Notes under the pieces: model-generated | What the model was told of the DNA's origin: nothing | What the model saw: only the letters and a program-made list of their open reading frames with translations | Database searches by the model: none | Shown here: positions 1 through 4,510 of the stretch, in pieces | Numbering within the stretch: position 1 is the stretch's first letter | Layout of the letters: each line of letters starts with the position of its first letter | From: a virus | Taxonomy: Duplodnaviria; Heunggongvirae; Uroviricota; Caudoviricetes | Strand: one strand, 5' to 3' | Length of the DNA stretch: 4,510 nucleotides | Virus record (IMG/VR): IMGVR_UViG_2724679238_000010 | Program-made: the position numbers and the translations under genes

Positions 1-365
1 CCGATAGCCGCCGCCAGATGGTTTTTTCCGGTACCAGGTTTTCCGCTGAACGCGAAATTTGTGCATCCGGTCATCAGTTCATCAGCGATGGATTTCGCCT
101 GACTTAACGCGTATCGCTGGCCGTCGTTCTGTACATGGTAATTCGCAAACGAGCATTTACGGTGCAACGGCTGGATGCCTGAGCGATTCAGAATTTTTTC
201 CACCCGCAACTGGCGATTCAGGCGGTTGATCTCCTCGCTACGCTTCTGGCCTTCAGCAAGTTGCCACTCGCGCCACTCCGCTACCGTTCTGAATGGGGCG
301 GTTACATGTGGCGGGGTCAGTCTGCGGATACGTTCCAGAACGCCGCCTGTCGCAATATTTTTCAT
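1..365 (-). CDS. DnaC/IstB-like replicative helicase loader, N-terminal 121 codons only (3' end beyond window start)
   Basis: Manual reverse-strand translation from ATG at 363..365 gives MKNIATGGVLERIRRLTPPHVTAPFRTVAEWREWQLAEGQKRSEEINRLNRQLRVEKILNRSGIQPLHRKCSFANYHVQNDGQRYALSQAKSIADELMTGCTNFAFSGKPGTGKNHLAAAIG, open to position 1. The C-terminal stretch FSGKPGTGKNHLAAAIG is a Walker A P-loop in the context typical of DnaC/IstB loaders. A G-rich SD (rc of 372..378, GGGGG) lies 9 nt upstream. Absent from the ORF track because it has no in-window stop. By synteny this would be the Rac ydaV position. Confidence 0.8.
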   Translation of the reverse strand, partial: MKNIATGGVLERIRRLTPPHVTAPFRTVAEWREWQLAEGQKRSEEINRLNRQLRVEKILNRSGIQPLHRKCSFANYHVQNDGQRYALSQAKSIADELMTGCTNFAFSGKPGTGKNHLAAAI

Positions 366-371
366 GGTTCG

Positions 372-1349
372 TTACCCCCTGAACCCCGGAGGAATTTCGG
401 TGTCCGGTTCAGAAATATGATTCACACAACGCTGTACAGGTGAACGCCCCAGGCGGATGACCAGTTCGTCCCATTTTTCGCGGAGCTTTGACGGGCTCAT
501 GATGTTTTTTACCCAGAATGGATCCCGCTGTACCCGCCCAAACATTTCGCAAATTTGTCTGTGAGTTCTGCCATCCAGCATCCGCATTGTGCGCACGTCA
601 TTGGCCCACGCGGTCCAGTTTGGTTCTTTCGGTCGCGTGATCTCGCCATCATCGCTGGCCGCCTGCTCGTAAAGACTCACGATTCGTCCCCAGATCCACT
701 GTGCGCACGCCAAATCTTCCTGACTTCCCCACTGGCGTTTTTTCGCACTGAACACAACCGCATCAGGGTGTCGGGTTAAAAAATCCTGTTCAGCCGTCTG
801 CGGGTCCGGTTGCGAAGCGTCCGGACAAGAAGATCTTTTATCTGATGGATCAGATTTTAATACTGACGGATCGGGGTCAATCATCGCCCCCCTAACCGAC
901 CGTTTTTTATCAACGGTTGATCCATCAAAATTTGACGGGTCAACCGTTGAGGGGGCAATATTTGACGGGTCAACCGTTGAGGGGTCAATATTTGACGGGT
1001 CATTTTTGGCCGGGCTAATTTTTCTTTTCGGTTTATATGCCTCTCGCGCCGCCGCTGCTGCAGCTTCGAGTTTTTCCACATTAAGCCGGTAGATATTGCT
1101 TACGTTACGTCCGCCAACCTTACGCTCTTCCTTTGTCAGCCAGCCGCTCTTTTCCAGTTCCGCTATCGCCGCTTTAACCGTTGATTCACTCTTTGCCCCA
1201 ATCTGACGACGAATGGTCTCTACTGCAGGCCATGACACACCTTCATCATTGCTGTAGTCTGCAAGACGAGCCATCACTGCCACCCTGGATAAGATCATGC
1301 CGGTGAAGGCACACCCTTCCCAGACAAGACCATGAAGCTTGCTGCTCAT
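372..1349 (-). CDS. phage replication initiation protein, lambda O-like (N-terminal winged-HTH domain, repeat-encoded linker, C-terminal domain)
   Basis: 325-aa ORF with ATG at 1347..1349 and a GGGG SD-like run 6 nt upstream. The N-terminal segment (GMILSRVAVMARLADYSNDEGVSWPAVETIRRQIGAKSESTVKAAIAELEKSGWLTKEE) looks like the winged-HTH of phage replication initiators. The middle is a 10-aa peptide repeat (DPSNIDPSTV / DPSNIAPSTV / DPSNFDGSTV) encoded by 30-bp DNA iterons. It lies immediately upstream of the DnaC-like loader gene. Family assignment is from recalled features, not a search. Confidence 0.85.
   Translation of the reverse strand: MSSKLHGLVWEGCAFTGMILSRVAVMARLADYSNDEGVSWPAVETIRRQIGAKSESTVKAAIAELEKSGWLTKEERKVGGRNVSNIYRLNVEKLEAAAAAAREAYKPKRKISPAKNDPSNIDPSTVDPSNIAPSTVDPSNFDGSTVDKKRSVRGAMIDPDPSVLKSDPSDKRSSCPDASQPDPQTAEQDFLTRHPDAVVFSAKKRQWGSQEDLACAQWIWGRIVSLYEQAASDDGEITRPKEPNWTAWANDVRTMRMLDGRTHRQICEMFGRVQRDPFWVKNIMSPSKLREKWDELVIRLGRSPVQRCVNHISEPDTEIPPGFRG
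909..1003. repeat. putative replication origin iterons inside the initiator gene: 30-bp tandem direct repeats with internal dyads
   Basis: Seen directly: 927..956 aaaatttgacgggtcaaccgttgagggggc; 957..986 aatatttgacgggtcaaccgttgaggggtc (28/30 identical); 987..1002 aatatttgacgggtca (truncated third copy). Each unit holds overlapping palindromes TTGAC-GG-GTCAA and TCAAC-C-GTTGA. An inverted relative, TCAACGGTTGA, sits at 910..920. A more AT-rich stretch follows at 1003..1040. The layout resembles lambda ori inside gene O. Confidence 0.6.
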
Positions 1350-1372
1350 AAAAAACCCCGAACACCGTGCTT

Positions 1373-1798
1373 TTAGTGCATCACCACGGCATTTCCTGCC
1401 GGGCCACCGCGATTAATCTGGTTGAAACCAGCAATTGCCACCGCAATAAAATCATCTGCATCCCTCACCAGCCGCTCCCGCGTCTCCAGCAGCTCCCGAA
1501 AATAGGCTGAACTGTGACTGCGCATTCGGGCCACCAGCAGAGGCGGCATTGCCTTTTCGATCGCTGGTAACAACGCCTGAATTTTTTTAACCGCATCAGG
1601 GGTGTCTTTCTCCACCCAGCGGAAAATTTTCTGAGTATTGCGAGCCAGGGCTTCAGGATGGCTGTCGTCATATAATTCCGGGAACGTCATACCCAGCTCA
1701 AAATAAGCCCGGGTTATTTCAGCCGCCGGAACTTTTTCACCGTCCGGATGCGCCCAGGCATTCATCACCATGCGGATGTGCTCATGCTTGATTATCAT
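1373..1798 (-). CDS. ydaT: YdaT-like protein (CII-like regulator, toxic on overexpression in Rac-type prophages)
   Basis: 141-aa ORF, ATG at 1796..1798, with AGGAG SD (rc of 1807..1811) 8 nt upstream. The protein (MIIKHEHIRMVMNAWAHPDGEKVPAAEITRAYFELGMTFPELYDDSHPEALARNTQKIF...) matches my recollection of the E. coli YdaT family. It sits directly downstream of the cro-like gene. Symbol is from recalled similarity plus synteny. Confidence 0.8.
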   Translation of the reverse strand: MIIKHEHIRMVMNAWAHPDGEKVPAAEITRAYFELGMTFPELYDDSHPEALARNTQKIFRWVEKDTPDAVKKIQALLPAIEKAMPPLLVARMRSHSSAYFRELLETRERLVRDADDFIAVAIAGFNQINRGGPAGNAVVMH

Positions 1799-2063
1799 GA
1801 ATCAAGCTCCTGGAAAGTGGTTGTGTTAACGTTTTGGTATCTTCCAGCTCGGGCCAAATATTCATCCAATCAAAAGGCCTTAGTTGCTGACGTGTAACTT
1901 CACCATTACTGGCTCGCTCAATAAGGACACATAACGATGCCCCTAACACTTGACCTTTACTCAATGCCTTTCTTAGATAACCGATGCTAGTACCACACTC
2001 ACATGCAAACATACGCTGTTCATCTGACGAAAGAGAATTGAGAAATATTCTTAATTCTTCCAT
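1782..2063 (-). CDS. ydaS: YdaS-like Cro-type HTH transcriptional regulator
   Basis: 93-aa ORF, ATG at 2061..2063, with AAGGAG SD (rc of 2069..2074) 5 nt upstream. The segment GTSIGYLRKALSKGQVLGASLCVLIERASNGEVTRQQLRPFDW fits the YdaS/Cro-like family pattern (ERA..GEV...LRP.DW). It is the first gene of the operon divergent from the repressor and overlaps ydaT by 17 nt. Confidence 0.8.
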   Translation of the reverse strand: MEELRIFLNSLSSDEQRMFACECGTSIGYLRKALSKGQVLGASLCVLIERASNGEVTRQQLRPFDWMNIWPELEDTKTLTQPLSRSLIHDNQA

Positions 2064-2081
2064 GGCTACTCCTTAGTAAAC

Positions 2082-2172
2082 TACGGTCAAGAATACCCAC
2101 AGGTAAACAAAAGTCAATACCTATGGGTTGTTTACCTTGCGGTAATCGCATCTATTATTTACCTATGGACAA
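2082..2172. promoter_or_regulatory. divergent promoter/operator region between the cro-like gene and the repressor gene
   Basis: Three copies of a dyad motif: O1 2093..2106 ATACCCACAGGTAA; O2 2117..2130 ATACCTATGGGTTG; O3 2159..2172 TTACCTATGGACAA. O1 and O2 are 24 bp centre to centre. Leftward promoter candidate: -35 TTGACT (rc of 2112..2117), 16-bp spacer, -10 TATTCT (rc of 2090..2095). Rightward promoter candidate: -35 TTTACC 2131..2136, 16-bp spacer, -10 TATTAT 2153..2158, ending 6 nt before ATG 2165. Confidence 0.5.
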
Positions 2173-2584
2173 ATATGAATTTAGACGACAGCAACTCATC
2201 AAAATTCGTGATGAGAAATGCGATGGTAAAGCGGTTAACGTGGCCAGAAAGATCGGTCGCGAGCCTTCTTATGTATCAAGAATGTTGTACCCAGAGGGGA
2301 AAAAAGGAAAAAAACGGATCGCTGATGATATGGTGGAGATTATCGAAGAGTCCTTTGGGTTACCCCGGGGATGGATGGATGGTATCGTTTCATCATCAAC
2401 GAACACAGCCTCCAATTATGAAACAAGGGTTCTAACGCCACGACAACGTATTTTTTTAGATCTCTTAGACGAACTGCCAGAAAGTGAAACGGATAACTTA
2501 TTAAAAACTCTTGAAGAGAAAAAACAGTATTACAATATGATCTACGAAGAAATCCGTAAAAAGAAAGCACAAAACGCGTCATAA
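2165..2584 (+). CDS. racR: prophage repressor, RacR-like (possibly a leaderless transcript); alternative start at 2123
   Basis: 139 aa from ATG 2165 (MDKYEFRRQQLIKIRDEKCDGKAVNVARKIGREPSYVSRMLYPEGKKGKKRIADDMVEIIEESFGLPRGWMD...). A helix-turn-helix-like segment sits near the N-terminus. The gene is divergent from the ydaS-ydaT pair, which is the position of racR in Rac. No SD precedes either candidate ATG, and the predicted -10 lies immediately upstream of 2165. Symbol rests on synteny plus a recalled, unverified resemblance. Confidence 0.65.
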   Translation: MDKYEFRRQQLIKIRDEKCDGKAVNVARKIGREPSYVSRMLYPEGKKGKKRIADDMVEIIEESFGLPRGWMDGIVSSSTNTASNYETRVLTPRQRIFLDLLDELPESETDNLLKTLEEKKQYYNMIYEEIRKKKAQNAS

Positions 2585-2625
2585 CTCACCAAACAACCAG
2601 CCACCAGTTAAGACACCCCAAAATT

Positions 2626-2664
2626 TTACCCATAGGTATTTACTTTTTGAATACCTATGGGTAT
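2626..2664. promoter_or_regulatory. operator-like dyad pair 3' of the repressor gene (OL analogue); may also form a hairpin
   Basis: 2626..2639 TTACCCATAGGTAT and 2651..2664 ATACCTATGGGTAT, 25 bp centre to centre, the same motif as in the divergent promoter region. ACCCATAGGTAT and ATACCTATGGGT are reverse complements, giving a 12-bp stem with an 11-nt loop followed by a T-rich tract (atcctttatttc). Confidence 0.45.
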
Positions 2665-2846
2665 CCTTTATTTCATACCAACCCTCCCCGCCCCACAGAA
2701 CGCAGGGCAATACTTTGAGTTACCAGGCAGTGGTCAGGGGTTAAGTAGCCAGCCCGAGGCGTAAGAACATGACGGCAGGGTTCAACTTTAACTATGCAGC
2801 AGGTTTTTGTTCCGCTACCCCGGCGTTAAGGGGAAATGAGGTCAGC

Positions 2847-2999
2847 ATGGATACTATCGATCTTGGCAACAACGAATCTCTGGTGTGCGGCGTGTTCCCA
2901 AACCAAGACGGTACGTTCACCGCAATGACGTATACCAAAAGCAAAACGCTTAAAACCGAATCTGGCGCGCGTCGCTGGTTAGCCAGAAACACTGACTGA
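2847..2999 (+). CDS. small prophage protein, about 50 aa (YdaF/YdfA-like small protein family suspected); alternative start at 2769
   Basis: ATG at 2847 with GAGG (2837..2840) 6 nt upstream. Protein MDTIDLGNNESLVCGVFPNQDGTFTAMTYTKSKTLKTESGARRWLARNTD. Size and position next to the repressor match the small ydaF/ydfA-type genes of Rac/Qin-like prophages. Family assignment is from memory and is tentative. Confidence 0.5.
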   Translation: MDTIDLGNNESLVCGVFPNQDGTFTAMTYTKSKTLKTESGARRWLARNTD

Positions 3000-3376
3000 T
3001 GAGGCTGACGATGGAATTTAAAGATTTACCGTCTGATGTACAGAAAACAGCAGCTCATACATTGCATTCTGTGCTGCGAGAAATCGGGAAAGATATTGCA
3101 AGCGAGCCAGCAAAAGATCTGGCCCGGAAAATCAAGACCGCTTTCGTTGAGCTTTATAATGTTGGCACTGACTCTGAAACTGTCGAGACCAAGACCGTAA
3201 GTTCACCAATATTCTCACTTGAGCCAGGCGTATTATCAGGTGAAATATGCACCGAGATTTCCAGCGAACTGCTTCCGGTAATACGAGAAACAATTTGCCG
3301 TCGCGGTTTGGATGGAAGTTACGATCATGACGTCCTGCAAGTTCTCAGGACAATGGTGACTTCACTGGGGATTTGA
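2999..3376 (+). CDS. hypothetical prophage early protein (125 aa; alternative start 3011 gives 121 aa)
   Basis: ATG 2999 overlaps the TGA stop of the upstream gene by 1 nt (TGATG), suggesting translational coupling. ATG 3011 has its own GAGG SD (3001..3004) 6 nt upstream. No recognisable domain by eye. Confidence 0.55.
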   Translation: MRLTMEFKDLPSDVQKTAAHTLHSVLREIGKDIASEPAKDLARKIKTAFVELYNVGTDSETVETKTVSSPIFSLEPGVLSGEICTEISSELLPVIRETICRRGLDGSYDHDVLQVLRTMVTSLGI

Positions 3377-3545
3377 TCCCTGCGTCCTCTAACCTTTTGA
3401 TATAGCGGTCCTCCAAGAAGCGGTAAATTTTGTCGAAATCATCTTTCCCCTCTGATTTATTCAGAGGATTACAGGACCCGTAAGTAGCGGCATACATTTC
3501 AACCGTTTTATCAAAAATATAAGAGACAAATTCTTCTTTAGTCAT
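3345..3545 (-). CDS. hypothetical small protein, 66 aa, charged and soluble-looking
   Basis: ATG at 3543..3545 (rc) with AAGAAGGA SD (rc of 3553..3560) 7 nt upstream. Protein MTKEEFVSYIFDKTVEMYAATYGSCNPLNKSEGKDDFDKIYRFLEDRYIKRLEDAGIKSPVKSPLS. The track ORF extends to a GTG at 3630..3632, but that start lacks an SD. The 3' end overlaps the convergent gene 2999..3376 by 32 bp. Confidence 0.45.
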   Translation of the reverse strand: MTKEEFVSYIFDKTVEMYAATYGSCNPLNKSEGKDDFDKIYRFLEDRYIKRLEDAGIKSPVKSPLS

Positions 3546-3882
3546 ATAGATTTCCTTCTTGGTTATTCGGGATAAGAAGGATACCACCTCGCCTGACGTG
3601 GTTAAAAGCAGGCACACAACACGAAAGCGCACGGCGAAGTTCGTCTCACTGTACGGTGTCGTTAAATTTAATTCGACCGTGCGCTTCCGGTTGTGGCAAC
3701 CCGCGAAATGGCGCGGCGGTAAGTATGGCGGGGTTATTCCTTCCCCGTTGAGGACACCGGGTTGTCAGGTTGACCATACGCTTAAGTGACAACCCCGCTG
3801 CAACGCCCTATGTTATCAATTTTCTGGTGACGTTTGGCGGTATCAGTTTTACTCCGTGACTGCTCTGCCGCCCTTTTTAAAG

Positions 3883-4030
3883 TGAATTTTGTGATGCGGT
3901 GAATGCGGCTAAGCGCACGCGGAACAGTTAAAACCAAAAACAGTGTTATGGGTGGATTCTCTGTATCCGGCGTTAATTGTTAACTGGTTAACGTCACCTG
4001 GAGGCACCAGGCACCGCATCACAAAATTCA
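3883..4030. repeat. perfect 19-bp inverted repeat pair enclosing 110 bp with GTTAAC dyads
   Basis: 3883..3901 tgaattttgtgatgcggtg is the exact reverse complement of 4012..4030 caccgcatcacaaaattca. The enclosed region holds GTTAAC-TG-GTTAAC (3979..3992) within cgttaa...ttaacg (3971..3993). The right arm ends 5 nt before the SD of the 4048 gene. Confidence 0.7.
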
Positions 4031-4047
4031 TTGTTGAGGACGCGATA

Positions 4048-4236
4048 ATGGAAACGTTATTACCAAACGTTAATACGTCTGAAGGTTGTTTTGAAATTGG
4101 TGTCAGAATCAGTAACTCTGCATTTACTGAAGATGCCATTAACAAGAGAAAACACGAACGGGAGTTATTAAATAAAATATGCATTCTTTCAATGCTGGCA
4201 CGTTTACGCCCGATGCAAAAAGGATGCTGGCAATGA
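4048..4236 (+). CDS. hypothetical small protein, 62 aa
   Basis: ATG 4048 with GAGGA SD (4036..4040) 7 nt upstream. Protein METLLPNVNTSEGCFEIGVRISNSAFTEDAINKRKHERELLNKICILSMLARLRPMQKGCWQ. Its stop TGA (4234..4236) overlaps an in-frame ATG (4233..4235) of the next ORF. The track ORF starts at a GTG (3943) lying inside the inverted-repeat region, which I consider non-coding. Confidence 0.4.
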   Translation: METLLPNVNTSEGCFEIGVRISNSAFTEDAINKRKHERELLNKICILSMLARLRPMQKGCWQ

Positions 4237-4436
4237 ATACAGCAATTGCTCTCACTCTGATAGTTTTTCTTAATACGGGCGAGCCTGTTGACCCGGTTAT
4301 TGACATTTACGGTTCAATGAAAGAATGCACGGCTGCCGCAGCGGAACAGAAAACTCCCGGTAACTGTTATCCGGTCGATAAAGTTATTCATATGGACAAT
4401 AACGAAATCCCGGCAGGACTTAAAACAGCACCGTAA
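4179..4436 (+). CDS. hypothetical small protein with signal-peptide-like or membrane-anchor N-terminus (85 aa; alternative start 4233 gives 67 aa)
   Basis: ORF MHSFNAGTFTPDAKRMLAMNTAIALTLIVFLNTGEPVDPVIDIYGSMKECTAAAAEQKTPGNCYPVDKVIHMDNNEIPAGLKTAP. Basic residues (KR) precede a hydrophobic stretch (AIALTLIVFL), followed by a polar region with two Cys. Start is ambiguous: ATG 4179 has only a distant GGAG; ATG 4233 has AAAAAGG 9 nt upstream and forms an ATGA overlap with the preceding ORF. Confidence 0.45.
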   Translation: MHSFNAGTFTPDAKRMLAMNTAIALTLIVFLNTGEPVDPVIDIYGSMKECTAAAAEQKTPGNCYPVDKVIHMDNNEIPAGLKTAP

Positions 4437-4510
4437 TTAATATCCGGTTTCATTTTTATATGCCAGCAATGGCAGGGATTTGTTCACCCTTAAATCTGTA
4501 ATGAGGTTAA

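Follow-up and report, generated by a model that had tools for sequence, protein, structure and literature searches.

A segment at positions 820 to 1014 of the window (the whole 4,510-nt stretch of DNA that was analyzed) is probably the replication origin of a lambdoid prophage, embedded in the gene for its own initiator. This assignment is drawn from comparisons of sequence among related loci and from structure prediction. A single stretch of DNA within this segment is under selection in two roles, that of a protein linker and that of an array of candidate binding sites, with the wobble positions being the most conserved, and the region encoding the N-terminal domain moves together with the repeats and an AT-rich segment as a specificity module while the C-terminal domain is exchanged. 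The arrangement is likely to be a new example of the familiar lambda plan in which both the DNA-binding domain and the repeats are of another type, and it leaves the accepted picture of lambdoid replication unchanged. It also provides a testable origin map (array, candidate unwinding element, initiator domains, and loader) for a module that is present in approximately 28% of complete Escherichia coli genomes and in many other Enterobacterales, with relatives in the Shigella serotype-converting phages SfII and SfIV.

Prophage context and anatomy of the repeat array

The window derives from a lambdoid prophage of the Rac/Qin type and covers the region responsible for its immunity and replication. 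It matched prophages in E. coli chromosomes at approximately 92% identity, and residues 1 to 112 of the initiator were 100% identical to a partial protein of Escherichia albertii. The replication genes lie on the minus strand, while a repressor-like gene, DUF1391, DicF, dicB, and ydfD have the opposite orientation. The features referred to below are as follows, with the strand being given for coding features.

1782 to 2063, minus strand: cro/YdaS-like gene, first in the minus-strand gene order
1373 to 1798, minus strand: cII/YdaT-like gene, between the cro/YdaS-like gene and the initiator gene
372 to 1349, minus strand: O-like replication initiator gene, 325 aa (PHROG 391, "replication initiation O-like," 5e-115; Pfam HTH_36 at aa 25 to 71)
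3 to 365, minus strand: 5' part of a DnaC-like helicase loader gene, cut by the window edge (NCBIfam PRK12377, 1e-71, and DnaC, 3e-36; PHROG 50, "DnaC-like helicase loader")
1035 to 1349, minus strand: predicted N-terminal winged-helix DNA-binding domain, aa 1 to 105 (AlphaFold2, fold neighbors, and Pfam HTH_36)
1003 to 1040: T/A-rich flank on the N-terminal side of the array, GC content of 0.35, encoding the basic tract KPKRKISPAKN
1000 to 1014: degenerate seventh unit, TCATTTTTGGCCGGG, in the array register but with a decayed core
910 to 999: array of six 15-bp units, candidate iterons (repeat searches, shuffles, and a logo of 38 distinct units)
910 to 920, 925 to 935, 940 to 950, 955 to 965 (one mismatch), 970 to 980, and 985 to 995: palindromic cores within the six units
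885 to 909: spacer separating the array from the conserved segment (read from the sequence)
820 to 884: segment conserved family-wide, encoding MIDPDPSVLKSDPSDKRSSCPD, with an AT-rich core at 827 to 867; candidate DNA-unwinding element
456 to 791, minus strand: C-terminal domain homologous to the lambda O C domain, aa 187 to 298 (BLASTP)
375 to 437, minus strand: DnaT-like C-terminal tail, VQRCVNHISEPDTEIPPGFRG (the last 21 residues match PDB entries 2ru8, 6aep, and 9zbt; NCBIfam DnaT)

Among the oppositely oriented features, the DicF small RNA was located at 3822 to 3873 on the plus strand (Rfam RF00039, 76.7 bits), upstream of dicB (4048 to 4236) and of a ydfD-like gene (4179 to 4436). These three features make the left operon Qin-like, whereas the layout of the replication genes resembles that of Rac. 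Between DicF and dicB, a perfect 19-nt inverted repeat was detected (3883 to 3901 and 4012 to 4030, with the arms 110 nt apart) and may be a processing or regulatory stem of the dicB operon transcript. Copies of a palindromic motif, TACCCATAGGTATT or AATACCTATGGGTA, were present at 2116 to 2128, 2160 to 2173, 2627 to 2640, and 2650 to 2663. These copies, which fall within 2109 to 2173 and 2625 to 2663, flank the repressor-like gene (2165 to 2584) on both sides and probably correspond to two clusters of operators that serve the immunity region.

A preliminary description of this DNA had proposed approximately 2.5 tandem 30-bp units encoding a 10-aa repeat. Tandem Repeats Finder detected a repeat at 925 to 1002 with a period of 30 (2.6 copies, 93% matches, score of 142), in agreement with that proposal, but the same stretch was also reported with a period of 15 (5.2 copies), and the basic unit is 15 bp encoding 5 aa. 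The longer period arises because two 15-bp variants, TCAAATATTGA and TCAACGGTTGA in gene orientation, alternate along the array; read as codons, the units are GAC CCG TCA AAT ATT and GAC CCC TCA ACG GTT. Between 910 and 1023, a repeat search identified five copies that overlap and keep strictly to a 15-bp register, together with nested inverted repeats. Each unit contains an 11-bp palindrome of the form TCAA-N3-TTGA. The exact palindrome TCAANNNTTGA was found five times in the window, always within 910 to 995, compared to an expectation of 0.12 from shuffled sequences, and none of 200 shuffles reached five copies; a sixth copy, at 955 to 965, has one mismatch. The nested palindromes of the preliminary description were thereby confirmed, as was its inverted relative upstream, which corresponds to arms at 910 to 929 and 931 to 950 with 90% complementarity. 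No other multicopy tandem array was present in the 4,510 bases. A range of 909 to 1050 had been suggested for the origin; the array does begin at 910, with six units extending to 999 and the seventh following directly, but the better-conserved flank at 827 to 867 falls outside this range.

An alternative palindrome, TTGAC-N2-GTCAA, was considered as the conserved site. This form is present in the window but fails in the Edwardsiella relatives, in which CAA-N3-TTG holds, and the N3-centered palindrome was therefore preferred.

The array is in frame within the initiator gene, as had been claimed, and occupies codons 116 to 147 of the 325-aa open reading frame, between the folded N-terminal domain, which ends at approximately aa 105, and the C-terminal domain, which starts at approximately aa 187. 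The encoded peptide is DPSNI DPSTV DPSNI APSTV DPSNF DGSTV.

Two AT-rich segments flank the array. The AT-richer flank noted previously exists on the N-terminal side, at approximately 1000 to 1040, but its 30-mer stability was only about 1 SD under the window mean, and the basic tract that it encodes is missing from the group B relatives described below. On the C-terminal side, the GC content fell to 0.33 at 830 to 869, and the least stable 30-mer of the gene was located at 833 to 862 (-31.8 kcal/mol versus a mean of -40.4 kcal/mol, with an SD of 3.5). The flank at 827 to 867 is both more AT-rich and far better conserved than that at 1003 to 1040 and, on these sequence properties, is more likely to be the unwinding element.

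The conserved segment contains GATC sites at 832, 848, and 869. Over the family, the density of GATC was 34.6 per kb in this segment versus 3.2 per kb in the rest of the genes, and the sites in the segment were mostly 24 bp apart. This enrichment is local, as the window as a whole had 18 sites versus 15.9 expected. By analogy, the region at 827 to 867 may resemble the GATC-initiated 13-mers of oriC. In two of the surveyed loci, an AT-rich, GATC-initiated 24-bp unit, GATCCACAAGTAAATTCAAAACAT (encoding DPQVNSKH), follows the repeat array in three copies (L078) or two copies (L083), adding a repeat of another kind to the candidate origin.

Conservation and exchange among related loci

A survey of one genome per species yielded 80 loci from many genera of the Enterobacterales, including Erwinia, Edwardsiella, Morganella, Mixta, Enterobacter, Kluyvera, Kosakonia, Yersinia, Providencia, Proteus, Rahnella, Pantoea, and others. 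Almost all of these loci shared a single plan, with an N-terminal domain, pentapeptide repeats, a conserved AT-rich segment with GATC sites, and an exchangeable C-terminal domain. The protein sequence of the conserved segment was GGDPSVNSxxDPSDKKxSC or a variant of this sequence in the loci that follow this plan.

Matches to TCA-N5-TGA were concentrated in the linker-encoding parts of the 80 loci, with 279 matches (14.1 per kb) compared to 27 (0.5 per kb) in the rest of the genes. All but one of the 279 linker matches were in a single reading frame, and neighboring matches were separated by 15 bp in 137 cases and by 30 bp in 29 cases. In order to tile units by protein pattern rather than by DNA motif, 38 distinct units of the window group were aligned on the encoded pentapeptide. 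Nucleotide 9, the wobble position of residue 3, was A in 100% of these units even though the residue was S, L, P, or A; nucleotide 10 was likewise A in 100%, and nucleotide 15, the wobble position of residue 5, was T in 92%. The wobble positions at nucleotides 6 and 12 were free. As positions 9 and 15 were constrained and positions 6 and 12 were not, the constraint tracks yCAA-N3-TTGA and not the codons. Family-wide, a serine located three residues before D or E was encoded by TCA in 79% of cases in the linker versus 32% elsewhere.

The conserved segment was examined by comparison of codons for identical residues in 1,364 pairs of loci with <75% identity in the N-terminal domain. Same-residue codon identity was 0.80 in the conserved segment versus 0.37 in the N-terminal domain. 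Individual codons of the segment were close to invariant, with GAT being found in all 78 loci, CCG in 72 of them, and GTA, a rare codon for valine, in 70. These codon patterns indicate that there is selection on the DNA of the array and of the conserved segment as well as on the protein. The pentapeptide residues D-P-S are fairly conserved, pointing to some selection at the protein level too, and recent duplication or concerted evolution could account for part of the codon uniformity within an array.

The segment encoding the N-terminal domain and repeats (window positions 860 to 1349) was detected in 1,520 of 5,426 complete E. coli genomes. An even sample gave 59 full-length E. coli matches, of which 55 were shorter than the window by 15 bp and 4 by 30 bp, with none being equal in length; translated examples had four or five units compared to the six in the window. 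A fragment from Escherichia albertii had three units, and Edwardsiella anguillarum had nine. The comparison of copy number among homologues that had been proposed earlier thus showed that the number varies, and every change in unit number among relatives kept the reading frame and amounted to a multiple of 15 bp.

The N-terminal domains fell into groups with different palindromic cores. Group A, consisting of the window and of sequences from E. coli, Erwinia, Edwardsiella, Morganella, and Mixta, had a TCAA-N3-TTGA core, while group B, which included most of the other genera, had a TCA(A/G)A-W-TCTGA core within the unit TCAAAATCTGA. For the Shigella phages SfII and SfIV, the identity in the N-terminal domain, the part that was compared, was 66%, which is the same level as that of group B. 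An intermediate type of N-terminal domain, MSSKLHGLVWEC, was observed in loci from Kosakonia and Pseudocitrobacter (L018 and L075), and these loci had a mixed array of group A-like cores (TCAAATATTGA and TCAACGGTTGA) and group B-like cores (TCAGATTCTGA).

Sorting by BLAST paired each of groups A and B with at least three types of C-terminal domain. In the O-like gene of phage HannyBb (L090), the C-terminal domain is of the window type (90% DNA identity) and follows an N-terminal domain of a third kind, and nucleotides 331 to 510 of the HannyBb gene contain their own three repeats, ATYGGKTCAAAA (encoding IGSK), and their own AT-rich tract. The joint between the window type and the HannyBb-type gene lies at approximately window position 839, inside the conserved segment. 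Given these combinations, the N-terminal domain, repeats, and AT-rich segment form one traveling module. Travel as one module is what would be expected of an origin specificity module, and the difference in core according to the type of N-terminal domain fits a role as a specificity determinant. The suggestion in the preliminary description that the repeat determines the specificity of this replicon is thus consistent both with DNA-level selection and with the group-specific cores.

Predicted initiator domains and interpretation of the array

An AlphaFold2 model of the initiator was built on a 28-sequence alignment. Residues 1 to 100 were modeled with pLDDT values of 79 to 92 and an H-H-H-H-E-E-H topology, which is that of a winged helix. 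From aa 111 the pLDDT value was <50, and aa 111 to 195, including the repeats, were disordered in the model. The solved folds nearest to the N-terminal domain were those of dimeric regulators of the PadR, ArsR/SmtB, and MarR families, whose dimers target palindromic sites. A profile comparison of the N-terminal domain with that of lambda O detected no homology (probability of 0.3%), and a Pfam search of the initiator returned HTH_36 only, with Phage_rep_O being absent (lambda O itself matched Phage_rep_O at 6e-36). The C-terminal domain, in contrast, is homologous to that of lambda O, with 39% identity between aa 187 to 298 of the initiator and aa 171 to 270 of lambda O (BLASTP E value of 3.7e-25).

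The C-terminal end of the initiator, VNHISEPDTEIPPGFRG, is nearly identical to that of E. coli DnaT, VNTVSEPDSQIPPGFRG. A DnaT-like tail was also observed on YdaU of strain K-12, on relatives with a different C-terminal domain (e.g., locus L006), and in many of the 80 loci. An initiator with a DnaT-like tail followed by a DnaC-like gene is a mirror of the dnaT-dnaC operon, and the tail may contact the loader or DnaB.

From these features, we infer a sequence of events for initiation. Dimers of the N-terminal winged-helix domain would bind to the six or seven 15-bp-phased TCAA-N3-TTGA palindromes, producing an O-some-like complex on the array. The adjacent AT-rich GATC segment at 827 to 867 would then melt, and the lambda O-like C-terminal domain with its DnaT-like tail would recruit the DnaC-like loader encoded downstream together with host DnaB. 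The least stable AT-rich stretch is on the C-terminal side of the array, matching the order of the annotated iterons and AT-rich tract in lambda. As an 11-bp palindrome every 15 bp is short for a typical site of a winged-helix dimer, the binding register proposed here is tentative. Our literature search found no paper describing the origin of the HTH_36-type O-like initiator family. Sp10, the one DnaC-type prophage of the O157 strain Sakai with reported replication and transfer, was considered as an experimental anchor and was the only Sakai prophage checked; its initiator belongs to a different family, and Sp10 therefore gives no support for an origin in the window.

Other explanations of the array were weighed against an origin. 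One of these is that the repeats are a flexible Pro/Ser/Asp-rich linker, varied by slippage, whose DNA has no function in cis, with the origin being elsewhere in the prophage. The predicted disorder of this stretch, the in-frame changes in copy number, and the retention of the D-P-S motif in the protein all agree with a linker, but this explanation is improbable given that the wobble positions are the most conserved of the unit and stay fixed while the residue varies, that the choice of serine codon depends on position, and that the core varies with the type of N-terminal domain. Furthermore, coding provides no rationale for palindromic symmetry, and the window is without any other iteron-like array. 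The palindromes could alternatively bind the initiator for autoregulation, copy control, incompatibility, or exclusion of related phages, with unwinding and helicase loading occurring elsewhere. Arrays of binding sites outside origins are established for iteron plasmids. Cloned fragments of lambda ori are reported to inhibit related phages (PMC3349717 and PMC4488673). A purely regulatory array is nevertheless unlikely, as throughout the family the array is directly followed by the conserved AT-rich GATC segment, which is here the least stable stretch of the gene, and the order of the parts is that of lambda ori.

The conservation of nucleotides could also reflect an mRNA structure controlling translation of the initiator or a patch of homology that promotes recombination at the module boundary. 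The RNA fold of the array is strong (-36.4 kcal/mol, z score of -6.5), and the HannyBb-type joint at approximately 839 lies within the conserved segment, with C-terminal domains being exchanged behind it. The strong fold is, however, a trivial by-product of tandem palindromes, and a recombination patch leaves the 15-bp phasing, the difference in core between groups, and the 24-bp spacing of GATC sites unexplained, so that we consider this explanation very unlikely. RNA structure was examined separately as a cause of the conservation of the AT-rich segment and gave no signal on the mRNA strand (z score of 0.03).

A broader form of the origin reading can be put forward only tentatively. The loci may represent a distinct and very widespread class of origin in prophages of the Enterobacterales, in which a contiguous array of 15-bp palindromes encoded as a pentapeptide repeat is combined with a near-invariant AT-rich pair or triplet, GATC started and 24 bp apart in most relatives, that is common to the different initiator specificities and types of C-terminal domain. 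If such a class exists, the arrangement would resemble the GATC-initiated 13-mers of oriC, and firing could be under the control of Dam/SeqA or of a host factor recognizing GATCCGTCAGTAAA.

Comparison with known origins

For lambda, it is textbook knowledge that the origin lies within the initiator gene and combines type-specific iterons with an AT-rich tract (PMC7466680). The candidate origin described here is likewise located inside the initiator gene, between the parts encoding the N- and C-terminal domains, and consists of several repeats with dyad symmetry and, next to them toward the C-terminal side, an AT-rich tract. In both cases the region is transcribed within the rightward early operon, behind a cro-like and a cII-like gene, and the C-terminal domains are homologous. 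The N-terminal domains differ (HTH_36 in the window protein and Phage_rep_O in lambda O), as do the partners, with the window encoding a DnaC-like loader and lambda encoding P. The lambda ori-in-O arrangement proposed in the preliminary description thus applies to position, order, and C-domain homology but not to the N-terminal domain or the loader. Its statement that the repeat is distinct from the lambda iteron was borne out, as lambda ori has four iterons of 18 to 19 bp at a spacing of 20 to 24 bp plus an AT-rich tract, whereas the 11-bp palindromes of the window encode pentapeptides and are contiguous at a tighter, 15-bp pitch. A further difference is that the AT-rich segment of the window type has two or three GATC sites and is conserved across genera. 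In lambda (L089), a palindrome at 655 to 690, CGTCAGAGAATTCTGGCG (encoding SENSG), was observed to the right of the AT-rich tract. It resembles CGTCAGAATCTGGCG (encoding SESGG), which precedes the conserved AT-rich segment in group B (e.g., nucleotides 391 to 420 of L019), so that palindrome and AT-rich tract occur in opposite orders in the two cases.

Lambda, P22, and phage L each have their own iterons inside the O gene or gene 18 (PMC8022706; PMC7466680), and the origins of P22 and L within gene 18 were proposed by inspection of sequence (PMC8022706). The window shares with these phages, and with Stx phages having six lambda-type iterons, the presence of type-specific iterons in a coding region and a copy number that varies between relatives (PMC8022706; PMC7466680). 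The repeat sequences and the N-terminal domains are different, and the partner of the P22 and L initiators is the DnaB-type helicase gp12, compared to a DnaC-type loader in the window.

The ydaU-ydaV/oriJ module of the Rac prophage of K-12 has the same gene order as the window (cro-like gene, YdaT/cII-like gene, initiator gene, and DnaC-like loader gene), the same loader family, and a DnaT-like C-terminal tail on the initiator. YdaU differs in having a DUF1376 N-terminal domain (3e-26), is without a comparable tandem array, and aligned with the window initiator over the last 19 residues only. Due to these differences in N-terminal domain and array, with the tail alone being shared, the identity of the window element with oriJ was ruled out.

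Plasmid iterons are usually approximately 17 to 22 bp in length, noncoding, and bound by monomers, whereas the units of the window are shorter, palindromic, and inside coding sequence. There is nonetheless a general likeness to the origins of iteron plasmids (RepA, RepE, and pi), which are established (review, PMC4980987) to combine a winged-helix initiator, tandem sites, and an adjacent AT-rich element, with specificity being set by the iterons.

Follow-up and report, generated by a model that had tools for sequence, protein, structure and literature searches.

When a prophage repressor gene faces two small regulatory genes, the pair may be read as a toxic module held in check by the repressor or as part of the phage decision between lysis and lysogeny. 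This question arises for the gene pair at positions 1373-2063 of a 4,510-nt stretch of tailed-phage DNA (the whole stretch is termed the window below). The sequence-only reading described the pair as YdaS-like and YdaT-like genes, pointed to the toxicity reported for such a pair upon derepression in Rac-type prophages, and proposed that its presence explains why the repressor may be essential in the host. The analysis below leads to a different emphasis: the region is very probably the right half of the immunity switch of a lambdoid prophage located next to ompW, in which the pair would serve as Cro and a CII-like YdaT. An NCBI genome contig that carries a full lambdoid prophage beside ompW matches the window at 99.9% identity.

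Two overlapping genes divergent from the repressor gene

The genes concerned are as follows.

1373-1798, minus strand: ydaT, 141 amino acids (aa), assigned by homology as a CII-type transcription activator of the CP-933P subtype, with a POU-like HTH domain and a C-terminal tetramerisation helix
1782-2063, minus strand: cro-like gene (termed ydaS-like in the sequence-only reading), 93 aa, first gene of a rightward PR-type operon
1782-1798, minus strand: 17-nt overlap between the cro stop codon and the ydaT start codon, from the ORF listing and the sequence
2165-2584, plus strand: immunity repressor gene, 139 aa, with a predicted mEp043 cI-type N-terminal DNA-binding domain and a short C-terminal helical hairpin

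The ORF listing confirms that the two minus-strand ORFs share the 17 nt at 1782-1798 and are divergent from the plus-strand repressor ORF. Judged from homology, both ORFs are real genes. The RefSeq annotation of Escherichia coli 720632 contains the same two genes with the same 17-nt overlap, which is also found in phage 813R8 (with a DicC-type Cro) and Klebsiella phage ST405; Tritos, Evi and 689R5 have a shorter overlap of 4 nt, and in Rac the genes are separated by a 22-nt gap. As the length of the overlap or gap varies with the upstream cassette, a special coupling or regulatory role of the 17-nt overlap is rejected. TGA is present in all three frames near the ydaT ATG (at -6, +1 and +14). 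Various cro cassettes recombined in front of the ydaT module would end in this region, which includes the YdaT box (see below), and the reading frame of the incoming cassette would determine an overlap of 0, 4 or 17 nt. The overlap length would then be a by-product of a joint at the YdaT box.

YdaT is a CII equivalent of the CP-933P subtype

Membership of the 141-aa protein in the YdaT family is well supported: it scores 38.9 bits against PF06254 (cut-off 21) and matches phrog_163, 'CII-like transcriptional activator', with an E-value of 1e-43. A search of NCBIfam gave no family for this protein or for the Cro-like protein. Homology to solved YdaT structures extends over the full length, including recognition helix alpha3 and the C-terminal tetramerisation helix; residues 3-141 align with PDB 3c4r (E 1.5e-87, ~93% identity) and with 8bt1, the YdaT of CP-933P (E 6e-79, ~83% identity). 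The recognition-helix stretch SHPEALARNTQKIFRW is identical between the present protein and 8bt1 and contains an R-W pair. Identity to the Rac YdaT of E. coli K-12 is 33%, and in this alignment the pair (R60/W61) corresponds to Rac R57/W58 of helix alpha3. A YdaT homologue is a DNA-binding tetramer with a defined operator (PMC9986795). The gene is located between a cro-type gene and a replication initiator gene. By homology, the 141-aa protein is clearly YdaT, the equivalent of CII.

The 93-aa protein is a Cro of the mEp043 type

A close relative of the 93-aa protein is mEp043 Cro (E 4e-40, 73% identity over residues 1-73), and the protein also matches phrog_35 (E 1e-22). Among solved structures it matches PDB 8c7k/8co2 (E 1e-10, ~36% identity), which were identified as CP-933P YdaS via the sequence of a ydaS primer given in the PMC8630535 supplement; a full-text literature search for the codes 8C7K/8CO2 returned chemistry papers only. 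Identity to the YdaS-type Cro of phage Evi is 36%, and the match to K-12 YdaS is local, covering 28 residues only. The description of this protein as YdaS-like holds in part: homology to CP-933P YdaS supports it, but the score against the YdaS family PF15943 (COG4197) is 25.8 bits (E 9e-6), which is under the cut-off of 30. For comparison, mEp043 Cro scores 26.0, Evi Cro 46.2 and K-12 YdaS 107.7 bits.

The gene is the first in the operon divergent from the repressor gene, and predicted operators are located in the shared intergenic region. CP-933P YdaS produces footprints on intergenic operators and represses both PR and PRM (PMC8630535). By its relationships, the 93-aa protein is the Cro of the mEp043 immunity type. 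The homologies of both proteins support the view, already put forward in the sequence-only reading, of a Cro-like/CII-like regulatory pair opposite the repressor.

A short repressor flanked by two operator sets

The repressor matches phrog_5736 (E 1e-69) and is 65% identical to mEp043 cI over residues 1-86, and its C-terminal part resembles Tritos CI and, weakly, DicA (24 bits). The ORF listing gives a 153-aa form starting at 2123, which is rejected in favour of ATG 2165, because 2123 is upstream of the PRM-type promoter candidate and all homologues (PHROG, RefSeq and mEp043 cI) begin with MDKYE. Relatives of 221-242 aa carry PF00717, and mEp043 cI carries Peptidase_S24; a Pfam search gave no S24 peptidase domain match in the 139-aa protein. 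BLASTP comparison with RacR gave no meaningful alignment (E 2.3), and a sequence search of the PDB gave no significant relatives. An AlphaFold2 model (pLDDT 80.6) used in a fold search matched generic XRE-type HTH proteins, the best being the Rep protein of phage SPC32H (5d50, E 1e-3).

The following sites flank the repressor gene.

2094-2144, strand not assigned: three OR operators of the form TACC-N4-GGTA, at 2094-2105, 2118-2129 (one mismatch) and 2133-2144
2160-2171, strand not assigned: degenerate fourth OR-side copy, outside the 2094-2144 span
2090-2117, minus strand: PR-type promoter candidate TTGACT-16-TATTCT for cro-ydaT-O-dnaC (consensus scan, 9/12 matches)
2131-2158, plus strand: PRM-type promoter candidate TTTACC-16-TATTAT (consensus scan)
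2627-2667, plus strand: two OL operators, at 2627-2638 and 2652-2663, with PL-type promoter candidate TTTACT-17-TATCCT

TACC-N4-GGTA has six matches in the window, a total equalled in none of 200 shuffles, and five sites cluster at the two ends of the repressor gene (three at OR and two at OL). The three-site OR layout is kept in the cI-cro intergenic region of mEp043 and in E. coli 720632. The PR hexamers abut or overlap operators and their position is kept in mEp043; we infer that 2090-2117 functions as PR. The PL hexamers are consensus matches, and the PL arrangement is a copy of PR/OR1-OR2 (83-95% alike), with an equivalent OL operator pair upstream of the N gene in mEp043. As judged from these motifs, the locus has a lambda-type switch layout, with operator sets between the repressor and cro genes and beyond the repressor gene.

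The two OL operators together make a 16-bp hairpin with a T-rich run after it, which suggests that this site could function also as a terminator of the repressor gene. The PRM -10 hexamer ends 6 nt 5' of ATG 2165, and no Shine-Dalgarno sequence precedes this ATG. Such proximity of the -10 hexamer to the ATG predicts a leaderless repressor mRNA, on the basis of consensus matches and by analogy with lambda cI and paaR2, whose messages are leaderless (PMC8630535).

The YdaT box and a candidate reverse promoter

Three features are located around the cro/ydaT junction and within cro.

1788-1805, strand not assigned: YdaT box, TTGATT-N6-AATCAA, a perfect inverted repeat whose spacer contains the ydaT ATG (1798-1796)
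1807-1811, minus strand: Shine-Dalgarno sequence AGGAG of ydaT, 8 nt 5' of the ATG and within the cro coding region (sequence reading)
1950-1978, plus strand: low-confidence candidate for a YdaT-dependent reverse (PRE-like) promoter, TTGACC-17-TTAGAT, inside cro

A pattern search of the window for the box gave a single exact match, at 1788-1805. At least one match with up to two mismatches occurs in 65 of 200 shuffles of a window of the same size, so the weight of the assignment rests on position and literature, not on the count. The sequence is that of the DNase-footprinted OM site of CP-933P YdaT (PMC9986795), and the Rac YdaT box, ATGATTCATGAAAATCAA, has the same geometry and is needed for 29-fold activation of the reverse promoter PracR4 (PMC11879457). 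Rac and CP-933P YdaT cross-activate, the specificity for the box being common to YdaT homologues (PMC11879457). The box is kept at the cro/ydaT junction in the eight loci compared. A search with up to three mismatches gave none of the weaker flanking YdaT sites known as OL and OR of CP-933P.

The assignment of 1950-1978 as a YdaT-dependent PRE-like promoter is speculative. Its -35-like hexamer is antisense to cro, near the codon position of the PracR4 -35 hexamer TTGACG in Rac (ydaS codon 40); its -10 hexamer is weak, and the candidate is absent from mEp043 cro. Standard sigma-70 scans of the plus strand within cro gave no strong or convincing PRE-like match and did not report TTGACC-17-TTAGAT. 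The effect of YdaT on repressor expression has been reported differently for Rac and CP-933P (PMC11879457).

The ydaT module joins to different immunity cassettes

The module is present in 822 of 5426 complete E. coli genomes; of the 824 complete E. coli genomes that match the cassette, 816 have it at 95% identity or more. The same ydaT module is found in the isolated phages Tritos, Evi and the vB_Eco series. BLAST homology boundaries are located at ~1803-1810 and ~2667-2695, and in a comparison of eight ydaT loci the homologous region starts at the YdaT box. The Cro types paired with ydaT include the P22_Cro, YdaS, HTH_17 and mEp043 types. Combination of ydaT with different Cro types argues against a cognate two-gene unit, and together with the start of homology at the box it suggests that the pair is a mosaic junction and not a toxin-antitoxin unit.

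Flanking genes and the proposed switch

The genes downstream of ydaT and on the far side of the repressor gene are as follows.

372-1349, minus strand: O-like replication initiator gene, downstream of ydaT (phrog_391, E 5e-115; HTH_36)
3-365, minus strand: 5' part of a dnaC-like helicase-loader gene, ydaV-like (PRK12377 of NCBIfam, E 1e-71; DnaC, E 3e-36; phrog_50)
3822-3873, plus strand: DicF sRNA of the leftward (PL-side) operon (Rfam RF00039, 76.7 bits against a gathering score of 48)
4048-4436, plus strand: dicB (4048-4236, division inhibitor) and ydfD (4233-4436, lysis protein), downstream of PL

The O-like gene contains iteron-like 15/30-nt tandem repeats at 925-1002, and in near-identical prophages its product ranges in length between 310 and 325 aa. 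Within the window, the rightward operon can be followed as far as the dnaC-like gene. Assignment of dicB and ydfD is based on a PF07358 match, on PF05358 (DicB) and DUF1482 called in 99%-identical loci, and on RefSeq names. The host prophage still has int, xis, replication genes, Q and a holin, and the gene order cI/cro/ydaT/O matches cI/cro/cII/O of lambda.

In the switch proposed here, the 139-aa repressor would bind TACC-N4-GGTA at OR and OL and thereby shut PR and PL. From its predicted position, the PR-type promoter would drive the cro-like, ydaT, O-like and dnaC-like genes, and the PL-type promoter would likewise drive a DUF1391 gene, DicF, dicB, ydfD and further genes. The 93-aa Cro is expected to bind the operators of the repressor and to lower repressor synthesis, as known for Cro-like repression by homologues. 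YdaT, as a tetramer with POU-like HTH domains, would bind the box spanning its own start codon, binding of this kind being known for homologues. It is further expected to turn on a leftward promoter antisense inside cro; such activation is known for homologues, and the location is a prediction. The resulting leftward transcription would provide more repressor during the establishment of lysogeny.

Toxic pair, toxin-antitoxin module or remnant?

Loss of the repressor might instead allow YdaT or Cro to misregulate host genes, leading to filamentation and death and making the repressor essential, as in Rac. In K-12, racR can be deleted only in the absence of ydaST, and Rac YdaT makes cells filament and die; growth defects also follow when CP-933P YdaS and PaaR2 are over-expressed for long periods (PMC8630535), and the common box specificity of YdaT homologues also counts for this reading. 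The present locus, however, is not of the Rac type: its repressor is unlike RacR and its YdaT is of the CP-933P subtype (~83% identity, against 33% to Rac). No toxicity was detected for CP-933P YdaT (PMC8630535), which also fails to activate the host rcsA promoter, a route tied to the phenotypes of Rac YdaT (PMC11879457). Frameshifted forms of the repressor are present in databases, although these may be sequencing errors. In addition, the same repressor probably controls DicF, DicB and YdfD; as its operators also front this operon, lethality on derepression need not stem from the pair, and these genes together with the PR-driven replication genes would be sufficient alternative causes. Host toxicity of this kind is very unlikely here, and the claim that the pair is toxic and accounts for repressor essentiality, which was borrowed from Rac, is left unsupported. 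A type II toxin-antitoxin pair, with YdaS as antitoxin and YdaT as toxin, is extremely improbable. The genes are small, adjacent and overlapping, and database names point that way (YdaS_toxin and YdaT_toxin in Pfam; 'toxin YdaT family protein' in RefSeq), but several Cro types precede ydaT, the break in homology falls exactly at the junction of the two genes, YdaT binds a defined operator as a tetramer, the gene order is that of lambda, and the authors of the CP-933P study, who found YdaT non-toxic, rejected this reading (PMC8630535).

Many lambdoid prophages of E. coli are defective, the repressor is devoid of the S24 domain needed for SOS induction, and the frameshifted repressor variants might be signs of decay, so that the genes could be inert leftovers of a cryptic prophage in which the switch no longer works. 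This is very unlikely, given that no ORF is disrupted, that the box is perfectly palindromic, and that all five operators and the promoter hexamers have been kept. The near-identity of the cassette across E. coli genomes, the functions retained by the host prophage, and the occurrence of the ydaT module in isolated phages also argue against decay. A lambdoid immunity switch with Cro and a CII-like YdaT remains the preferred reading.

Comparison with known systems

CP-933P (Sp12) of E. coli O157:H7, with PaaR2, YdaS and YdaT (PMC8630535, PMC9986795), resembles the present locus in its YdaT, including the identical recognition-helix stretch, in the TTGATT-N6-AATCAA box at the cro/ydaT junction, in a Cro-like HTH protein (36% identity) encoded by the first PR gene, in the divergent orientation of the repressor and cro genes, with sets of operators at both OR and OL, and in an O-like gene after ydaT. 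The repressor of the present locus, in contrast, belongs to another family and is not followed by paaA2-parE2 toxin-antitoxin genes, and CP-933P operators are GTTTAGTAA-type repeats instead of TACC-N4-GGTA. As the sequence upstream of the box is unrelated to CP-933P, the PRE933P promoter itself is not conserved here. Rac of K-12 (RacR/YdaS/YdaT) shares the gene order, the ydaT ATG within the box spacer and a dnaC-like ydaV downstream, and its YdaT activates a reverse promoter inside ydaS, for which the present locus has a candidate only. It differs in an unrelated RacR, in YdaT (33% identity) and YdaS (a 28-residue match), in ydaS and ydaT genes that are 22 nt apart and not overlapping, and in rcsA activation, which Rac YdaT brings about but the CP-933P subtype does not (PMC11879457).

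mEp043, a plaque-forming temperate lambdoid phage, shares the Cro type (73% identity), the cI DNA-binding domain (65%) and the motif, number and spacing of operators at OR (three) and OL (two). Unlike the present repressor, its cI has 228 aa with a Peptidase_S24 self-cleavage domain; a lambda-type cII follows cro where ydaT stands here, and its 76-aa Cro lacks the tail of 20 residues whose coding sequence here runs into the YdaT box. Lambda (CI/Cro/CII; OR, OL, PR, PRM, PL and PRE) is similar in logic, gene order and the predicted leaderless repressor mRNA, in three OR sites, of which one abuts and another overlaps the -35 hexamer of PRM, and in a CII-type activator site at the cro/cII junction. 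There is no sequence similarity to lambda, lambda CII recognizes a direct TTGC repeat and not an inverted repeat as at the YdaT site, and the present repressor has no RecA-dependent cleavage domain. Qin (DicA/DicC/DicF/DicB) has a similar leftward operon with DicF, dicB and ydfD, and the repressor C-terminus is weakly DicA-like, but its DNA-binding domain and Cro are unlike those here.

Implications for lambdoid prophages

The module is an ordinary representative of a widespread and well-studied kind of lysis/lysogeny switch. Current understanding is unchanged by these findings. The value is mainly in annotation: the 'toxin YdaT family protein' here would be a CII-type regulator of a lambdoid switch, and the toxicity described for Rac should not be extended to the CP-933P subtype. 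Three further points are modest and may interest phage biologists. One end of the immunity cassette (cro, OR, repressor and OL; ~860 bp) coincides exactly with the YdaT box, and the length of the cro/ydaT overlap follows from this joint. Repressors of this immunity type have a common DNA-binding domain but come in two forms, SOS-cleavable as in mEp043 and short, without S24, as here.

Among complete E. coli genomes, ~43% contain this YdaT subtype, in as many as five copies each, with essentially the same box. With such a wide distribution, YdaT of one prophage, or of an infecting phage, could conceivably turn on repressor synthesis in resident prophages of unrelated immunity types. It may be proposed, as a tentative and rather doubtful idea, that the box has a dual role as a recombination joint for the exchange of immunity cassettes and as a shared signal that links prophages. 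If this is true, there would be cross-talk between prophages that promotes lysogeny irrespective of immunity type.

Gene organization

The locus is the immunity region of a lambdoid prophage and has a CII of the YdaT type; it belongs to a well-characterised kind and is widespread in E. coli. ORF listing returns the same two minus-strand genes, a cro-like gene and ydaT, that were described by the sequence-only reading, and their 17-nt overlap (1782–1798) had been described accurately. The repressor ORF lies divergently on the plus strand; a start at 2123 was rejected, and ATG 2165 (139 aa) is backed by homology.

3–365, start of a dnaC-like helicase loader gene, downstream of the pair
372–1349, O-like replication initiator, downstream of the pair
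1373–1798, minus strand, ydaT ORF (141 aa)
1782–2063, minus strand, cro-like ORF (93 aa)
3822–3873, DicF sRNA (Rfam, 76.7 bits)
4048–4236, dicB, downstream of a PL-type promoter
4233–4436, ydfD, downstream of the same promoter

The left arm is Qin-like (DicF, dicB and ydfD) and the right arm CP-933P-like. Between the DUF1391 gene and DicF lie two convergent ORFs of unknown function, 3345–3632 (minus) and 2999–3376 (plus), a pair matched by phrog_34441 (probably 66 aa) and phrog_33007 (121–125 aa); segment 2999–3376 has the lowest conservation of the window in complete E. coli genomes. The O-like gene contains 15/30-nt tandem repeats at 925–1002 (TCAATATTTGACGGGTCAACCGTTGAGGGG, 2.6 copies), which are probably origin iterons. 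The O-like protein ranges from 310 to 325 aa among prophages otherwise 99% identical, suggesting that repeat number varies.

YdaT and its binding site

Against the Pfam YdaT profile the 141-aa protein scores 38.9 bits (cut-off 21), and its PHROG match is family 163, "CII-like transcriptional activator". It is ~93% identical to PDB 3c4r and ~83% identical to PDB 8bt1, the YdaT of E. coli O157:H7 prophage CP-933P, with which it shares an identical SHPEALARNTQKIFRW, including the DNA-contacting R-W pair. Identity to YdaT of the K-12 prophage Rac is only 33%, with R60/W61 aligned to Rac R57/W58; Rac YdaT requires R57 and H56 for DNA binding. The CP-933P protein forms a tetramer, has POU-like HTH domains and activates the leftward promoter PRE933P (PMC9986795; PMC8630535); its footprint, 5'-TTGATT-N6-AATCAA-3', is at the end of ydaS (PMC9986795).

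The window has an exact TTGATT-N6-AATCAA at 1788–1805, and the 6-nt spacer holds the ydaT ATG (1798–1796). One exact match in 4.5 kb is not statistically rare, and its weight comes from position and conservation. The box in Rac, ATGATTCATGAAAATCAA, shares this geometry, and without it a reverse promoter inside ydaS does not show its 29-fold activation; Rac and CP-933P YdaT cross-activate (PMC11879457).

As judged from the primers, the CP-933P PRE fragment begins 18 nt from the box, on its ydaT side, and takes in ~100 nt of ydaS (PMC8630535), where the ydaS sequence has no homology to the window. Scans for plus-strand promoters in cro, where a PRE equivalent would be expected, found no strong one. 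TTGACC at 1950–1955, antisense in cro, is only a candidate for a PRE-like −35: it occupies almost the same codon position as the Rac PracR4 −35 (TTGACG), is absent from mEp043 cro, and its −10 is weak. A search of the window for auxiliary YdaT sites, allowing up to 3 mismatches, found none.

The Cro-like protein

The 93-aa product hits PHROG 35 at E 1e-22 and scores 25.8 bits against Pfam YdaS_toxin, under the cut-off of 30. Its best solved relatives, PDB 8c7k and 8co2 (E 1e-10), bear the title "antirepressor protein Cro". The primer with which Jurenas et al. cloned ydaS encodes MTLKEFIKS (PMC8630535), which agrees with the sequence of these entries and identifies them as CP-933P YdaS. K-12 YdaS gives only a local match of 28 residues. 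Among phage proteins it is closest to the Cro of mEp043, a temperate lambdoid phage (73% identity, residues 1–73) that has a lambda-type cII after cro, where the window has ydaT. These relatives mark the protein as a Cro and place it in the broad YdaS/Cro HTH group, as a homologue of a characterised YdaS rather than a Pfam-threshold member.

An exchangeable immunity cassette

The 150 nt upstream of ydaT were aligned for eight loci: the window, E. coli strain 720632, Tritos, 813R8, Evi, 689R5, Klebsiella ST405 and Rac. Similarity starts at the YdaT box, and all upstream sequence is unrelated. In BLAST comparisons of the window with these loci, homology blocks stop at 1803–1810 and restart at 2667–2695, indicating that a cassette of ~860 bp (cro, OR, repressor and OL), limited by the YdaT box on one side and a point just past OL on the other, is an exchangeable unit. 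The Cro proteins paired with ydaT belong to the P22_Cro/DicC, YdaS, HTH_17-like and mEp043 types.

At nearly all loci each of the three frames has a TGA, at −6, +1 and +14 relative to the ydaT ATG. The junction is a 17-nt overlap in the window, 720632, 813R8 and Klebsiella, a 4-nt overlap in Tritos, Evi and 689R5, and a 22-nt gap in Rac. The 17-nt overlap thus results incidentally from the reading frame that the cro cassette has on meeting the box; the 20-residue tail of Cro past the mEp043 homology is read-through into the joint.

Operators and promoters

Between the divergent genes there are three TACC-N4-GGTA sites, at 2094, 2118 (one mismatch) and 2133, and two more come shortly after the repressor stop, at 2627 and 2652; the whole window has six matches, a number reached in 0/200 shuffles. 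The same 3+2 arrangement is found in mEp043 (cI-cro intergenic region and upstream of N) and in 720632. At OL the PR/OR1-OR2 segment is present in nearly identical form. Consensus scans gave two promoter candidates at OR.

2117–2090, minus strand, PR-type, TTGACT-16-TATTCT, under the first two sites
2131–2158, plus strand, PRM-type, TTTACC-16-TATTAT, under the third site

We infer the PR-, PRM- and PL-side assignments from consensus and conservation. The PRM-type −10 ends 6 nt from ATG 2165, and there is no Shine-Dalgarno sequence; a leaderless repressor mRNA is therefore predicted, as in lambda cI and paaR2.

The two OL operators (2627–2663) are mutually complementary and form a 16-bp hairpin followed by TCCTTTATTT; this stretch could double as an intrinsic terminator for the repressor transcript. 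At 2160–2171 a fourth, degenerate operator-like copy with two mismatches (TACCTATGGACA) overlaps the start codon of the repressor and has no counterpart in mEp043.

The repressor

Searches with the 139-aa repressor found no similarity to RacR, no Pfam domain and no PDB sequence relatives. Residues 1–86 are 65% identical to mEp043 cI and common to a large set of 221–242-aa LexA/S24-type repressors; the C-terminal 50 residues resemble Tritos CI and, weakly, DicA. In the AlphaFold2 model (pLDDT 80.6) a disordered linker joins an N-terminal helical domain to a helical hairpin; by fold it best matches the repressor Rep of phage SPC32H, whose solved structure is a complex with the antirepressor Ant. 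Unlike mEp043 cI, the repressor lacks an S24 domain, and RecA-dependent self-cleavage would not be expected.

The N-terminal DNA-binding domain of the repressor (gene at 2165–2584; database proteins P0063–P0152) occurs in two architectures, a short one (135–140 aa, helical C-terminal hairpin; window, E. coli, Salmonella, Serratia and Yersinia) and a long one (221–242 aa, Peptidase_S24 self-cleavage domain; mEp043 cI and many Enterobacterales). These are probably non-cleavable and SOS-cleavable versions of the same immunity specificity. Four database proteins (P0037, P0045, P0048 and P0051) start in an alternative frame (MNLDDSNSS..., ORF 2175–2435) and change to the repressor frame near the A6 and A7 tracts at 2295–2314; they look like products of frameshifted repressor genes. 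If the frameshifts are genuine and not homopolymer sequencing errors, the repressor is dispensable in the genomes concerned.

Toxicity and essentiality

The proposal of a Cro/CII regulatory pair is supported by the YdaT Pfam and PHROG 163 matches and by Cro homology, whereas its "Rac-type" label is not supported, given a repressor unlike RacR and only 33% identity to Rac YdaT. The further proposal, that toxicity of the pair explains repressor essentiality, is not supported. It rests on Rac, whose YdaT causes filamentation and death and in which deletion of racR succeeds only if ydaST is absent (PMC11879457). For the CP-933P subtype, to which the YdaT of the window belongs, no toxic effect of CP-933P YdaT was detected and the toxin-antitoxin reading was rejected by the authors (PMC8630535); CP-933P YdaT activates a YdaT-box promoter and not the rcsA promoter (PMC11879457). 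The OL/PL side of the repressor heads an operon of the DUF1391 gene, DicF, dicB and ydfD, and the replication genes would also be driven from PR. If the repressor is essential, DicF, dicB, ydfD and replication functions would be at least as likely a cause as the cro-ydaT pair.

Distribution

The window and a genome contig from NCBI are 99.9% identical; in the contig, the region is part of a lambdoid prophage that adjoins ompW and has genes for integrase, excisionase, exonuclease, dicB, ydfD, replication, hok, rusA, Q and holin. Of 5426 complete E. coli genomes, 822 have the immunity cassette (816 at ≥95% identity) and 2311 have the ydaT subtype, so the module is very common. The value of the locus beyond annotation correction is low. 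Copies of the ydaT subtype, up to five in a single genome, are all expected to recognise the same box, giving scope for cross-talk among prophages that differ in immunity.

Follow-up and report, generated by a model that had tools for sequence, protein, structure and literature searches.

Conserved 14-bp dyads around a short repressor gene point to a lambda/Qin-type switch in a lambdoid prophage immunity module

Does the 101-bp gap between the divergent cro-like and repressor genes of this caudoviral sequence hold a lambda-style operator region, and if so, which protein would read it? The window analyzed here, the whole 4,510-nucleotide stretch of IMG/VR record IMGVR_UViG_2724679238_000010, had been annotated from its letters alone as carrying, at positions 2088 to 2172, a bidirectional switch with three copies of a 14-bp dyad, the operators of a RacR-type repressor. 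Our comparative analysis strongly supports the proposal of a lambda-style divergent switch, with the dyads as predicted repressor operators over the promoter of the cro-like gene. The window has divergent repressor and cro-like genes, a repeated dyad between them and a second operator set beyond the repressor gene, followed by a DUF1391 gene, DicF and DicB, and the module includes a CII-like gene of the YdaT family. We consider it highly probable that the interval is the operator region (OR) of a lambdoid prophage immunity module with a layout like that of Qin dicC-dicA-dicB, in which a 139-aa repressor acts on dyads both in OR and in the downstream set (OL). On this evidence, the switch is a lambda/Qin-type OR plus OL with undescribed specificity.

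Operators and promoters around the repressor gene

The features of the module are listed in Table 1. Homologous sites were compared in 35 GTDB species-level loci that carry the DNA-binding domain of the repressor and range from Enterobacterales to Burkholderiales and Xanthomonadales.

TABLE 1 Features of the immunity module, in window coordinates
Feature	Positions	Strand	Description
Cro-like (YdaS-family) gene, 93 aa	1782-2063	-	phrog_35; Pfam YdaS_toxin at E 9e-6, under the curated cut-off
Predicted binding site of the CII-like YdaT protein	1788-1805		TTGATT-N6-AATCAA with zero mismatches; cro-like/ydaT-like junction
Predicted PR-like promoter, cro-like/CII-like operon	2090-2117	-	-35 TTGACT 2117-2112; 16-bp spacer; -10 TATTCT 2095-2090
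O1 (OR1-like)	2093-2106		ATACCCACAGGTAA; exact WTACCN4GGTAW; over -10 and spacer of the leftward cro-like promoter
O2 (OR2-like)	2117-2130		ATACCTATGGGTTG; right half degenerate; abuts -35 of both divergent promoters
Predicted PRM-like promoter, repressor	2131-2158	+	-35 TTTACC 2131-2136; 16-bp spacer; -10 TATTAT 2153-2158
O3 (OR3-like)	2132-2145		TTACCTTGCGGTAA; exact; left half is the repressor promoter -35 (TTTACC)
Third site of the initial annotation	2159-2172		TTACCTATGGACAA; lone TTACC half-site between -10 and ATG; no conserved operator
Repressor gene, 139 aa	2165-2584	+	N-terminal HTH, about aa 1-72, mEp043-cI type; C-terminal helical domain, about aa 89-138, DicA-like
OL1	2626-2639		TTACCCATAGGTAT; exact; 3' end overlaps -35 of the rightward PL/dicBp-like promoter
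Inferred PL/dicBp-like promoter	2639-2667	+	-35 TTTACT 2639-2644; 17-bp spacer; -10 TATCCT 2662-2667
OL2	2651-2664		ATACCTATGGGTAT; exact; overlaps spacer and -10 of the rightward promoter

The family consensus WTACCNNNNGGTAW (WTACC-N4-GGTAW) has four exact matches in the 4,510-bp window (O1, O3, OL1 and OL2), where 0.01 would be expected, and O2 is a weaker fifth dyad. With the initial consensus, ATACC-N4-GGTAT, and up to two mismatches, five matches are found versus 1.46 expected, a number reached in 0 of 200 shuffles. The motif is better written WTACC-YRYR-GGTAW. In the 161 scored family sites (O1, O2 and O3 of the 35 loci and 56 OL sites), G11 is G in 155 and T12 is T in 153. A literature search, incomplete in its coverage, found no published source for the motif.

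Three dyads lie within the divergent gap, at -72, -48 and -33 from the repressor ATG. When the check across homologues that the initial annotation had proposed was carried out, the dyads proved conserved in sequence and position, all three being present in 30 of the 35 loci, approximately 74, 49 and 34 bp before the ATG. Equivalents of O1 occur at -72 to -76 in 34/35 scored loci and those of O3 at -33 to -36 in 32/35, and the O2 equivalent, at -48/-51, keeps a right half of GGTTA or GGTCA across the family. The positions proposed for O1 and O2, 24 bp apart, were borne out, and so was their overlap with the predicted leftward promoter, whose -35 is met by O2 with one base. The half-sites appear to be under specific purifying selection. 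Among 81 close relatives, variation is seen in 1 of 30 half-site columns, compared with 9 of 12 in the N4 (Fisher p = 4.5e-6) and 7 of 29 elsewhere (p = 0.026). The half-sites of O1 show one substitution in one relative, its N4 being variable, and the N4 of O2 is CACA in most of these relatives.

Both the PR-like and the PRM-like promoters are matches from a scan for a sigma-70-like consensus, so that their placement reflects sequence evidence only. The operators overlap both predicted promoters in a register that is kept in the homologues, as is the TCAATACC junction (TTGA on the minus strand) beside O2. The PRM-like -10 ends 6 nt ahead of the ATG at 2165, and a leaderless repressor mRNA is therefore predicted; a TAGAAT-like -10 ends 6 to 7 nt ahead of the ATG in 30/35 scored loci, and no Shine-Dalgarno sequence is visible. 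A terminator-like hairpin at 2138-2150, a 5-bp stem inside O3 and the promoter spacer, was taken as chance.

Two exact dyads, OL1 and OL2, lie beyond the interval of the initial annotation and were missed there. A pair of sites 25 to 26 bp apart is found 3' of the repressor gene in 26/35 species-level loci (28/38 when the window and phages mEp043 and CharmingMan are counted). The PL-like promoter of the window is weak, matching 8/12 positions of the consensus and falling under the scan threshold, and was placed by its register with the homologues, which carry GGTA[TTGACa]-17-GG[TATATT] at the same positions relative to OL1 and OL2. It would drive the operon of the ydfA-like gene, DicF and DicB, and is analogous to Qin dicBp (PMC10448788).

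OL1 and OL2 together form a perfect 16-bp hairpin with a 5-nt loop (-22.6 kcal/mol, z = -6.3), which was flagged as terminator-like by the scan and is followed by CCTTTATTTC. This raises the possibility, a tentative and rather unlikely one in our judgment, that in this lineage the OL operators double as an intrinsic terminator for the repressor transcript, which is predicted to be leaderless. Most homologues have a canonical terminator ahead of OL, but it is lacking in the window and in its E. coli O111 relative, the one close relative that was folded at OL. In both, the spacers of OL1 and OL2 pair with each other (exactly in the window, through one G-U pair in O111) to form a 16-bp hairpin with a T-rich tail. 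If the sites did have both roles, a single 39-bp element would stop repressor transcription, leaving DicF and DicB silent, and would also serve as a repressor-controlled PL.

We regard as improbable the further-reaching proposal that the pair is mainly the intrinsic terminator of the repressor gene and resembles the OR dyads only incidentally. In its favor are the stability of the stem, the tract that follows it and the 41-nt spacer after the repressor stop codon, which holds no other hairpin or T-run; among homologous loci with a stop-to-OL1 gap of at most 450 nt, 13/15 have a T-run of 5 to 9 in a stably folding spacer. However, the two-site layout, with invariant half-sites, variable N4 and embedded -35 and -10, recurs in the same 26 loci, and most of their OL pairs form no strong hairpin (-5.7 to -17.9 kcal/mol) and have a separate terminator ahead. 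Moreover, two copies of any palindromic site are nearly complementary by construction, and the U-tract after the stem of the window is interrupted. The reading of OL1 and OL2 as operators is thus preferred, although the pair could act mainly as a terminator in this particular lineage.

The third operator and the repressor

In the initial annotation, the third operator was placed at 2159-2172, over the repressor start codon. This assignment did not hold. The stretch has four mismatches to the consensus proposed along with it and lacks the near-invariant G11 and T12, and its right half (GACAA) is coding sequence, ATG-GAC-AA. No dyad occurs there in other loci: the position has 3 to 7 mismatches in all 34 of them, and the TTACC half is missing in all 34. 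Of the three copies counted in the interval, O1 and O2 therefore stand and the third does not, while the exact and positionally conserved site at 2132-2145 had been overlooked; the comparison indicates that this site, over the -35 of the repressor promoter, is the true third operator. It remains true that the TTACC at 2159-2163 and the TATG after it look like the left half of O2 and OL2 with its spacer, and that 2159-2172 is invariant in the 81 close relatives, as is almost all of 2146-2170. Nevertheless, an arrangement with operators at 2093, 2117 and 2159 bound by a RacR-type repressor is very unlikely, also because the repressor has no similarity to RacR; the best BLASTP match to E. coli K-12 RacR has E = 2.3 over 7 residues. 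Targets for footprinting and mutagenesis should accordingly be 2132-2145 and 2626-2664 in place of 2159-2172.

The motif core CCTATGG, present at 2121-2127 and 2162-2168, had been noted to contain an ATG in both candidate repressor starts. Each copy does hold an ATG, but only that at 2165 is supported as the start: the homologues begin with MDKYE, and the PGAP start in the O111 relative agrees. A start at 2123, giving 153 aa, was rejected, as 79/81 close relatives depart from TATG in the O2 spacer, at one or both of the bases that belong to the ATG at 2123-2125, which is therefore absent there.

The repressor matches phrog_5736 over its full length (E 1e-69). It starts with the MDKYExRR...SYVSRMLYPEGKxGKKRIAD domain of the mEp043-cI type (PHROG 5736), and its N-terminal 75 aa are 73% identical to the cI of coliphage mEp043 and 69% identical to the CharmingMan repressor. 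This DNA-binding domain was found in 624 cluster representatives (E <= 1e-3) across the Proteobacteria, and no Pfam or NCBIfam model matched it. Similarity to DicA is restricted to the other end of the protein. The NCBIfam model of DicA, PRK09706, matches residues 84-136 only, with 24.3 bits against a cut-off of 101, which does not make the repressor a full-length member of the DicA family, and BLASTP aligns DicA with aa 89-134 only (33% identity over 46 aa, E 1e-7). These alignments indicate that the repressor has its C-terminal domain in common with DicA and that its DNA-binding domain is different.

The AF2 model of the N-terminal domain (pLDDT above 92; helices 3-18, 23-30, 34-40 and 54-63) has the predicted fold of an XRE/lambda-repressor-like HTH. 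Its best PDB match is 5d50 (72 columns, rmsd 1.3 A, 26% identity, Foldseek E 1e-3 to 5e-3), followed by the weaker Foldseek matches C.Esp1396I, HigA and the TP901-1 CI NTD (E 0.06-0.6, rmsd 1.3-4 A, about 70 residues); no Foldseek match to the model had E <= 0.001. Searches of PDB sequences with the repressor gave nothing significant, and sub-threshold matches to Z-alpha winged-helix proteins (E 0.07-0.6) were taken as noise. A word-indexed protein search with the domain alignment returned 37 mostly fragmentary matches with uninformative names.

Candidate binding proteins and a proposed mechanism

The dyads are real, conserved sites, and we infer from their distribution that they are bound by the repressor. 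The motif covaries with the DNA-binding domain. Phages mEp043 and CharmingMan, which share this domain, carry three dyads ahead of the ATG, spaced 25/15 bp, and two more downstream. In phage Tritos, the repressor is similar in the C-terminal domain only (74% over 50 aa), its N-terminal domain differs, and the repeats upstream and downstream of its repressor gene are of a different, GTAC type. Rac and Qin each have repeats of their own at both positions.

It is highly unlikely that the 139-aa repressor does not bind the dyads and that these serve only the Cro-like YdaS-family protein or the CII-like YdaT protein. The Cro-like protein does accompany the motif: a homologue (tblastn E <= 1e-3) is found in 29/35 species-level loci, all 29 with dyads, and the protein is 70% identical to that in the cro position of mEp043 and 47% identical to that of CharmingMan. 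However, five Klebsiella loci that have no tblastn-detectable Cro homologue and in which O2 is missing retain O1 (5/5), the -34 site (3/5, with at most one mismatch) and the OL pair (4/5), indicating that the motif tracks the repressor domain. The YdaT family, for its part, recognizes TTGATT-N6-AATCAA, which is present separately in the window and corresponds in sequence and location to the footprinted YdaT OM site of CP-933P (PMC9986795). In characterized lambdoid switches, repressor and Cro share operators (PMC8630535, PMC10448788). The related Klebsiella loci are the only ones to separate repressor from Cro binding; elsewhere the Cro-like protein and the motif nearly always occur together.

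The view that the dyads arose by chance as palindromes of AT-rich intergenic DNA, for which only the shortness of the motif speaks, is refuted for practical purposes by their strong enrichment, their positional conservation across orders of Proteobacteria and the selection on their half-sites. At least 822 of 5,426 complete E. coli genomes, O111 strains included, carry the same immunity region.

With the repressor as the predicted ligand, the switch may work as follows. The repressor, presumably a dimer or higher oligomer held together by its DicA-like helical C-terminal domain, would bind the 14-bp WTACC-YRYR-GGTAW dyads through its XRE-type HTH. Occupation of O1, which covers the -10, would shut off the leftward promoter of the cro-like and CII-like genes. 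At -41.5 from the predicted repressor start site, the center of O2 matches the place that lambda CI occupies at OR2 when it activates PRM, and O3, over the -35 of the repressor promoter, would mediate negative autoregulation when the repressor is abundant. The mRNA of the repressor, predicted to be leaderless, would begin at the ATG at 2165. The OL sites bracket the rightward promoter, and their occupation would repress the early operon (ydfA-like, DicF, DicB), as at lambda OL/PL and Qin dicBp. The Cro-like YdaS-family protein probably uses the same sites in the opposite order of preference.

Two features may set this switch apart from lambda. The centers of O2 and O3 are 15 bp apart with a 1-bp gap, compared with 23 to 24 bp in lambda, so lambda-style occupancy logic may not transfer. 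The distance is also 15 bp in mEp043 and CharmingMan, and throughout the family O2 and O3 abut on faces of the helix that are roughly opposite, so that activation from O2 and autorepression from O3 may follow a logic unlike that of lambda. In addition, the 139-aa repressor lacks the RecA-stimulated S24 autocleavage domain that its mEp043 and CharmingMan homologues have, and its induction is therefore probably brought about by an antirepressor and not by RecA-mediated cleavage. Among lambdoid phages, short repressors under antirepressor control are a known variant (PMC10448788).

These results provide a concrete operator consensus and map OR and OL completely for a family of repressors that lacks a Pfam model and for which our literature search found no published operators. 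From the map one can predict the prophages and phages that have immunity in common with mEp043-type phages, and it would identify the factor by which DicF and DicB are kept silent in these prophages. Conceptually this is another lambdoid switch; the gain lies in annotation and testability, and no new principle is involved.

Comparison with known switches

In phage lambda, a tripartite operator of 17-bp sites lies between the divergent repressor and cro genes, with O1 over the lytic promoter, O2 centered near -42 of the repressor promoter, O1-O2 and O2-O3 distances of 24 and 23 bp, and three sites in OL. The window resembles lambda in the divergent genes, the tripartite operator, the O1-O2 distance, the predicted leaderless repressor mRNA, the CII-like activator gene after cro, and the second operator set, which stands before an early operon located beyond the repressor gene and reading in the same direction. 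It differs in its 14-bp 5-4-5 dyads, the shorter O2-O3 distance, an OL of two sites, the missing S24 cleavage domain, a Cro and CII of the YdaS and YdaT families, and a DNA-binding domain unrelated in sequence to that of CI. The lambda cI mRNA is leaderless, and the logic of OL and OR has been summarized previously (PMC8630535).

The Qin prophage has the same order of cro-like gene, short repressor gene, DUF1391 gene, DicF, DicB and DUF1482 gene. DicA has 135 aa, close to the 139 aa of the window repressor, and the C-terminal domains are homologous. In each, the repressor gene is flanked by operators with 5-4-5 geometry (TTAGY-N4-RCTAA in Qin), whereas the N-terminal DNA-binding domain and the half-site differ (TTACC in the window, TTAGC/TTAGT in Qin). 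DicA is the repressor of dicBp, and the antirepressor Rem acts against DicA (PMC10448788).

CP-933P (PaaR2/YdaS/YdaT) and Rac (RacR/YdaS/YdaT) resemble the window in their YdaS-family Cro-like and YdaT-family CII-like genes, and the window holds an exact copy of the CP-933P YdaT OM site at the same gene junction. Their repressors, however, are unrelated to that of the window, and their operators, of the GTTTAGTAA type in CP-933P and TAGGC-type repeats on both sides of racR in Rac, differ from the dyads described here. The CP-933P operators were footprinted in OR and predicted in OL (PMC8630535).

The best structural match to the modeled N-terminal domain is Rep of Salmonella phage SPC32H (5d50/5d4z), which likewise lacks a cleavage domain and, according to the title of its PDB entry, is inactivated by an antirepressor; it has no significant sequence match to the window repressor. 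Immunity of the phage 933W type was rejected. Operators of 933W span 15 bp about a central base pair (PMC3317979), and 933W was not recovered when the N-terminal domain was used as the tblastn query. A GenBank note calls the cI of mEp043 similar to 933W CI, and this similarity presumably lies in the S24 domain.

For mEp043 and CharmingMan, our search found no published operator analysis, the mEp043 papers being concerned with other matters. Both differ from the window in having longer repressors (222 to 228 aa) with a LexA/S24-type C-terminal domain, a canonical terminator ahead of OL and an early left operon that starts with N, and mEp043 has a lambda-type CII. In operator motif, number and spacing, however, they are the same as the window (three OR sites at 25/15 bp and two OL sites at 25 to 26 bp), and mEp043 and CharmingMan probably share its immunity specificity or have one close to it.

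Operators on both sides of the repressor gene

The initial annotation had proposed three copies of a dyad, ATACC-N4-GGTAT, at 2088-2172 as operators of a RacR-type repressor. With two mismatches or fewer allowed, this consensus has five matches in the window, at 2093, 2117, 2132, 2626, and 2651, while shuffled sequence gave a mean of 1.46 and reached five in 0 of 200 shuffles. A consensus derived from homologues, WTACCNNNNGGTAW, is matched exactly at four places (0.01 expected). The annotated O1 (2093-2106) and O2 (2117-2130), 24 bp apart, are among the five. The annotated third site (TTACCTATGGACAA, 2159-2172) is not: it departs from the annotation's own consensus at four positions, its right half is the coding sequence ATG-GAC-AA, and no locus besides the window has a dyad there (3 to 7 mismatches elsewhere). 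The kind of operator set was therefore correctly recognized, but the third site, here O3 (2132-2145), was misplaced, the repressor family was misnamed (similarity to RacR is absent), and the downstream pair, OL1 (2626-2639) and OL2 (2651-2664), was missed.

The same arrangement is found in coliphage mEp043 and phage CharmingMan, whose repressors (222 to 228 aa, with a LexA/S24-type C-terminal domain) are 73% and 69% identical, respectively, to the first 75 residues of the window's repressor. Three dyads precede the repressor ATG in mEp043 (TTACCTGTAGGTAA, ATACCCATAGGTTA, and TTACCGGCAGGTAA) and in CharmingMan (TTACCCACAGGTAA, ATACCCACAGGTAA, and TTACCAACAGGTAA), with spacings of 25 and 15 bp, and a further two lie past the repressor gene, 25 to 26 bp apart; both the 24/15 spacing and the downstream pair of the window fit this layout. 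The Cro-like protein of the window is 70% identical to its mEp043 homologue and 47% identical to that of CharmingMan.

Scanning one genome per GTDB species gave 35 loci coding for the repressor N-terminal domain, from Edwardsiella, Klebsiella, Pantoea, Yersinia, Brenneria, Aeromonas, Paraburkholderia, Herbaspirillum, Alcaligenes, Stenotrophomonas, and other hosts. The dyads are conserved across these homologues, three sites lying at about -74, -49, and -34 relative to the ATG in 30 of the 35. The right half of the middle site is almost always degenerate (GGTTA or GGTCA; GGTTG in the window). In 30 of 35 scored loci, a TAGAAT-like -10 element ends 6 to 7 nt upstream of the ATG; TTTACC of the third dyad serves as the -35 element, and no Shine-Dalgarno sequence was found upstream of the repressor ATG in the species loci. 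The downstream pair, 25 to 26 bp apart, is present in 26/35 and embeds a rightward promoter, GGTA[TTGACa]-17 bp-GG[TATATT]. Tallied position by position, the scored sites are near-invariant at T2, A3, C4, C5, G10, G11, T12, and A13 and variable at the four central bases, where Y-R-Y-R is preferred.

Among 81 close relatives in which the N-terminal domain is identical (IMG/VR contigs and the O111 genome), half-site columns vary in 1 of 30 cases, N4 columns in 9 of 12, and the remaining columns of 2088-2158 in 7 of 29 (Fisher test, half-sites versus N4, P = 4.5e-6; versus other columns, P = 0.026). In 79 of the 81, the spacer of O2 is not TATG (CACA in most), with one or both bases of the 2123-2125 ATG changed; these relatives thus lack the upstream ATG, and a repressor start at 2123 was rejected. 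Because homologues also start with MDKYE and PGAP picks the equivalent start in O111, the start is fixed at 2165.

Our analysis demonstrates that the sites exist, are conserved, and co-vary with the DNA-binding domain, and we regard the window dyads as a real, well-supported operator set with predicted repressor binding. O1 overlaps the leftward -10 element, O2 adjoins both -35 elements and has its center at -41.5 relative to a start at 2165, and O3 contains the rightward -35 element. The PL-like promoter is predicted from its register with homologues and is weak by consensus (8/12).

Genes and promoters of the window
Feature	Position	Strand	Basis
DnaC-like gene fragment	3-365	-	ORF/family search
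O-like replication gene with internal iterons	372-1349	-	ORF/family search
YdaT-family CII-like gene	1373-1798	-	ORF/family search
YdaS-family Cro-like gene	1782-2063	-	ORF/family search
Leftward promoter	-35 TTGACT 2117-2112; -10 TATTCT 2095-2090	-	Consensus scan
Rightward (repressor) promoter	-35 TTTACC 2131-2136; -10 TATTAT 2153-2158	+	Consensus scan
139-aa repressor gene	2165-2584	+	ORF/family search
PL-like promoter (predicted)	-35 TTTACT 2639-2644; -10 TATCCT 2662-2667	+	Register with homologues
DUF1391 (YdfA-like) gene	end at 2999	+	ORF/family search
125-aa ORF (between DUF1391 gene and DicF RNA)		+	
DicF RNA	3822-3873	+	Rfam RF00039, 76.7 bits
DicB	4048-4236	+	ORF/family search
DUF1482 (YdfD-like) gene (after DicB; both genes span 4048-4436)		+	

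The repressor and the protein that the motif follows

Pfam has no model for the repressor N-terminal domain. PHROG 5736 matches the protein over its full length (E = 1e-69); the NCBIfam DicA model covers residues 84-136 only (24 bits versus a cut-off of 101), and BLASTP aligns K-12 DicA to residues 89-134 with 33% identity. In the AlphaFold2 model (mean pLDDT 84; N-terminal domain >92), a disordered linker (77-88) joins a four-helix HTH domain to a C-terminal helical hairpin. Foldseek's best PDB match to the model is 5d50, a Salmonella phage repressor from the Rep-Ant complex (72 columns, rmsd 1.3 Å, 26% identity, E = 1e-3 to 5e-3). C.Esp1396I, HigA, and TP901-1 CI N-terminal domains come next, with E values of 0.06 or weaker; judged from the model, the matches to the N-terminal domain are XRE-type HTH folds. 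Searched exhaustively with HMMER, the 75-aa domain matched 624 cluster representatives (E <= 1e-3); in almost all of them it is N-terminal and is joined to C-terminal parts of varying length. The repressor is itself a domain mosaic, with the DNA-binding N terminus of mEp043 cI and a C terminus as in Tritos CI (74% over 50 aa) and DicA (33%), the recombination joint lying in the linker at about aa 77-88 (window 2165-2584 versus comparison loci L003 1198-1617 and L121 935-1342).

Phage Tritos has only this C-terminal domain in common with the window repressor, and its CII-like gene is 93% identical to the window's; its repressor has a different N-terminal domain and different, GTAC-type repeats on both sides of the gene. 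Rac (TAGGC-type) and Qin (TTAGY-N4-RCTAA) likewise have repeats of their own on either side of the repressor gene. Five Klebsiella loci have no Cro-like homologue detectable by tblastn and lack the middle site; since they retain the -74 site (5/5), the -34 site (3/5, <=1 mismatch), and the OL pair (4/5), the motif follows the repressor N-terminal domain. These sites are probably bound by the Cro-like protein too, by analogy with characterized lambdoid switches, in which operators are common to both proteins (PMC8630535, PMC10448788). In these Klebsiella loci (L007, L010, L011, L013, and L014, about 2425-2500), a conserved TTTGCTATATTTT segment replaces the Cro-like homologue and the middle operator, which suggests a switch that is wired differently and is possibly Cro-less.

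Gene context and the region downstream of the repressor

The ORF listing and family searches identify the window as a lambdoid immunity and replication module, with the gene order of the Qin dicC-dicA-ydfA...dicF-dicB region. The immunity segment (1790-2760) is about 97% identical in its best matches, and at least 822 of 5,426 complete Escherichia coli genomes, O111:H- 11128 among them, cover 80% or more of its length. DicF, DicB, and the DUF1482 gene all lie downstream of the PL-like promoter; given this position of DicF and DicB, the repressor would control cell-division inhibitors, as in Qin.

Within the O-like gene, a 30-nt iteron in 2.6 copies (TCAATATTTGACGGGTCAACCGTTGAGGGG, 925-1002) presumably marks the replication origin, as in lambda O. 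The cro-like stop and ydaT-like start overlap by 17 nt (1782-1798), which suggests translational coupling. At 1788-1805, TTGATTATCATGAATCAA exactly matches TTGATT-N6-AATCAA, the high-affinity YdaT (CII-like) operator footprinted in CP-933P (PMC9986795), where it occupies the same junction, at the cro-like gene end and across the start codon of the ydaT-like gene. A PRE-like promoter for establishment may therefore lie close by.

Together, OL1 and OL2 fold into a perfect 16-bp hairpin (-22.6 kcal/mol, z = -6.3) with T-rich CCTTTATTTC behind it (2626-2675), which a scanner flagged as terminator-like. The 41-nt spacer past the repressor stop has neither hairpin nor T-run in the window and the O111 relative, and the window has no other terminator past the repressor gene, whereas most homologues have a canonical one ahead of OL. 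Among the homologous loci, 15 have a stop-to-OL1 gap of <=450 nt; 13 of these carry a T-run of 5 to 9 in a stably folding spacer, and their OL pairs give weaker folds (-5.7 to -17.9 kcal/mol). Because the spacer terminator is absent here and the homologous pairs fold less well, the OL pair of this lineage may be both operator and terminator of the repressor transcript. This role is speculative, since near-complementarity is expected of any pair of palindromic sites and the U-tract has an interruption.

Ahead of the DUF1391 gene lies a leader of about 165 nt (CCCCGCCCCACAGAA...GTTAAGTAGCCAGCCCGAGGCGTA..., 2680-2846), which is kept in Tritos and Rac (L003 1746-1880; L004 1620-1500, minus strand) despite different repressors and operators. 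It matches no Rfam family; an RNA element is one possibility, a small upstream ORF starting at 2769 another.

A proposed switch and its relation to known systems

We infer a lambda/Qin-type bistable switch, including its binding, order of occupancy, activation, leaderless start, and route of induction. Repressor on O1, aided by O2, would block the cro-like/CII-like operon, and on O2 it would be placed to activate its own leaderless promoter; at high concentration it would occupy O3 and shut that promoter. Repressor on OL1 and OL2 would block the early operon with DicF and DicB. Since the repressor lacks an S24 domain, induction is probably by an antirepressor, as for DicA, which the antirepressor Rem counters (PMC10448788), and for the structural neighbor 5d50.

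Our literature search, which was incomplete, found no paper on a WTACC-N4-GGTAW operator or on the mEp043 operators, and an earlier description is possible. The system belongs to a very well-known kind, and its specificity is new in that we found no earlier description. The closest described systems are DicA/DicC/dicBp of Qin (PMC10448788), PaaR2/YdaS/YdaT of CP-933P (PMC8630535, PMC9986795), and OR/OL of lambda.

Follow-up and report, generated by a model that had tools for sequence, protein, structure and literature searches.

The stretch of DNA analysed here (the window, 4,510 nucleotides) is the immunity and early region of a lambda-like prophage of the Qin/Rac type. Three genes lie on its minus strand: a gene for an O-type replisome organiser with iterons (372..1349), a YdaT/cII-like gene (1373..1798; PF06254 and phrog_163 'CII-like activator') and a Cro/YdaS-like gene (CDS 1782..2063, or 1782..2074 including its Shine-Dalgarno (SD) sequence), recognised by phrog_35 and by a PF15943 match below the gathering cut-off. 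On the plus strand lies the immunity repressor gene (2165..2584, 139 amino acids plus stop). It is defined by its open reading frame, the PGAP start, its homologues, a match to PHROG 5736 and an AF2 model. Further 3' on the same strand follow a DUF1391/ydfA-like gene, an ORF of unassigned function, the DicF sRNA (3822-3873, 76.7 bits), dicB and a ydfD-like gene. The gene order agrees with the Qin prophage of E. coli K-12; the immunity module differs.

The repressor gene and the cro-like gene are divergent. Their intergenic region of 101 bp holds back-to-back promoters on both strands. The cro-like gene begins at ATG 2063..2061, with the SD sequence AAGGAG (2074..2069) 5 nt before the ATG and an anti-SD duplex energy of -8.6 kcal/mol. 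With its usual leader and SD it forms a contrast to the repressor inside the same locus. A promoter scan places its predicted PR-type promoter at 2090..2117 on the minus strand (-35 TTGACT 2117..2112, 16-bp spacer, -10 TATTCT 2095..2090). The predicted PR start lies near 2083, about 82 bp from A2165, the first base of the repressor ATG. In lambda the distance between the PR and PRM starts is about the same.

The repressor gene is monocistronic. It sits upstream of the ydfA-dicF-dicB operon, and two OL operators lie between them, OL1 (2627-2638) and OL2 (2652-2663), both perfect matches to TACC-N4-GGTA. OL1 and OL2 (together 2627..2663) are also 100% complementary to each other and form a hairpin, followed by a run of T (terminator-like), between the repressor stop and the operon. 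Through these operators the repressor probably controls the cell-division inhibitors DicF and DicB.

This immunity module is common. Of 5,426 complete E. coli genomes, about 822 have 80% or more of the 1.1-kb immunity region, with an identity of about 96-97%. The best identity among the complete E. coli genomes is 92.7% for the whole window and 96.7% for the immunity region. PGAP names the repressor gene in those genomes 'hypothetical protein', and literature searches by protein accession and by mEp043 (a temperate lambdoid coliphage with a related repressor) turned up no work on the function of this repressor family. One paper on Neisseria in which the word 'leaderless' occurs is about FnrS and was set aside as irrelevant.

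The predicted repressor consists of a helix-turn-helix (HTH) N-domain (residues ~1-75), a disordered linker (76-87) and a C-terminal helical hairpin (92-138). The AF2 model (pLDDT 85) has four N-terminal helices, and helices 23-30 and 34-40 are placed like a helix-turn-helix. Pfam gave no match for the protein, PHROG 5736 ('transcriptional regulator') matched with E 1e-69, and a PDB profile search with the N-domain returned nothing significant (E 0.3 or worse). A Foldseek search of the PDB with the AF2 model ranked Rep of Salmonella phage SPC32H first, ahead of HTH domains of the Xre/C-protein/CI type. Like the model, Rep (Rep-Ant complex, PDB 5d50) combines an HTH N-domain with a helical C-domain, in a weak match (E 2e-3, probability 1.0, TM 0.44-0.46, 17% identity). 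As a lead only, this structural likeness suggests that the repressor may be controlled by an antirepressor, not by cleavage.

The two halves of the protein have different relatives. Residues 89-134 align with residues 84-129 of DicA (BLASTP, 33% identity, E 1e-7), and no similarity to DicA is found at the N-terminus. The N-domain is not an Xre-type HTH homologous to the DicA N-terminus; the two are unrelated in sequence. RacR has no similarity to the window repressor at all. The N-terminal 75-86 residues of mEp043 cI and of LexA/S24-family repressors from Enterobacterales prophages, in contrast, are 65-85% identical to the window repressor; for the S24-type database homologues as a whole, the figure is about 55-85% over the first 75-100 residues. 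These relatives are 221-242 amino acids long and end in a PF00717 domain where the window repressor has its helical hairpin. Because of this C-terminal S24 peptidase domain they are presumably RecA-inducible. The window repressor has no S24 peptidase domain (PF00717) of the LexA/lambda CI family. From the N-domain match to mEp043 cI, the C-terminal match to DicA and the lack of similarity to RacR, the protein is a domain mosaic: the N-domain of S24-type cI proteins joined to a DicA-like C-terminus, without the autocleavage domain. The mEp043 'c-1' and wild-type records, which we compared for a clear-plaque mutation in cI, are identical over the 3.2-kb immunity region.

Where does translation of the repressor begin? 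The sequence-only reading had named two candidate start codons, ATG 2123 and ATG 2165, which share one frame and are 42 nt apart. Homologues and PGAP support the second, and the first does not hold up as a real candidate. All database homologues (short forms that are 50-98% identical, plus the 221-242-aa forms with an S24 peptidase domain) align from Met-Asp-Lys-Tyr-Glu (MDKYE), and this Met is an invariant column. We also scanned one genome per species with a degenerate pattern and obtained 41 loci, from Enterobacterales, Aeromonas, Neisseria, Burkholderiales, Nitrosomonadales and Xanthomonadales; in all 41 the tblastn match begins at query residue 1. PGAP places the start in E. coli EFF60 at the position equivalent to 2165. 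Finally, we compiled a non-redundant set of 44 homologous loci from gamma- and beta-proteobacteria, de-replicated at 90% identity; in every one of them the similarity sets in at MDKYE and the start codon is ATG.

Translation from ATG 2123 (2123..2125) would give a protein of 153 amino acids with the 14-residue N-terminal extension MGCLPCGNRIYYLP. The reading frame is indeed open from 2123, and a mechanical ORF list begins there. Yet none of the database homologues carries this extension. The extensions that gene callers have added to homologues (MIVL, MLMS, MVNDVKIAS, MMSD, MSG, MFC, and 46 residues in homologue P0014) range from 3 to 46 residues and disagree with one another in sequence and length. 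An in-frame ATG equivalent to 2123 exists in only 4 of the 44 non-redundant loci, and the closest E. coli and Salmonella relatives lack it: they have CACA (E. coli EFF60 and locus L050) or CATA (L048) at this position. ATG 2123 falls into the variable 4-bp centre of a predicted operator (O2, below), and the 42 nt between the two ATGs are conserved as operator and promoter DNA, not as coding sequence. Its anti-SD duplex energy is -0.4 kcal/mol. ATG 2123 was rejected as a start on these grounds (no SD, inside an operator centre, missing in close relatives), and translation from it is hardly credible. Since homology starts at MDKYE and ATG 2123 is a rarely present triplet in the variable centre of O2, we regard it as an accident of operator sequence. 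The repressor start is, by this comparison of homologues, almost certainly ATG 2165 (2165..2167).

The absence of an SD sequence at both ATGs, which had been claimed from the letters alone, is borne out by the duplex energies. We computed the anti-SD duplex energy over positions -20 to -4 of each start. It is +1.9 kcal/mol at 2165 and -0.4 kcal/mol at 2123; gene starts tested elsewhere in the window give -5.4 to -8.6 kcal/mol. For the 44 loci the median is -1.7 kcal/mol, with 41 weaker than -6 kcal/mol and only three at -6 or below. Two of these three are Edwardsiella loci, in which a GGAG lies within the promoter spacer, at least 12 nt from the ATG. The third, from Orbus (L033), is a true exception: it alone of the 44 loci carries a usable SD. 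Hence, the design described below is not universal in the family.

A comparison with the cro-like genes points in the same direction. In a first set of 42 loci the median energy is -2.45 kcal/mol for the repressor and -3.85 kcal/mol for the cro-like gene (Mann-Whitney p = 3e-5), with cro starts that were crudely chosen and are therefore noisy: the automated choice often took spurious ATGs inside operators. For this reason the gene starts of the window serve as our SD control.

The sequence-only reading had further proposed a -10-like TATTAT with a -35-like TTTACC 16 bp upstream, placed such that transcription would start at or next to the A of ATG 2165. The promoter scan recovered these hexamers on the plus strand, TTTACC at 2131..2136 and TATTAT at 2153..2158, with a 16-bp spacer and 9 of 12 matches. 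Six bases, TTACCT (2159..2164), separate the -10 from the ATG. Thus A2165, the seventh nucleotide past the -10, is where transcription would usually start. The base before it is a pyrimidine (T2164). Upstream in the intergenic region the scan found no other plus-strand promoter-like site at its threshold.

A 9/12 match could have arisen by chance in operator DNA that is rich in A/T. The repressor of a probably cryptic prophage would then be made poorly or by read-through, with no dedicated leaderless transcript. The scan threshold by itself is indeed not significant (3 sites in 1.2 kb, 2.5 expected from shuffles). Moreover, the -35 hexamer is also the left half of a predicted operator, O3, which explains its presence. 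Because it is half of an operator, its near-invariance in the family is no independent evidence for a promoter. The placement on the ATG, however, is rare by chance: shuffling the 101-nt intergenic region yields a match of equal quality with its start on the ATG in 0.54% of cases, and of 150 ATG triplets in the window only ATG 2165 has such a placement. Neither does chance account for a -10 position that is conserved family-wide, including in the viable temperate phage mEp043 (TAGAAT, 6 nt, ATG), nor for a module kept at 96-97% identity in about 822 complete E. coli genomes. We consider the chance explanation very improbable.

Comparison between loci supports the promoter more strongly. The conservation resides in the -10 and in its distance to the start codon. 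In 30 of 44 loci the ATG is preceded by a -10-like hexamer (A as its second and T as its sixth base, 4 or more of 6 matches) at a gap of exactly 6 nt (16 loci) or 7 nt (14 loci); elsewhere in the upstream 56 nt such hexamers occur at a background of 1.6% per position. The same 6-7 nt spacing supports the claimed position of the promoter, with its start at the A of ATG 2165. The spacing is kept over about 30 genera and the flanking bases drift; the bases equivalent to the TTACCT gap are not conserved. When loci are anchored on the -35 instead, 24 of 28 non-redundant loci have their ATG 34-35 nt away, and the -10 columns are the sole information peak between O3 and the ATG. In the remaining 14 of the 44 loci the -10 is weak or non-canonical. 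These are mostly beta-proteobacteria and Xanthomonadales, which have NNNAAT, not TANNNT (TTGAAT and TGCAAT types).

Around this promoter the window contains a set of related palindromes. If up to one mismatch is allowed, the window contains six copies of the pattern TACC-N4-GGTA, where 1.05 are expected, and 0 of 200 shuffles reach six. Three of the matches lie at OR and two at OL (both perfect); the sixth, at 4061, is probably due to chance. Measured from A2165, the predicted operator O1 (TACCCACAGGTA, 2094..2105) is centred at -65.5 and overlaps the PR -10 and spacer. O2 (TACCTATGGGTT, 2118..2129) is centred at -41.5, between the two -35 hexamers, and has a 13-nt identity with OL2. O3 (TACCTTGCGGTA, 2133..2144) is centred at -26.5. 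Because it covers the PRM-type -35 and spacer, O3 is likely an autorepression or Cro-type site. O3 is a perfect site over the PRM-type -35, which makes it hard to say when this promoter would be active, and we counted this against the leaderless reading.

All three predicted operators are conserved in the family. The consensus of the 80 nt before the ATG, taken over 29 genera, reads TTTACC-N4-GGTAA (O1), about 8 nt with TCAA, TACC-N4-GGTT (O2), TTTACC-N4-GGTAA (O3), about 9 variable nt, TAnAAT, 6-7 variable nt and ATG. The TCAA, conserved across the family, is the complement of the TTGA in the PR -35. Three, perhaps four, related palindromic sites lie over the OR promoters, are repeated at OL and are kept across genera, as in a lambda-type OR.

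We propose that the maintenance mRNA of the repressor is probably leaderless, transcribed from the PRM-type promoter and beginning with the A of ATG 2165. The computational tests applied to this reading all agree with it. In a lysogen, the repressor would be transcribed from a weak sigma-70 promoter, TTTACC-16-TATTAT, with A2165 as its start. Because transcription would start at the A of the ATG, the predicted mRNA has neither a 5' leader nor an SD; on this transcript there is no SD and no space for one 5' of ATG 2165. Ribosomes would be recruited by the 5'-terminal AUG without an SD, as on the lambda cI mRNA. Recognition of leaderless mRNAs goes through the AUG at their 5' end (Brock et al. 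2008, by the title that PMC8630535 cites). Since the 5'-terminal AUG is the recognition signal, an AUG start is what one would expect of a leaderless mRNA, and all 44 loci have ATG. The first 26 nt of the predicted leaderless mRNA are unpaired in the MFE fold.

The operators suggest how this transcription might be controlled. Repressor bound to O1 and O2 would block PR. At O2, in a class II position (-41.5), it may contact RNA polymerase and stimulate the weak PRM-type promoter, like lambda cI from OR2. When repressor or the Cro-like protein is abundant, filling of O3 (possibly also of O4, a fourth candidate site discussed below) would switch the PRM-type promoter off.

At establishment a second transcript may come into play. 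A YdaT box (YdaT being the cII-equivalent), TTGATTatcatgAATCAA, with the motif TTGATT-N6-AATCAA, lies at 1788..1805, at the ydaS/ydaT junction. It matches exactly the motif taken from PMC9986795. In CP-933P a YdaT-activated PRE has been shown (PMC8630535). A YdaT-dependent PRE-type promoter in the window would probably add a long, leadered, SD-less transcript, on which the same AUG is translated. Hence, we limit the term 'leaderless' to the maintenance promoter.

Could leadered transcripts be the main source of repressor? They would start upstream, from the YdaT PRE near 1788-1850 or from minor intergenic promoters, and be translated by internal initiation without an SD. Initiation would be aided by the A/U-rich sequence before the ATG, and TATTAT would contribute little. 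The perfect YdaT box at 1788-1805 fits with this, as do the activation of PRE by YdaT in CP-933P and the A/U-rich composition of the 15 nt preceding ATG 2165. So does racR, which has three promoters, two of them leadered (PMC9638921). In racR, however, it is the leaderless promoter that is the strongest and essential for promoter strength (PMC9638921). In the window, the intergenic region offers no further plus-strand site at the scan threshold from which such transcripts could start. If TATTAT were no promoter element, it would be unexplained why a -10-like hexamer and a gap of 6-7 nt are conserved in 30 of 44 loci and their neighbours drift. As the chief source of repressor, leadered transcripts are therefore unlikely. 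Most likely they are made in addition to the leaderless mRNA, during establishment, rather than instead of it. Given the extra leadered promoters of racR and the YdaT PRE-type promoter here, other repressor mRNAs may exist beside the leaderless one, which need not always be the main species.

The proposed parallel with lambda cI expressed from PRM proved close, in the spacing of -10 and ATG as well as in the operator positions. We took the lambda positions from its reference record. Both have a 6-nt gap between -10 and ATG (TAGATT-TAACGT-ATG in lambda, TATTAT-TTACCT-ATG in the window), and neither has an SD. In both, a divergent PR leads to cro with a strong SD, and the cro ATG lies at -101 in lambda and at -102 in the window. 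The cro leaders share CTCCTTAGTA. OR1 and OR2 of lambda are centred at -66 and -42, O1 and O2 of the window at -65.5 and -41.5. The third site differs: OR3 is centred at -19, over the -10 and spacer, and O3 at -26.5, over the -35. The operators also differ in kind, being 12-16 bp (TACC-N4-GGTA) in the window, with a possible fourth site at +1, and 17 bp in lambda. The window repressor has no sequence similarity to lambda cI that the searches run could detect. Unlike lambda cI it lacks an S24 autocleavage domain, and the cII equivalent is a YdaT-type protein.

A leaderless repressor mRNA is already a familiar design. The lambda cI transcript has been shown to be leaderless (PMC10491246). Leaderless transcripts have been found for dicA, racR and ymfK by dRNA-seq (PMC4681348) and for PY54 cI (PMC4488713). 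For racR, primer extension and mutagenesis of the -10 identified PracR3, the strongest promoter, as leaderless (PMC9638921). The paaR2 mRNA of CP-933P was established as leaderless by 5' RACE, N-terminal sequencing and mass spectrometry (PMC8630535). In K-12, racR has GAATAT, 6 nt and ATG.

Among these, PaaR2 of CP-933P (E. coli O157:H7) resembles the window in layout: it is a short non-S24 repressor, divergent from ydaS-ydaT, with an intergenic region of 97 bp (101 bp in the window). The YdaT-activated PRE of CP-933P has its counterpart in the YdaT box of the window at the same gene junction. The proteins and their sites differ. PaaR2 (which starts MQKKE) belongs to another repressor family, its operators are 18-bp repeats of the GTTTAGTAA type, and it heads a toxin-antitoxin operon, unlike the monocistronic window repressor. 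The Qin prophage of K-12, whose repressor is DicA, shares the downstream genes (DUF1391/ydfA-like, DicF, dicB and ydfD), and the C-terminal 46 residues of the window repressor resemble DicA. In mEp043 the OR has the same order as in the window: O1, TCAA, O2, O3/TTTACC, TAGAAT, 6 nt, ATG.

The analysis settles where translation starts in a prophage repressor that is very common in E. coli and uncharacterised. It also extends the short list of genes in Enterobacteria that are probably leaderless by a widespread, sequence-unrelated repressor family. In addition it supports the view that lambda-type switches share, as a general design feature, a maintenance repressor that is expressed without a leader. 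Gene callers treat such genes badly, and the pattern of -10, 6-7 nt and ATG could be used to correct their starts. The value of the result lies in a correct annotation, in the breadth of conservation and in a possible operator over the start codon.

This possible operator, O4 (TACCTATGGACA, 2160..2171), overlaps the predicted transcription start and the start codon. It agrees with OL1 at 12 of 14 positions, and both mismatches fall into the codon of Asp2. Its left half (TTTACC or TTTACT) is kept in close E. coli and Salmonella relatives (L001, L048 and L050) and not in more distant loci. Because O4 is lineage-specific and rests on this similarity and on close relatives, not on the whole family, we keep it as a candidate only. 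It allows a more far-reaching reading, which is tentative and in our view rather doubtful. The start codon of the E. coli/Salmonella lineage would be embedded in a fourth operator, and the leaderless design would be an ancient, selected property of the module that joins the MDKYE HTH domain to TACC-N4-GGTA sites, not a peculiarity of lambda. The order of -10, 6-7 nt and AUG may then have been kept through the exchange of C-terminal domains (S24 peptidase or DicA-like hairpin) and through the spread of the module in gamma- and beta-proteobacteria. If O4 is a true operator, then the repressor would bind the stretch of its own gene that carries the 5'-terminal AUG and the first codons, and the coding of Asp2 and the strength of the operator would constrain one another.

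Gene callers place the start of some of the repressor's homologues too far upstream. In ten of these proteins (P0010, P0014, P0027, P0034, P0040, P0057, P0065, P0075, P0087 and P0090), 3–46 residues precede the invariant MDKYE. These N-terminal extensions are unrelated to one another; they are operator and promoter DNA read as coding sequence. The extensions are a systematic mis-annotation, as would be expected of leaderless genes that lack a Shine-Dalgarno (SD) sequence. A single member of the repressor family has a genuine SD: in the homologous locus from Orbus sasakiae (L033, 1480–1503) it lies 5 nt upstream of the ATG (AAGGGGGG), and this locus has no −10 element at the usual position. The Orbus locus is a natural leadered variant, useful for comparison with the probably leaderless repressor genes.

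The repressor itself (2165–2584) combines domains of mosaic origin: an N-terminal DNA-binding domain, which belongs to no Pfam family, is joined here to a DicA-like helical C-terminus. In homologues from other prophages the same domain is joined to an S24 LexA-type peptidase domain. The best fold match of the window repressor is Rep of phage SPC32H. Because Rep is controlled by an antirepressor, the match hints at induction by a route other than RecA-mediated cleavage.

Downstream of the repressor, the two OL operators (2627–2663) are both perfect and complementary to each other. In plus-strand RNA they pair into a hairpin of 16 bp, with TCCTTTATTT directly after it, 43 nt past the stop codon of the repressor. 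This stretch may therefore have two roles, as OL and as the site where the repressor transcript terminates. In the same region, TTTACT (2639–2644) and TATCCT (2662–2667) with a 17-bp spacer make a plausible PL, which scores below the threshold of the promoter scan.

On the other side of the repressor, a perfect YdaT recognition sequence (TTGATTatcatgAATCAA, 1788–1805) covers the end of the ydaS-like gene together with the ydaT-like start codon (1798..1796). This sequence probably marks a YdaT-activated, PRE-type promoter directed at the repressor. An extended −10-like element, TGgTATCTT (1835–1843), lies near this box. The leader of the cro-like gene (CTCCTTAGTAAAC, plus strand, 2064–2085) is nearly identical to the cro leader of lambda (CTCCTTAGTACAT), although the cro proteins and the operators of the two differ. 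The likeness may be a remnant of recombination at a module boundary.

Within the O-like replisome-organiser gene (372..1349, minus strand), iteron-like repeats (TTTGACGGGTCAACCGTTGAGGGG.CAATA, 910–1023) recur with a periodicity of 15/30 bp and encode a repeated DPSN/DPSTV peptide. They are the probable replication origin of the prophage.

At the other end of the window, a DicF sRNA gene (3822–3873, plus strand; Rfam RF00039, 76.7 bits, E = 2.5e-16) is adjoined by an STnc100-like match on the same strand (3871–4080), which extends into the 5′ end of dicB (4048–4236); at 39.1 bits this match falls short of the gathering score, 47. Hence, the window carries a Qin-type dicF/dicB cell-division-inhibitor operon downstream of a non-DicA immunity module. 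Between the plus-strand early genes and DicF lies a convergent minus-strand ORF (MTKEEFVSYIFDK..., 3345–3632). From its probable start, ATG 3545, which is preceded by an SD-like AAGGAA, it would encode about 66 aa.

Follow-up and report, generated by a model that had tools for sequence, protein, structure and literature searches.

The segment from 2627 to 2667 of the viral sequence analyzed here is, with a probability that we put at about 0.85 on sequence grounds, a lambdoid left operator-promoter module (OL/PL), the counterpart of OL/PL in phage lambda and of dicBp in the Qin prophage of E. coli K-12. The window, by which we mean the whole 4,510-nt stretch of DNA, is the immunity and early region of a lambdoid (Qin/Rac-like) prophage and runs right to left relative to the lambda map (Table 1). 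The proposed module combines two exact copies of a 12-bp dyad, TACC-N4-GGTA, with candidate -35 and -10 hexamers, and it lies between an immunity repressor gene and an early-left operon of the dicBF type. Phage specialists will recognize an ordinary lambdoid feature that holds no surprise, save for a possible overlap between operator and terminator.

Table 1. Features of the 4,510-nt window and their coordinates
Feature	Position	Strand	Remarks
DnaC-like loader fragment	3-365	minus	
O-like replication protein	372-1349	minus	with 30-nt iterons
YdaT/CII-like gene	1373-1798	minus	
Cro-like (YdaS-type) regulator	1782-2063	minus	divergent from repressor; Pfam YdaS_toxin below cut-off; phrog_35
PR	TTGACT 2117..2112; TATTCT 2095..2090	minus	overlapped by OR cluster
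OR cluster, three dyads	2094-2105; 2118-2129; 2133-2144		-71/-47/-32 from repressor ATG
PRM-like promoter	TTTACC 2131-2136; TATTAT 2153-2158	plus	16-bp spacer; overlapped by OR cluster
Immunity repressor, 139 aa	2165-2584	plus	phrog_5736 'transcriptional regulator', 1e-69
Proposed OL site 1 (promoter-distal), TACCCATAGGTA	2627-2638		exact TACC-N4-GGTA; abuts -35; equivalent in 26 related loci
Proposed OL site 2 (promoter-proximal), TACCTATGGGTA	2652-2663		exact TACC-N4-GGTA; fills spacer, overlaps -10
RNA hairpin, repressor 3' UTR	2627-2642 paired with 2648-2663; loop 2643-2647	plus	
Candidate PL/dicBp-equivalent -35, TTTACT	2639-2644	plus	aligns with TTGACT -35 of window PR
Candidate PL -10, TATCCT	2662-2667	plus	17-bp spacer
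T/C-rich tail, TCCTTTATTT	2664-2673	plus	coincides with PL -10 and discriminator
Predicted transcription start CAT, A2675	2674-2676	plus	also left edge of immunity-specific segment
Untranslated leader of early-left operon	2674-2846	plus	conserved
Early-left (dicBF-type) operon	2847-4436	plus	Pfam, Rfam, E. coli homologue annotation, K-12 Qin layout
ydfA-like DUF1391	2847-2999	plus	Pfam
ORF	3011-3376	plus	
DicF sRNA	3822-3873	plus	Rfam, 76.7 bits
dicB	4048-4236	plus	Pfam
ydfD-like DUF1482	to 4436	plus	Pfam

The gene order of the window recurs in an E. coli homologue, where it ends with exonuclease, excisionase, and integrase genes. Stretches with about 96% identity that cover at least 80% of window positions 1950 to 3000 are present in 822 of 5,426 complete E. 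coli genomes, and carriers of this immunity type include EPEC E2348/69 and O157:H7 strains. An Rfam E-value search of the whole window returned only DicF and a subthreshold STnc100-like match (39.1 bits against a gathering score of 47), which follows DicF and runs into the start of dicB; nothing was returned at 2600 to 2850. On the minus strand, a convergent ORF of 66 aa (3345-3545; phrog_34441, 2e-49) is embedded in the presumed early-left operon, and its 3' end overlaps the end of the ORF at 3011-3376. The O-like gene contains about 2.6 tandem 30-nt iterons (TCAATATTTGACGGGTCAACCGTTGAGGGG; 925-1002), presumably the replication origin. The published operator of YdaT is TTGATT-N6-AATCAA (PMC9986795), and TTGATTATCATGAATCAA (1788-1805), over the start codon of the ydaT-like gene and the end of the cro-like gene, is its one match at 0 mismatches. 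With up to three mismatches allowed, this operator showed no overall enrichment in the window.

The preliminary description placed two further copies of the dyad 25 bp apart (start to start) and 42 nt past the repressor stop codon (TAA, 2582-2584), and both copies proved to be exact matches. When at most one mismatch is allowed, TACC-N4-GGTA occurs six times in the window against 1.05 occurrences expected, a count reached in none of 200 shuffles. Five of the six matches fall into two clusters, one 5' of the repressor gene (2094, 2118, and 2133) and one 3' of it (2627 and 2652). The distance between the clusters measures 509 to 533 bp, in agreement with the roughly 500 bp proposed for operators flanking the repressor gene. 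Looping of the DNA between the two clusters by repressor oligomers, as between OL and OR of lambda, may take place over this distance. Together with their flanks, the downstream copies form a perfect 14-nt inverted repeat (2627-2640 and 2650-2663, with 9 nt between the arms), slightly longer than the 12 bp originally given; that the two copies are reverse complements of each other, can form a hairpin, and are followed by a T-rich tail was borne out as well. A search for a third OL site near 2600 to 2700 at up to one mismatch found none, and a pair is also the rule among relatives.

The upstream cluster would be organized in a corresponding way. The dyads at 2118 and 2094 would cover PR as the OL pair would cover PL, and the dyad at 2133 overlaps the -35 of the PRM-like promoter. 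The middle OR site recurs exactly, as a 13-mer, in site 2 and its flank, and in inverted form, at 95% over 20 nt, in site 1; the PL module of the window is identical to its own PR module, read outward, at 36 of 45 positions. The pair geometry of 24 to 25 bp at both clusters is compatible with pairwise cooperativity of the lambda type; in a structure model, the C-terminal domain of the repressor is short and helical, unlike that of lambda CI. Because the PRM -10 ends only 6 nt before the repressor ATG (2165), a layout also found in phage mEp043, the repressor mRNA is probably leaderless, like that of lambda cI. A fourth, degenerate dyad with two mismatches (TACCTATGGACA; 2160-2171) spans the repressor start codon, and it may be due to chance, since mEp043 has no counterpart there.

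Comparison with related loci argues that these dyads belong to the repressor. A scan of species-representative genomes yielded 24 loci in other genera, among them Yersinia, Arsenophonus, Edwardsiella, Klebsiella, Brenneria, Pantoea, Leclercia, Atlantibacter, Izhakiella, and Orbus. Exact or near-exact sites lie at about -72, (-47), and -32 from the repressor start in 22 of these 24 loci, in which the N-terminal domain of the repressor is 51 to 82% identical and a downstream pair, 24 to 26 bp apart, lies 69 to 1836 nt past the repressor stop. The two most distant loci (29 to 38% identity) have no such sites. The same layout of upstream and downstream dyads is found in Salmonella, Serratia, and further E. 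coli relatives, and mEp043, whose cI N-terminal domain is 65% identical, shares both the dyad and its layout. Over 26 related loci the pair sits 46 to 1836 nt from the repressor stop, and the motif is present in these 26 loci, which share the N-terminal domain, regardless of the C-terminal domain or the downstream genes. It is absent from heteroimmune phages that carry the same downstream operon. Judged by these comparisons, the operator motif tracks the DNA-binding domain of the repressor and not the flanking genes.

The hexamers are conserved along with the pair. A -35-like hexamer (consensus T-T-G/T-A-C/T-N) directly follows site 1 in 27 of 27 loci, TAnnnT begins at the last two bases of site 2 in all 27, and the spacer is 17 to 18 bp long with a single exception of 16 bp. 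The sixth position of the -10, T6, is invariant (27/27) though it lies outside the dyad. In most loci an A-tract is present 5' of site 1, at what we infer to be the position of an UP element. The PL of the window itself is a weak match to the promoter consensus (8/12) and falls below the threshold of the promoter scan. The best consensus match at the site (9/12) lies on the minus strand, where TTCAAA-17-TAAAAT (2651..2623) would read leftward, antisense, into the 3' end of the repressor gene; relative L037 scores 8/12 for the same arrangement. That the pair controls such a minus-strand promoter is nevertheless improbable. Across the 27 loci, the mirrored hexamers match the consensus at a mean of 5.6/12, against 8.1/12 for the plus strand; they lack a -35 in the wider family, and T6 is present in only 16 of 27 loci. 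The local mirror symmetry of the operator pair accounts for the minus-strand match, which was rejected as a conserved feature because it does not extend beyond the close clade. With the motif and the hexamers conserved in 27 loci, the suggestion that the pair is an OL analogue overlapped by an early-left promoter has strong comparative support.

The proposed OL/PL module also has the location expected of an immunity boundary. Homology with the heteroimmune phages vB_EcoS-689R5, Evi, and Tritos begins at CATACCAACCC, at about 2674, and each of the three has its own TTGACT-type promoter and its own repeats immediately upstream, with the -35 and -10 ending just before CATACCAACCC. The intergenic region of K-12 Qin does not align upstream of this point and contains other repeats. 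These alignments place the module at the edge of the immunity-specific segment. In K-12 Qin, dicBp has been established by experiment as the DicA-repressed promoter of ydfABC-dicF-dicB-ydfD, and it is derepressed 22-fold in a dicA deletion (PMC10448788). As the position of the module matches that of dicBp, we regard it as the dicBp/PL equivalent of a different, uncharacterized immunity type.

Downstream of this boundary, a leader of about 170 nt is kept across the heteroimmune phages and is mostly missing from K-12 Qin. A query with window positions 1950 to 3000, which contain the leader, matched 4,364 of 5,426 E. coli genomes, against 822 genomes with this immunity type. The fold of 2672 to 2850 is not unusually stable (z = +1.05), and the idea of a put-like element or riboregulator was set aside on that ground; the literature on the prophage sRNAs AgvB and Pas contained nothing relevant on ydfA, dicF, or the immunity region.

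The 139-aa repressor was modeled (pLDDT 86) as a helix-turn-helix domain (residues 1 to 72), a low-confidence linker segment (77 to 87) that is predicted to be disordered, and a C-terminal helical hairpin (92 to 138). It has no S24 peptidase domain, and induction is therefore presumably independent of RecA-mediated repressor cleavage. A fold search with the model gave only marginal matches of the XRE/Rep type, the top one being SPC32H Rep (5d50; E = 1e-3, 24% identity over 82 columns). A sequence search of the PDB found no significant homologue, and Pfam assigned no family. Homologues form two groups, one of short proteins (135 to 145 aa) like that of the window and one with many phage repressors of the LexA/S24 type (220 to 242 aa) whose similarity is confined to the N-terminal ~75 residues (about 55 to 85% identity). 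Two A-runs (GGAAAAAAGGAAAAAAA) lie inside the repressor gene at 2296 to 2313, and in the homologues P0013 and P0019 the N-terminus is out of frame and the frame is regained at these runs, so that some E. coli copies of the repressor appear frameshifted and inactivated.

Taken as an OL/PL module, the element would work as follows. Repressor dimers would bind the two 12-bp dyads, 25 bp apart, and would probably do so cooperatively. Site 1 abuts the -35, and site 2 fills the 17-bp spacer and extends into the -10, so that dimers on both sites would mask the flank of the -35, the spacer, and the -10 itself. Repressor in this position would exclude RNA polymerase and silence the ydfA-dicF-dicB operon, whose early-left transcript is predicted to start near A2675. 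We infer binding of the repressor from the comparisons above, and the cooperativity between dimers is likewise a prediction. The Cro-like protein probably binds the same dyads, and the true ligand could be this protein or some other factor; as the immunity module is passed on as a unit, sequence comparison does not separate the candidate ligands.

The inverted arrangement of the two sites raises the question of whether the pair also acts in RNA. The predicted hairpin has 16 pairs (5 of them G-C), a 5-nt loop, and a free energy of -22.6 kcal/mol (z = -5.1), and none of 200 shuffles was as stable. A terminator scan flags the hairpin with its tail. The U-tract of this tail (UCCUUUAUUU) is broken right after the stem (UCC...), and the tail scores -3.2, against about -5.4 (-4.3 to -5.8) for the dedicated terminators of relatives. 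The proposal that the pair could also act as a terminator is plausible, with evidence on both sides: the hairpin is stable and the clade has no separate terminator; the tract of U residues is weak, and close relatives have lost it. That the element is a terminator and nothing else, with an incidental resemblance to the upstream dyads, is very improbable. A hairpin and a T-rich tail 42 nt after a stop codon would suit such a reading, but 26 other loci have the same pair, spacing, and hexamers, at distances from the repressor stop that range from 46 to 1836 nt. In relatives the pair often follows a separate terminator and usually lacks complementary centers. We rejected this reading on account of the many relatives in which separate terminators precede the pair and the repressor gene is distant.

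A different possibility is that the mirror-image pair serves both as operators and as the intrinsic terminator of the repressor (PRM) transcript, or as a hairpin that forms and stabilizes its 3' end; in lysogens it would then insulate the toxic dicBF operon from read-through. We treat this dual use as possible, with the odds against it. The stability of the hairpin and the scan-flagged tail favor it, as does the 42-nt gap after the repressor stop, which holds no other hairpin. By comparison, a canonical GC-rich terminator with a T-run lies between the repressor unit and OL in 11 of 27 loci, counting clear cases, and the heteroimmune 689R5 likewise has a dedicated terminator (GGTCGGTTATGCCGACCTTTTTTTT). 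Scanning viral contigs for the pattern produced 120 matches in 30 distinct versions, and we analyzed 22 distinct variants of the clade, among which 98.3% of hairpin cells are paired. One pair varies between G-C (11), G-U (7), and A-U (4) with no mispairs, another between U-A (16), C-G (3), and U-G (1) with two mispairs, and double compensatory switches lead from CATA/TATG to CACA/TGTG and from CATG/CATG to CACG/CGTG. The double-sided changes (2 pairs) and the covariation score were each reached by 1 of 500 shuffles, for sequences that are close relatives, and both this relatedness and the YRYR composition of the centers inflate the covariation signal. Because every N4 center in the clade is YRYR, full pairing with G-U counted is calculated for about 32% of random pairs; four clade variants contain mismatches, and in the wider family the N4 centers of the two sites pair about as often as expected by chance. 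Full pairing is only weakly associated with the lack of a separate terminator, at 5 of 6 against 8 of 21 loci (one-sided Fisher p of about 0.07, ignoring relatedness). The interrupted U-tract and weak tail score also count against a terminator, and in L037 and L038 (TCCTACATTC) and in Salmonella locus L035 (CACTAGCCAC), relatives that keep the stem, the tail is not T-rich; the composition of the tail is explained by its coincidence with the -10 and the discriminator. Apparent compensation could also arise from templated correction inside a short inverted repeat.

Such correction is part of another explanation, which has the inverted repeat without any function in RNA, as a by-product at the DNA level of duplication of the PR module or of templated quasi-palindrome (strand-switch) correction. 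We consider this plausible, at somewhat less than even odds. Short inverted repeats in E. coli are known to undergo templated mutation. Some complementarity is present between two quasi-palindromic operators in any case: the palindromic arms TACC/GGTA are sufficient for a hairpin in every relative, with energies between -6 and -17 kcal/mol. The close match of both sites to the middle OR site, and of the PL to the PR module, fits duplication as well. Against a purely DNA-level origin, the variant most frequent in the clade (73 of 120 viral contigs) has a position that would be a G-T mismatch in DNA and a G-U pair in RNA, and three loop-proximal pairs vary solely by A-to-G changes opposite U, a pattern more typical of constraint on RNA. 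Overall, a genuine function of the hairpin at the transcript end is a tentative proposition that we would sooner doubt than accept. The narrower scenario, in which the E. coli/Salmonella prophage clade co-opted the OL pair as a terminator or 3'-end hairpin of the repressor mRNA and thereby replaced the dedicated terminator of its relatives, is somewhat unlikely. If it were true, a single 37-bp element would signal the end of a transcript in RNA besides serving in DNA as operator pair and promoter, a repressor roadblock and the hairpin terminator could jointly insulate the dicBF operon from PRM read-through, and regulation of such compact design would be of modest general interest.

Returning to the OL/PL module, the analysis defines the operator TACC-N4-GGTA and the layout of OL/PL, OR/PR, and PRM for an uncharacterized immunity type. 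It predicts the promoter that controls the DicF sRNA and the cell-division inhibitor DicB in the carrier strains, many of them pathogenic E. coli, and it helps to annotate a repressor that databases now label a "hypothetical protein".

Among known systems, lambda OL/PL offers an architectural parallel. In both, one dyad is repeated on either side of the repressor gene, a promoter on the same strand as the repressor gene, directed away from it, is overlapped by two sites spaced about 24 to 25 bp, and the module marks the edge of the immunity region; the OR side adds a third site across the -35 of PRM, and the mRNA of the repressor appears to be leaderless. In lambda, OR1-OR2 and OL1-OL2 have this same spacing, and the cI mRNA is leaderless. 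The differences are that lambda OL has three sites where the window has two, that the lambda operator is 17 bp long where the window has the 12-bp TACC-N4-GGTA, and that the window repressor has no S24, RecA-cleavable domain. In the window, OL is only about 0.5 kb from OR, no separate timm-like terminator is present, and a dicBF-type operon takes the downstream place of N and nutL.

The Qin prophage of K-12 shares with the window the order repressor, promoter, ydfA ... dicF-dicB-ydfD and an adjacent short, noncleavable repressor, with dicBp repressed by DicA (PMC10448788). By contrast, DicA and its operator are unrelated to those of the window, Qin has no TACC-N4-GGTA sites, its Cro/CII partner is DicC where the window has YdaS/YdaT-like proteins, and most of the 170-nt leader is missing. 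SPC32H Rep, of the antirepressor-controlled Gifsy type, is likewise a small helix-turn-helix repressor without a peptidase domain, but the similarity is marginal and no antirepressor was identified in the window.

A relative by sequence is phage mEp043, for whose operators we found no description in the literature. Besides the related DNA-binding domain, it has the same dyad, the OR triplet at -72/-47/-32, a 25-bp OL pair, a -35 after site 1, and a -10 over the end of site 2. We read the sequence after its pair (GCTCTTAAAAATTAA GCCCTGAAGAAGGGC) as a putative lambda-type nutL boxA/boxB, followed by N; the pair precedes nutL-N and so occupies a bona fide, canonical OL/PL position. Between their dedicated terminator and the OL pair, mEp043 (L039, at about 4040 to 4085) and L015, L017, L021, and L023 have an extra palindrome (TTACCTGAAAATTCAAGCAGGTAA), with more widely spaced TACC ... 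GGTA half-sites, that the window lacks. mEp043 differs from the window in its 228-aa cI, in the separate GC-rich terminator and extra palindrome that precede OL, in the nutL-N that follows it, and in the OL centers TATA/TGTA, which pair only if G-U is counted (2 Watson-Crick and 2 G-U pairs). By sequence, the module of the window belongs with the mEp043-type immunity group.

Follow-up and report, generated by a model that had tools for sequence, protein, structure and literature searches.

The closest described counterpart of the locus considered here is the dicBF operon of the cryptic Qin prophage of E. coli K-12, where a DicA-repressed promoter lies upstream of ydfA and a single transcript is processed to give the small RNA DicF (PMC10448788). 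On the map of Qin a repressor gene and operators are followed by ydfA, one or more further small genes, DicF, dicB and ydfD, the small gene next after ydfA being ydfB (ydfA-ydfB-ydfC are b1571–b1573). A second relative is found in another cryptic K-12 prophage, Rac, where a gene of the DUF1391 family (ydaF) likewise stands among the first genes downstream of a repressor gene, with ydaG before it and with the convergent gene sieB after it. In phage lambda the first genes of the PL operon are N (and ral), leftward transcription of which begins when the repressor comes off OL.

The DNA analysed here, referred to as the window, is a stretch of 4,510 nucleotides from a virus of the class Caudoviricetes (IMG/VR record IMGVR_UViG_2724679238_000010), and it covers the immunity region of a lambdoid prophage. 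Its plus strand carries the repressor gene (phrog_5736), after which come, in order, gene 1 (ydfA; 2847–2999), gene 2 (3011–3376, on the start codon argued for below), DicF (3822–3873; Rfam RF00039, 76.7 bits against a gathering score of 48, E 2.5e-16), the cell-division inhibitor gene dicB (4048–4236; Pfam DicB, E 1.6e-36) and a ydfD-like gene ending at 4436 (Pfam DUF1482, E 3.7e-16); on the minus strand are DnaC-like, O-like initiator, YdaT/CII-like and YdaS/Cro-like genes. With ydfA first and with DicF and dicB/ydfD following on the same strand, this is the arrangement of a Qin-type dicBF early-left operon.

Operator-like dyads of the form TACCyAyrGGTA are present in two places, with four copies between the divergent repressor and cro genes (2094–2170) and a further two just 3′ of the repressor gene at 2627–2663, where a pair of 12–14-bp dyads (TACCCATAGGTATT and AATACCTATGGGTA), containing a perfect 14-nt inverted repeat (I5), forms an OL-like second operator pair. 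Overlapping these last dyads is a weak candidate for a leftward promoter, with a −35 element TTTACT (2639–2644) and a −10 element TATCCT (2662–2667); these hexamers, which give 8 matches out of 12, were picked by eye and score below the threshold of the promoter scan, so that the promoter itself is a putative one. It is the gene order of the immunity region, together with the flanking operators, that places the two small genes first in the early-left operon, and the early-left position given to them by an earlier note on this DNA is thus borne out; tightly spaced, they are its promoter-proximal genes and come just downstream of the repressor gene and the second operator pair. Taken as a whole, the reading that the pair opens an early-left (PL-type, “dicBp”-type) operon of a Qin/mEp460-like lambdoid prophage, and that gene 2 starts at the ATG at 3011, can be held with good confidence. 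In a lysogen, repressor bound to the operator pair at 2627–2663 would be expected to hold this operon silent, and derepression would be expected to give a single transcript containing ydfA, gene 2, DicF and dicB, for which there is the precedent of K-12 (PMC10448788).

Comparison with Qin shows both how close the relationship is and where it breaks down. The two ydfA products have 88% protein identity, the DNA from just before dicF to dicB (from about 3630 in the window) is nearly identical, and in both cases a second gene follows almost directly after the ydfA stop, at a distance of 1 nt in K-12 and 11 nt here. However, the repressor/cro module of the window is unlike that of Qin, having no DicA or DicC, and where the window has gene 2 and a convergent 66-aa gene, Qin has ydfB and ydfC, to which they show no similarity. 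The idea that ydfB and ydfC might be frameshift fragments of gene 2 was considered and rejected, the DNA and protein sequences between the conserved flanks being unrelated; it follows from the lack of similarity, found in an alignment with K-12, BL21 and ETEC4090, that gene 2 is an alternative cassette rather than an intact form of ydfB plus ydfC. In Rac the order is reversed (ydaG, then ydaF), no member of the gene 2 family is present, and although the last small early gene has its 3′ end overlapped by a convergent one just as in the window, that convergent gene encodes the membrane protein SieB (Pfam E 1.5e-31), which is unrelated to the 66-aa protein.

Gene 1 presents few difficulties. The 50-codon frame runs from the ATG at 2847 to the TGA at 2997–2999 on the plus strand, preceded at a distance of 5 nt by a Shine-Dalgarno sequence GAGG (2838–2841), from which ydfA would be translated, and RefSeq annotates it at the same length of 50 aa in ETEC4090 and BL21. 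The suggestion in the earlier note that a small protein of the ydaF/ydfA type might be present proved right for this gene, a profile search giving a match of residues 2–48 to positions 1–47 of the 48 in Pfam PF07151 (DUF1391) at E 1.9e-28 (98.3 bits, against a cut-off of 27.3), to which can be added a match to phrog_751 at E 2e-35. In an alignment of 29 members of the family, including YdfA and YdaF of K-12, the invariant residues G15, V16, F17, F24, T25, T30, S32, K36, A41, R43, W44 and L45 are all kept in gene 1. Codons that differ from those of Rac ydaF do so synonymously in 14 cases and non-synonymously in 4, and of the 20 base changes 16 fall in third positions; on this sequence comparison gene 1 is under strong purifying selection. 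The AlphaFold2 model (pLDDT 80.7) predicts a three-stranded β-sheet followed by a C-terminal helix in which the invariant R43-W44-L45 is located, and a fold search with this model returned no match with E below 0.8. A longer, 76-aa form of YdfA starting from an in-frame ATG at 2769 was also considered, and was rejected both because the extension is missing or different in many loci that have the same leader and because the Pfam match begins at residue 2 of the 50-aa form.

For gene 2 it is the start codon that needs most discussion. The earlier note described a 50-aa open reading frame at 2847–2999 and a 125-aa frame at 2999–3376 having one base in common (TGATG), with an additional in-frame ATG preceded by a Shine-Dalgarno sequence at 3011, and as facts of sequence all of these are correct: the ATG at 2999–3001, overlapping the gene 1 stop within TGATG (2997–3001), does open a frame of 125 codons closed by the TGA at 3374–3376, and use of this ATG would add the residues MRLT to the front of gene 2. 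However, the evidence from homologues points to the second ATG. RefSeq entry WP_001320327.1, corresponding to gene 2, is 121 aa long; PGAP/RefSeq annotation (ETEC4090, BL21) and the record for phage mEp460_ev081 alike leave 11 nt between the ydfA stop and the start of the gene; phrog_33007 matches gene 2 over residues 1–121 of its own 121 (E 4.5e-82), and four other PHROGs (phrog_9419, 1363, 2151 and 6937) match residues 1 to about 52 of gene 2 starting from their own position 1. When 1.8 billion representatives were searched exhaustively, most matches aligned residue 1 to residue 1, and among 25 aligned diverse homologues 20 begin at the M of MEF, in the context MEF(K)(D/E)LP. Where gene callers have extended the protein upstream of MEF, the extensions are unrelated to one another, being MRLT in E. 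coli but MKTGMIRAITLEDGEV in Enterobacter.

Individual loci make the same point. In locus L148 a gene 2 protein with 92% identity is encoded downstream of a ydfB-like gene, with no in-frame ATG ahead of its start; in L162 the sequence reads ATG AGG TGA AGC ATG, with an in-frame stop between the two ATGs; and in L004, L007, L008 and L011 such upstream ATGs as there are lie out of frame. Homologues that do not share this particular junction either lack the equivalent of the ATG at 2999 or have it out of frame or with a stop after it, and all the divergent homologues listed have GAGG or AGGAG shortly ahead of the M(E/K)F codon. In the window the corresponding sequence is the GAGG at 3001–3004, which starts 2 nt after the gene 1 stop and ends 6 nt before the ATG at 3011, and translation of gene 2 would be expected to begin at that ATG by way of this site. 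Judged by sequence, the most likely start is therefore ATG 3011, giving a protein of 121 aa with the N-terminal peptide MEFKDLPSDVQK, as against (M)RLTMEFK for a start at 2999.

The case for the first ATG nevertheless deserves to be stated. If the TGATG were functional, ribosomes terminating at the ydfA UGA would restart at the AUG at 2999, and the main product would be the 125-aa protein, or the two isoforms would be made in comparable amounts. The overlap is present and in frame, some gene callers do give the 125-aa form (P0001), and the overlap, as T(G/A)ATG, is kept in all of the 124 junction instances among the fetched loci; this last figure says little about use of the ATG at 2999, however, because the instances are copies of one conserved junction. 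Similarly, the nine bases between the two ATGs show five distinct substitutions, four of which are synonymous in the MRLT frame, but this comparison is uninformative since five substitutions are too few for such a test and the Shine-Dalgarno sequence constrains the very same bases. There is no Shine-Dalgarno sequence upstream of the ATG at 2999, as against a well-placed GAGG for the ATG at 3011; the MEF N-terminus is family-wide; and the upstream ATG belongs to a recurring context, ATGAGG, that precedes both ydfA and gene 2, with its ATG lying out of frame in the case of ydfA. The TGATG overlap is thus probably a by-product of the ribosome-binding context, and with a 92%-identical orthologue that has no upstream ATG and another homologue that has a stop between the two, a functional TGATG seems distinctly unlikely. 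The earlier note had left the choice between two isoforms and a mis-called start; of these it is the mis-called start that is favoured, with the true start at 3011, while a 125-aa isoform, differing by four residues, is possible as a minor product. Homologues starting at 3011, which that note had itself set against a 125-aa reading, are essentially what was found; as to gene 2 being unrelated to the gene upstream, which was mentioned in the same breath, this holds in so far as the two are unrelated in sequence and each occurs alone, but not in so far as they are usually neighbours at a distance of 11 nt in the fetched loci of E. coli type.

These conclusions also bear on how the two genes may be coupled. 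The overlap was originally put forward as a coupling device, and in that role it finds no support, since homologues, profiles and two annotation pipelines all place the start 12 nt further downstream. With gene 2 starting at 3011, any coupling would come instead from the 11-nt spacer, in which the Shine-Dalgarno sequence abuts the ydfA stop, and as far as can be judged from sequence this geometry still favours coupling. Ribosomes ending translation of ydfA would be set free on the gene 2 ribosome-binding site, so that coupling would operate through proximity rather than through the TGATG overlap. A further contribution might come from RNA structure, since the last codons of ydfA can pair with the gene 2 Shine-Dalgarno sequence and spacer to form a hairpin (2970–3010) that would mask the ribosome-binding site, and that ribosomes translating the end of ydfA may unfold. 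This contribution is only a suggestion, because the hairpin does better than shuffled sequences (z −2.4) for a 61-nt piece alone, longer pieces doing no better than shuffles.

Turning to the gene 2 protein itself, the available evidence (the phrog_33007 match, alignment, an AlphaFold2 model, analysis of selection by segment, and the RefSeq entry) divides it into three parts. The head (residues 1–52; 3011–3166, plus strand) is conserved and is predicted to form a two-helix hairpin (pLDDT about 75); it carries from residue 1 the motif M(E/K)FxDLPxxxQxxAxxxL...AFxELY that defines the family, and is under purifying selection, 12 of 19 changes falling in third positions. The linker (residues 53–76; 3167–3238) is predicted to be disordered, evolves fast and shows no codon-position bias, looking neutral in this respect. 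The C-domain (residues 77–121; 3239–3373) is specific to this variant and has two helices predicted at lower confidence; it shows few second-position changes and is conserved in a full-length homologue of 41% identity (L004). The possibility that everything beyond the head might be free of selection was thus rejected, the tail being divisible into a neutral-looking linker and a constrained C-domain. The model as a whole has a pLDDT of 60.5, and its sole fold match is to a head-only protein of 52 aa from phi191 (TM-score 0.86); no significant fold match from which a function might be read was obtained for either the gene 2 or the DUF1391 model, PDB sequence searches gave no match, and gene 2 has no Pfam, NCBIfam or PADLOC match.

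What does emerge from the homologues, which are found in Escherichia, Salmonella, Enterobacter, Serratia and Hafnia, is that the family is a modular one. Among 86 distinct family proteins, single-linkage clustering found the head joined to 23 classes of tail, with total lengths ranging from 85 to 212 aa; 14 of the 86 have no tail or a short one and include proteins of 50–51 aa, stand-alone heads being 50–55 aa in length. A given head allele may be found with different tails and a given tail with different heads, the joint in each case lying just past AF(V/I)ELY. On sequence, then, gene 2 belongs to a family in which a conserved head of some 50 aa is combined with at least 20 unrelated tails. 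Its head is probably a common docking or scaffold module and the variable tail the specific part, although this can be held with low confidence only. As a description at the level of the family, this modularity of head and tail is a useful addition.

Beyond the 3′ end of gene 2, and convergent with it, lies a gene of 66 aa (3345–3545, minus strand; RefSeq WP_000159335.1, phrog_34441 at E 2e-49), which shares its 3′ end with the final 32 nt of gene 2, an overlap that is almost invariant. This gene travels with the gene 2 C-domain as a single cassette, which extends from about 3011 to 3600 (the limits being taken from the identity profile against L149). It is found at the same offset in L148, L149 and L151 with 89–97% amino acid identity, and co-occurs with the C-domain in loci of both the E. 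coli and the Enterobacter type. Nor is such an arrangement restricted to this variant, since small ORFs of their own, likewise convergent, adjoin or overlap the 3′ end in at least six further tail classes. The selection signal on the 66-aa ORF is equivocal.

These observations are suggestive of gene 2 tails and convergent genes being cognate pairs, and a specific form of this would be that the 66-aa protein is an exclusion or abortive-infection factor expressed in the lysogen, and the gene 2 tail the early neutraliser, by analogy with sieB/esc. The recurrence of convergent small ORFs behind at least six mutually unrelated tail classes speaks for such a scheme, as does the overlap of ydaF by the convergent sieB in the same position in Rac, and so too does the co-occurrence, in two locus types and with a near-invariant overlap, of the C-domain with the 66-aa gene. 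However, physical linkage alone will make adjacent sequences co-vary; for the 66-aa ORF neither clear purifying selection nor a defence-family match nor a strong promoter was seen, and the 129-aa variant of gene 2 has no convincing convergent partner. Pairing in this particular form is accordingly a doubtful proposition, and the same tentative status attaches to the broader idea of a combinatorial kit of early proteins, with gene 2 among its alleles, in which a head recombined after AF(V/I)ELY is joined to any of 20 or more unrelated tails, each the neutraliser or partner of its own convergent gene. Were this latter idea true, the convergent genes would be expected to be expressed in the lysogen, and the interval from ydfA to dicF would constitute a polymorphic exclusion/escape locus comparable to sieB/esc. 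The combination of a head, a swappable tail and a recurrent convergent partner makes the ydfA-to-dicF interval a reasonable site in which to seek new functions in competition between phages.

A different kind of partnership would be one between YdfA and gene 2 themselves, forming an obligate two-protein module (a toxin–antitoxin pair, or a regulator and its partner) that would explain the fixed spacing of 11 nt. In the fetched IMG/VR loci a gene of the gene 2 family is found at exactly +11 in 118 instances where YdfA ends in ...RNTD or ...RNSD, and ydfA lies 11 nt upstream in 53 of 80 loci of the gene 2 family, though these figures come from a sample dominated by near-identical copies of E. 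coli prophages, with some contigs fetched twice; YdfA copies with other tails have other sequences downstream. Set against the regular spacing is the fact that each gene also occurs without the other. Members of the gene 2 family without ydfA come first after the repressor gene in L004, L007, L008, L011 and L158–L163, and a member follows a ydfB-like gene in L148, while ydfA in Qin is accompanied by ydfB, and the DUF1391 gene of Rac by sieB. DUF1391 also appears as a lone small gene in phages of Pantoea, Salicola and Serratia and in Bas97, away from any position of PL type; at the sensitivity used, translated searches of phage and plasmid collections found matches only at small stand-alone genes, the three phage copies examined being 52–57 aa long. 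Since, in addition, there is no match to any PADLOC or toxin–antitoxin family, an obligate module is improbable, and the pairing is best read, from the sequences compared, as a common recombination joint, comprising the end of ydfA, the spacer and the first codons of the head, which is frequent without being obligatory.

As to what the two proteins do, comparison with lambda N is of limited help: the map position is alike, but there is no likeness of sequence, composition or domain, and neither an arginine-rich motif nor a recognisable nut site. The earlier view that neither protein resembles an N-type antiterminator holds up, there being no arginine in the first 22 residues of either and no Pfam antiterminator match. 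The leader before ydfA (2664–2846) shows no boxA or boxB of lambda type when inspected by eye, and as a 179-nt piece it folds no better than shuffled sequences (z +1.05), while a short conserved motif is found in the leader before the first gene, whichever gene that may be. A functional analogue of N, acting by antitermination to carry transcription past the DicF terminator to dicB, the exonuclease gene, xis and int, would fit the position of the pair, the leader motif and the absence of any N-like gene from the annotation of the complete phage mEp460_ev081, in which the early-left operon extends past dicF as far as xis and int, but with no arginine-rich N-terminus, a gene 2 head that is a neutral helical hairpin also found alone, an unremarkable leader, and DUF1391 present in unrelated phages outside PL-type operons, it is very improbable that either gene fills this role. 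The occurrence of DUF1391 in unrelated phages indeed argues against any role tied to the transcription of this operon in particular. With low confidence, and judging by position, size, modularity and neighbours rather than by homology, YdfA and gene 2 may be regarded as small early effectors acting on targets in the host or in rival phages and not as regulators of transcription; the PADLOC and Pfam models for defence and toxin–antitoxin systems found no match in gene 1, gene 2 or the 66-aa protein.

Both genes are genuine and figure already in the annotation of reference genomes, and the arrangement found in the window is an ordinary variant; the one concrete correction to its earlier description is that the second gene should be called from the ATG at 3011 (121 aa). 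RefSeq has the identical gene order annotated in ETEC4090 and BL21(DE3). In BL21(DE3)/REL606 (WP_000379591.1 and WP_001320327.1) the same pair is found with the same 11-nt junction and the 66-aa gene at 98–99% DNA identity, and phage mEp460_ev081 (VUF53597.1 and VUF53575.1) has the same pair and cassette at 98.5% identity, with dicB, ydfD, the exonuclease gene, xis and int downstream; in each of these cases the sole difference from the window is in the neighbouring immunity module. No study of the copies in BL21(DE3)/REL606 or mEp460_ev081 was found in the literature searched, and BL21(DE3) and phage mEp460 offer ready laboratory systems for work on the ydfA-to-dicF interval. The prophage class to which these belong is a very common one in E. 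coli, so that ydfA and gene 2 would be among the first proteins made when such a prophage is derepressed. Of 5426 complete E. coli genomes, about 4400 have matches to the ydfA and pre-dicF flanks, and 400, BL21(DE3) among them, carry the gene 2 variant described here.

The last five or six residues of YdfA, the 50-aa DUF1391 protein encoded first in the early-left operon, occur in discrete versions (window 2982-2999; alignment A3, comprising 29 members of the family), and these versions track what lies downstream. In the fetched loci, copies ending in ...RNTD or ...RNSD are followed at +11 by a member of the gene-2 family, those in ...ERNSGE by ydfB at +1 (K-12 prophage Qin), and those in ...EKHTVS by a convergent sieB (Rac). 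Since the C-terminal version thus matches the downstream gene, the recombination joint falls inside the end of ydfA itself. On a larger scale, none of the complete E. coli genomes matches the whole window from end to end, the best of them covering 87% of it, in no more than three pieces, at 92.7% identity; for this reason the combination of immunity module and early-left cassette is a mosaic that is without an exact counterpart in the complete E. coli collection.

Upstream of the joint, the Shine-Dalgarno sequence of the first early-left gene is closely preceded by a short motif in the leader, GTTCCGC-(2-4 nt)-CCC(C)GGCG(A/T)TAAGGG(G) (window 2810-2836). It is also found in the comparison loci L003 (at about 1972-1998), L004, L007, L008, L148 and L158-L163, whichever kind of gene comes first (ydfA, one like ydfB, or a member of the gene-2 family); among the loci compared, L011 lacks it. 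The motif can form a hairpin of 4-5 bp with an 8-nt loop, and its arrangement is reminiscent of boxA-spacer-boxB, although the sequence is not. A long 5' leader (2672-2846), containing CAATAC-TTT-GAGTTA at 2709-2723, is present in 49 of the 137 fetched loci having a ydfA-like start, whereas the leaders of K-12 and BL21 are shorter and different; the predicted fold of this leader as a whole is no more stable than that of shuffled sequence (z +1.05).

Within the gene-2 family, one homologue found in the representative search (P0037, 204 aa) has two tandem copies of the 50-residue head, the first spanning residues 1 to about 52 and the second residues 117-168. Gene 2 itself overlaps by 32 nt a convergent 66-aa gene (3345-3545, minus strand), and conservation within the cassette is highest in the stretch where the two ORFs meet (3261-3440), with 95-100% identity to the Enterobacter-type locus L149 as against about 87% in the flanks, which suggests dual coding or a constraint at the RNA level. 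Convergent minus-strand ORFs likewise accompany the 212-aa tail class (L014/L018, 3304-3525) and the 112-aa tail class (L021, 2992-3198); because these two share the start MEDKM and diverge afterwards, the convergent genes, too, may combine a common 5' end with a variable body.

Between DicF and dicB, Rfam STnc100 matches 3871-4080 over its full model length (E 3.9e-06), at 39.1 bits, short of the gathering score of 47.

The repressor (2165-2584, 139 aa from the ATG at 2165) gave no helix-turn-helix match in a Pfam search; its likeness to DicA is limited to the C-terminal 50 residues (NCBIfam NF007257, E 2e-5, far under the cut-off). The match to phrog_5736 extends along the entire protein.

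Follow-up and report, generated by a model that had tools for sequence, protein, structure and literature searches.

The dicBF locus of the Qin prophage in Escherichia coli K-12 has been studied for decades through its elements DicF, DicB and YdfD (PMC10448788, PMC6832061, PMC5069750, PMC8835842). DicB and DicF stop cells from dividing; DicB also excludes phages that need ManYZ, and YdfD causes lysis (PMC10448788, PMC6832061, PMC8835842). Division inhibition by K-12 DicB depends on MinC and its phage exclusion on ManYZ (PMC6832061, PMC10448788). A 190-nt DicF species is produced in an RNase III-dependent manner in K-12 (PMC10448788), and K-12 YdfD has two conserved cysteines, binds IspG and causes division-dependent lysis (PMC8835842).

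We analysed a stretch of viral DNA of 4,510 nucleotides (the window; position 1 is its first nucleotide), in which an earlier note had flagged the block 3345-4436 as a candidate uncharacterised exclusion, kil or defence module. The block belongs to a lambdoid prophage, in its early-left (pL-type) operon. What it contains is very probably the distal half of an operon of the Qin dicBF type, with an embedded, counter-oriented and portable unit around a 66-aa gene, p66. Most of the block is the known and well-studied dicF-dicB-ydfD module for division inhibition, phage exclusion and lysis. The new element is modest: a small, real gene, p66, which sits reversed in a swappable cargo slot just upstream of dicF. 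The relevant features are as follows.

2165-2584: repressor gene
2627-2663, plus strand: two TACC-N4-GGTA sites that form the left operator pair, shortly after the repressor gene
2847-2999, plus strand: ydfA (DUF1391), first operon gene (Pfam 1.9e-28)
3011-3376, plus strand: p121, 121-aa mosaic protein (PHROG 33007)
3345-3545, minus strand: p66, 66 aa, against the operon (PHROG 34441; WP_000159335.1 'hypothetical protein')
3576-3612, minus strand: conserved 37-nt element, putative cargo-gene promoter on an extended -10 reading
3618-3693, plus strand: long, imperfectly paired stem-loop lying at the 5' boundary of the segment in common with K-12
3822-3874, plus strand: DicF small RNA, 53 nt, with a Rho-independent terminator hairpin and U-tract (Rfam RF00039)
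3881-4032, plus strand: structured spacer between dicF and dicB, also the 5'UTR of dicB; three hairpins within a closing helix of 21 bp
4048-4236, plus strand: dicB, 62 aa (Pfam PF05358 1.6e-36; RefSeq agrees)
4233-4436, plus strand: ydfD (DUF1482, PF07358), 67 aa, lysis protein by K-12 analogy (Pfam 3.7e-16)

From about 3617 to 4510, the window aligns with K-12 Qin without a gap, and the non-coding part is ~99% identical. Part of the block is matched in 4,737 of 5,426 complete E. coli genomes, where RefSeq annotates dicB and ydfD. DicB scored 124.3 bits against Pfam PF05358 (cut-off 27, positions 1-62 of 62) and 130 bits against NCBIfam NF049927 (cut-off 100), and it is 85% identical to K-12 DicB, with 9 of its 62 residues differing. 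YdfD reached 59.2 bits against Pfam DUF1482 (gathering score 25), matched PHROG 1092 over its full length and is 65% identical to K-12 YdfD from residue 1, with differences at 22 of 63 residues. The earlier note had described an overlapping pair of small ORFs of 62 and 85 aa. The 62-aa ORF at 4048-4236 stands, whereas the '85-aa' ORF (4179-4436) had been over-extended: RefSeq at a 97.5%-identical locus, PHROG 1092 and the alignment with K-12 YdfD all place the start of ydfD at the ATG at 4233, giving 67 aa. The overlap with dicB is therefore the 4-nt ATGA (4233-4236), as in K-12, and not 58 nt. The signal-peptide-like N-terminus and the two cysteines noticed in this ORF are both genuine, as YdfD begins with a hydrophobic segment and its cysteines, at residues 32 and 45 of 67, are the conserved YdfD pair. 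By analogy with experiments at the near-identical K-12 locus, DicF, DicB and YdfD may be assigned the same functions here, and the substitutions in DicB (9/62) and YdfD (22/63) leave room for differences in how strongly or how specifically the two act.

These identifications decide most of what had been proposed for the block. DicF, DicB and DUF1482/YdfD all exceed curated thresholds, which overturns the view that no recognisable domain is present, and the label 'uncharacterised' does not hold, with three of the four elements known from Qin. The guess from position was well placed: the early-left operon does carry a division inhibitor and phage excluder, DicB. Homology to the Rac genes kilR, ydaE, racC or sieB had been named as grounds for dropping the proposal. 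We found clear homology to known prophage genes, but to those of Qin; the Pfam, NCBIfam and PHROG scans showed no homology to the four listed Rac genes and returned only DicB, DUF1482, DUF1391 and unnamed PHROGs. The features that had been described are confirmed, and their overall interpretation is partly supported. For the block, the gain is a correct annotation, as a DicF/DicB/YdfD module able to halt host division, alter sugar metabolism, lyse cells and keep out phages that depend on ManYZ.

The upstream part of the operon fits the same assignment. Four perfect TACC-N4-GGTA sites occur in the window (2094, 2133, 2627 and 2652), compared with 0.03 expected, and the operator layout near the repressor gene matches that of dicA-dicBp in K-12 (cf. 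PMC10448788). The region 2627-2663 should thus be equivalent to the dicBp/pL control region, with a putative promoter at the start of the operon. YdfA, encoded by the first operon gene, is 90% identical to K-12 YdfA. The infective phage mEp460 has the same arrangement as the window.

Between p66 and dicB, the region 3546-4047 contains no supported ORF, in agreement with the earlier description of about 500 bp lacking a credible ORF and dense in dyads. The fold of 3600-4060 has a free energy of -181 kcal/mol, compared with a mean of -144.6 for shuffled sequences (z = -5.9; none of 100 shuffles as low), and among the repeats of the region are a long-range inverted one, perfect over 19 bp (3883-3901/4012-4030), and one of 13 bp (3622-3634/3677-3689). 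Other ORFs listed in 3546-4047 (76, 48, 51 and 91 aa, and a GTG-extended 97-aa dicB) were treated as chance because RefSeq lacks them and they overlap the DicF precursor, which is ~99% conserved as RNA. This dyad-rich stretch is the precursor of the DicF small RNA, which is processed. DicF itself scored 76.7 bits against Rfam RF00039 (gathering score 48, E = 2.5e-16, model positions 1-52 of 52), and 3822-3874 has zero mismatches with K-12 dicF, including the target-pairing regions. Its terminator hairpin folds as expected, and its surroundings are those of the family: it lies upstream of dicB in early-left synteny, with a terminator hairpin at its 3' end and an RNase III-type stem upstream. 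This stem, at 3618-3693, folds at -30.3 kcal/mol (z = -3.7), and all 18 pairs are conserved across 15 variants, in which the changes are G-U-compatible or, rarely, pair-breaking. Those 15 variants contain no compensatory or double changes, and this conservation could accordingly reflect structure or primary-sequence constraint, which the sequence alone cannot separate. The stem is probably the RNase III substrate that gives the 5' end of the ~190-nt DicF precursor; this end is predicted near 3685, a cut in the 3' arm of the stem derived from the 190-nt length. Downstream of DicF, the spacer at 3881-4032 also folds better than shuffled sequences (z = -5.7), its closing helix is kept in 16 variants, and one inner hairpin has four compensatory pairs. 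The sRNA family STnc100 (Rfam RF02076), which is associated with prophages and related to PasD (bioRxiv 10.64898/2026.05.13.724894), aligns with its full 206-position model to 3871-4080 and has a similar multi-hairpin architecture. Its 39.1 bits are below the gathering threshold of 47 and do not amount to membership, and the spacer differs from STnc100, a free-standing sRNA gene, in being the 5'UTR of dicB.

From these elements and the published processing and functions (PMC10448788, PMC6832061, PMC8835842), the following course of events can be proposed. Once the left operators (2627-2663) are free of the repressor (2165-2584), transcription would produce a polycistronic RNA that spans ydfA, the p121 gene, the DicF precursor, dicB and ydfD. 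RNase III would cleave the stem at 3618-3693 to release the ~190-nt precursor, and trimming by RNase E would yield the 53-nt DicF, which would end at its own terminator hairpin and pair with its targets, the ftsZ, manX, xylR and pykA mRNAs. RNA that reads through would continue into the structured spacer and then be translated into DicB. DicB would bring MinC to midcell so that no Z-ring forms, and would bar DNA entry of ManYZ-dependent phages. YdfD, translationally coupled to DicB, would bind IspG and lyse dividing cells. The p66 gene would be transcribed independently of this operon, probably in the lysogen, as moron-type cargo. The portable unit would be made up of the p66 gene and, at 3576-3612, its putative promoter of the extended -10 type, with the two-helix segment at the C-terminus of p121 as the constant partner.

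The convergent 66-aa gene that had been pointed out at 3345-3545 on the minus strand does exist. An AAGGA Shine-Dalgarno sequence lies 7 nt ahead of its ATG, and its reading frame of 201 nt runs into the 3' end of the 121-aa ORF over the final 32 nt. Against homologues of 54-71% identity, dN/dS is 0.11-0.28. Among divergent homologues, pS is near saturation (0.61-0.72) and pN is 0.17-0.32, and in two shifted frames used as wrong-frame controls, pS and pN are about equal. The gene keeps its length, start and Shine-Dalgarno sequence from one context to the next, and this extends to Cedecea and to a remote homologue of 73 aa. Judged by these substitution patterns, p66 is a real protein-coding gene under purifying selection. 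Within E. coli, the polymorphism of p66 is sparse, with too few events to tell reading frames apart, as for the three cargo ORFs of the slot described below. The AF2 model of p66 is a two-helix hairpin (pLDDT 83.5). The HMM and structure searches that had been proposed for the 66-, 62- and 85-aa ORFs identified DicB and YdfD, but gave no informative sequence or fold match for p66: no Pfam, NCBIfam or PADLOC match was above threshold, and Foldseek against PDB and BFVD returned nothing at E<1, a search that is uninformative because a two-helix hairpin is too generic to place. Among 1.84 billion representatives, searched exhaustively by profile, 13 matched, all of them members of the same small family or repetitive long proteins. 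Assignments to Zn_ribbon_16 (E = 0.038) and BrxL_N (E = 0.091) were rejected with Pfam scores far below threshold; p66 contains no CxxC motifs and shares no BLASTP similarity with the zinc-ribbon cargo protein ECs_2282. No relevant paper was found in the literature for WP_000159335 and ECs2282. The PADLOC-DB 2.0 scan of p66, p121, DicB, YdfD and YdfA gave no match at E<=0.01. The exclusion activity of DicB is known from experiment, not from the PADLOC-DB 2.0 library.

Upstream of p66 lies the conserved 37-nt element. On the minus strand, it contains an extended -10 sequence, TGgTATCCT (about 3586-3578), a weak -35 and an ACCAC-N9-GTGGT dyad. A stretch of 31 nt in it is 100% identical in at least 120 IMG/VR contigs, and the 40-nt query tail that holds it was matched in about 2,064 of 5,426 complete E. 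coli genomes (~38%). The core of the element, GGTGGTATCCTT, is also retained in front of divergent p66 genes that lack a neighbouring dicF. Folded as RNA, neither strand did better than shuffled sequences (z = -0.4 and -0.5), so an RNA-structure reading was rejected and a signal at the DNA level is favoured. The element is thus a putative promoter of the counter-oriented cargo gene, as read from its motifs. A simple sigma-70 consensus scan did not report it because the -35 is weak. Beyond 3345, the minus strand shows nothing resembling a terminator, and p66 lacks an intrinsic terminator of its own. In K-12, which lacks the 37-nt element, examination of the sense strand found no internal promoter in the operon (PMC10448788).

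Loci with different cargo cease to be homologous exactly at the 3' edge of the -10 hexamer, and the three cargo ORFs begin at a fixed spacing of 33-35 nt from the element. The slot holds one of at least three unrelated counter-oriented genes, namely those for the helical hairpin p66, for a 66-aa zinc-ribbon protein and for a putative 106-aa membrane protein. Among the matches listed, 117 loci were retrieved by pattern, and 113 of them could be called: 55 have the membrane ORF, 34 the zinc-ribbon protein, 23 p66 and 1 another gene; the left flank was too short in the remaining 4. The expectation that the block is swapped as a cassette therefore holds for the p66 slot, where unrelated genes follow a shared element, and not for the rest of the block. 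Alternative unrelated genes in the same slot of related phages are a mark of morons, and p66 shows it. The cargo genes are small, unstudied, interchangeable and easily tested; if expressed in lysogens, they would be candidate prophage-host interaction factors or a safety device for a toxic operon.

The neighbouring p121 is a mosaic. Its residues 1-50 are common to proteins with differing C-termini, and residues ~77-121 always accompany the p66 gene. The AF2 model, of low confidence (pLDDT 56), has four helices forming two hairpins with a disordered linker between them, and was left out of the fold search because of this pLDDT. The p66 gene and the C-terminal segment of p121 form a convergent, 3'-overlapping pair in four phage contexts, including that of the remote homologue: after ydfA in E. 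coli, after an S24 repressor gene (loci L005 and L006), after cro in Cedecea and after a repressor gene in locus L070. Protein identity of the pair drops to ~20-57% across these contexts, and the divergent p66 copies always face against an early operon.

Several other explanations must be weighed against a dicBF operon with an embedded p66 unit. It is highly improbable that the entire block is an undescribed lineage-specific exclusion, kil or defence system, even if the early-left slot is a site of lambdoid host-interaction genes and p66 and p121 belong to no named family: three of the four elements pass the curated DicF, DicB and YdfD thresholds, the DNA is ~99% identical to the K-12 locus, and no protein of the block matches PADLOC defence models. 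For 3617-4436, an undescribed system is refuted by the family scores and the K-12 alignment. Another possibility is that the p66 ORF is no gene and owes its conservation to the sense-strand operon RNA or to the overlapping p121 gene. Its antisense position within the operon, the PGAP label of merely 'hypothetical protein' and a polymorphism within E. coli too sparse to reveal coding constraint would all accord with this, but the contrast of pS and pN in the p66 frame, which disappears in the shifted frames, and the constancy of length, start and Shine-Dalgarno sequence as far as Cedecea and the 73-aa remote homologue speak for a gene. With just 32 of 201 nt overlapping the p121 gene, we consider this explanation extremely improbable.

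What the slot does may also be read in other ways. The putative promoter at 3576-3612, and not the cargo, could be what matters: opposing transcription that collides with leaky dicBp transcripts, or RNA antisense to them, would silence the toxic DicF, DicB and YdfD in lysogens. In favour of this, the element is identical whatever the cargo, in E. coli it always directly precedes the toxic genes of the operon and points against them, and the divergent p66 copies are always opposed to an early operon. However, the purifying selection on p66 implies that the protein itself matters, K-12 dicBF is silent without an intact element, and O157:H7-type loci have ydfC between the element and dicF, which together make this reading very unlikely. 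Alternatively, p66 and the C-terminal segment of p121 could be a two-component pair, such as a toxin and its antidote or an exclusion system, in which the hairpins bind each other and the complementary mRNA 3' ends couple expression. The conservation of the convergent 3'-overlapping unit in four contexts despite the low identity suggests such a link, as do the two-helix hairpins predicted for both parts and the exchangeable N-terminal half of p121. We regard it as unlikely: the p121 model is of low confidence, the two proteins have no homology to toxin, antitoxin or defence families, the co-conservation could stem from a recombination boundary inside p121, and the other two cargo types have no comparable partner. 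It is likewise doubtful that, within a counter-oriented slot of Qin-type prophages driven by one invariant promoter element, p66 and the C-terminal hairpin of p121 constitute a new two-part system expressed in lysogens, perhaps for phage exclusion or for restraint of dicF, dicB and ydfD. The preferred reading is a Qin-type dicBF operon in which p66 is portable cargo.

Morons of lambdoid phages, for example lambda bor, are opposed to the late operon and expressed in lysogens. Similarly, p66 is small, lies between conserved operon genes and is opposed to them; the 37-nt element may serve as its own promoter. It differs from typical morons in being paired with part of the neighbouring sense-strand p121 gene, and no terminator was found after it. 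Kil-type inhibitors are small early-left, repressor-controlled proteins that block FtsZ-ring formation upon derepression. DicB resembles lambda Kil and Rac KilR in being such a blocker (for the DicB mechanism, PMC10448788), although its sequence has no relationship to either. Unlike them, DicB acts via MinC and is teamed with the DicF sRNA, which also targets ftsZ mRNA. The closest described system is the dicBF operon of K-12 Qin (ydfABC-dicF-dicB-ydfDE), which occupies the same site downstream of the immunity region, has the order ydfA ... dicF-dicB-ydfD and shares identical gene spacing and the 4-nt ATGA overlap of dicB and ydfD with the window. The immunity type differs, as the repressor and cro-like genes of the window have no Pfam match and show weak similarity to the DicA C-terminus only. 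Where Qin has ydfB and ydfC, the window has the 121-aa gene and the counter-oriented p66 gene with its upstream 37-nt element. Finally, Qin is a defective prophage, whereas the prophage type of the window appears intact because the infective phage mEp460 shares its layout.

The block at 3345-4436, which the earlier note had put forward as a candidate uncharacterised exclusion, kil or defence module, is the well-known dicF-dicB-ydfD module, an identification that already explains the finding in its stated form. The guessed class, kil or exclusion, was right because the K-12 literature describes DicF and DicB as blocking division and DicB as conferring phage resistance; only "uncharacterised" has to be dropped. 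Profile searches identify DicB and DUF1482/YdfD in the 62- and 85-aa proteins, in which no domain had been recognised by eye. Of this overlapping pair, the 62-aa ORF had been delimited correctly, whereas the start of the 85-aa ORF had been placed too far upstream; the supported start is the ATG at 4233, giving 67 aa and overlapping the stop of the 62-aa ORF as ATGA.

2847-2999, plus strand: YdfA (DUF1391; Pfam)
3822-3873, plus strand: DicF sRNA (Rfam, full length, 76.7 bits against a gathering score of 48)
4048-4236, plus strand: DicB, 62 aa (Pfam 1.6e-36; NCBIfam 130 bits against a cut-off of 100)
4233-4436, plus strand: YdfD (DUF1482), 67 aa (Pfam)

The window is collinear with the Qin prophage of E. 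coli K-12 and nearly identical to it from about 3617 to the window end. The non-coding part (3617-4047) is about 99% identical and DicF is identical, while the proteins share 85% (DicB), 65% (YdfD) and 90% (YdfA) identity. Judged by these identities, conservation within the module is highest in the RNA, comprising the DicF precursor and the spacer, compared with the adjacent DicB and YdfD. Part of the block is matched in 4,737 of 5,426 complete E. coli genomes, where RefSeq annotates dicB and ydfD, and this gene layout recurs in the sequenced phage mEp460, flanked there by the repressor and the exo-xis-int genes. In the deposited mEp460 annotation (LR597641), dicB is extended to a GTG start and 94 aa, a 51-aa ORF is called within the DicF spacer, and DicF is left unannotated; both ORFs look like over-calls. 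Bins labelled Veillonella parvula and Geobacteraceae also carry an E. coli-type prophage region (89-98% protein identity), most likely by binning contamination.

In K-12, repressor-controlled transcription of the dicBF operon starts at dicBp, an internal sense-strand promoter was not found, and DicF is excised from the polycistronic RNA by RNase III, yielding a 190-nt species, and RNase E, yielding a 53-nt species; DicF represses ftsZ and several metabolic mRNAs (PMC10448788). DicB recruits MinC, which blocks division, and confers about 100-fold resistance to lambda and other ManYZ-dependent phages (PMC10448788, PMC6832061). YdfD, which binds IspG, causes lysis of dividing cells, an effect that DicB counteracts (PMC8835842). 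A length of 190 nt measured back from the 3' end of DicF would put RNase III cleavage near 3685, within the 3' arm of a predicted stem at 3618-3693 (fold z = -3.7), all 18 pairs of which are kept, without compensatory changes, across 15 sequence variants. The ORF-free structured stretch described earlier is borne out: 3546-4047 contains no supported ORF and folds with z = -5.9 against shuffled sequence. A perfect long-range inverted repeat of 19 bp (3883-3901/4012-4030) lies within it, as does a second one of 13 bp (3622-3634/3677-3689). Beyond the terminator hairpin of DicF, the spacer at 3881-4032 forms a multi-hairpin fold (z = -5.7) closed by a 21-bp helix, which is conserved in 16 variants, and one inner hairpin has four compensatory pairs. 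Several related loci have the spacer core replaced by unrelated sequence and keep the closing helix and two hairpins. Against the prophage sRNA family STnc100 of Rfam, 3871-4080 gave a full-length but sub-threshold match (39.1 against 47 bits). Some viral contigs (L055, L056, L069) have the spacer in two or three partial copies between the 66-aa gene and dicB, suggesting that this structured segment was duplicated or rearranged locally.

The convergent 66-aa ORF (p66; 3345-3545, minus strand) is present as described, with a good Shine-Dalgarno sequence, and it is the one protein in which the absence of a recognisable domain held up in Pfam, NCBIfam and PADLOC searches. It belongs to PHROG 34441 (unknown function) and is labelled "hypothetical protein" in RefSeq. 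It is a real gene: its dN/dS is 0.11-0.28 against homologues 54-71% identical, with synonymous sites near saturation, whereas pS and pN are about equal in the two shifted frames. The AlphaFold2 model is a two-helix hairpin (pLDDT 83.5), for which Foldseek against PDB and BFVD returned nothing informative. The family is tiny, with 13 matches in an exhaustive search, all enterobacterial; full-length p66 occurs in 390 of the 5,426 complete E. coli genomes.

At every locus examined, p66 faces a gene whose product is related to the C-terminal ~45 residues of p121 (121 aa; 3011-3376, plus strand), and these two convergent genes overlap at their 3' ends. In E. coli-type loci the pair lies between ydfA and dicF, in L005 and L006 it follows an S24 repressor and dicF is absent, and in Cedecea it lies between cro and cII. 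Even a remote 73-aa p66 homologue (locus L070) is paired, with weak partner similarity (18% identity to p121 in the alignment). Residues ~77-121 of p121 recur only beside p66, and residues 1-50 are also found in proteins of Enterobacter, Serratia and others whose C-termini are unrelated, so p121 is a mosaic; its structure model is of low confidence. This co-conservation may reflect either a physical partnership or a recombination boundary.

Between p66 and the DicF precursor, a 37-nt element (3576-3612) is conserved far beyond p66, in about 2,064 of 5,426 E. coli genomes, and its 31-nt exact core in at least 120 IMG/VR contigs. Its minus strand reads like a putative extended -10 promoter (TGgTATCCT) whose -35 is weak, and it includes an ACCAC-N9-GTGGT dyad. 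Where the neighbouring genes differ, homology among loci stops exactly at the -10 hexamer, and three unrelated counter-oriented ORFs start 33-35 nt from the element.

Cargo 1: p66, 66 aa, window 3345-3545, minus strand
Cargo 2: 66-aa CxxC zinc-ribbon protein, ECs_2282 family (NCBIfam NF047912), in O157:H7 and others
Cargo 3: 106-aa putative membrane ORF, unannotated in RefSeq

Among the matches listed, 117 loci were retrieved by the element alone, and four with too little left flank were left out; the remaining 113 carry the membrane ORF (55, the commonest occupant), the zinc-ribbon protein (34), p66 (23) or another cargo (1). In E. coli O157:H7 SS17 the zinc-ribbon gene lies at 2267-2467 (minus strand) of L072, and O157:H7-type prophages have a relBE toxin-antitoxin pair upstream and ydfC between the element and dicF. 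The membrane ORF, at 2147-2467 (minus strand) of L073 from E. coli AR_0006 and in about 55 IMG/VR loci, had no match in Pfam, PHROG or NCBIfam, and polymorphism data do not discriminate between coding and non-coding for this candidate. Divergent 66-aa genes at loci lacking dicF are likewise preceded by the core GGTGGTATCCTT, so the element goes with the cargo rather than with DicF. RNA folding of the element is not significant; the simple promoter scan of the window did not list its putative promoter, and the terminator scan found none after p66. Together, element and cargo would constitute a moron-like slot with a shared putative promoter. The residual novelty is modest: the unstudied p66 and its partner segment, which occupy a counter-oriented, swappable slot within a toxic operon. 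We consider it rather unlikely that the slot houses a small-protein system expressed in the lysogen or a safety device based on convergent transcription, either of which, if true, would be of moderate interest.

As a whole, the window represents the immunity and early region of a prophage of lambdoid type, and the dicF-dicB-ydfD block sits on the plus strand within the leftward operon, after the repressor.

372-1349, minus strand: O-like replication gene with probable internal iterons (HTH_36)
1373-1798, minus strand: YdaT-like gene (Pfam YdaT match)
1782-2063, minus strand: Cro/YdaS-like gene (Pfam YdaS match)
2094-2105 and 2133-2144: TACC-N4-GGTA sites, right pair, between cro and repressor
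2165-2584, plus strand: repressor (PHROG 5736)
2627-2638 and 2652-2663: TACC-N4-GGTA sites, left pair, directly after the repressor

Tandem 15/30-nt repeats (TCAACnnTTGACGGG-like) at 925-1002, inside the O-like gene, are probably origin iterons. The cro-like gene and the one following it (1373-2063) have Pfam matches to the "toxin" families YdaS and YdaT, names that derive from a proposed toxin-antitoxin pair of Rac; in the window they occupy the position of cro and a cII-like gene. The repressor has zero Pfam domain matches, and its matches are limited to PHROG 5736 and, weakly, NCBIfam DicA (C-terminal part). MB06234, the best E. coli match for the block, carries a different, LexA-family repressor at the same place, and the immunity module has therefore been swapped relative to the dicBF module. 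Chance alone would give 0.03 perfect TACC-N4-GGTA sites; the four observed are probably the operators, right and left, for this immunity type. The left pair makes a 16-bp hairpin, which the scan scored as a terminator. Such bracketing of the repressor by putative operators is the OR/OL layout of lambda and, likewise, that of dicC-dicA-dicBp in K-12 Qin (PMC10448788).

Follow-up and report, generated by a model that had tools for sequence, protein, structure and literature searches.

A covariation-supported RNA domain adjoining DicF in the untranslated centre of a lambdoid prophage early operon

The window analysed here, a stretch of 4,510 nucleotides, comes from a lambdoid prophage of the Qin/mEp460 type, of which it represents the immunity and early region, and it shows 99.3% identity by BLAST to Escherichia phage mEp460_ev081 across positions 3380-4050. 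Its genes and RNA features are collected in Table 1. The plus strand carries an operon in the order repressor, ydfA-like gene, 121-aa ORF, untranslated region, dicB and ydfD, and the stretch at 3600-3880 that an earlier note on this DNA had singled out is the untranslated centre of this early-left (pL-type, dicBF) operon. Some 1 kb of the operon, with two ORFs, precedes the untranslated region; dicB, the first gene on its 3' side, is reached only when transcription passes the DicF terminator. The proposal made in the earlier note, a small RNA or a long structured leader, was right in so far as the RNA is untranslated and holds a bona fide sRNA, but at such a distance into the operon it is not a usual 5' leader. 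Compared with the K-12 type, which carries ydfC, the untranslated region is here preceded by a different ORF and by an antisense small gene. The 66-aa protein of this antisense gene matched no NCBIfam family, and for that reason the name 'ECs_2282 zinc-binding', given to the gene at the equivalent position in a K-12-type genome, was not transferred to it. The gene ydfC itself is a separate 376-bp insertion of the K-12 type that is missing from the window, which rules out a ydfC reading frame overlapping the RNA domain called X below, and X is no mis-annotated ORF. No N-type antiterminator protein was found among the early-left ORFs examined. Published reviews treat everything between ydfC and dicB as plain untranslated region (PMC5069750; PMC9438474).

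Table 1. Genes and RNA features of the window in order of position, with the basis of each assignment where one applies
Feature	Position	Strand	Basis or detail
P-like gene, start only		minus	
O-like replication gene with iterons	372-1349	minus	
CII/YdaT-like gene	1373-1798	minus	
YdaS/Cro-like gene	1782-2063	minus	
DicA/C2-type repressor	2165-2584	plus	
ydfA-like DUF1391 gene	2847-2999	plus	
121-aa ORF	3011-3376	plus	
H1, helix of about 20 bp	3615..3695	plus	MFE; duplex energy about -30 kcal/mol
Module X, predicted closed RNA domain of about 115 nt	3690..3804	plus	covariation, 77 variants
P0 closing helix of X	3690-3697/3797-3804	plus	double-sided changes in 3/8 pairs
Pa hairpin of X	3701-3705/3712-3716	plus	double-sided changes in 0/5 pairs
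Pb helix of X, encloses Pc	3717-3720/3756-3759	plus	double-sided changes in 1/4 pairs
Tentative pseudoknot of X	3723-3728 (GUAUGG) with Pd loop 3774-3779 (CCAUAC)	plus	double-sided changes in 1/6 pairs
Pc hairpin of X (second dyad of the earlier note)	3729-3733/3743-3747	plus	double-sided changes in 2/5 pairs
Pd hairpin of X (third dyad of the earlier note)	3760-3767/3787-3794	plus	double-sided changes in 5/8 pairs
A/U-rich spacer between X and DicF	3805..3820	plus	sequence
DicF sRNA, 53 nt	3821-3873	plus	RF00039
DicF intrinsic terminator hairpin	3836-3872	plus	dG -23.3 kcal/mol, T5 at 3874-3878
STnc100-like domain, outside the finding, same transcript	3874..4047	plus	RF02076, 39.1 bits (gathering 47), E = 4e-6
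dicB, cell-division inhibitor gene	4048-4236	plus	Pfam PF05358 DicB, 124 bits; annotation of near-identical records agrees
ydfD	4233-4436	plus	

What had been described from the letters alone as one GC-rich, hairpin-dense feature is a chain of separately folding RNA elements, at least three in number: the stem H1, the closed domain X and DicF. The observation behind that description is partly confirmed and its interpretation partly supported. GC content is indeed high, 0.61 over positions 3687-3808, and the interval as a whole outfolds its shuffled versions (z = -3.97, with 0/200 shuffles as good). The three dyads listed at the time all exist, and the positions given for cgggg (3729-3733) with ccccg (3743-3747) and for ccgtgcgc (3677-3684) were exact, while three of the six arms were off by one base and run as gcgcacgg 3627-3634, gggttgtca 3759-3767 and tgacaaccc 3787-3795. 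That no T-run follows the hairpins, so that none would be a canonical terminator, holds for those three and fails for the interval, in which a fourth hairpin, absent from the earlier note (ggcgg 3836-3840 with ccgcc 3868-3872), is followed by ttttt and forms the intrinsic terminator of DicF.

Unrecognised at first, the final ~55 nt of the interval are the long-known DicF, an sRNA already described. The RF00039 match at 3822-3873 scores 76.7 bits (gathering 48; E = 2.5e-16) and spans the full model, 1-52, and the sequence is identical to the K-12-type copy over 53 nt. The DicF of the Qin prophage of E. coli K-12 stands in the same position upstream of dicB and ydfD and has the same terminator hairpin and U-run, but the known DicF accounts for only those last ~55 nt of the flagged interval. 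In K-12 this Hfq-dependent RNA represses translation of ftsZ as well as other mRNAs (PMC5069750), and its 5' end is an RNase E product, cut at the 3' edge of the spacer (PMC5069750; PMC9438474). A candidate promoter of its own for DicF (GTGACA-17-TATGTT, 3786-3814) was rejected, as it depends on a base unique to the window where other copies read CTCTGTT, and as the literature describes the 5' end as processed by RNase E. An Rfam scan, one of the checks suggested from the start, found DicF at the 3' end of the interval and a sub-threshold STnc100 match further downstream, and no family over H1 or X. These scans covered the whole window at E<=1 and positions 3560-3830 at E<=10, and no Rfam 15 family was found over the latter stretch even at that permissive threshold.

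The core of H1 is the first of the three dyads. Its 5' arm at 3615-3634 (CACAACACGAAAGCGCACGG) is predicted to pair with the 3' arm at 3677-3695 (CCGTGCGCTTCCGGTTGTG) across a variable insert of ~42 nt, and the helix carries bulges. Folding of the duplex sequence by sequence found H1 in every lambdoid lineage, its inner part taking four different sequences (AAGCGCACGG:CCGUGCGCUU, GAGAGCA:UGCUCUC, UGAGGGCAUUU:AAGUGCUCUCA and AAGAGCAUUCC:GGAAUGCUCUU), and protein-anchored loci yielded a fifth (AGCUAAG:CUUAGC), whereas the base of the helix is constant, CAYAAC:GUUGUG. Covariation in H1 was assessed by this per-sequence duplex folding and column counts were dropped, the arms having been misaligned by two columns in MAFFT. 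Type-B inserts contain a T-arm-like hairpin, in which ARAGORN detected no tRNA or tmRNA and Rfam at gathering thresholds gave nothing relevant. P1 and P7 are without H1, and their P0 is weak. The motif GUUGUGG is shared by two mutually exclusive pairings, with CAYAAC upstream (the base of H1) or with CYRCAAC downstream (P0). The two states are predicted to lie 0.7-5.6 kcal/mol apart in four lineages, the preferred state varying among them, and over the full-length window the predicted MFE favours the H1 base over P0 by 4.5 kcal/mol.

Between H1 and DicF lies X. We compared 77 distinct copies of it from Escherichia, Shigella, Salmonella, Citrobacter, Trabulsiella, Erwinia, Izhakiella and P1/P7, and this comparison establishes X as a conserved, strand-specific predicted RNA domain whose fold is supported by covariation. 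Across the 77 variants 95.2% of the paired cells are complementary, against 31-56% when the 3' partners are slid, and both sides of the pair have changed in 12 of the 36 pairs, against 0-6 in the slid controls, with 0/500 shuffles reaching 12. Compensation is seen in Izhakiella, with GGGUAACCA/UGGUUACCC for GGGUUGUCA/UGACAACCC in the window, in P7, with CGGC/GCCG for CGGU/ACCG in the window, and in P1, with GCAUGG/CCAUGC for GUAUGG/CCAUAC. The stems are thus conserved and compensated in related sequences, the outcome that the earlier note had named as a check, and H1 adds to this by being kept with four different inner sequences. Because G.U pairs are frequent, the fold of X is specific to the plus strand. 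The isolated 122-nt segment yields the same helices in its MFE structure, but with z = -0.94 this core alone folds no better than shuffles, and hence the support for the fold is comparative rather than thermodynamic.

Several features of the data set bear on how these counts are to be read. A few lineages contribute most of the sequence diversity, and independent compensatory events are few. The search patterns required exact GGCGGYAAG and CAGGTTGACCAT, which makes the invariance of both in the 77-variant set partly a matter of ascertainment; among 13 copies recovered from protein-anchored loci, two carry one change each in GGCGGYAAG or CAGGTTGACCAT. The double-sided changes in P0 come in part from P1/P7, where the alignment of P0 is doubtful, and in the 67 lambdoid copies this helix is about 99% paired, with alternation of U.G with U-A and of G.U with G-C and one true exchange of C-G for U-A. 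The pseudoknot, for which there is one covarying pair from a single lineage in addition to U.G variants, is put forward as tentative. The same variants bear on the coding capacity of the stretch. The earlier note had seen no credible ORF here and had regarded the one listed (3559..3789) as doubtful, a judgement that stands. The window does contain an uninterrupted frame of 76 codons, and this ORF, or short ORFs overlapping it, might encode a small basic protein; it starts at TTG with no RBS, though, and the frame is shifted in 38 of the 77 variants and broken by premature stops in 44, a 1-bp indel is present in the K-12-type copy, and substitutions preserve base pairs and not codons. We give a protein product practically no credence.

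X is widespread. It is present in 4313 of 5426 complete E. coli genomes, about four fifths, at 8966 places and in up to 8 copies per genome, and among the matches listed from these genomes no annotated feature lies under it. About 480-600 P1-type plasmids carry it as well. BLAST found it without DicF in phage cdtI, Stx2c phages, Salmonella phage F1055 and P1/P7, and this recurrence without DicF marks 3690-3804 as a separate module. Everywhere it is in sense orientation within an early transcript under repressor control: a few hundred nt separate it from the repressor gene upstream in cdtI, F1055 and pPE4, and in P1/P7 it begins about 25-30 nt after the start of the C1-controlled promoter Pban and is followed by a terminator. 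Judged from this layout of promoter, RNA and terminator, X would form an independent unit in P1/P7. The P1 record (NC_005856) has a misc_feature, 'dicF-like region', at 68791-68892, which is the same DNA, namely the 3' half of X with the following terminator; it was annotated for similarity alone, with no structure, boundaries or function given, and the likeness is to X and not to DicF.

The position of X relative to its neighbours is strict. A terminator follows it by 11-34 nt in 67 of 68 distinct downstream contexts and by 57 nt in the 68th; in the window 31 nt, including the single-stranded 5' part of DicF, separate the end of X from the terminator stem. At least eight different terminator hairpins follow X, and UUU precedes the stem of each in every lineage. 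A U-rich stretch, a hairpin and a U-tail make up the usual 3' module of Hfq-type sRNAs. X occupies a slot between GUUGUGG and C(C/U)(A/G)CAAC, directly 5' of the U-rich stretch and terminator, and loci anchored on the neighbouring proteins revealed that the content of this slot changes. Only 11 of the 80 loci with the identical cdtI-type gene have X upstream of it, and only 2 of the 80 with kil. Among the remaining cdtI-type loci this slot, GTTGTGG...CCACAAC, holds an STnc100-like domain (58-59 of 80; in L151 it scores 43.4 bits with RF02076, below the gathering score of 47) or a third sequence of ~121 nt (5 of 80), the flanks and the UUU-GGCGG terminator being unchanged whatever the cargo. 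At 76 of 80 kil loci there is no slot, and a DicF-like terminator comes directly after H1. The CAYAAC, GUUGUGG and CYRCAAC arrangement is kept in all lambdoid lineages with any cargo. These swaps within one slot show P0 to be a true closing helix that surrounds an exchangeable cargo, and the loci that lack X show that the operon, the terminator and the downstream genes exist independently of it. As the slot can hold another cargo or none, X behaves as an exchangeable cassette, and read-through would not require it.

Structured small RNA domains carried by prophages are familiar as a general kind, and X adds a new family to them; the slot-and-cargo organisation appears to be previously undescribed. 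ARAGORN detected no tRNA or tmRNA in the window. A covariance model of X gave 148.9 bits on the window and 85-152 bits per copy, with one copy per locus. A likeness exists to the STnc100/PasD sRNAs (RF02076; bioRxiv 10.64898/2026.05.13.724894), which are also prophage structured domains of ~100-120 nt, closed by a helix and placed beside an intrinsic terminator, but which have no detectable similarity to X in sequence or structure: X had no match to RF02076 at E<=10, nor did the X model match the STnc100-like cargo. Those Pas and STnc100 copies that have been studied are located close to Q, in late regions (bioRxiv 10.64898/2026.05.13.724894), whereas X belongs to an early operon, and X was ruled out as a Pas sRNA (PasA-D) because the Pas RNAs are found in late regions near Q, holin, RusA and TerB. 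Those sRNA catalogues of EHEC and K-12 and reviews of DicF that were consulted describe no RNA adjoining DicF on its 5' side.

Taking these results together, we tentatively favour, at a little short of an even chance, the reading that X is a self-contained, exchangeable cassette that is released by processing and acts alone, rather than a controller of the adjacent terminator. According to this model X would be transcribed only once the prophage repressor is lifted and would then be cut out of the polycistronic RNA. Its 3' bound would be the RNase E cut that makes the 5' end of DicF, a cut established for the K-12 homolog (PMC5069750; PMC9438474), and its 5' bound would be, by analogy, a cut in the RNase III-like stem H1; cleavage of H1 by RNase III is thus putative. 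Once H1 was cut, GUUGUGG could pair anew with CUGCAAC and so close the domain through P0. The freed RNA of ~120-130 nt might then act alone, with a protein of the host or of the phage as its target or by serving as the 5' domain of an Hfq-type sRNA, with DicF working as known, that is, together with Hfq in repressing ftsZ and other mRNAs. The release of a discrete X RNA is something we infer with moderate to low confidence, and the strict adjacency of a terminator could still reflect a role of X in cis.

A role in cis could take the form of a scaffold for the biogenesis of the downstream sRNA, in which case X would have no function of its own and would fix the RNase E site, keep the terminator/Hfq module from mispairing or protect the new 3' end of the upstream mRNA. 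It would fit this idea that X always stands 11-57 nt before the U-rich stretch, hairpin and U-tail and that the alternative cargos are of like size, 100-121 nt; upstream stem-loops are, moreover, said to direct RNase E processing of MicL in work by Updegrove et al. cited in PMC9438474, which we counted in its favour. The RNase E cut that gives DicF its 5' end also falls in the spacer that follows X (PMC5069750; PMC9438474). The 76 of 80 kil loci that have a DicF-like sRNA and terminator of the same type with no cargo at all show, however, that the cargo is dispensable, and a mere spacer would need no loops and junctions conserved from E. coli to Erwinia and P1. P1 has no upstream mRNA to protect, and a plasmid-borne dicF coding region still makes functional DicF according to a statement in PMC6582626, which cites Balasubramanian et al. 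2016 for it. On balance we consider a scaffold unlikely. Decidedly less credible to us is that X works like the put RNAs of HK022, as a factor-independent antiterminator whose nascent RNA would remain on RNA polymerase and allow read-through of the DicF terminator, and later ones, to dicB; put acts in this way through the zinc-binding domain of the beta' subunit (PMC9378689). Both are phage cis RNAs of early operons, 3' of a repressor-controlled promoter and 5' of terminators, with no dedicated protein partner nearby, none of N type having been found among the early-left ORFs examined, and for X the place immediately 5' of an intrinsic terminator holds in every lineage, including P1, where the terminator stands between Pban and the tRNA and ban genes. 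Expression of dicB from a cryptic prophage also implies that read-through needs only host factors and cis elements (PMC5069750). The architectures differ, since put measures ~70 nt and comprises a V-shaped pair of stem-loops with a triplex (PMC9378689), while X is ~115 nt with five helices round a junction and a pseudoknot that we regard as tentative, and the X model run with filters off over the HK022 immunity region, putL and putR included, gave no better than 6.6 bits (E about 1), on which homology to put was rejected. HK022 has both putL and putR, whereas X occurs once per locus with no second, putR-like copy, and related operons do without it, the same terminator standing before the same genes with no X in 69 of 80 and 78 of 80 related loci. 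A processive antiterminator, furthermore, needs no terminator within 60 nt, yet one is there in 68 of 68 contexts.

The layout of X, with a closing helix, a junction of several helices, conserved unpaired bases and a possible pseudoknot some 11-57 nt before an intrinsic terminator, also resembles that of a transcriptional riboswitch, and covariation support for a structured domain is something X shares with that class. X together with the bistable pairing of the H1 base and P0 might in this case be a sensor of a ligand, a protein or temperature, binding of which would favour one of the pairings CAYAAC:GUUGUG and GUUGUGG:CYRCAAC over the other and in this way affect termination, processing or translation of dicB; the near equality of the two states in energy and the retention of the three motifs whatever the cargo would agree with it. 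Against a sensor, no alternative pairing of X or the spacer with the terminator arms is conserved in position or exceeds shuffled controls: over 16 lineages the best pairings with either arm were at the shuffled mean and at inconsistent positions, by which a riboswitch with an expression platform was rejected. Unlike an aptamer tied to its platform, moreover, the cargo is swapped for unrelated domains or is absent, there is no metabolic gene context, and P1/P7 manage with no H1 and a weak P0. For these reasons we find a sensor very improbable.

DicF was among the first bacterial sRNAs to become known, and dicBF still serves as a model operon. It is possible, if rather unlikely, that with X a class of phage 'cargo' RNAs not described before has its first member. 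In that case the Qin prophage of E. coli K-12, and P1 as well, would encode a functional structured RNA missed through decades of research on dicF. As it stands, the untranslated region of dicBF resolves into discrete RNA domains, supported by covariation, and X provides a concrete new family for the catalogues as well as an explanation of the old 'dicF-like region' label in P1. The natural cassette swaps, with X, the STnc100-like domain, the third cargo or none in the same place, are ready-made controls for the roles of these domains in prophage induction. Should X act in trans, a structured RNA that does not work by base pairing would be added to the tools of phages against their hosts; should it not, it would still be a clean case of the shuffling of RNA modules in phage mosaics.

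Downstream of DicF the same transcript continues into a further structured domain, which is related to STnc100, although within 3871-4080 it remains below the gathering score of that family. A helix of ~28 bp (about 3874-3901 with 4010-4040) is predicted to close it (MFE -67.7 kcal/mol, z = -6.19), and the 3' arm of this helix covers the Shine-Dalgarno sequence of dicB, GAGGA, at 4036-4040. The 3' end of a 72-nt form of DicF is made by RNase III (PMC5069750), and this end, at about 3892, maps to the 5' arm of the same helix, which points to the long closing helices on this transcript as processing sites.

The segment that separates the small RNA DicF from dicB forms an STnc100-like domain closed by a long helix, and the DicF U-tail is part of the 5' arm of this helix while the dicB Shine-Dalgarno sequence GAGGA (4036-4040) is covered by its 3' arm. 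The published RNase III cut (72-nt DicF) also maps into the 5' arm (PMC5069750). With the Shine-Dalgarno sequence of dicB held in one arm and the RNase III site in the other, cleavage by RNase III or the opening of the helix may be required for translation of dicB. At the other end of DicF the window reads CCCTATGTT at 3809-3814, where nearly all other copies read CCCTCTGTT, and the base unique to the window creates a promoter-like -10 whose predicted start is the DicF 5' end. Because it is not conserved, this resemblance in sequence is probably without meaning.

Coordinates of the features described in this part of the analysis
Feature	Position	Strand	Remarks
STnc100-like domain	window 3874-4047	+	between DicF and dicB; near-perfect closing helix, ~28 bp
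Third cargo, ~121 nt (TGAATGCGCAGGCTGATGCGCGAAAGACATTGCAGC...)	L180 ~2190-2330; also L187		in the GTTGTGG...CCACAAC slot
H1 insert, 86-123 nt	L008 ~2390-2480; equivalent positions in L026, L027		enclosed by the H1 stem
66-aa gene	window 3345-3545	-	antisense within the early-left operon; strong RBS AAGGAA
Promoter-like TTAACC-16-TATCCT	window ~3603-3576	-	by eye; upstream region (3546-3603) of the 66-aa gene

In the comparison loci L180 and L187 the slot occupied in the window by X, the closed RNA domain, holds a third exchangeable cargo, for which there was no Rfam match at E<=0.01 and no match to the X model. The insert that the long-range helix H1 encloses in lineages from Salmonella, Erwinia and Izhakiella carries a T-arm-like hairpin (GGTTCGATTCC / GGTTCAATTCC), and phages SPN1S, SPC32H and Edwardsiella EPP-1, as well as some Stx2a phages, have this insert on its own. 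The SPC32H copy is annotated as tRNA-Arg; ARAGORN and Rfam find no tRNA in the insert. In K-12-type prophages, ydfC is a 376-bp insertion (L004 2520-2970 versus window 3600-3612) with near-repeats of T(T/G)AAAAG(C/T)CAG(G/A)C..CA(C/T)AAC on either side, a sequence arrangement which suggests that short conserved sequences of the RNA scaffold double as recombination joints.

The terminator hairpin located just 3' of X in L008, L024, L026 and L027 has a loop of 40-50 nt in which a Shine-Dalgarno-like AGGAG occurs together with an ATG or GTG, and an ORF or leader peptide may start inside this terminator. The 'Actinobacillus phage' vB_Apl-pPE4, with an early region otherwise resembling that of E. 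coli, has neither H1 nor the 5' strand of P0, the closing helix of X, and presents at L007 ~2610-2790 a tandem duplication of CCCCGCCACAAC, spacer and DicF-like terminator.

The product of the 66-aa antisense gene matches phrog_34441 (function unknown), with no Pfam or NCBIfam match. Its promoter-like site overlaps the conserved hairpin CCACCUCGCCUGACGUGG, which is found again 5' of H1 in many lineages.

Elsewhere in the window, three direct repeats of TTTGACGGGTCAACCGTTGAGGGG in the O-like gene (905-1003) look like origin iterons, and the palindromic ACCTATGGGT-type sites flanking the repressor gene (2096-2140 and 2627-2663) are probably operators.

Follow-up and report, generated by a model that had tools for sequence, protein, structure and literature searches.

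A hairpin at the start of a backward prophage gene as part of a probable two-strand control cassette of the P22 sieB/sas type

The inverted repeat at the ribosome-binding site of a 66-aa prophage gene belongs, with a probability that we put at roughly 0.6, to a portable cassette by which lambdoid prophages control a gene from both strands; its characterised prototype is the sieB promoter/sas unit of phage P22. The repeat lies in a window of 4,510 nucleotides, by which we mean the whole stretch of DNA that was analysed, and the window belongs to a lambdoid prophage of the Qin/DicF type (Qin/mEp460-type). An earlier note, made from these letters alone, had read the repeat as a hairpin that hides the Shine-Dalgarno sequence (SD) of the gene within its own mRNA. 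Our analysis indicates that the 66-aa gene is very probably under RNA-level control, and it suggests that the hairpin belongs to the RNA of the opposite strand.

The 66-aa gene, its operon and its hairpin

The plus strand of the window carries a repressor gene (2123-2584), a DUF1391 gene, a 125-aa gene, the DicF small RNA, DicB (4048-4236) and a YdfD-like gene, and the minus strand carries Cro-, YdaT- and O-like genes. Since the repressor, the DUF1391 gene, DicF and DicB all lie on the plus strand, this strand is that of the early-left (dicB) operon. The 66-aa gene lies backwards within this early-left (pL) operon, with the immunity region on one side and the kil/dicB-type genes on the other, which is the position of sieB in Rac, lambda and P22; the order in Rac is racR, ydaG, ydaF (DUF1391), sieB backwards, KilS and kilR. 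No terminator was predicted from the 125-aa gene to DicF, and the predicted transcript of the 125-aa gene runs on antisense over the 66-aa gene. The 66-aa gene and a convergent gene of 125-129 aa overlap at their 3' ends both in the window (3345-3376) and in the related loci L132/L133 (2643-2698), and the two genes are co-inherited at 54-57% protein identity. In Cedecea the 66-aa gene stands without the convergent partner gene. Parts of this prophage region are found in about 44% of the complete E. coli genomes, and the exact 66-aa gene in about 7% of them, including the B/BL21 laboratory lineage, in which BL21 and BLR have the locus with 99.3% identity.

The same 66-aa coding sequence is annotated by PGAP in E. 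coli B strains as the hypothetical protein WP_000159335.1, and its product belongs to phrog_34441 (E = 2.3e-49), with no match in Pfam. Homologues down to 54% identity all start with MT(K/N)EEF, and the N-terminus MT[KN]EEFVxYIFDKTVE is invariant among them despite synonymous differences in the DNA; the gene and its start codon are therefore real. A 95-aa extension of the open reading frame with a GTG start is not conserved, and in the Cedecea homologue the frame is closed by a TAA seven codons before the ATG. The earlier note had allowed that the true start codon might be elsewhere, and the ATG at 3545 is upheld by the PGAP annotation, by the N-termini of the homologues and by this Cedecea stop codon.

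The protein is highly charged and is predicted to form two amphipathic helices and a tail, without a transmembrane segment. AlphaFold gives a two-helix hairpin with a short tail (pLDDT 82; helices 3-22 and 31-54), and the search of PDB folds with the predicted structure returned no match better than E = 5. A tightly controlled toxic small protein, one of the options offered before our study, does not agree with these properties, as neither the sequence nor the AlphaFold model is that of a hydrophobic toxin-like peptide. We considered a type I toxin-antitoxin system and rejected it for the same reason, the product being neither a small hydrophobic nor a membrane-active toxin. Identity with the sieB/esc system was rejected as well, since the product is phrog_34441 and has no similarity to SieB; the window is a relative of that system at the level of the cassette.

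The layout of the repeat is as previously described. On the minus strand the letters read GGUA-UCCUUCUU-AUCCCGAAUAACC-AAGAAGGA-AAUCUAU-AUG, in which the arms UCCUUCUU (3581-3574) and AAGAAGGA (3560-3553) enclose a 13-nt loop (3573-3561) and are followed by 7 nt and the start codon (3545-3543). The first four bases of the 5' arm TCCTTCTT are also the last four of the predicted -10 hexamer, and the complement of the loop is the loop of the plus-strand hairpin. RNAfold returns the 8-bp minus-strand stem both as the minimum free energy structure and as the centroid. Folded in isolation, the minus-strand hairpin has -7.9 kcal/mol; its plus-strand counterpart, whose stem has 9 bp with one additional G-U pair, has -9.2 kcal/mol. 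By itself the stem is statistically ordinary, with a z of -0.22 for the 81-nt fold, and perfect inverted repeats of at least 8 bp with loops of 3-20 nt are expected about 1.6 times per shuffled window, about six distinct ones being present. The features of the locus are listed in Table 1.

Table 1. Positions of the features of the 66-aa gene locus, in window coordinates
Feature	Position	Strand	Basis
Predicted extended -10, TG-g-TATCCT	3578..3586	-	Motif and cassette variants
66-aa cargo gene (MTKEEFVSYIFDKTVE...), sieB slot	3345..3545	-	ORF list, PGAP CDS WP_000159335.1, phrog_34441
5' arm of the inverted repeat, TCCTTCTT	3574..3581	-	Sequence, fold, cassette comparison
Loop, AUCCCGAAUAACC, 13 nt	3561..3573	-	Sequence; predicted mRNA 5' end inside, by P22 annotation
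Shine-Dalgarno AAGAAGGA, the 3' arm, 7 nt before ATG	3553..3560	-	Sequence, fold, cassette comparison
Conserved block, 36 nt, GCCTG-CTTTTA-ACCAC-GT-CAGGC-GAG-GTGGT-ATCCT	3578..3613		sas homology, conservation, nhmmer
DicF sRNA	3822..3873	+	Rfam RF00039, 76.7 bits, E = 2.5e-16, full-length match
Convergent 125-aa early-operon gene, 3' end overlaps the 66-aa gene by 32 nt	2999..3376	+	
Proposed sas-like cis-antisense RNA segment	3541..3620	+	P22 sas homology, plus-strand fold

A conserved block, exchangeable cargo genes and a covarying stem

BLAST comparisons revealed that only the 60-100 nt upstream of the 66-aa gene are widely common to other phages, and that the identity often stops inside the 5' arm. 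Directly upstream of the 66-aa gene lies a conserved block (3613-3578). When IMG/VR was scanned with sequence patterns for this block, 348 instances came out, and their leaders were of 68 different kinds. The consensus in all 348 instances is GCCTG-(T)CTTTT(A/C)-ACCAC-NT-CAGGC-NNG-GTGGT-ATCCT. A scan of genome contigs with a 15-base pattern gave only chance matches in unrelated phyla, and those loci were left out of all counts. Across the more than 350 instances that were retrieved, GCCTG (window 3613) is the exact point from which the sequence is conserved, and the DNA further upstream differs by context. A single nhmmer profile recovers the window-type copies together with those of lambda (E = 3e-10), P22 (E = 5e-10) and Rac (E = 3e-5).

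Clustering by BLASTP showed that the block precedes at least 16 unrelated families of cargo genes. Each type of cargo has its own hairpin, which extends from the TCC(T) of the block to an AGGA placed 6-8 nt before the start codon, and the 3' arm ends in this way in 41 distinct cassettes. In addition, the same DicF-side context was found joined to two different cargo modules immediately after TATCCT, and the block is therefore also a module boundary. A cassette is likewise present in the e14 element of E. coli K-12, upstream of ymfI (L488, NC_000913.3 1201420-1201500), where GCCTG...GGTGG-TATGCT is followed by the hairpin GCUGG/CCAGC with a 13-nt loop. The O157:H7 strain EDL933 (NZ_CP008957.1) has two cassettes of the TATCCT type, at 1848472 and 2344511 (L490/L491).

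The block holds two overlapping 5-bp helices, GCCUG/CAGGC and ACCAC/GUGGU, whose arrangement on the plus strand would be compatible with a pseudoknot of the H type in which the third loop is A-rich. We leave this reading as a speculation because the helices are near-invariant and Rac alone has a compensatory change (GCCCGG/CCGGGC in a block helix); five singleton variants of the block break or wobble a helix pair. The reading of the region as an intrinsic terminator, where the SfV annotation places a putative one, was rejected because no U-run follows the stem on either strand.

That the stem is more than an accident is indicated by the comparison of cassettes, as covarying changes preserve the pairing across many unrelated downstream genes. 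The sample comprised the 348 instances, whose 68 unique leaders represent 41 distinct arm pairs and 16 cargo families. Among the 41 arm pairs there is no variation at stem positions 1-4. Position 5 forms a Watson-Crick pair in 85% of them, against 66% with shuffled partners (a level of 85% was reached in 1 of 2000 shuffles), and position 6 does so in 76% against 27% (0 of 2000), these counts not being probabilities, since the cassette sequences are related. At position 6 all four pair types, A-T, T-A, C-G and G-C, are used, and the mean contiguous stem length is 5.7 compared with 4.7 after shuffling. Within the family of the 66-aa gene itself, one relative (L117) has the stem UCCUUCU/GGAAGGA, and in the pair L132/L133 the stem is UCCUUUUAAG/CUUGAAAGGA, the pairing being kept though the sequence is altered. 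This covariation across unrelated cargo argues strongly for selection on the pairing, and on this comparison of cassettes the hairpin stem is an RNA feature under selection in which the SD takes part. To this extent the idea that RNA structure governs the gene, put forward in the earlier note, is upheld.

Two other origins of the repeat have to be weighed against these data. The -10 (TCCT) and the SD (AGGA) could each be under separate selection and be complementary by accident, with the extra pairs due to chance, and the invariance of positions 1-4, which leaves them without a covariation signal, together with the number of isolated 8-bp repeats expected in a window of this size (about 1.6), would suit such a by-product. 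This explanation is improbable, however, because positions 5 and 6 covary far beyond the shuffles (most clearly position 6) in 16 cargo families, and because variants with another -10 keep stems of different sequence, such as TCTTGG/CCAAGA and GCTGG/CCAGC. The second is that the repeat acts as DNA, the palindrome being an operator through which a dimeric protein of the phage or the host controls the promoter. The arms are unrelated to the ATACC-N4-GGTAT dyads of the window, and their sequence varies by cassette while complementarity is kept, which is the signature of RNA pairing and not of a sequence recognised by a protein; even though a perfect palindrome does overlap the putative promoter, we consider an operator very improbable.

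The comparison of cassettes was less decisive about the strand. In 18 of 25 cassettes the hairpin is more stable on the plus strand, and the count of wobble pairs (G-U on one strand, A-C on the other) gives five pairs that work only on the plus strand and three only on the minus strand, which favours neither. In the 57% homologue (L132), the stem has 10 bp and is better on the mRNA strand. The RNAs of both strands may fold wherever both arms are present, for example in read-through transcripts.

The greater stability of the plus-strand fold would also agree with a role of the stem-loop as a determinant of RNase III/RNase E processing, or of stability, in the precursor of DicF, with the 66-aa gene left unregulated. 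The distance from the element to DicF, which follows on the same transcript, is about 240 nt, and the dicB operon is reportedly processed (Faubladier 1990). The chances of this explanation are small, since the cassette accompanies sieB or other cargo in lambda, P22, SfV and e14 without a DicF at such a distance, the Qin prophage of K-12 makes DicF with a mere degenerate remnant of the block, and the stem tracks the SD and start codon of the cargo and not DicF.

Other arrangements of the cassette were also detected. On some phage contigs there is a pair of cassettes at a distance of about 1 kb, with a separate hairpin and small gene for each (L264, at 10317 and 11354; further L262, L275, L281 and L299), which suggests tandem arrays of cargo units. 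The remnant in the Qin prophage of K-12, in the ydfC-dicF interval (L002, 2820-2870), consists of the degenerate sequence GAAAGGATATTTCCCTGAAAAGTCAGACC with no backward gene, and it looks like the deletion of a cargo unit.

The P22 sas element and the predicted promoter

The plus strand of the window at 3582-3614, ACCACCUCGCCUGACGUGGUUAAAAGCAGGCAC, is 31/34 identical to the 3' body of the sas RNA of P22 and shares with it the GCCUG...ACCAC...CAGGC...GUGGU block. Published reads of the 127-nt P22 sas, a discrete antisense RNA of the pL strand that spans the SD and start codon of its cargo, contain ACCACCGAGCCUGACGUGGUUAAAAGACAGGCAC, and the 127-nt RNA contains ...UCUCGCUGUAGGGGUACACGAGAACCACCGAGCCUGACGUGGUUAAAAGACAGGCAC (PMC13397905). 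In lambda and Rac the same element stands upstream of sieB. The sieB/esc genes, PsieB and sas of P22 were described by Ranade & Poteete 1993 (as cited in PMC12197685 and PMC7067206), and according to the passages on this system in the same two reviews the antisense RNA sas switches translation of the sieB mRNA from SieB to Esc. The suggestion of an sRNA-controlled gene, among those made earlier, came close to the mark.

RefSeq annotates in P22 the PsieB promoter at 29690-29720, which ends with TAAACT, the start of the sieB RNA at 29727 and the ATG at 29758. The sequence reads TAAACT-CTATTC-A(+1)CCCCTACAG-AGAGT, and the RNA start is 7 nt downstream of the -10. In the P22 hairpin ACUCU/AGAGU the 5' arm overlaps the -10 (TAAACT-CT) and the loop contains the annotated RNA start; this hairpin can therefore form in sas and not in the sieB mRNA. 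The hairpin that abuts the block in P22 is a second one (hairpin 2) and not the promoter hairpin, and it is our interpretation that the promoter hairpin is the counterpart of the hairpin in the window. The motif (A/C)CCCUACA(G/A) is common to many cassette loops and to the mapped 5' end of the P22 mRNA, and in P22 and lambda it is repeated in two successive hairpins.

The order in the window is TG-g-TATCCT (3586-3578), TCTTAT, C(3571)CCGAAUAACC and AAGAAGGA. Because the DNA upstream of the block is unrelated between contexts, any shared promoter lies inside the block. The predicted extended -10 is preceded, with a 17-nt spacer to TATCCT, by a weak -35-like TTTAAC at 3606-3601 on the minus strand; a generic promoter scan of the window left the TATCCT/TTTAAC pair below its threshold and unreported. 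The invariance of TATCC in the main sample is uninformative, since these letters were fixed by the search patterns, and the test of the -10 comes from the nhmmer-derived and protein-derived variants alone. These have TATTCT, TATCTT, TATGCT (e14 ymfI), TACCCT (Cedecea) and TAAACT (P22), and they mostly keep a TGn before the TAnnnT, with variation at positions 3-5 of the hexamer. By analogy with P22, the mRNA of the 66-aa gene probably starts within the loop, at about 3573-3570, without the 5' arm, and an RNA starting at A3573 is predicted to be unstructured (-0.3 kcal/mol). From the placement of the shared promoter inside the block and the P22 geometry we infer that the stem is a feature of the plus-strand RNA. 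Among the entries examined in published tables of transcription start sites, including a Cappable-seq supplement, none matched e14 ymfI or either EDL933 cassette. A sigma-70 promoter for the sas-like RNA inside the cargo ORF was looked for in the window and in P22, and none was found.

These data bear directly on the claim that the stem occludes the SD of its own mRNA. For such a gate the mRNA would have to start upstream of 3581 and include both arms, and the SD would stay hidden in the stem until it is freed by temperature, by an RNA or protein acting in trans or by an event upstream; in a weaker version, the stem would be confined to transcripts that read through from upstream, and it would keep these silent. 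The differing contexts upstream of the block have no conserved promoter in common, the P22 start is mapped inside the equivalent hairpin, and the homologous hairpin is retained where the SD is outside the stem, namely in P22, lambda, Rac, K-12 e14 ymfI and the Cedecea copy of the 66-aa gene. A stem of -7.9 kcal/mol with a 13-nt loop would also be a modest barrier. Against these points stand the predicted minus-strand fold, in which the stem is both the minimum free energy structure and the centroid, the constant presence of the SD in the 3' arm, 6-8 nt before the start codon, in the TATCCT class, and the G-U pairs that work only on the mRNA strand in three relatives (L132, L049 and L117). We regard both versions, taken jointly, as unlikely, and occlusion of the SD in cis, as the earlier note had it, is probably wrong, given a 5' arm that lies over the -10, the P22 start and the relatives with an outside SD.

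The option of an RNA thermometer received no support either. An Rfam scan of the whole window (E <= 1) returned DicF and STnc100 only, with no match to ROSE (RF00435) or FourU (RF01795), and it likewise had no model that matches the sas-like element. The locus resembles these thermometers, and other 5' UTR hairpins that sequester an SD, in that a pyrimidine-rich strand pairs with AAGGA a few nucleotides before the AUG. In contrast to them, the 5' arm in the window is probably promoter DNA and absent from the mRNA, and the gene is a prophage accessory gene and not a heat-shock or virulence regulator.

Proposed two-strand control and its relatives

We propose that the two strands of the cassette would act as follows. 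On the minus strand, the 36-nt block would provide a weak extended -10 promoter (TGgTATCCT), and transcription from about 3573-3570 would produce an unstructured leader of about 26-28 nt with a strong, free SD. The 66-aa protein would be made in the lysogen while the early-left promoter is repressed. Upon derepression, or upon the entry of a superinfecting relative, early-left (dicB-operon) transcription would proceed antisense across the 66-aa gene. The plus-strand segment, if present as a stable RNA species, would carry sequence complementary to the AUG and the SD, together with the stem-loop and, after it, the conserved 3' domain of the sas type, and its predicted fold has the 9-bp hairpin and the GCCUG/CAGGC helix. 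In the antisense stem-loop, the loop would be complementary to the mRNA 5' end and the 5' arm (UCCUUCUU) to the SD. Pairing of the antisense RNA with the leader, together with convergent transcription, could then switch off translation of the 66-aa gene in lytic growth.

The locus is a variant of the sieB/sas control module, and the base of its stem is made up of the -10 (TCCT) and the SD (AGGA). It shares with P22 a backward gene in the early-left operon, a homologous block and an antisense strand that is the pL strand, as well as a hairpin whose 5' arm lies over a TAnnnT -10, a start site (predicted in the window) in the loop, and a 13-nt loop of the (A/C)CCC..ACA type. The differences are several. 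The cargo is an unrelated soluble 66-aa protein and not the SieB membrane protein, there is one hairpin in the window and there are two in P22, and the -10 of the window directly abuts the block. The SD itself is the 3' arm in the window, which makes the 5' arm of the antisense RNA a perfect anti-SD, and the downstream neighbour is the DicF precursor and not ral. Finally, both the promoter and the antisense RNA of the window are predictions from sequence.

Additional parallels were found outside the sieB family. In IS10, the loop of RNA-OUT nucleates on the extreme 5' end of the short-leader RNA-IN, and pairing then spreads over the SD and the start codon. The proposed loop-to-5'-end geometry of the window is the same. 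The two systems differ in that they have no sequence relationship and in that RNA-OUT has a strong promoter of its own, whereas the antisense RNA of the window probably arises within a long operon transcript or by processing of it. The locus also resembles an excludon, as the backward gene overlaps a convergent gene of the early operon and overlapping transcription would make their expression mutually exclusive; the RNA-seq survey made with ExcludonFinder identified sieB-ydaF and ymfI-ymfJ as convergently overlapping transcripts in E. coli K-12 (PMC12288877). The excludon concept needs no dedicated structured element, whereas the window adds a conserved hairpin and block.

Our reading of the locus would widen a single case from 1993, P22 sieB/sas, to a widespread regulatory module for prophage accessory genes. 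It would supply a sequence signature with which to find cargo expressed in lysogens (candidate phage-exclusion functions) and their antisense regulators, and the e14 ymfI cassette of K-12 offers a tractable copy for the study of transcription starts and antisense RNA. It also calls for caution, as what looks in the DNA like a hairpin that sequesters an SD may in reality be a promoter on one strand and the stem-loop of an antisense RNA on the other. More tentatively, and at somewhat less than even odds, the sieB-promoter/sas unit can be seen as a general portable cassette of about 65 nt in enterobacterial temperate phages, on in lysogens and off in lytic growth, that serves as the recombination joint for at least 16 cargo families. 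If this is true, one strand gives a captured gene its promoter and SD, and the other gives it a built-in cis-antisense RNA composed of a targeting stem-loop and a conserved, possibly pseudoknotted 3' domain. The cargo families exchanged at the cassette would then be likely exclusion or defence genes, and the sas-like RNAs would form a large RNA family absent from Rfam.

We also detected two features around DicF on the plus strand. A structured RNA similar to STnc100 lies at 3871-4080, in the dicB leader, with a score of 39.1 bits against a gathering threshold of 47 bits. A sigma-70-like site, GTGACA-17-TATGTT, is located at 3786-3814 and ends 8 nt before the 5' end of DicF, which may have this promoter of its own besides being produced by processing.

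What the first reader, a model, noticed from the sequence alone, without database searches (positions are those of the whole stretch)
3883..4030. Perfect 19-bp inverted repeat pair flanking a 110-bp core with GTTAAC dyads, directly upstream of a small gene
A 19/19 reverse-complement match 110 bp apart is very unlikely by chance in 4.5 kb. If transcribed, it would form a long-range stem closing just 5 nt before the SD of the 4048 gene. Alternatively the arms and the central GTTAAC-TG-GTTAAC dyad could be protein-binding sites, or the unit could be a small inserted element. None of the annotated genes explains it.
Basis: seen in the sequence. Interest (0 to 1): 0.5.

Follow-up and report, generated by a model that had tools for sequence, protein, structure and literature searches.

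The report
RNase III stalk around dicB-leader RNA
The perfect inverted repeat is the long closing stem of a folded RNA module between the prophage small RNA DicF and the division-inhibitor gene dicB; it belongs to a widespread but poorly understood prophage RNA family, and the stem is most likely the RNase III cutting site reported for this operon in 1990.

Summary
Arms 3883-3901 and 4012-4030 are 19/19 complementary; shuffles never exceed 15. The window is a Qin-type prophage: DicF sRNA is at 3822-3873 and dicB at 4048-4236.

The arms are the two strands of a 21-bp RNA helix (3881-3901 / 4012-4032) that closes a five-helix junction. The "GTTAAC dyad" is one of its hairpins.

The module is a diverged relative of the prophage sRNA family STnc100/PasD (Rfam 39.1 bits, below the gathering score of 47). 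The helix is kept across genera by many compensatory and G·U changes, so selection acts on the + strand RNA.

Among about 75 family copies the closing stem is usually 6-9 bp. It is 20-27 bp only in a subfamily that lacks a terminator and sits directly before an ORF (dicB, kil, terB and others).

Published work reports an RNase III-dependent 72-nt DicF, 19 nt longer than the terminated form. By arithmetic its 3' end falls inside the left arm.

Most likely the helix is an RNase III processing stalk. Cleavage would separate DicF, a ~128-nt core RNA and the dicB mRNA. The right-arm cut, core release and any effect on dicB are inferred.

The DNA-site, transposon and chance readings are rejected. 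This is a new variant of a known kind, of moderate interest.

The parts
3822..3873 (+). DicF sRNA (context). Terminator stem GGCGG 3836-3840 / CCGCC 3868-3872, followed by U-run 3874-3878.
   Evidence: Rfam RF00039, 76.7 bits, E 2.5e-16; fold.
3881..3901 (+). 5' strand of closing helix P1. The perfect 19-nt arm is 3883-3901; A3881 and G3882 extend it.
   Evidence: 10 of the 21 pairs change on both sides in the 17-member subfamily.
3892..3897 (+). Inferred position of the RNase III cut that makes the published 72-nt DicF (53-nt form plus 19 nt).
   Evidence: Literature statements plus arithmetic from the DicF coordinates. Not mapped here.
3902..3904 (+). Junction AAU. It is part of GGUGAAU, which is near-invariant across the family.
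   Evidence: Conservation over 86 unique copies.
3905..3920 (+). Hairpin P2 (GCGGC-UAAGC-GC-A-CGC).
   Evidence: Family-wide 99.8% paired, with 3 of 5 pairs changed on both sides.
3921..3968 (+). P3: GGA 3921-3923 pairs with UCC 3966-3968. It encloses a variable insert, 3924-3965.
   Evidence: 2 of 3 pairs covary; the insert differs between copies.
3969..3995 (+). Hairpin P4, which holds the GTTAAC-TG-GTTAAC motif. The stem is 3969-3979 / 3985-3995 and includes U.G and G.U pairs.
   Evidence: All 11 pairs change on both sides family-wide.
3997..4011 (+). Hairpin P5 (CCUGG-AGGCA-CCAGG). It is part of the near-invariant block UCACCNGGAGGCACCNGGCACC and abuts P1 directly.
   Evidence: U-A to G-C covariation at the middle pair.
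4012..4032 (+). 3' strand of closing helix P1. The perfect arm is 4012-4030. The staggered RNase III cut is inferred near 4021-4023.
   Evidence: The cut position follows from the 2-nt 3' overhang rule and was not observed.
4036..4040 (+). Shine-Dalgarno GAGGA of dicB. It lies outside the helix.
   Evidence: Read from the sequence; fold.
4048..4236 (+). dicB (62 aa), the gene that the module leads.
   Evidence: Pfam DicB E 1.6e-36; RefSeq annotation of homologous loci.

Best explanation
The two arms are the strands of a 21-bp RNA helix (P1) that forms only in transcripts reading through the DicF terminator into dicB. P1 closes a five-helix junction (P2-P5) whose core is a diverged member of the prophage STnc100/PasD RNA family.

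In this subfamily the family's usual 6-9-bp closing stem has been lengthened to about two helical turns. The module has no terminator of its own and is followed at once by SD + ORF.

The long helix is a substrate for host RNase III. A cut in the left arm gives the published 72-nt DicF. The staggered cut in the right arm (inferred) would leave dicB-ydfD mRNA with a 5'-monophosphate leader of about 26 nt. It would also release a core RNA of about 128 nt with an 8-bp stub, the same stem length as free-standing family members.

The stalk therefore divides one early-left transcript into an sRNA, a structured RNA and a toxin mRNA with separate fates.

Shown here: the repeat, the fold, the covariation, the family link, and the association of the long stem with ORF-leader copies. 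Taken from the literature: an RNase III-dependent 72-nt DicF. Inferred: the exact cut positions, release and stability of the core, and the consequence for dicB expression.
For: - Repeat is real and far beyond chance.
- The MFE and centroid folds pair the arms; z = -4.9.
- Rfam STnc100 aligns over 3871-4080 with its outer stem on the arms (39.1 bits, E 3.9e-6).
- A covariance model built here finds 84 copies at E <= 1e-8 in enterobacterial loci. These include copies that pass Rfam's threshold.
- Subfamily of 17: 95.5% of cells paired against 34-43% with slid partners. 18 pairs change on both sides against 1-8. P1 has 10 of 21 such pairs.
- Family of 83: 92% paired against 38-44%.
- K-12 carries two C-to-U changes that give G.U pairs, and kil-linked copies carry U.G. 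The + strand scores 175.8 bits and the - strand 31.5 bits.
- The closing stem is 20-27 bp only in the 12 copies with strong duplexes. None of these has a terminator and 9 have a called ORF start at 32-53 nt. The other 63 copies mostly have 6-9 bp stems, and 17 have terminators.
- RNase III processing of full-length dicBF mRNA gives a 72-nt DicF (PMC5069750, PMC9438474). Adding 19 nt to the 53-nt form ends at about 3892-3897, inside the arm 3883-3901.
- The helix centre GUG/CAC puts a G-C pair between staggered cuts, which fits the in-vivo rule.
Against: - The primary paper (Faubladier 1990) could not be read. The cut is therefore placed by arithmetic from two secondary accounts, with about +/-3 nt uncertainty.
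- The 2023 study of this operon reports RNase III only at the 5' end of the 190-nt DicF and does not mention a downstream site.
- No data seen here show a right-arm cut, a stable core RNA, or any effect on DicB.
- The match to STnc100 is below Rfam's gathering score.
- The alignments used for pair counts were fitted to the model structure, which favours pairing.
Confidence: 0.65

Rival explanations
1. The helix acts in cis on dicB without needing RNase III. A stable 21-bp stem ending 16 nt before the start codon would set translation efficiency or protect the mRNA 5' region. The RNase III cut would be incidental.
For: The long stem occurs only where an ORF follows within about 10-30 nt of the helix end. 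The SD is left free just outside the helix.
Against: The downstream genes and their SD spacings are diverse, and nothing in the helix pairs with the SD. A perfect two-turn duplex in E. coli is expected to be cut by RNase III, and an RNase III-dependent end is reported there.
Confidence: 0.15
2. The module is simply another trans-acting Hfq-type sRNA of the STnc100/PasD kind. The long stem only shields it from nucleases and has no role for DicF or dicB.
For: Family members are transcribed in EHEC, and one was seen on a Northern blot. EcOnc27 and PasD bind Hfq.
Against: This copy has no terminator or U-tail, which is the usual Hfq module, and no convincing + strand promoter. Stem lengthening tracks the ORF-leader context, not sRNA features.
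Confidence: 0.12
3. It is a DNA-level feature: protein-binding half-sites, a cruciform or recombination site, or a miniature transposon bounded by terminal inverted repeats.
For: There are perfect arms in this window. The unit recurs many times per genome (10,749 places in 4,771 E. coli records). Similarity between phages breaks at its edges.
Against: - Arms differ between copies through compensatory and G.U changes that preserve RNA pairing only on the + strand.
- The flanks CCCTTTTTAA and GTTGAGGACG share no direct repeat.
- Orientation always matches the downstream ORF, and the distance to it is fixed.
- The arms do not resemble the operator palindromes of this immunity region.
Confidence: 0.03

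Closest known systems
STnc100 (Rfam RF02076) and PasD / EcOnc27 prophage sRNAs
   Same: It shares the multi-helix architecture closed by UGYGGUG/CACCRCA and the near-invariant GGUGAAU and CACCNGGAGGCACCNGGCACC blocks. It has the same prophage location, and a graded chain of homologs links it to copies that pass Rfam's threshold.
   Different: It scores below the gathering threshold (39.1 against 47). Hairpin P2 has a different sequence. It has no terminator. The closing stem is 21 bp instead of 6-9 bp. It sits as the leader of an ORF in the early-left operon, not as a free-standing gene at the late 'moron' site.
RNase III processing stalks: rRNA precursor stems, T7 early mRNA sites, the lambda N leader and sib
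   Same: It is a two-turn duplex in a phage polycistronic transcript, with an RNase III-dependent end reported inside it. It lies between cistrons, and cleavage would give separate RNAs (established knowledge of RNase III).
   Different: Here the duplex is long-range and encloses a conserved structured RNA, as in rRNA precursors, rather than being a simple local hairpin. The effect on the downstream gene is unknown.
DicF and the dicBF operon of the K-12 Qin prophage
   Same: It is the same locus. The window is 89.6% identical to K-12 Qin from 3604 onward and 95-98% identical to E. coli genome copies over 3800-4250. The processing literature for that locus applies directly.
   Different: In the papers I could read, the literature treats the dicF-dicB spacer as plain intergenic RNA. 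Its fold and family relationship are not described there.
RNase III-matured sRNAs (CJnc190 of Campylobacter, ManS of Salmonella)
   Same: The proposed release of a structured RNA from a longer transcript by RNase III (abstracts listed).
   Different: There is no sequence relationship, and release is not demonstrated here.

Membership tests
STnc100 (Rfam RF02076) | Reaches the curated gathering score of 47 bits. | tested here: not met
   39.1 bits, E 3.9e-6. The K-12 and kil-linked copies are also not called at the gathering threshold; L027 reaches 47.8.
STnc100 (Rfam RF02076) | Consensus architecture: a closing stem around several hairpins, with the conserved GGUGAAU and CACCGGGAGGCACCCGGCACC blocks. 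| tested here: met
   Rfam alignment; conservation over 86 copies; pair counts of 92% against about 41% with slid partners.
STnc100 (Rfam RF02076) | Continuity with accepted members. | tested here: met
   The model built from the long-stem subfamily retrieves L015, L052, L061 and L086, all of which pass Rfam's gathering threshold.
STnc100 / PasD as stand-alone Hfq-type sRNA genes | Own Rho-independent terminator. | tested here: not met
   There is no terminator-like site after 4032. None of the 12 long-stem copies has one, against 17 of the 63 others.
STnc100 / PasD as stand-alone Hfq-type sRNA genes | Hfq binding and trans targets. | not testable with these tools
   Known only from the literature, for other copies.
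RNase III processing site | About two turns of uninterrupted double-stranded RNA. | tested here: met
   21 bp, of which 19 are perfect Watson-Crick pairs.
RNase III processing site | An RNase III-dependent RNA end mapped within the helix. | tested here: inconclusive
   A 72-nt DicF is reported from RNase III processing. Arithmetic places its end at 3892-3897.
RNase III processing site | The paired positions between staggered cuts include a G-C pair. | tested here: met
   GUG 3891-3893 pairs with CAC 4020-4022 at the helix centre; the rule is from PMC6212723.
Miniature inverted-repeat transposable element | Target-site duplication, with variable insertion sites and orientations. | tested here: not met
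   The flanks share no direct repeat. Copies are always co-oriented with the downstream ORF and lie just upstream of it.
Intrinsic terminator / attenuator | A G+C-rich hairpin followed by a U-run. | tested here: not met
   The right arm is followed by UUGUUGAGGA. The scan finds none.
tRNA-like element | Recognised by a tRNA/tmRNA detector. | tested here: not met
   ARAGORN finds nothing in the window.

The most novel reading that the evidence does not exclude
The enclosed core is not merely a base-pairing sRNA. It would be a conserved five-helix-junction RNA with its own tertiary fold or dedicated partner. Lambdoid and P1-like phages would carry it either as free genes, often in tandem arrays next to tRNA genes, or as RNase III-excised cassettes in front of accessory genes such as dicB, kil and terB. 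That would make it a so far uncharacterised class of phage RNA whose release is timed by read-through of early terminators.
Probability: 0.25. Interest if true: 0.6.

Novelty: new variant of a known kind. Interest (0 to 1): 0.38.

Why it matters
It gives a structural explanation for a 35-year-old observation: RNase III makes a longer DicF from read-through transcripts.

It connects the classic K-12 dicBF locus and the Rac kil leader to a widespread prophage RNA family whose function is still unknown.

It shows that Rfam's threshold misses a whole long-stem, ORF-leader subfamily. That subfamily is present in most of the 4,649 of 5,426 complete E. coli genomes that match this region.

It predicts a specific, easily tested RNA species and a processed dicB mRNA end. 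Both bear on how toxic prophage genes are kept separate from the sRNA transcribed with them.

Tried and rejected
- Chance: rejected by shuffles.
- GTTAAC dyad as a protein site: it is the loop and 3' strand of hairpin P4, whose stem covaries.
- Transposon: there is no target duplication, and orientation is fixed.
- Terminator or attenuator: there is no U-run.
- Internal promoter for dicB: the scan finds only a minus-strand candidate inside the element and a + strand one upstream of DicF. The 2023 study found no extra promoter. An older suggestion (Cam 1988) could not be read.
- tRNA-like element: ARAGORN was negative.
- Leader specific to cell-division inhibitors: rejected, because the same long-stem module precedes TerB, an Ash/Rha regulator, DUF5983-like proteins and unknown proteins.
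- Transcriptome-wide RNase III maps: the main texts cite dicF only as background, and no supplements are held.
- Primary papers Faubladier 1990, Cam 1988, Faubladier 1994 and Murashko 2017 are not held.
- My first motif scan used a wrong left anchor and missed the window's own type. It was corrected.

Full report
**Observation**

The window carries a perfect 19-nt inverted repeat, 3883-3901 and 4012-4030, separated by 110 nt. The 19-mer occurs nowhere else, and 0.01 matches are expected even with three mismatches allowed. In 200 dinucleotide-preserving shuffles, the longest perfect inverted repeat anywhere in the window was 10-15 nt. As RNA the helix extends by A3881-U4032 and G3882.U4031 to 21 bp.

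**Context**

The window is the immunity and early-left region of a Qin-type lambdoid prophage.
- Minus strand: P-like, O-like (with iterons), cII-like and cro/dicC-like genes.
- Plus strand: a dicA-like repressor, operator palindromes and small ORFs.
- DicF sRNA lies at 3822-3873 (Rfam 76.7 bits), with its terminator and U-run ending at 3878.
- dicB lies at 4048-4236 (Pfam DicB, E 1.6e-36).
- From 3604 onward the window is 89.6% identical to K-12 Qin.

The finding is therefore the dicF-dicB spacer. Its + strand is transcribed only when RNA polymerase reads through the DicF terminator.

**What the repeat encloses**

RNA folding of 3815-4060 pairs the arms in both the MFE and centroid structures (z = -4.9). 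The helix closes a junction of four further helices:
- P2, 3905-3920.
- P3, 3921-3923 with 3966-3968, around a variable insert.
- P4, 3969-3995, which contains the GTTAAC pair.
- P5, 3997-4011 (CCUGG-AGGCA-CCAGG), which abuts the 3' strand of P1.

In E-value mode, Rfam aligns family STnc100 (RF02076) to 3871-4080 with its outer stem on the arms. The score is 39.1 bits, below the gathering score of 47.

**Relatives**

BLAST against phages shows that window 3868-4032 recurs as a unit without dicF or dicB.
- It sits about 20 nt upstream of kil in Rac-type and Stx phages.
- It sits upstream of terB in P7 and D6.
- It occurs in a Klebsiella phage.
- Phage Evi has dicF + element + kil.

A motif scan of one genome per species, followed by profile and covariance-model searches, recovered 84 copies at E <= 1e-8 in Escherichia, Shigella, Salmonella, Klebsiella, Enterobacter, Kosakonia, Pantoea, Lelliottia, Scandinavium and others. 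Many are in tandem. Several of these pass Rfam's STnc100 threshold, but the window, K-12 and kil-linked copies do not.

A 2026 preprint describes STnc100 and PasD as related prophage sRNAs of unknown function and does not mention dicB, dicF or kil. Family copies are transcribed in EHEC, and some bind Hfq.

**Selection acts on the RNA**

In the 17-member long-stem subfamily:
- 95.5% of cells form standard pairs, against 34-43% when partners are slid.
- 18 pairs change on both sides, against 1-8 with slid partners.
- P1 alone has 10 of 21 such pairs and is 93% paired.

Lelliottia, for example, has AAAGCAGGUUUUAAGGUGUGGUG pairing with CACCACACCUUAAAGCCUGCUU. K-12 differs from the window by two C-to-U changes that create G.U pairs, and kil-linked copies carry a U.G pair and a bulged A. 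These would be mismatches in DNA or in the minus-strand RNA. The model scores 175.8 bits on the + strand and 31.5 bits on the - strand.

Family-wide (83 distinct copies), 92% of cells are paired against 38-44%. All of P2-P5 and the inner seven pairs of P1 covary; for example, pair 5 of P1 is C-G in 30 copies and U-A in 41. The near-invariant unpaired positions are GGUGAAU, part of the P2 loop, and UCACCNGGAGGCACCNGGCACC. These alignments were fitted to the model, which favours pairing. The slid controls and hand-read examples argue that the signal is real.

**The long stem is a subfamily trait tied to context**

Among about 75 non-redundant copies the closing stem is typically 6-9 bp.
- 12 copies have strong duplexes (dG <= -26), with stems of 20-27 bp in nine. 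None has a terminator, and nine have a called SD + start at 32-53 nt.
- Of the other 63 copies, 17 are followed by a terminator and only 6 by a called start.

The downstream genes are unrelated to one another: DicB, Kil, TerB, an Ash/Rha regulator, DUF5983-like proteins and unknown proteins. The module is therefore a portable leader, not a device specific to division inhibitors.

**Link to RNase III**

Two papers, both citing Faubladier et al. 1990, state two things. The 53-nt DicF ends at the terminator. [quoted passage not shown]

Nineteen nucleotides beyond the 53-nt 3' end (3873-3878) is 3892-3897, inside the left arm. The only predicted duplex that includes these positions is P1.

With the usual 2-nt 3' overhang, a left cut after about 3893 implies a right cut near 4021/4022. 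The two pairs between the cuts would then include a G-C pair, as in the in-vivo rule. The products would be:
- DicF-72.
- A core of about 128 nt (about 3894-4021) with an 8-bp stub, the stem length of free-standing family members.
- dicB-ydfD mRNA with a leader of about 26 nt.

The left-arm cut rests on literature plus arithmetic. I could not read the primary paper. The 2023 study of this operon discusses only the other RNase III site, at the 5' end of the 190-nt DicF. That site maps by the same arithmetic to the separate hairpin at about 3619-3693. The right-arm cut, core release and effects on DicB are inferences.

**Rivals**
- A purely cis-acting role of the helix on dicB translation or stability is possible and not exclusive (0.15).
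- A plain trans-acting sRNA reading fits the family. It does not fit the lack of a terminator and promoter, or the context dependence of stem length (0.12).
- DNA-level readings (protein sites, cruciform, transposon) are contradicted by G.U and compensatory substitutions, the absence of target duplications, and the fixed orientation (0.03).

**Verdict**

The feature is the extended closing helix of an STnc100/PasD-type RNA module that serves as the dicB leader. It is most likely the RNase III stalk behind the long-known 72-nt DicF.

The locus and the family are known. The following are not described in the papers I could search:
- the recognition that the spacer is a family member;
- the long-stem, terminator-less, ORF-leader subfamily;
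- the predicted excised core.

I rate it a new variant of a known kind, with interest 0.38.

Noticed in passing
window 3619-3693: A second long hairpin (arms 3622-3634 / 3677-3689). The 5' end of the published RNase III-dependent 190-nt DicF maps by arithmetic to about 3684-3689, on its 3' side. DicF is therefore bracketed by two RNase III-type helices.
   Followed up: partly
window 2990-3604: This stretch differs from K-12 Qin. ydfB and ydfC are replaced by a 125-aa ORF (2999-3376, +) and a minus-strand ORF (3345-3632, likely ATG near 3545) with a promoter-like site at 3545-3516. It looks like a moron-type insertion.
   Followed up: partly
L001, L004, L007, L040: the 70 nt upstream of the element: kil-linked copies are preceded by a DicF-like terminator hairpin with a different 5' part (UUGCUGUGUGUAGUC-UGGCGG), which Rfam does not call as DicF. 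The same seed-plus-terminator follows an STnc100-type core in L013. This hints that DicF-like sRNAs and these cores are alternating parts of one modular system.
   Followed up: partly
L052 and L079 (Pantoea plasmid pAPP145_2), L121, L115, L076, L128; L015, L052, L002: Family cores occur in tandem arrays of three or more. They also lie next to tRNA genes in a Salmonella diarizonae contig, a Pantoea plasmid and phage P7.
   Followed up: no
L040:3004-3424 (Shigella flexneri): A long-stem copy is followed by an Ash/Rha-type ORF region that also holds isrK and C4 antisense RNAs. That makes three structured RNAs in a row.
   Followed up: no
window 3943-4236: An in-frame GTG-initiated 97-aa ORF extends dicB upstream across P4, P5 and the right arm. 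This part is probably non-coding, in line with the old report of an in-phase internal start for dicB.
   Followed up: no
window 910-1008 and 2109-2128 / 2627-2663: There are 15-nt-phased iterons inside the O-like replication gene. There are also operator-like palindromes (TACCCATAGGTATT / AATACCTATGGGTA) on both sides of the dicA-like repressor gene.
   Followed up: no
phage records MT713136.1 and PP818812.1: 'Aeromonas phage AP1' (98.8% identity) and 'Actinobacillus phage vB_Apl-pPE4' carry near-identical E. coli-type dicF/element/kil DNA. These are odd hosts for this sequence and may reflect contamination or misassignment.
   Followed up: no
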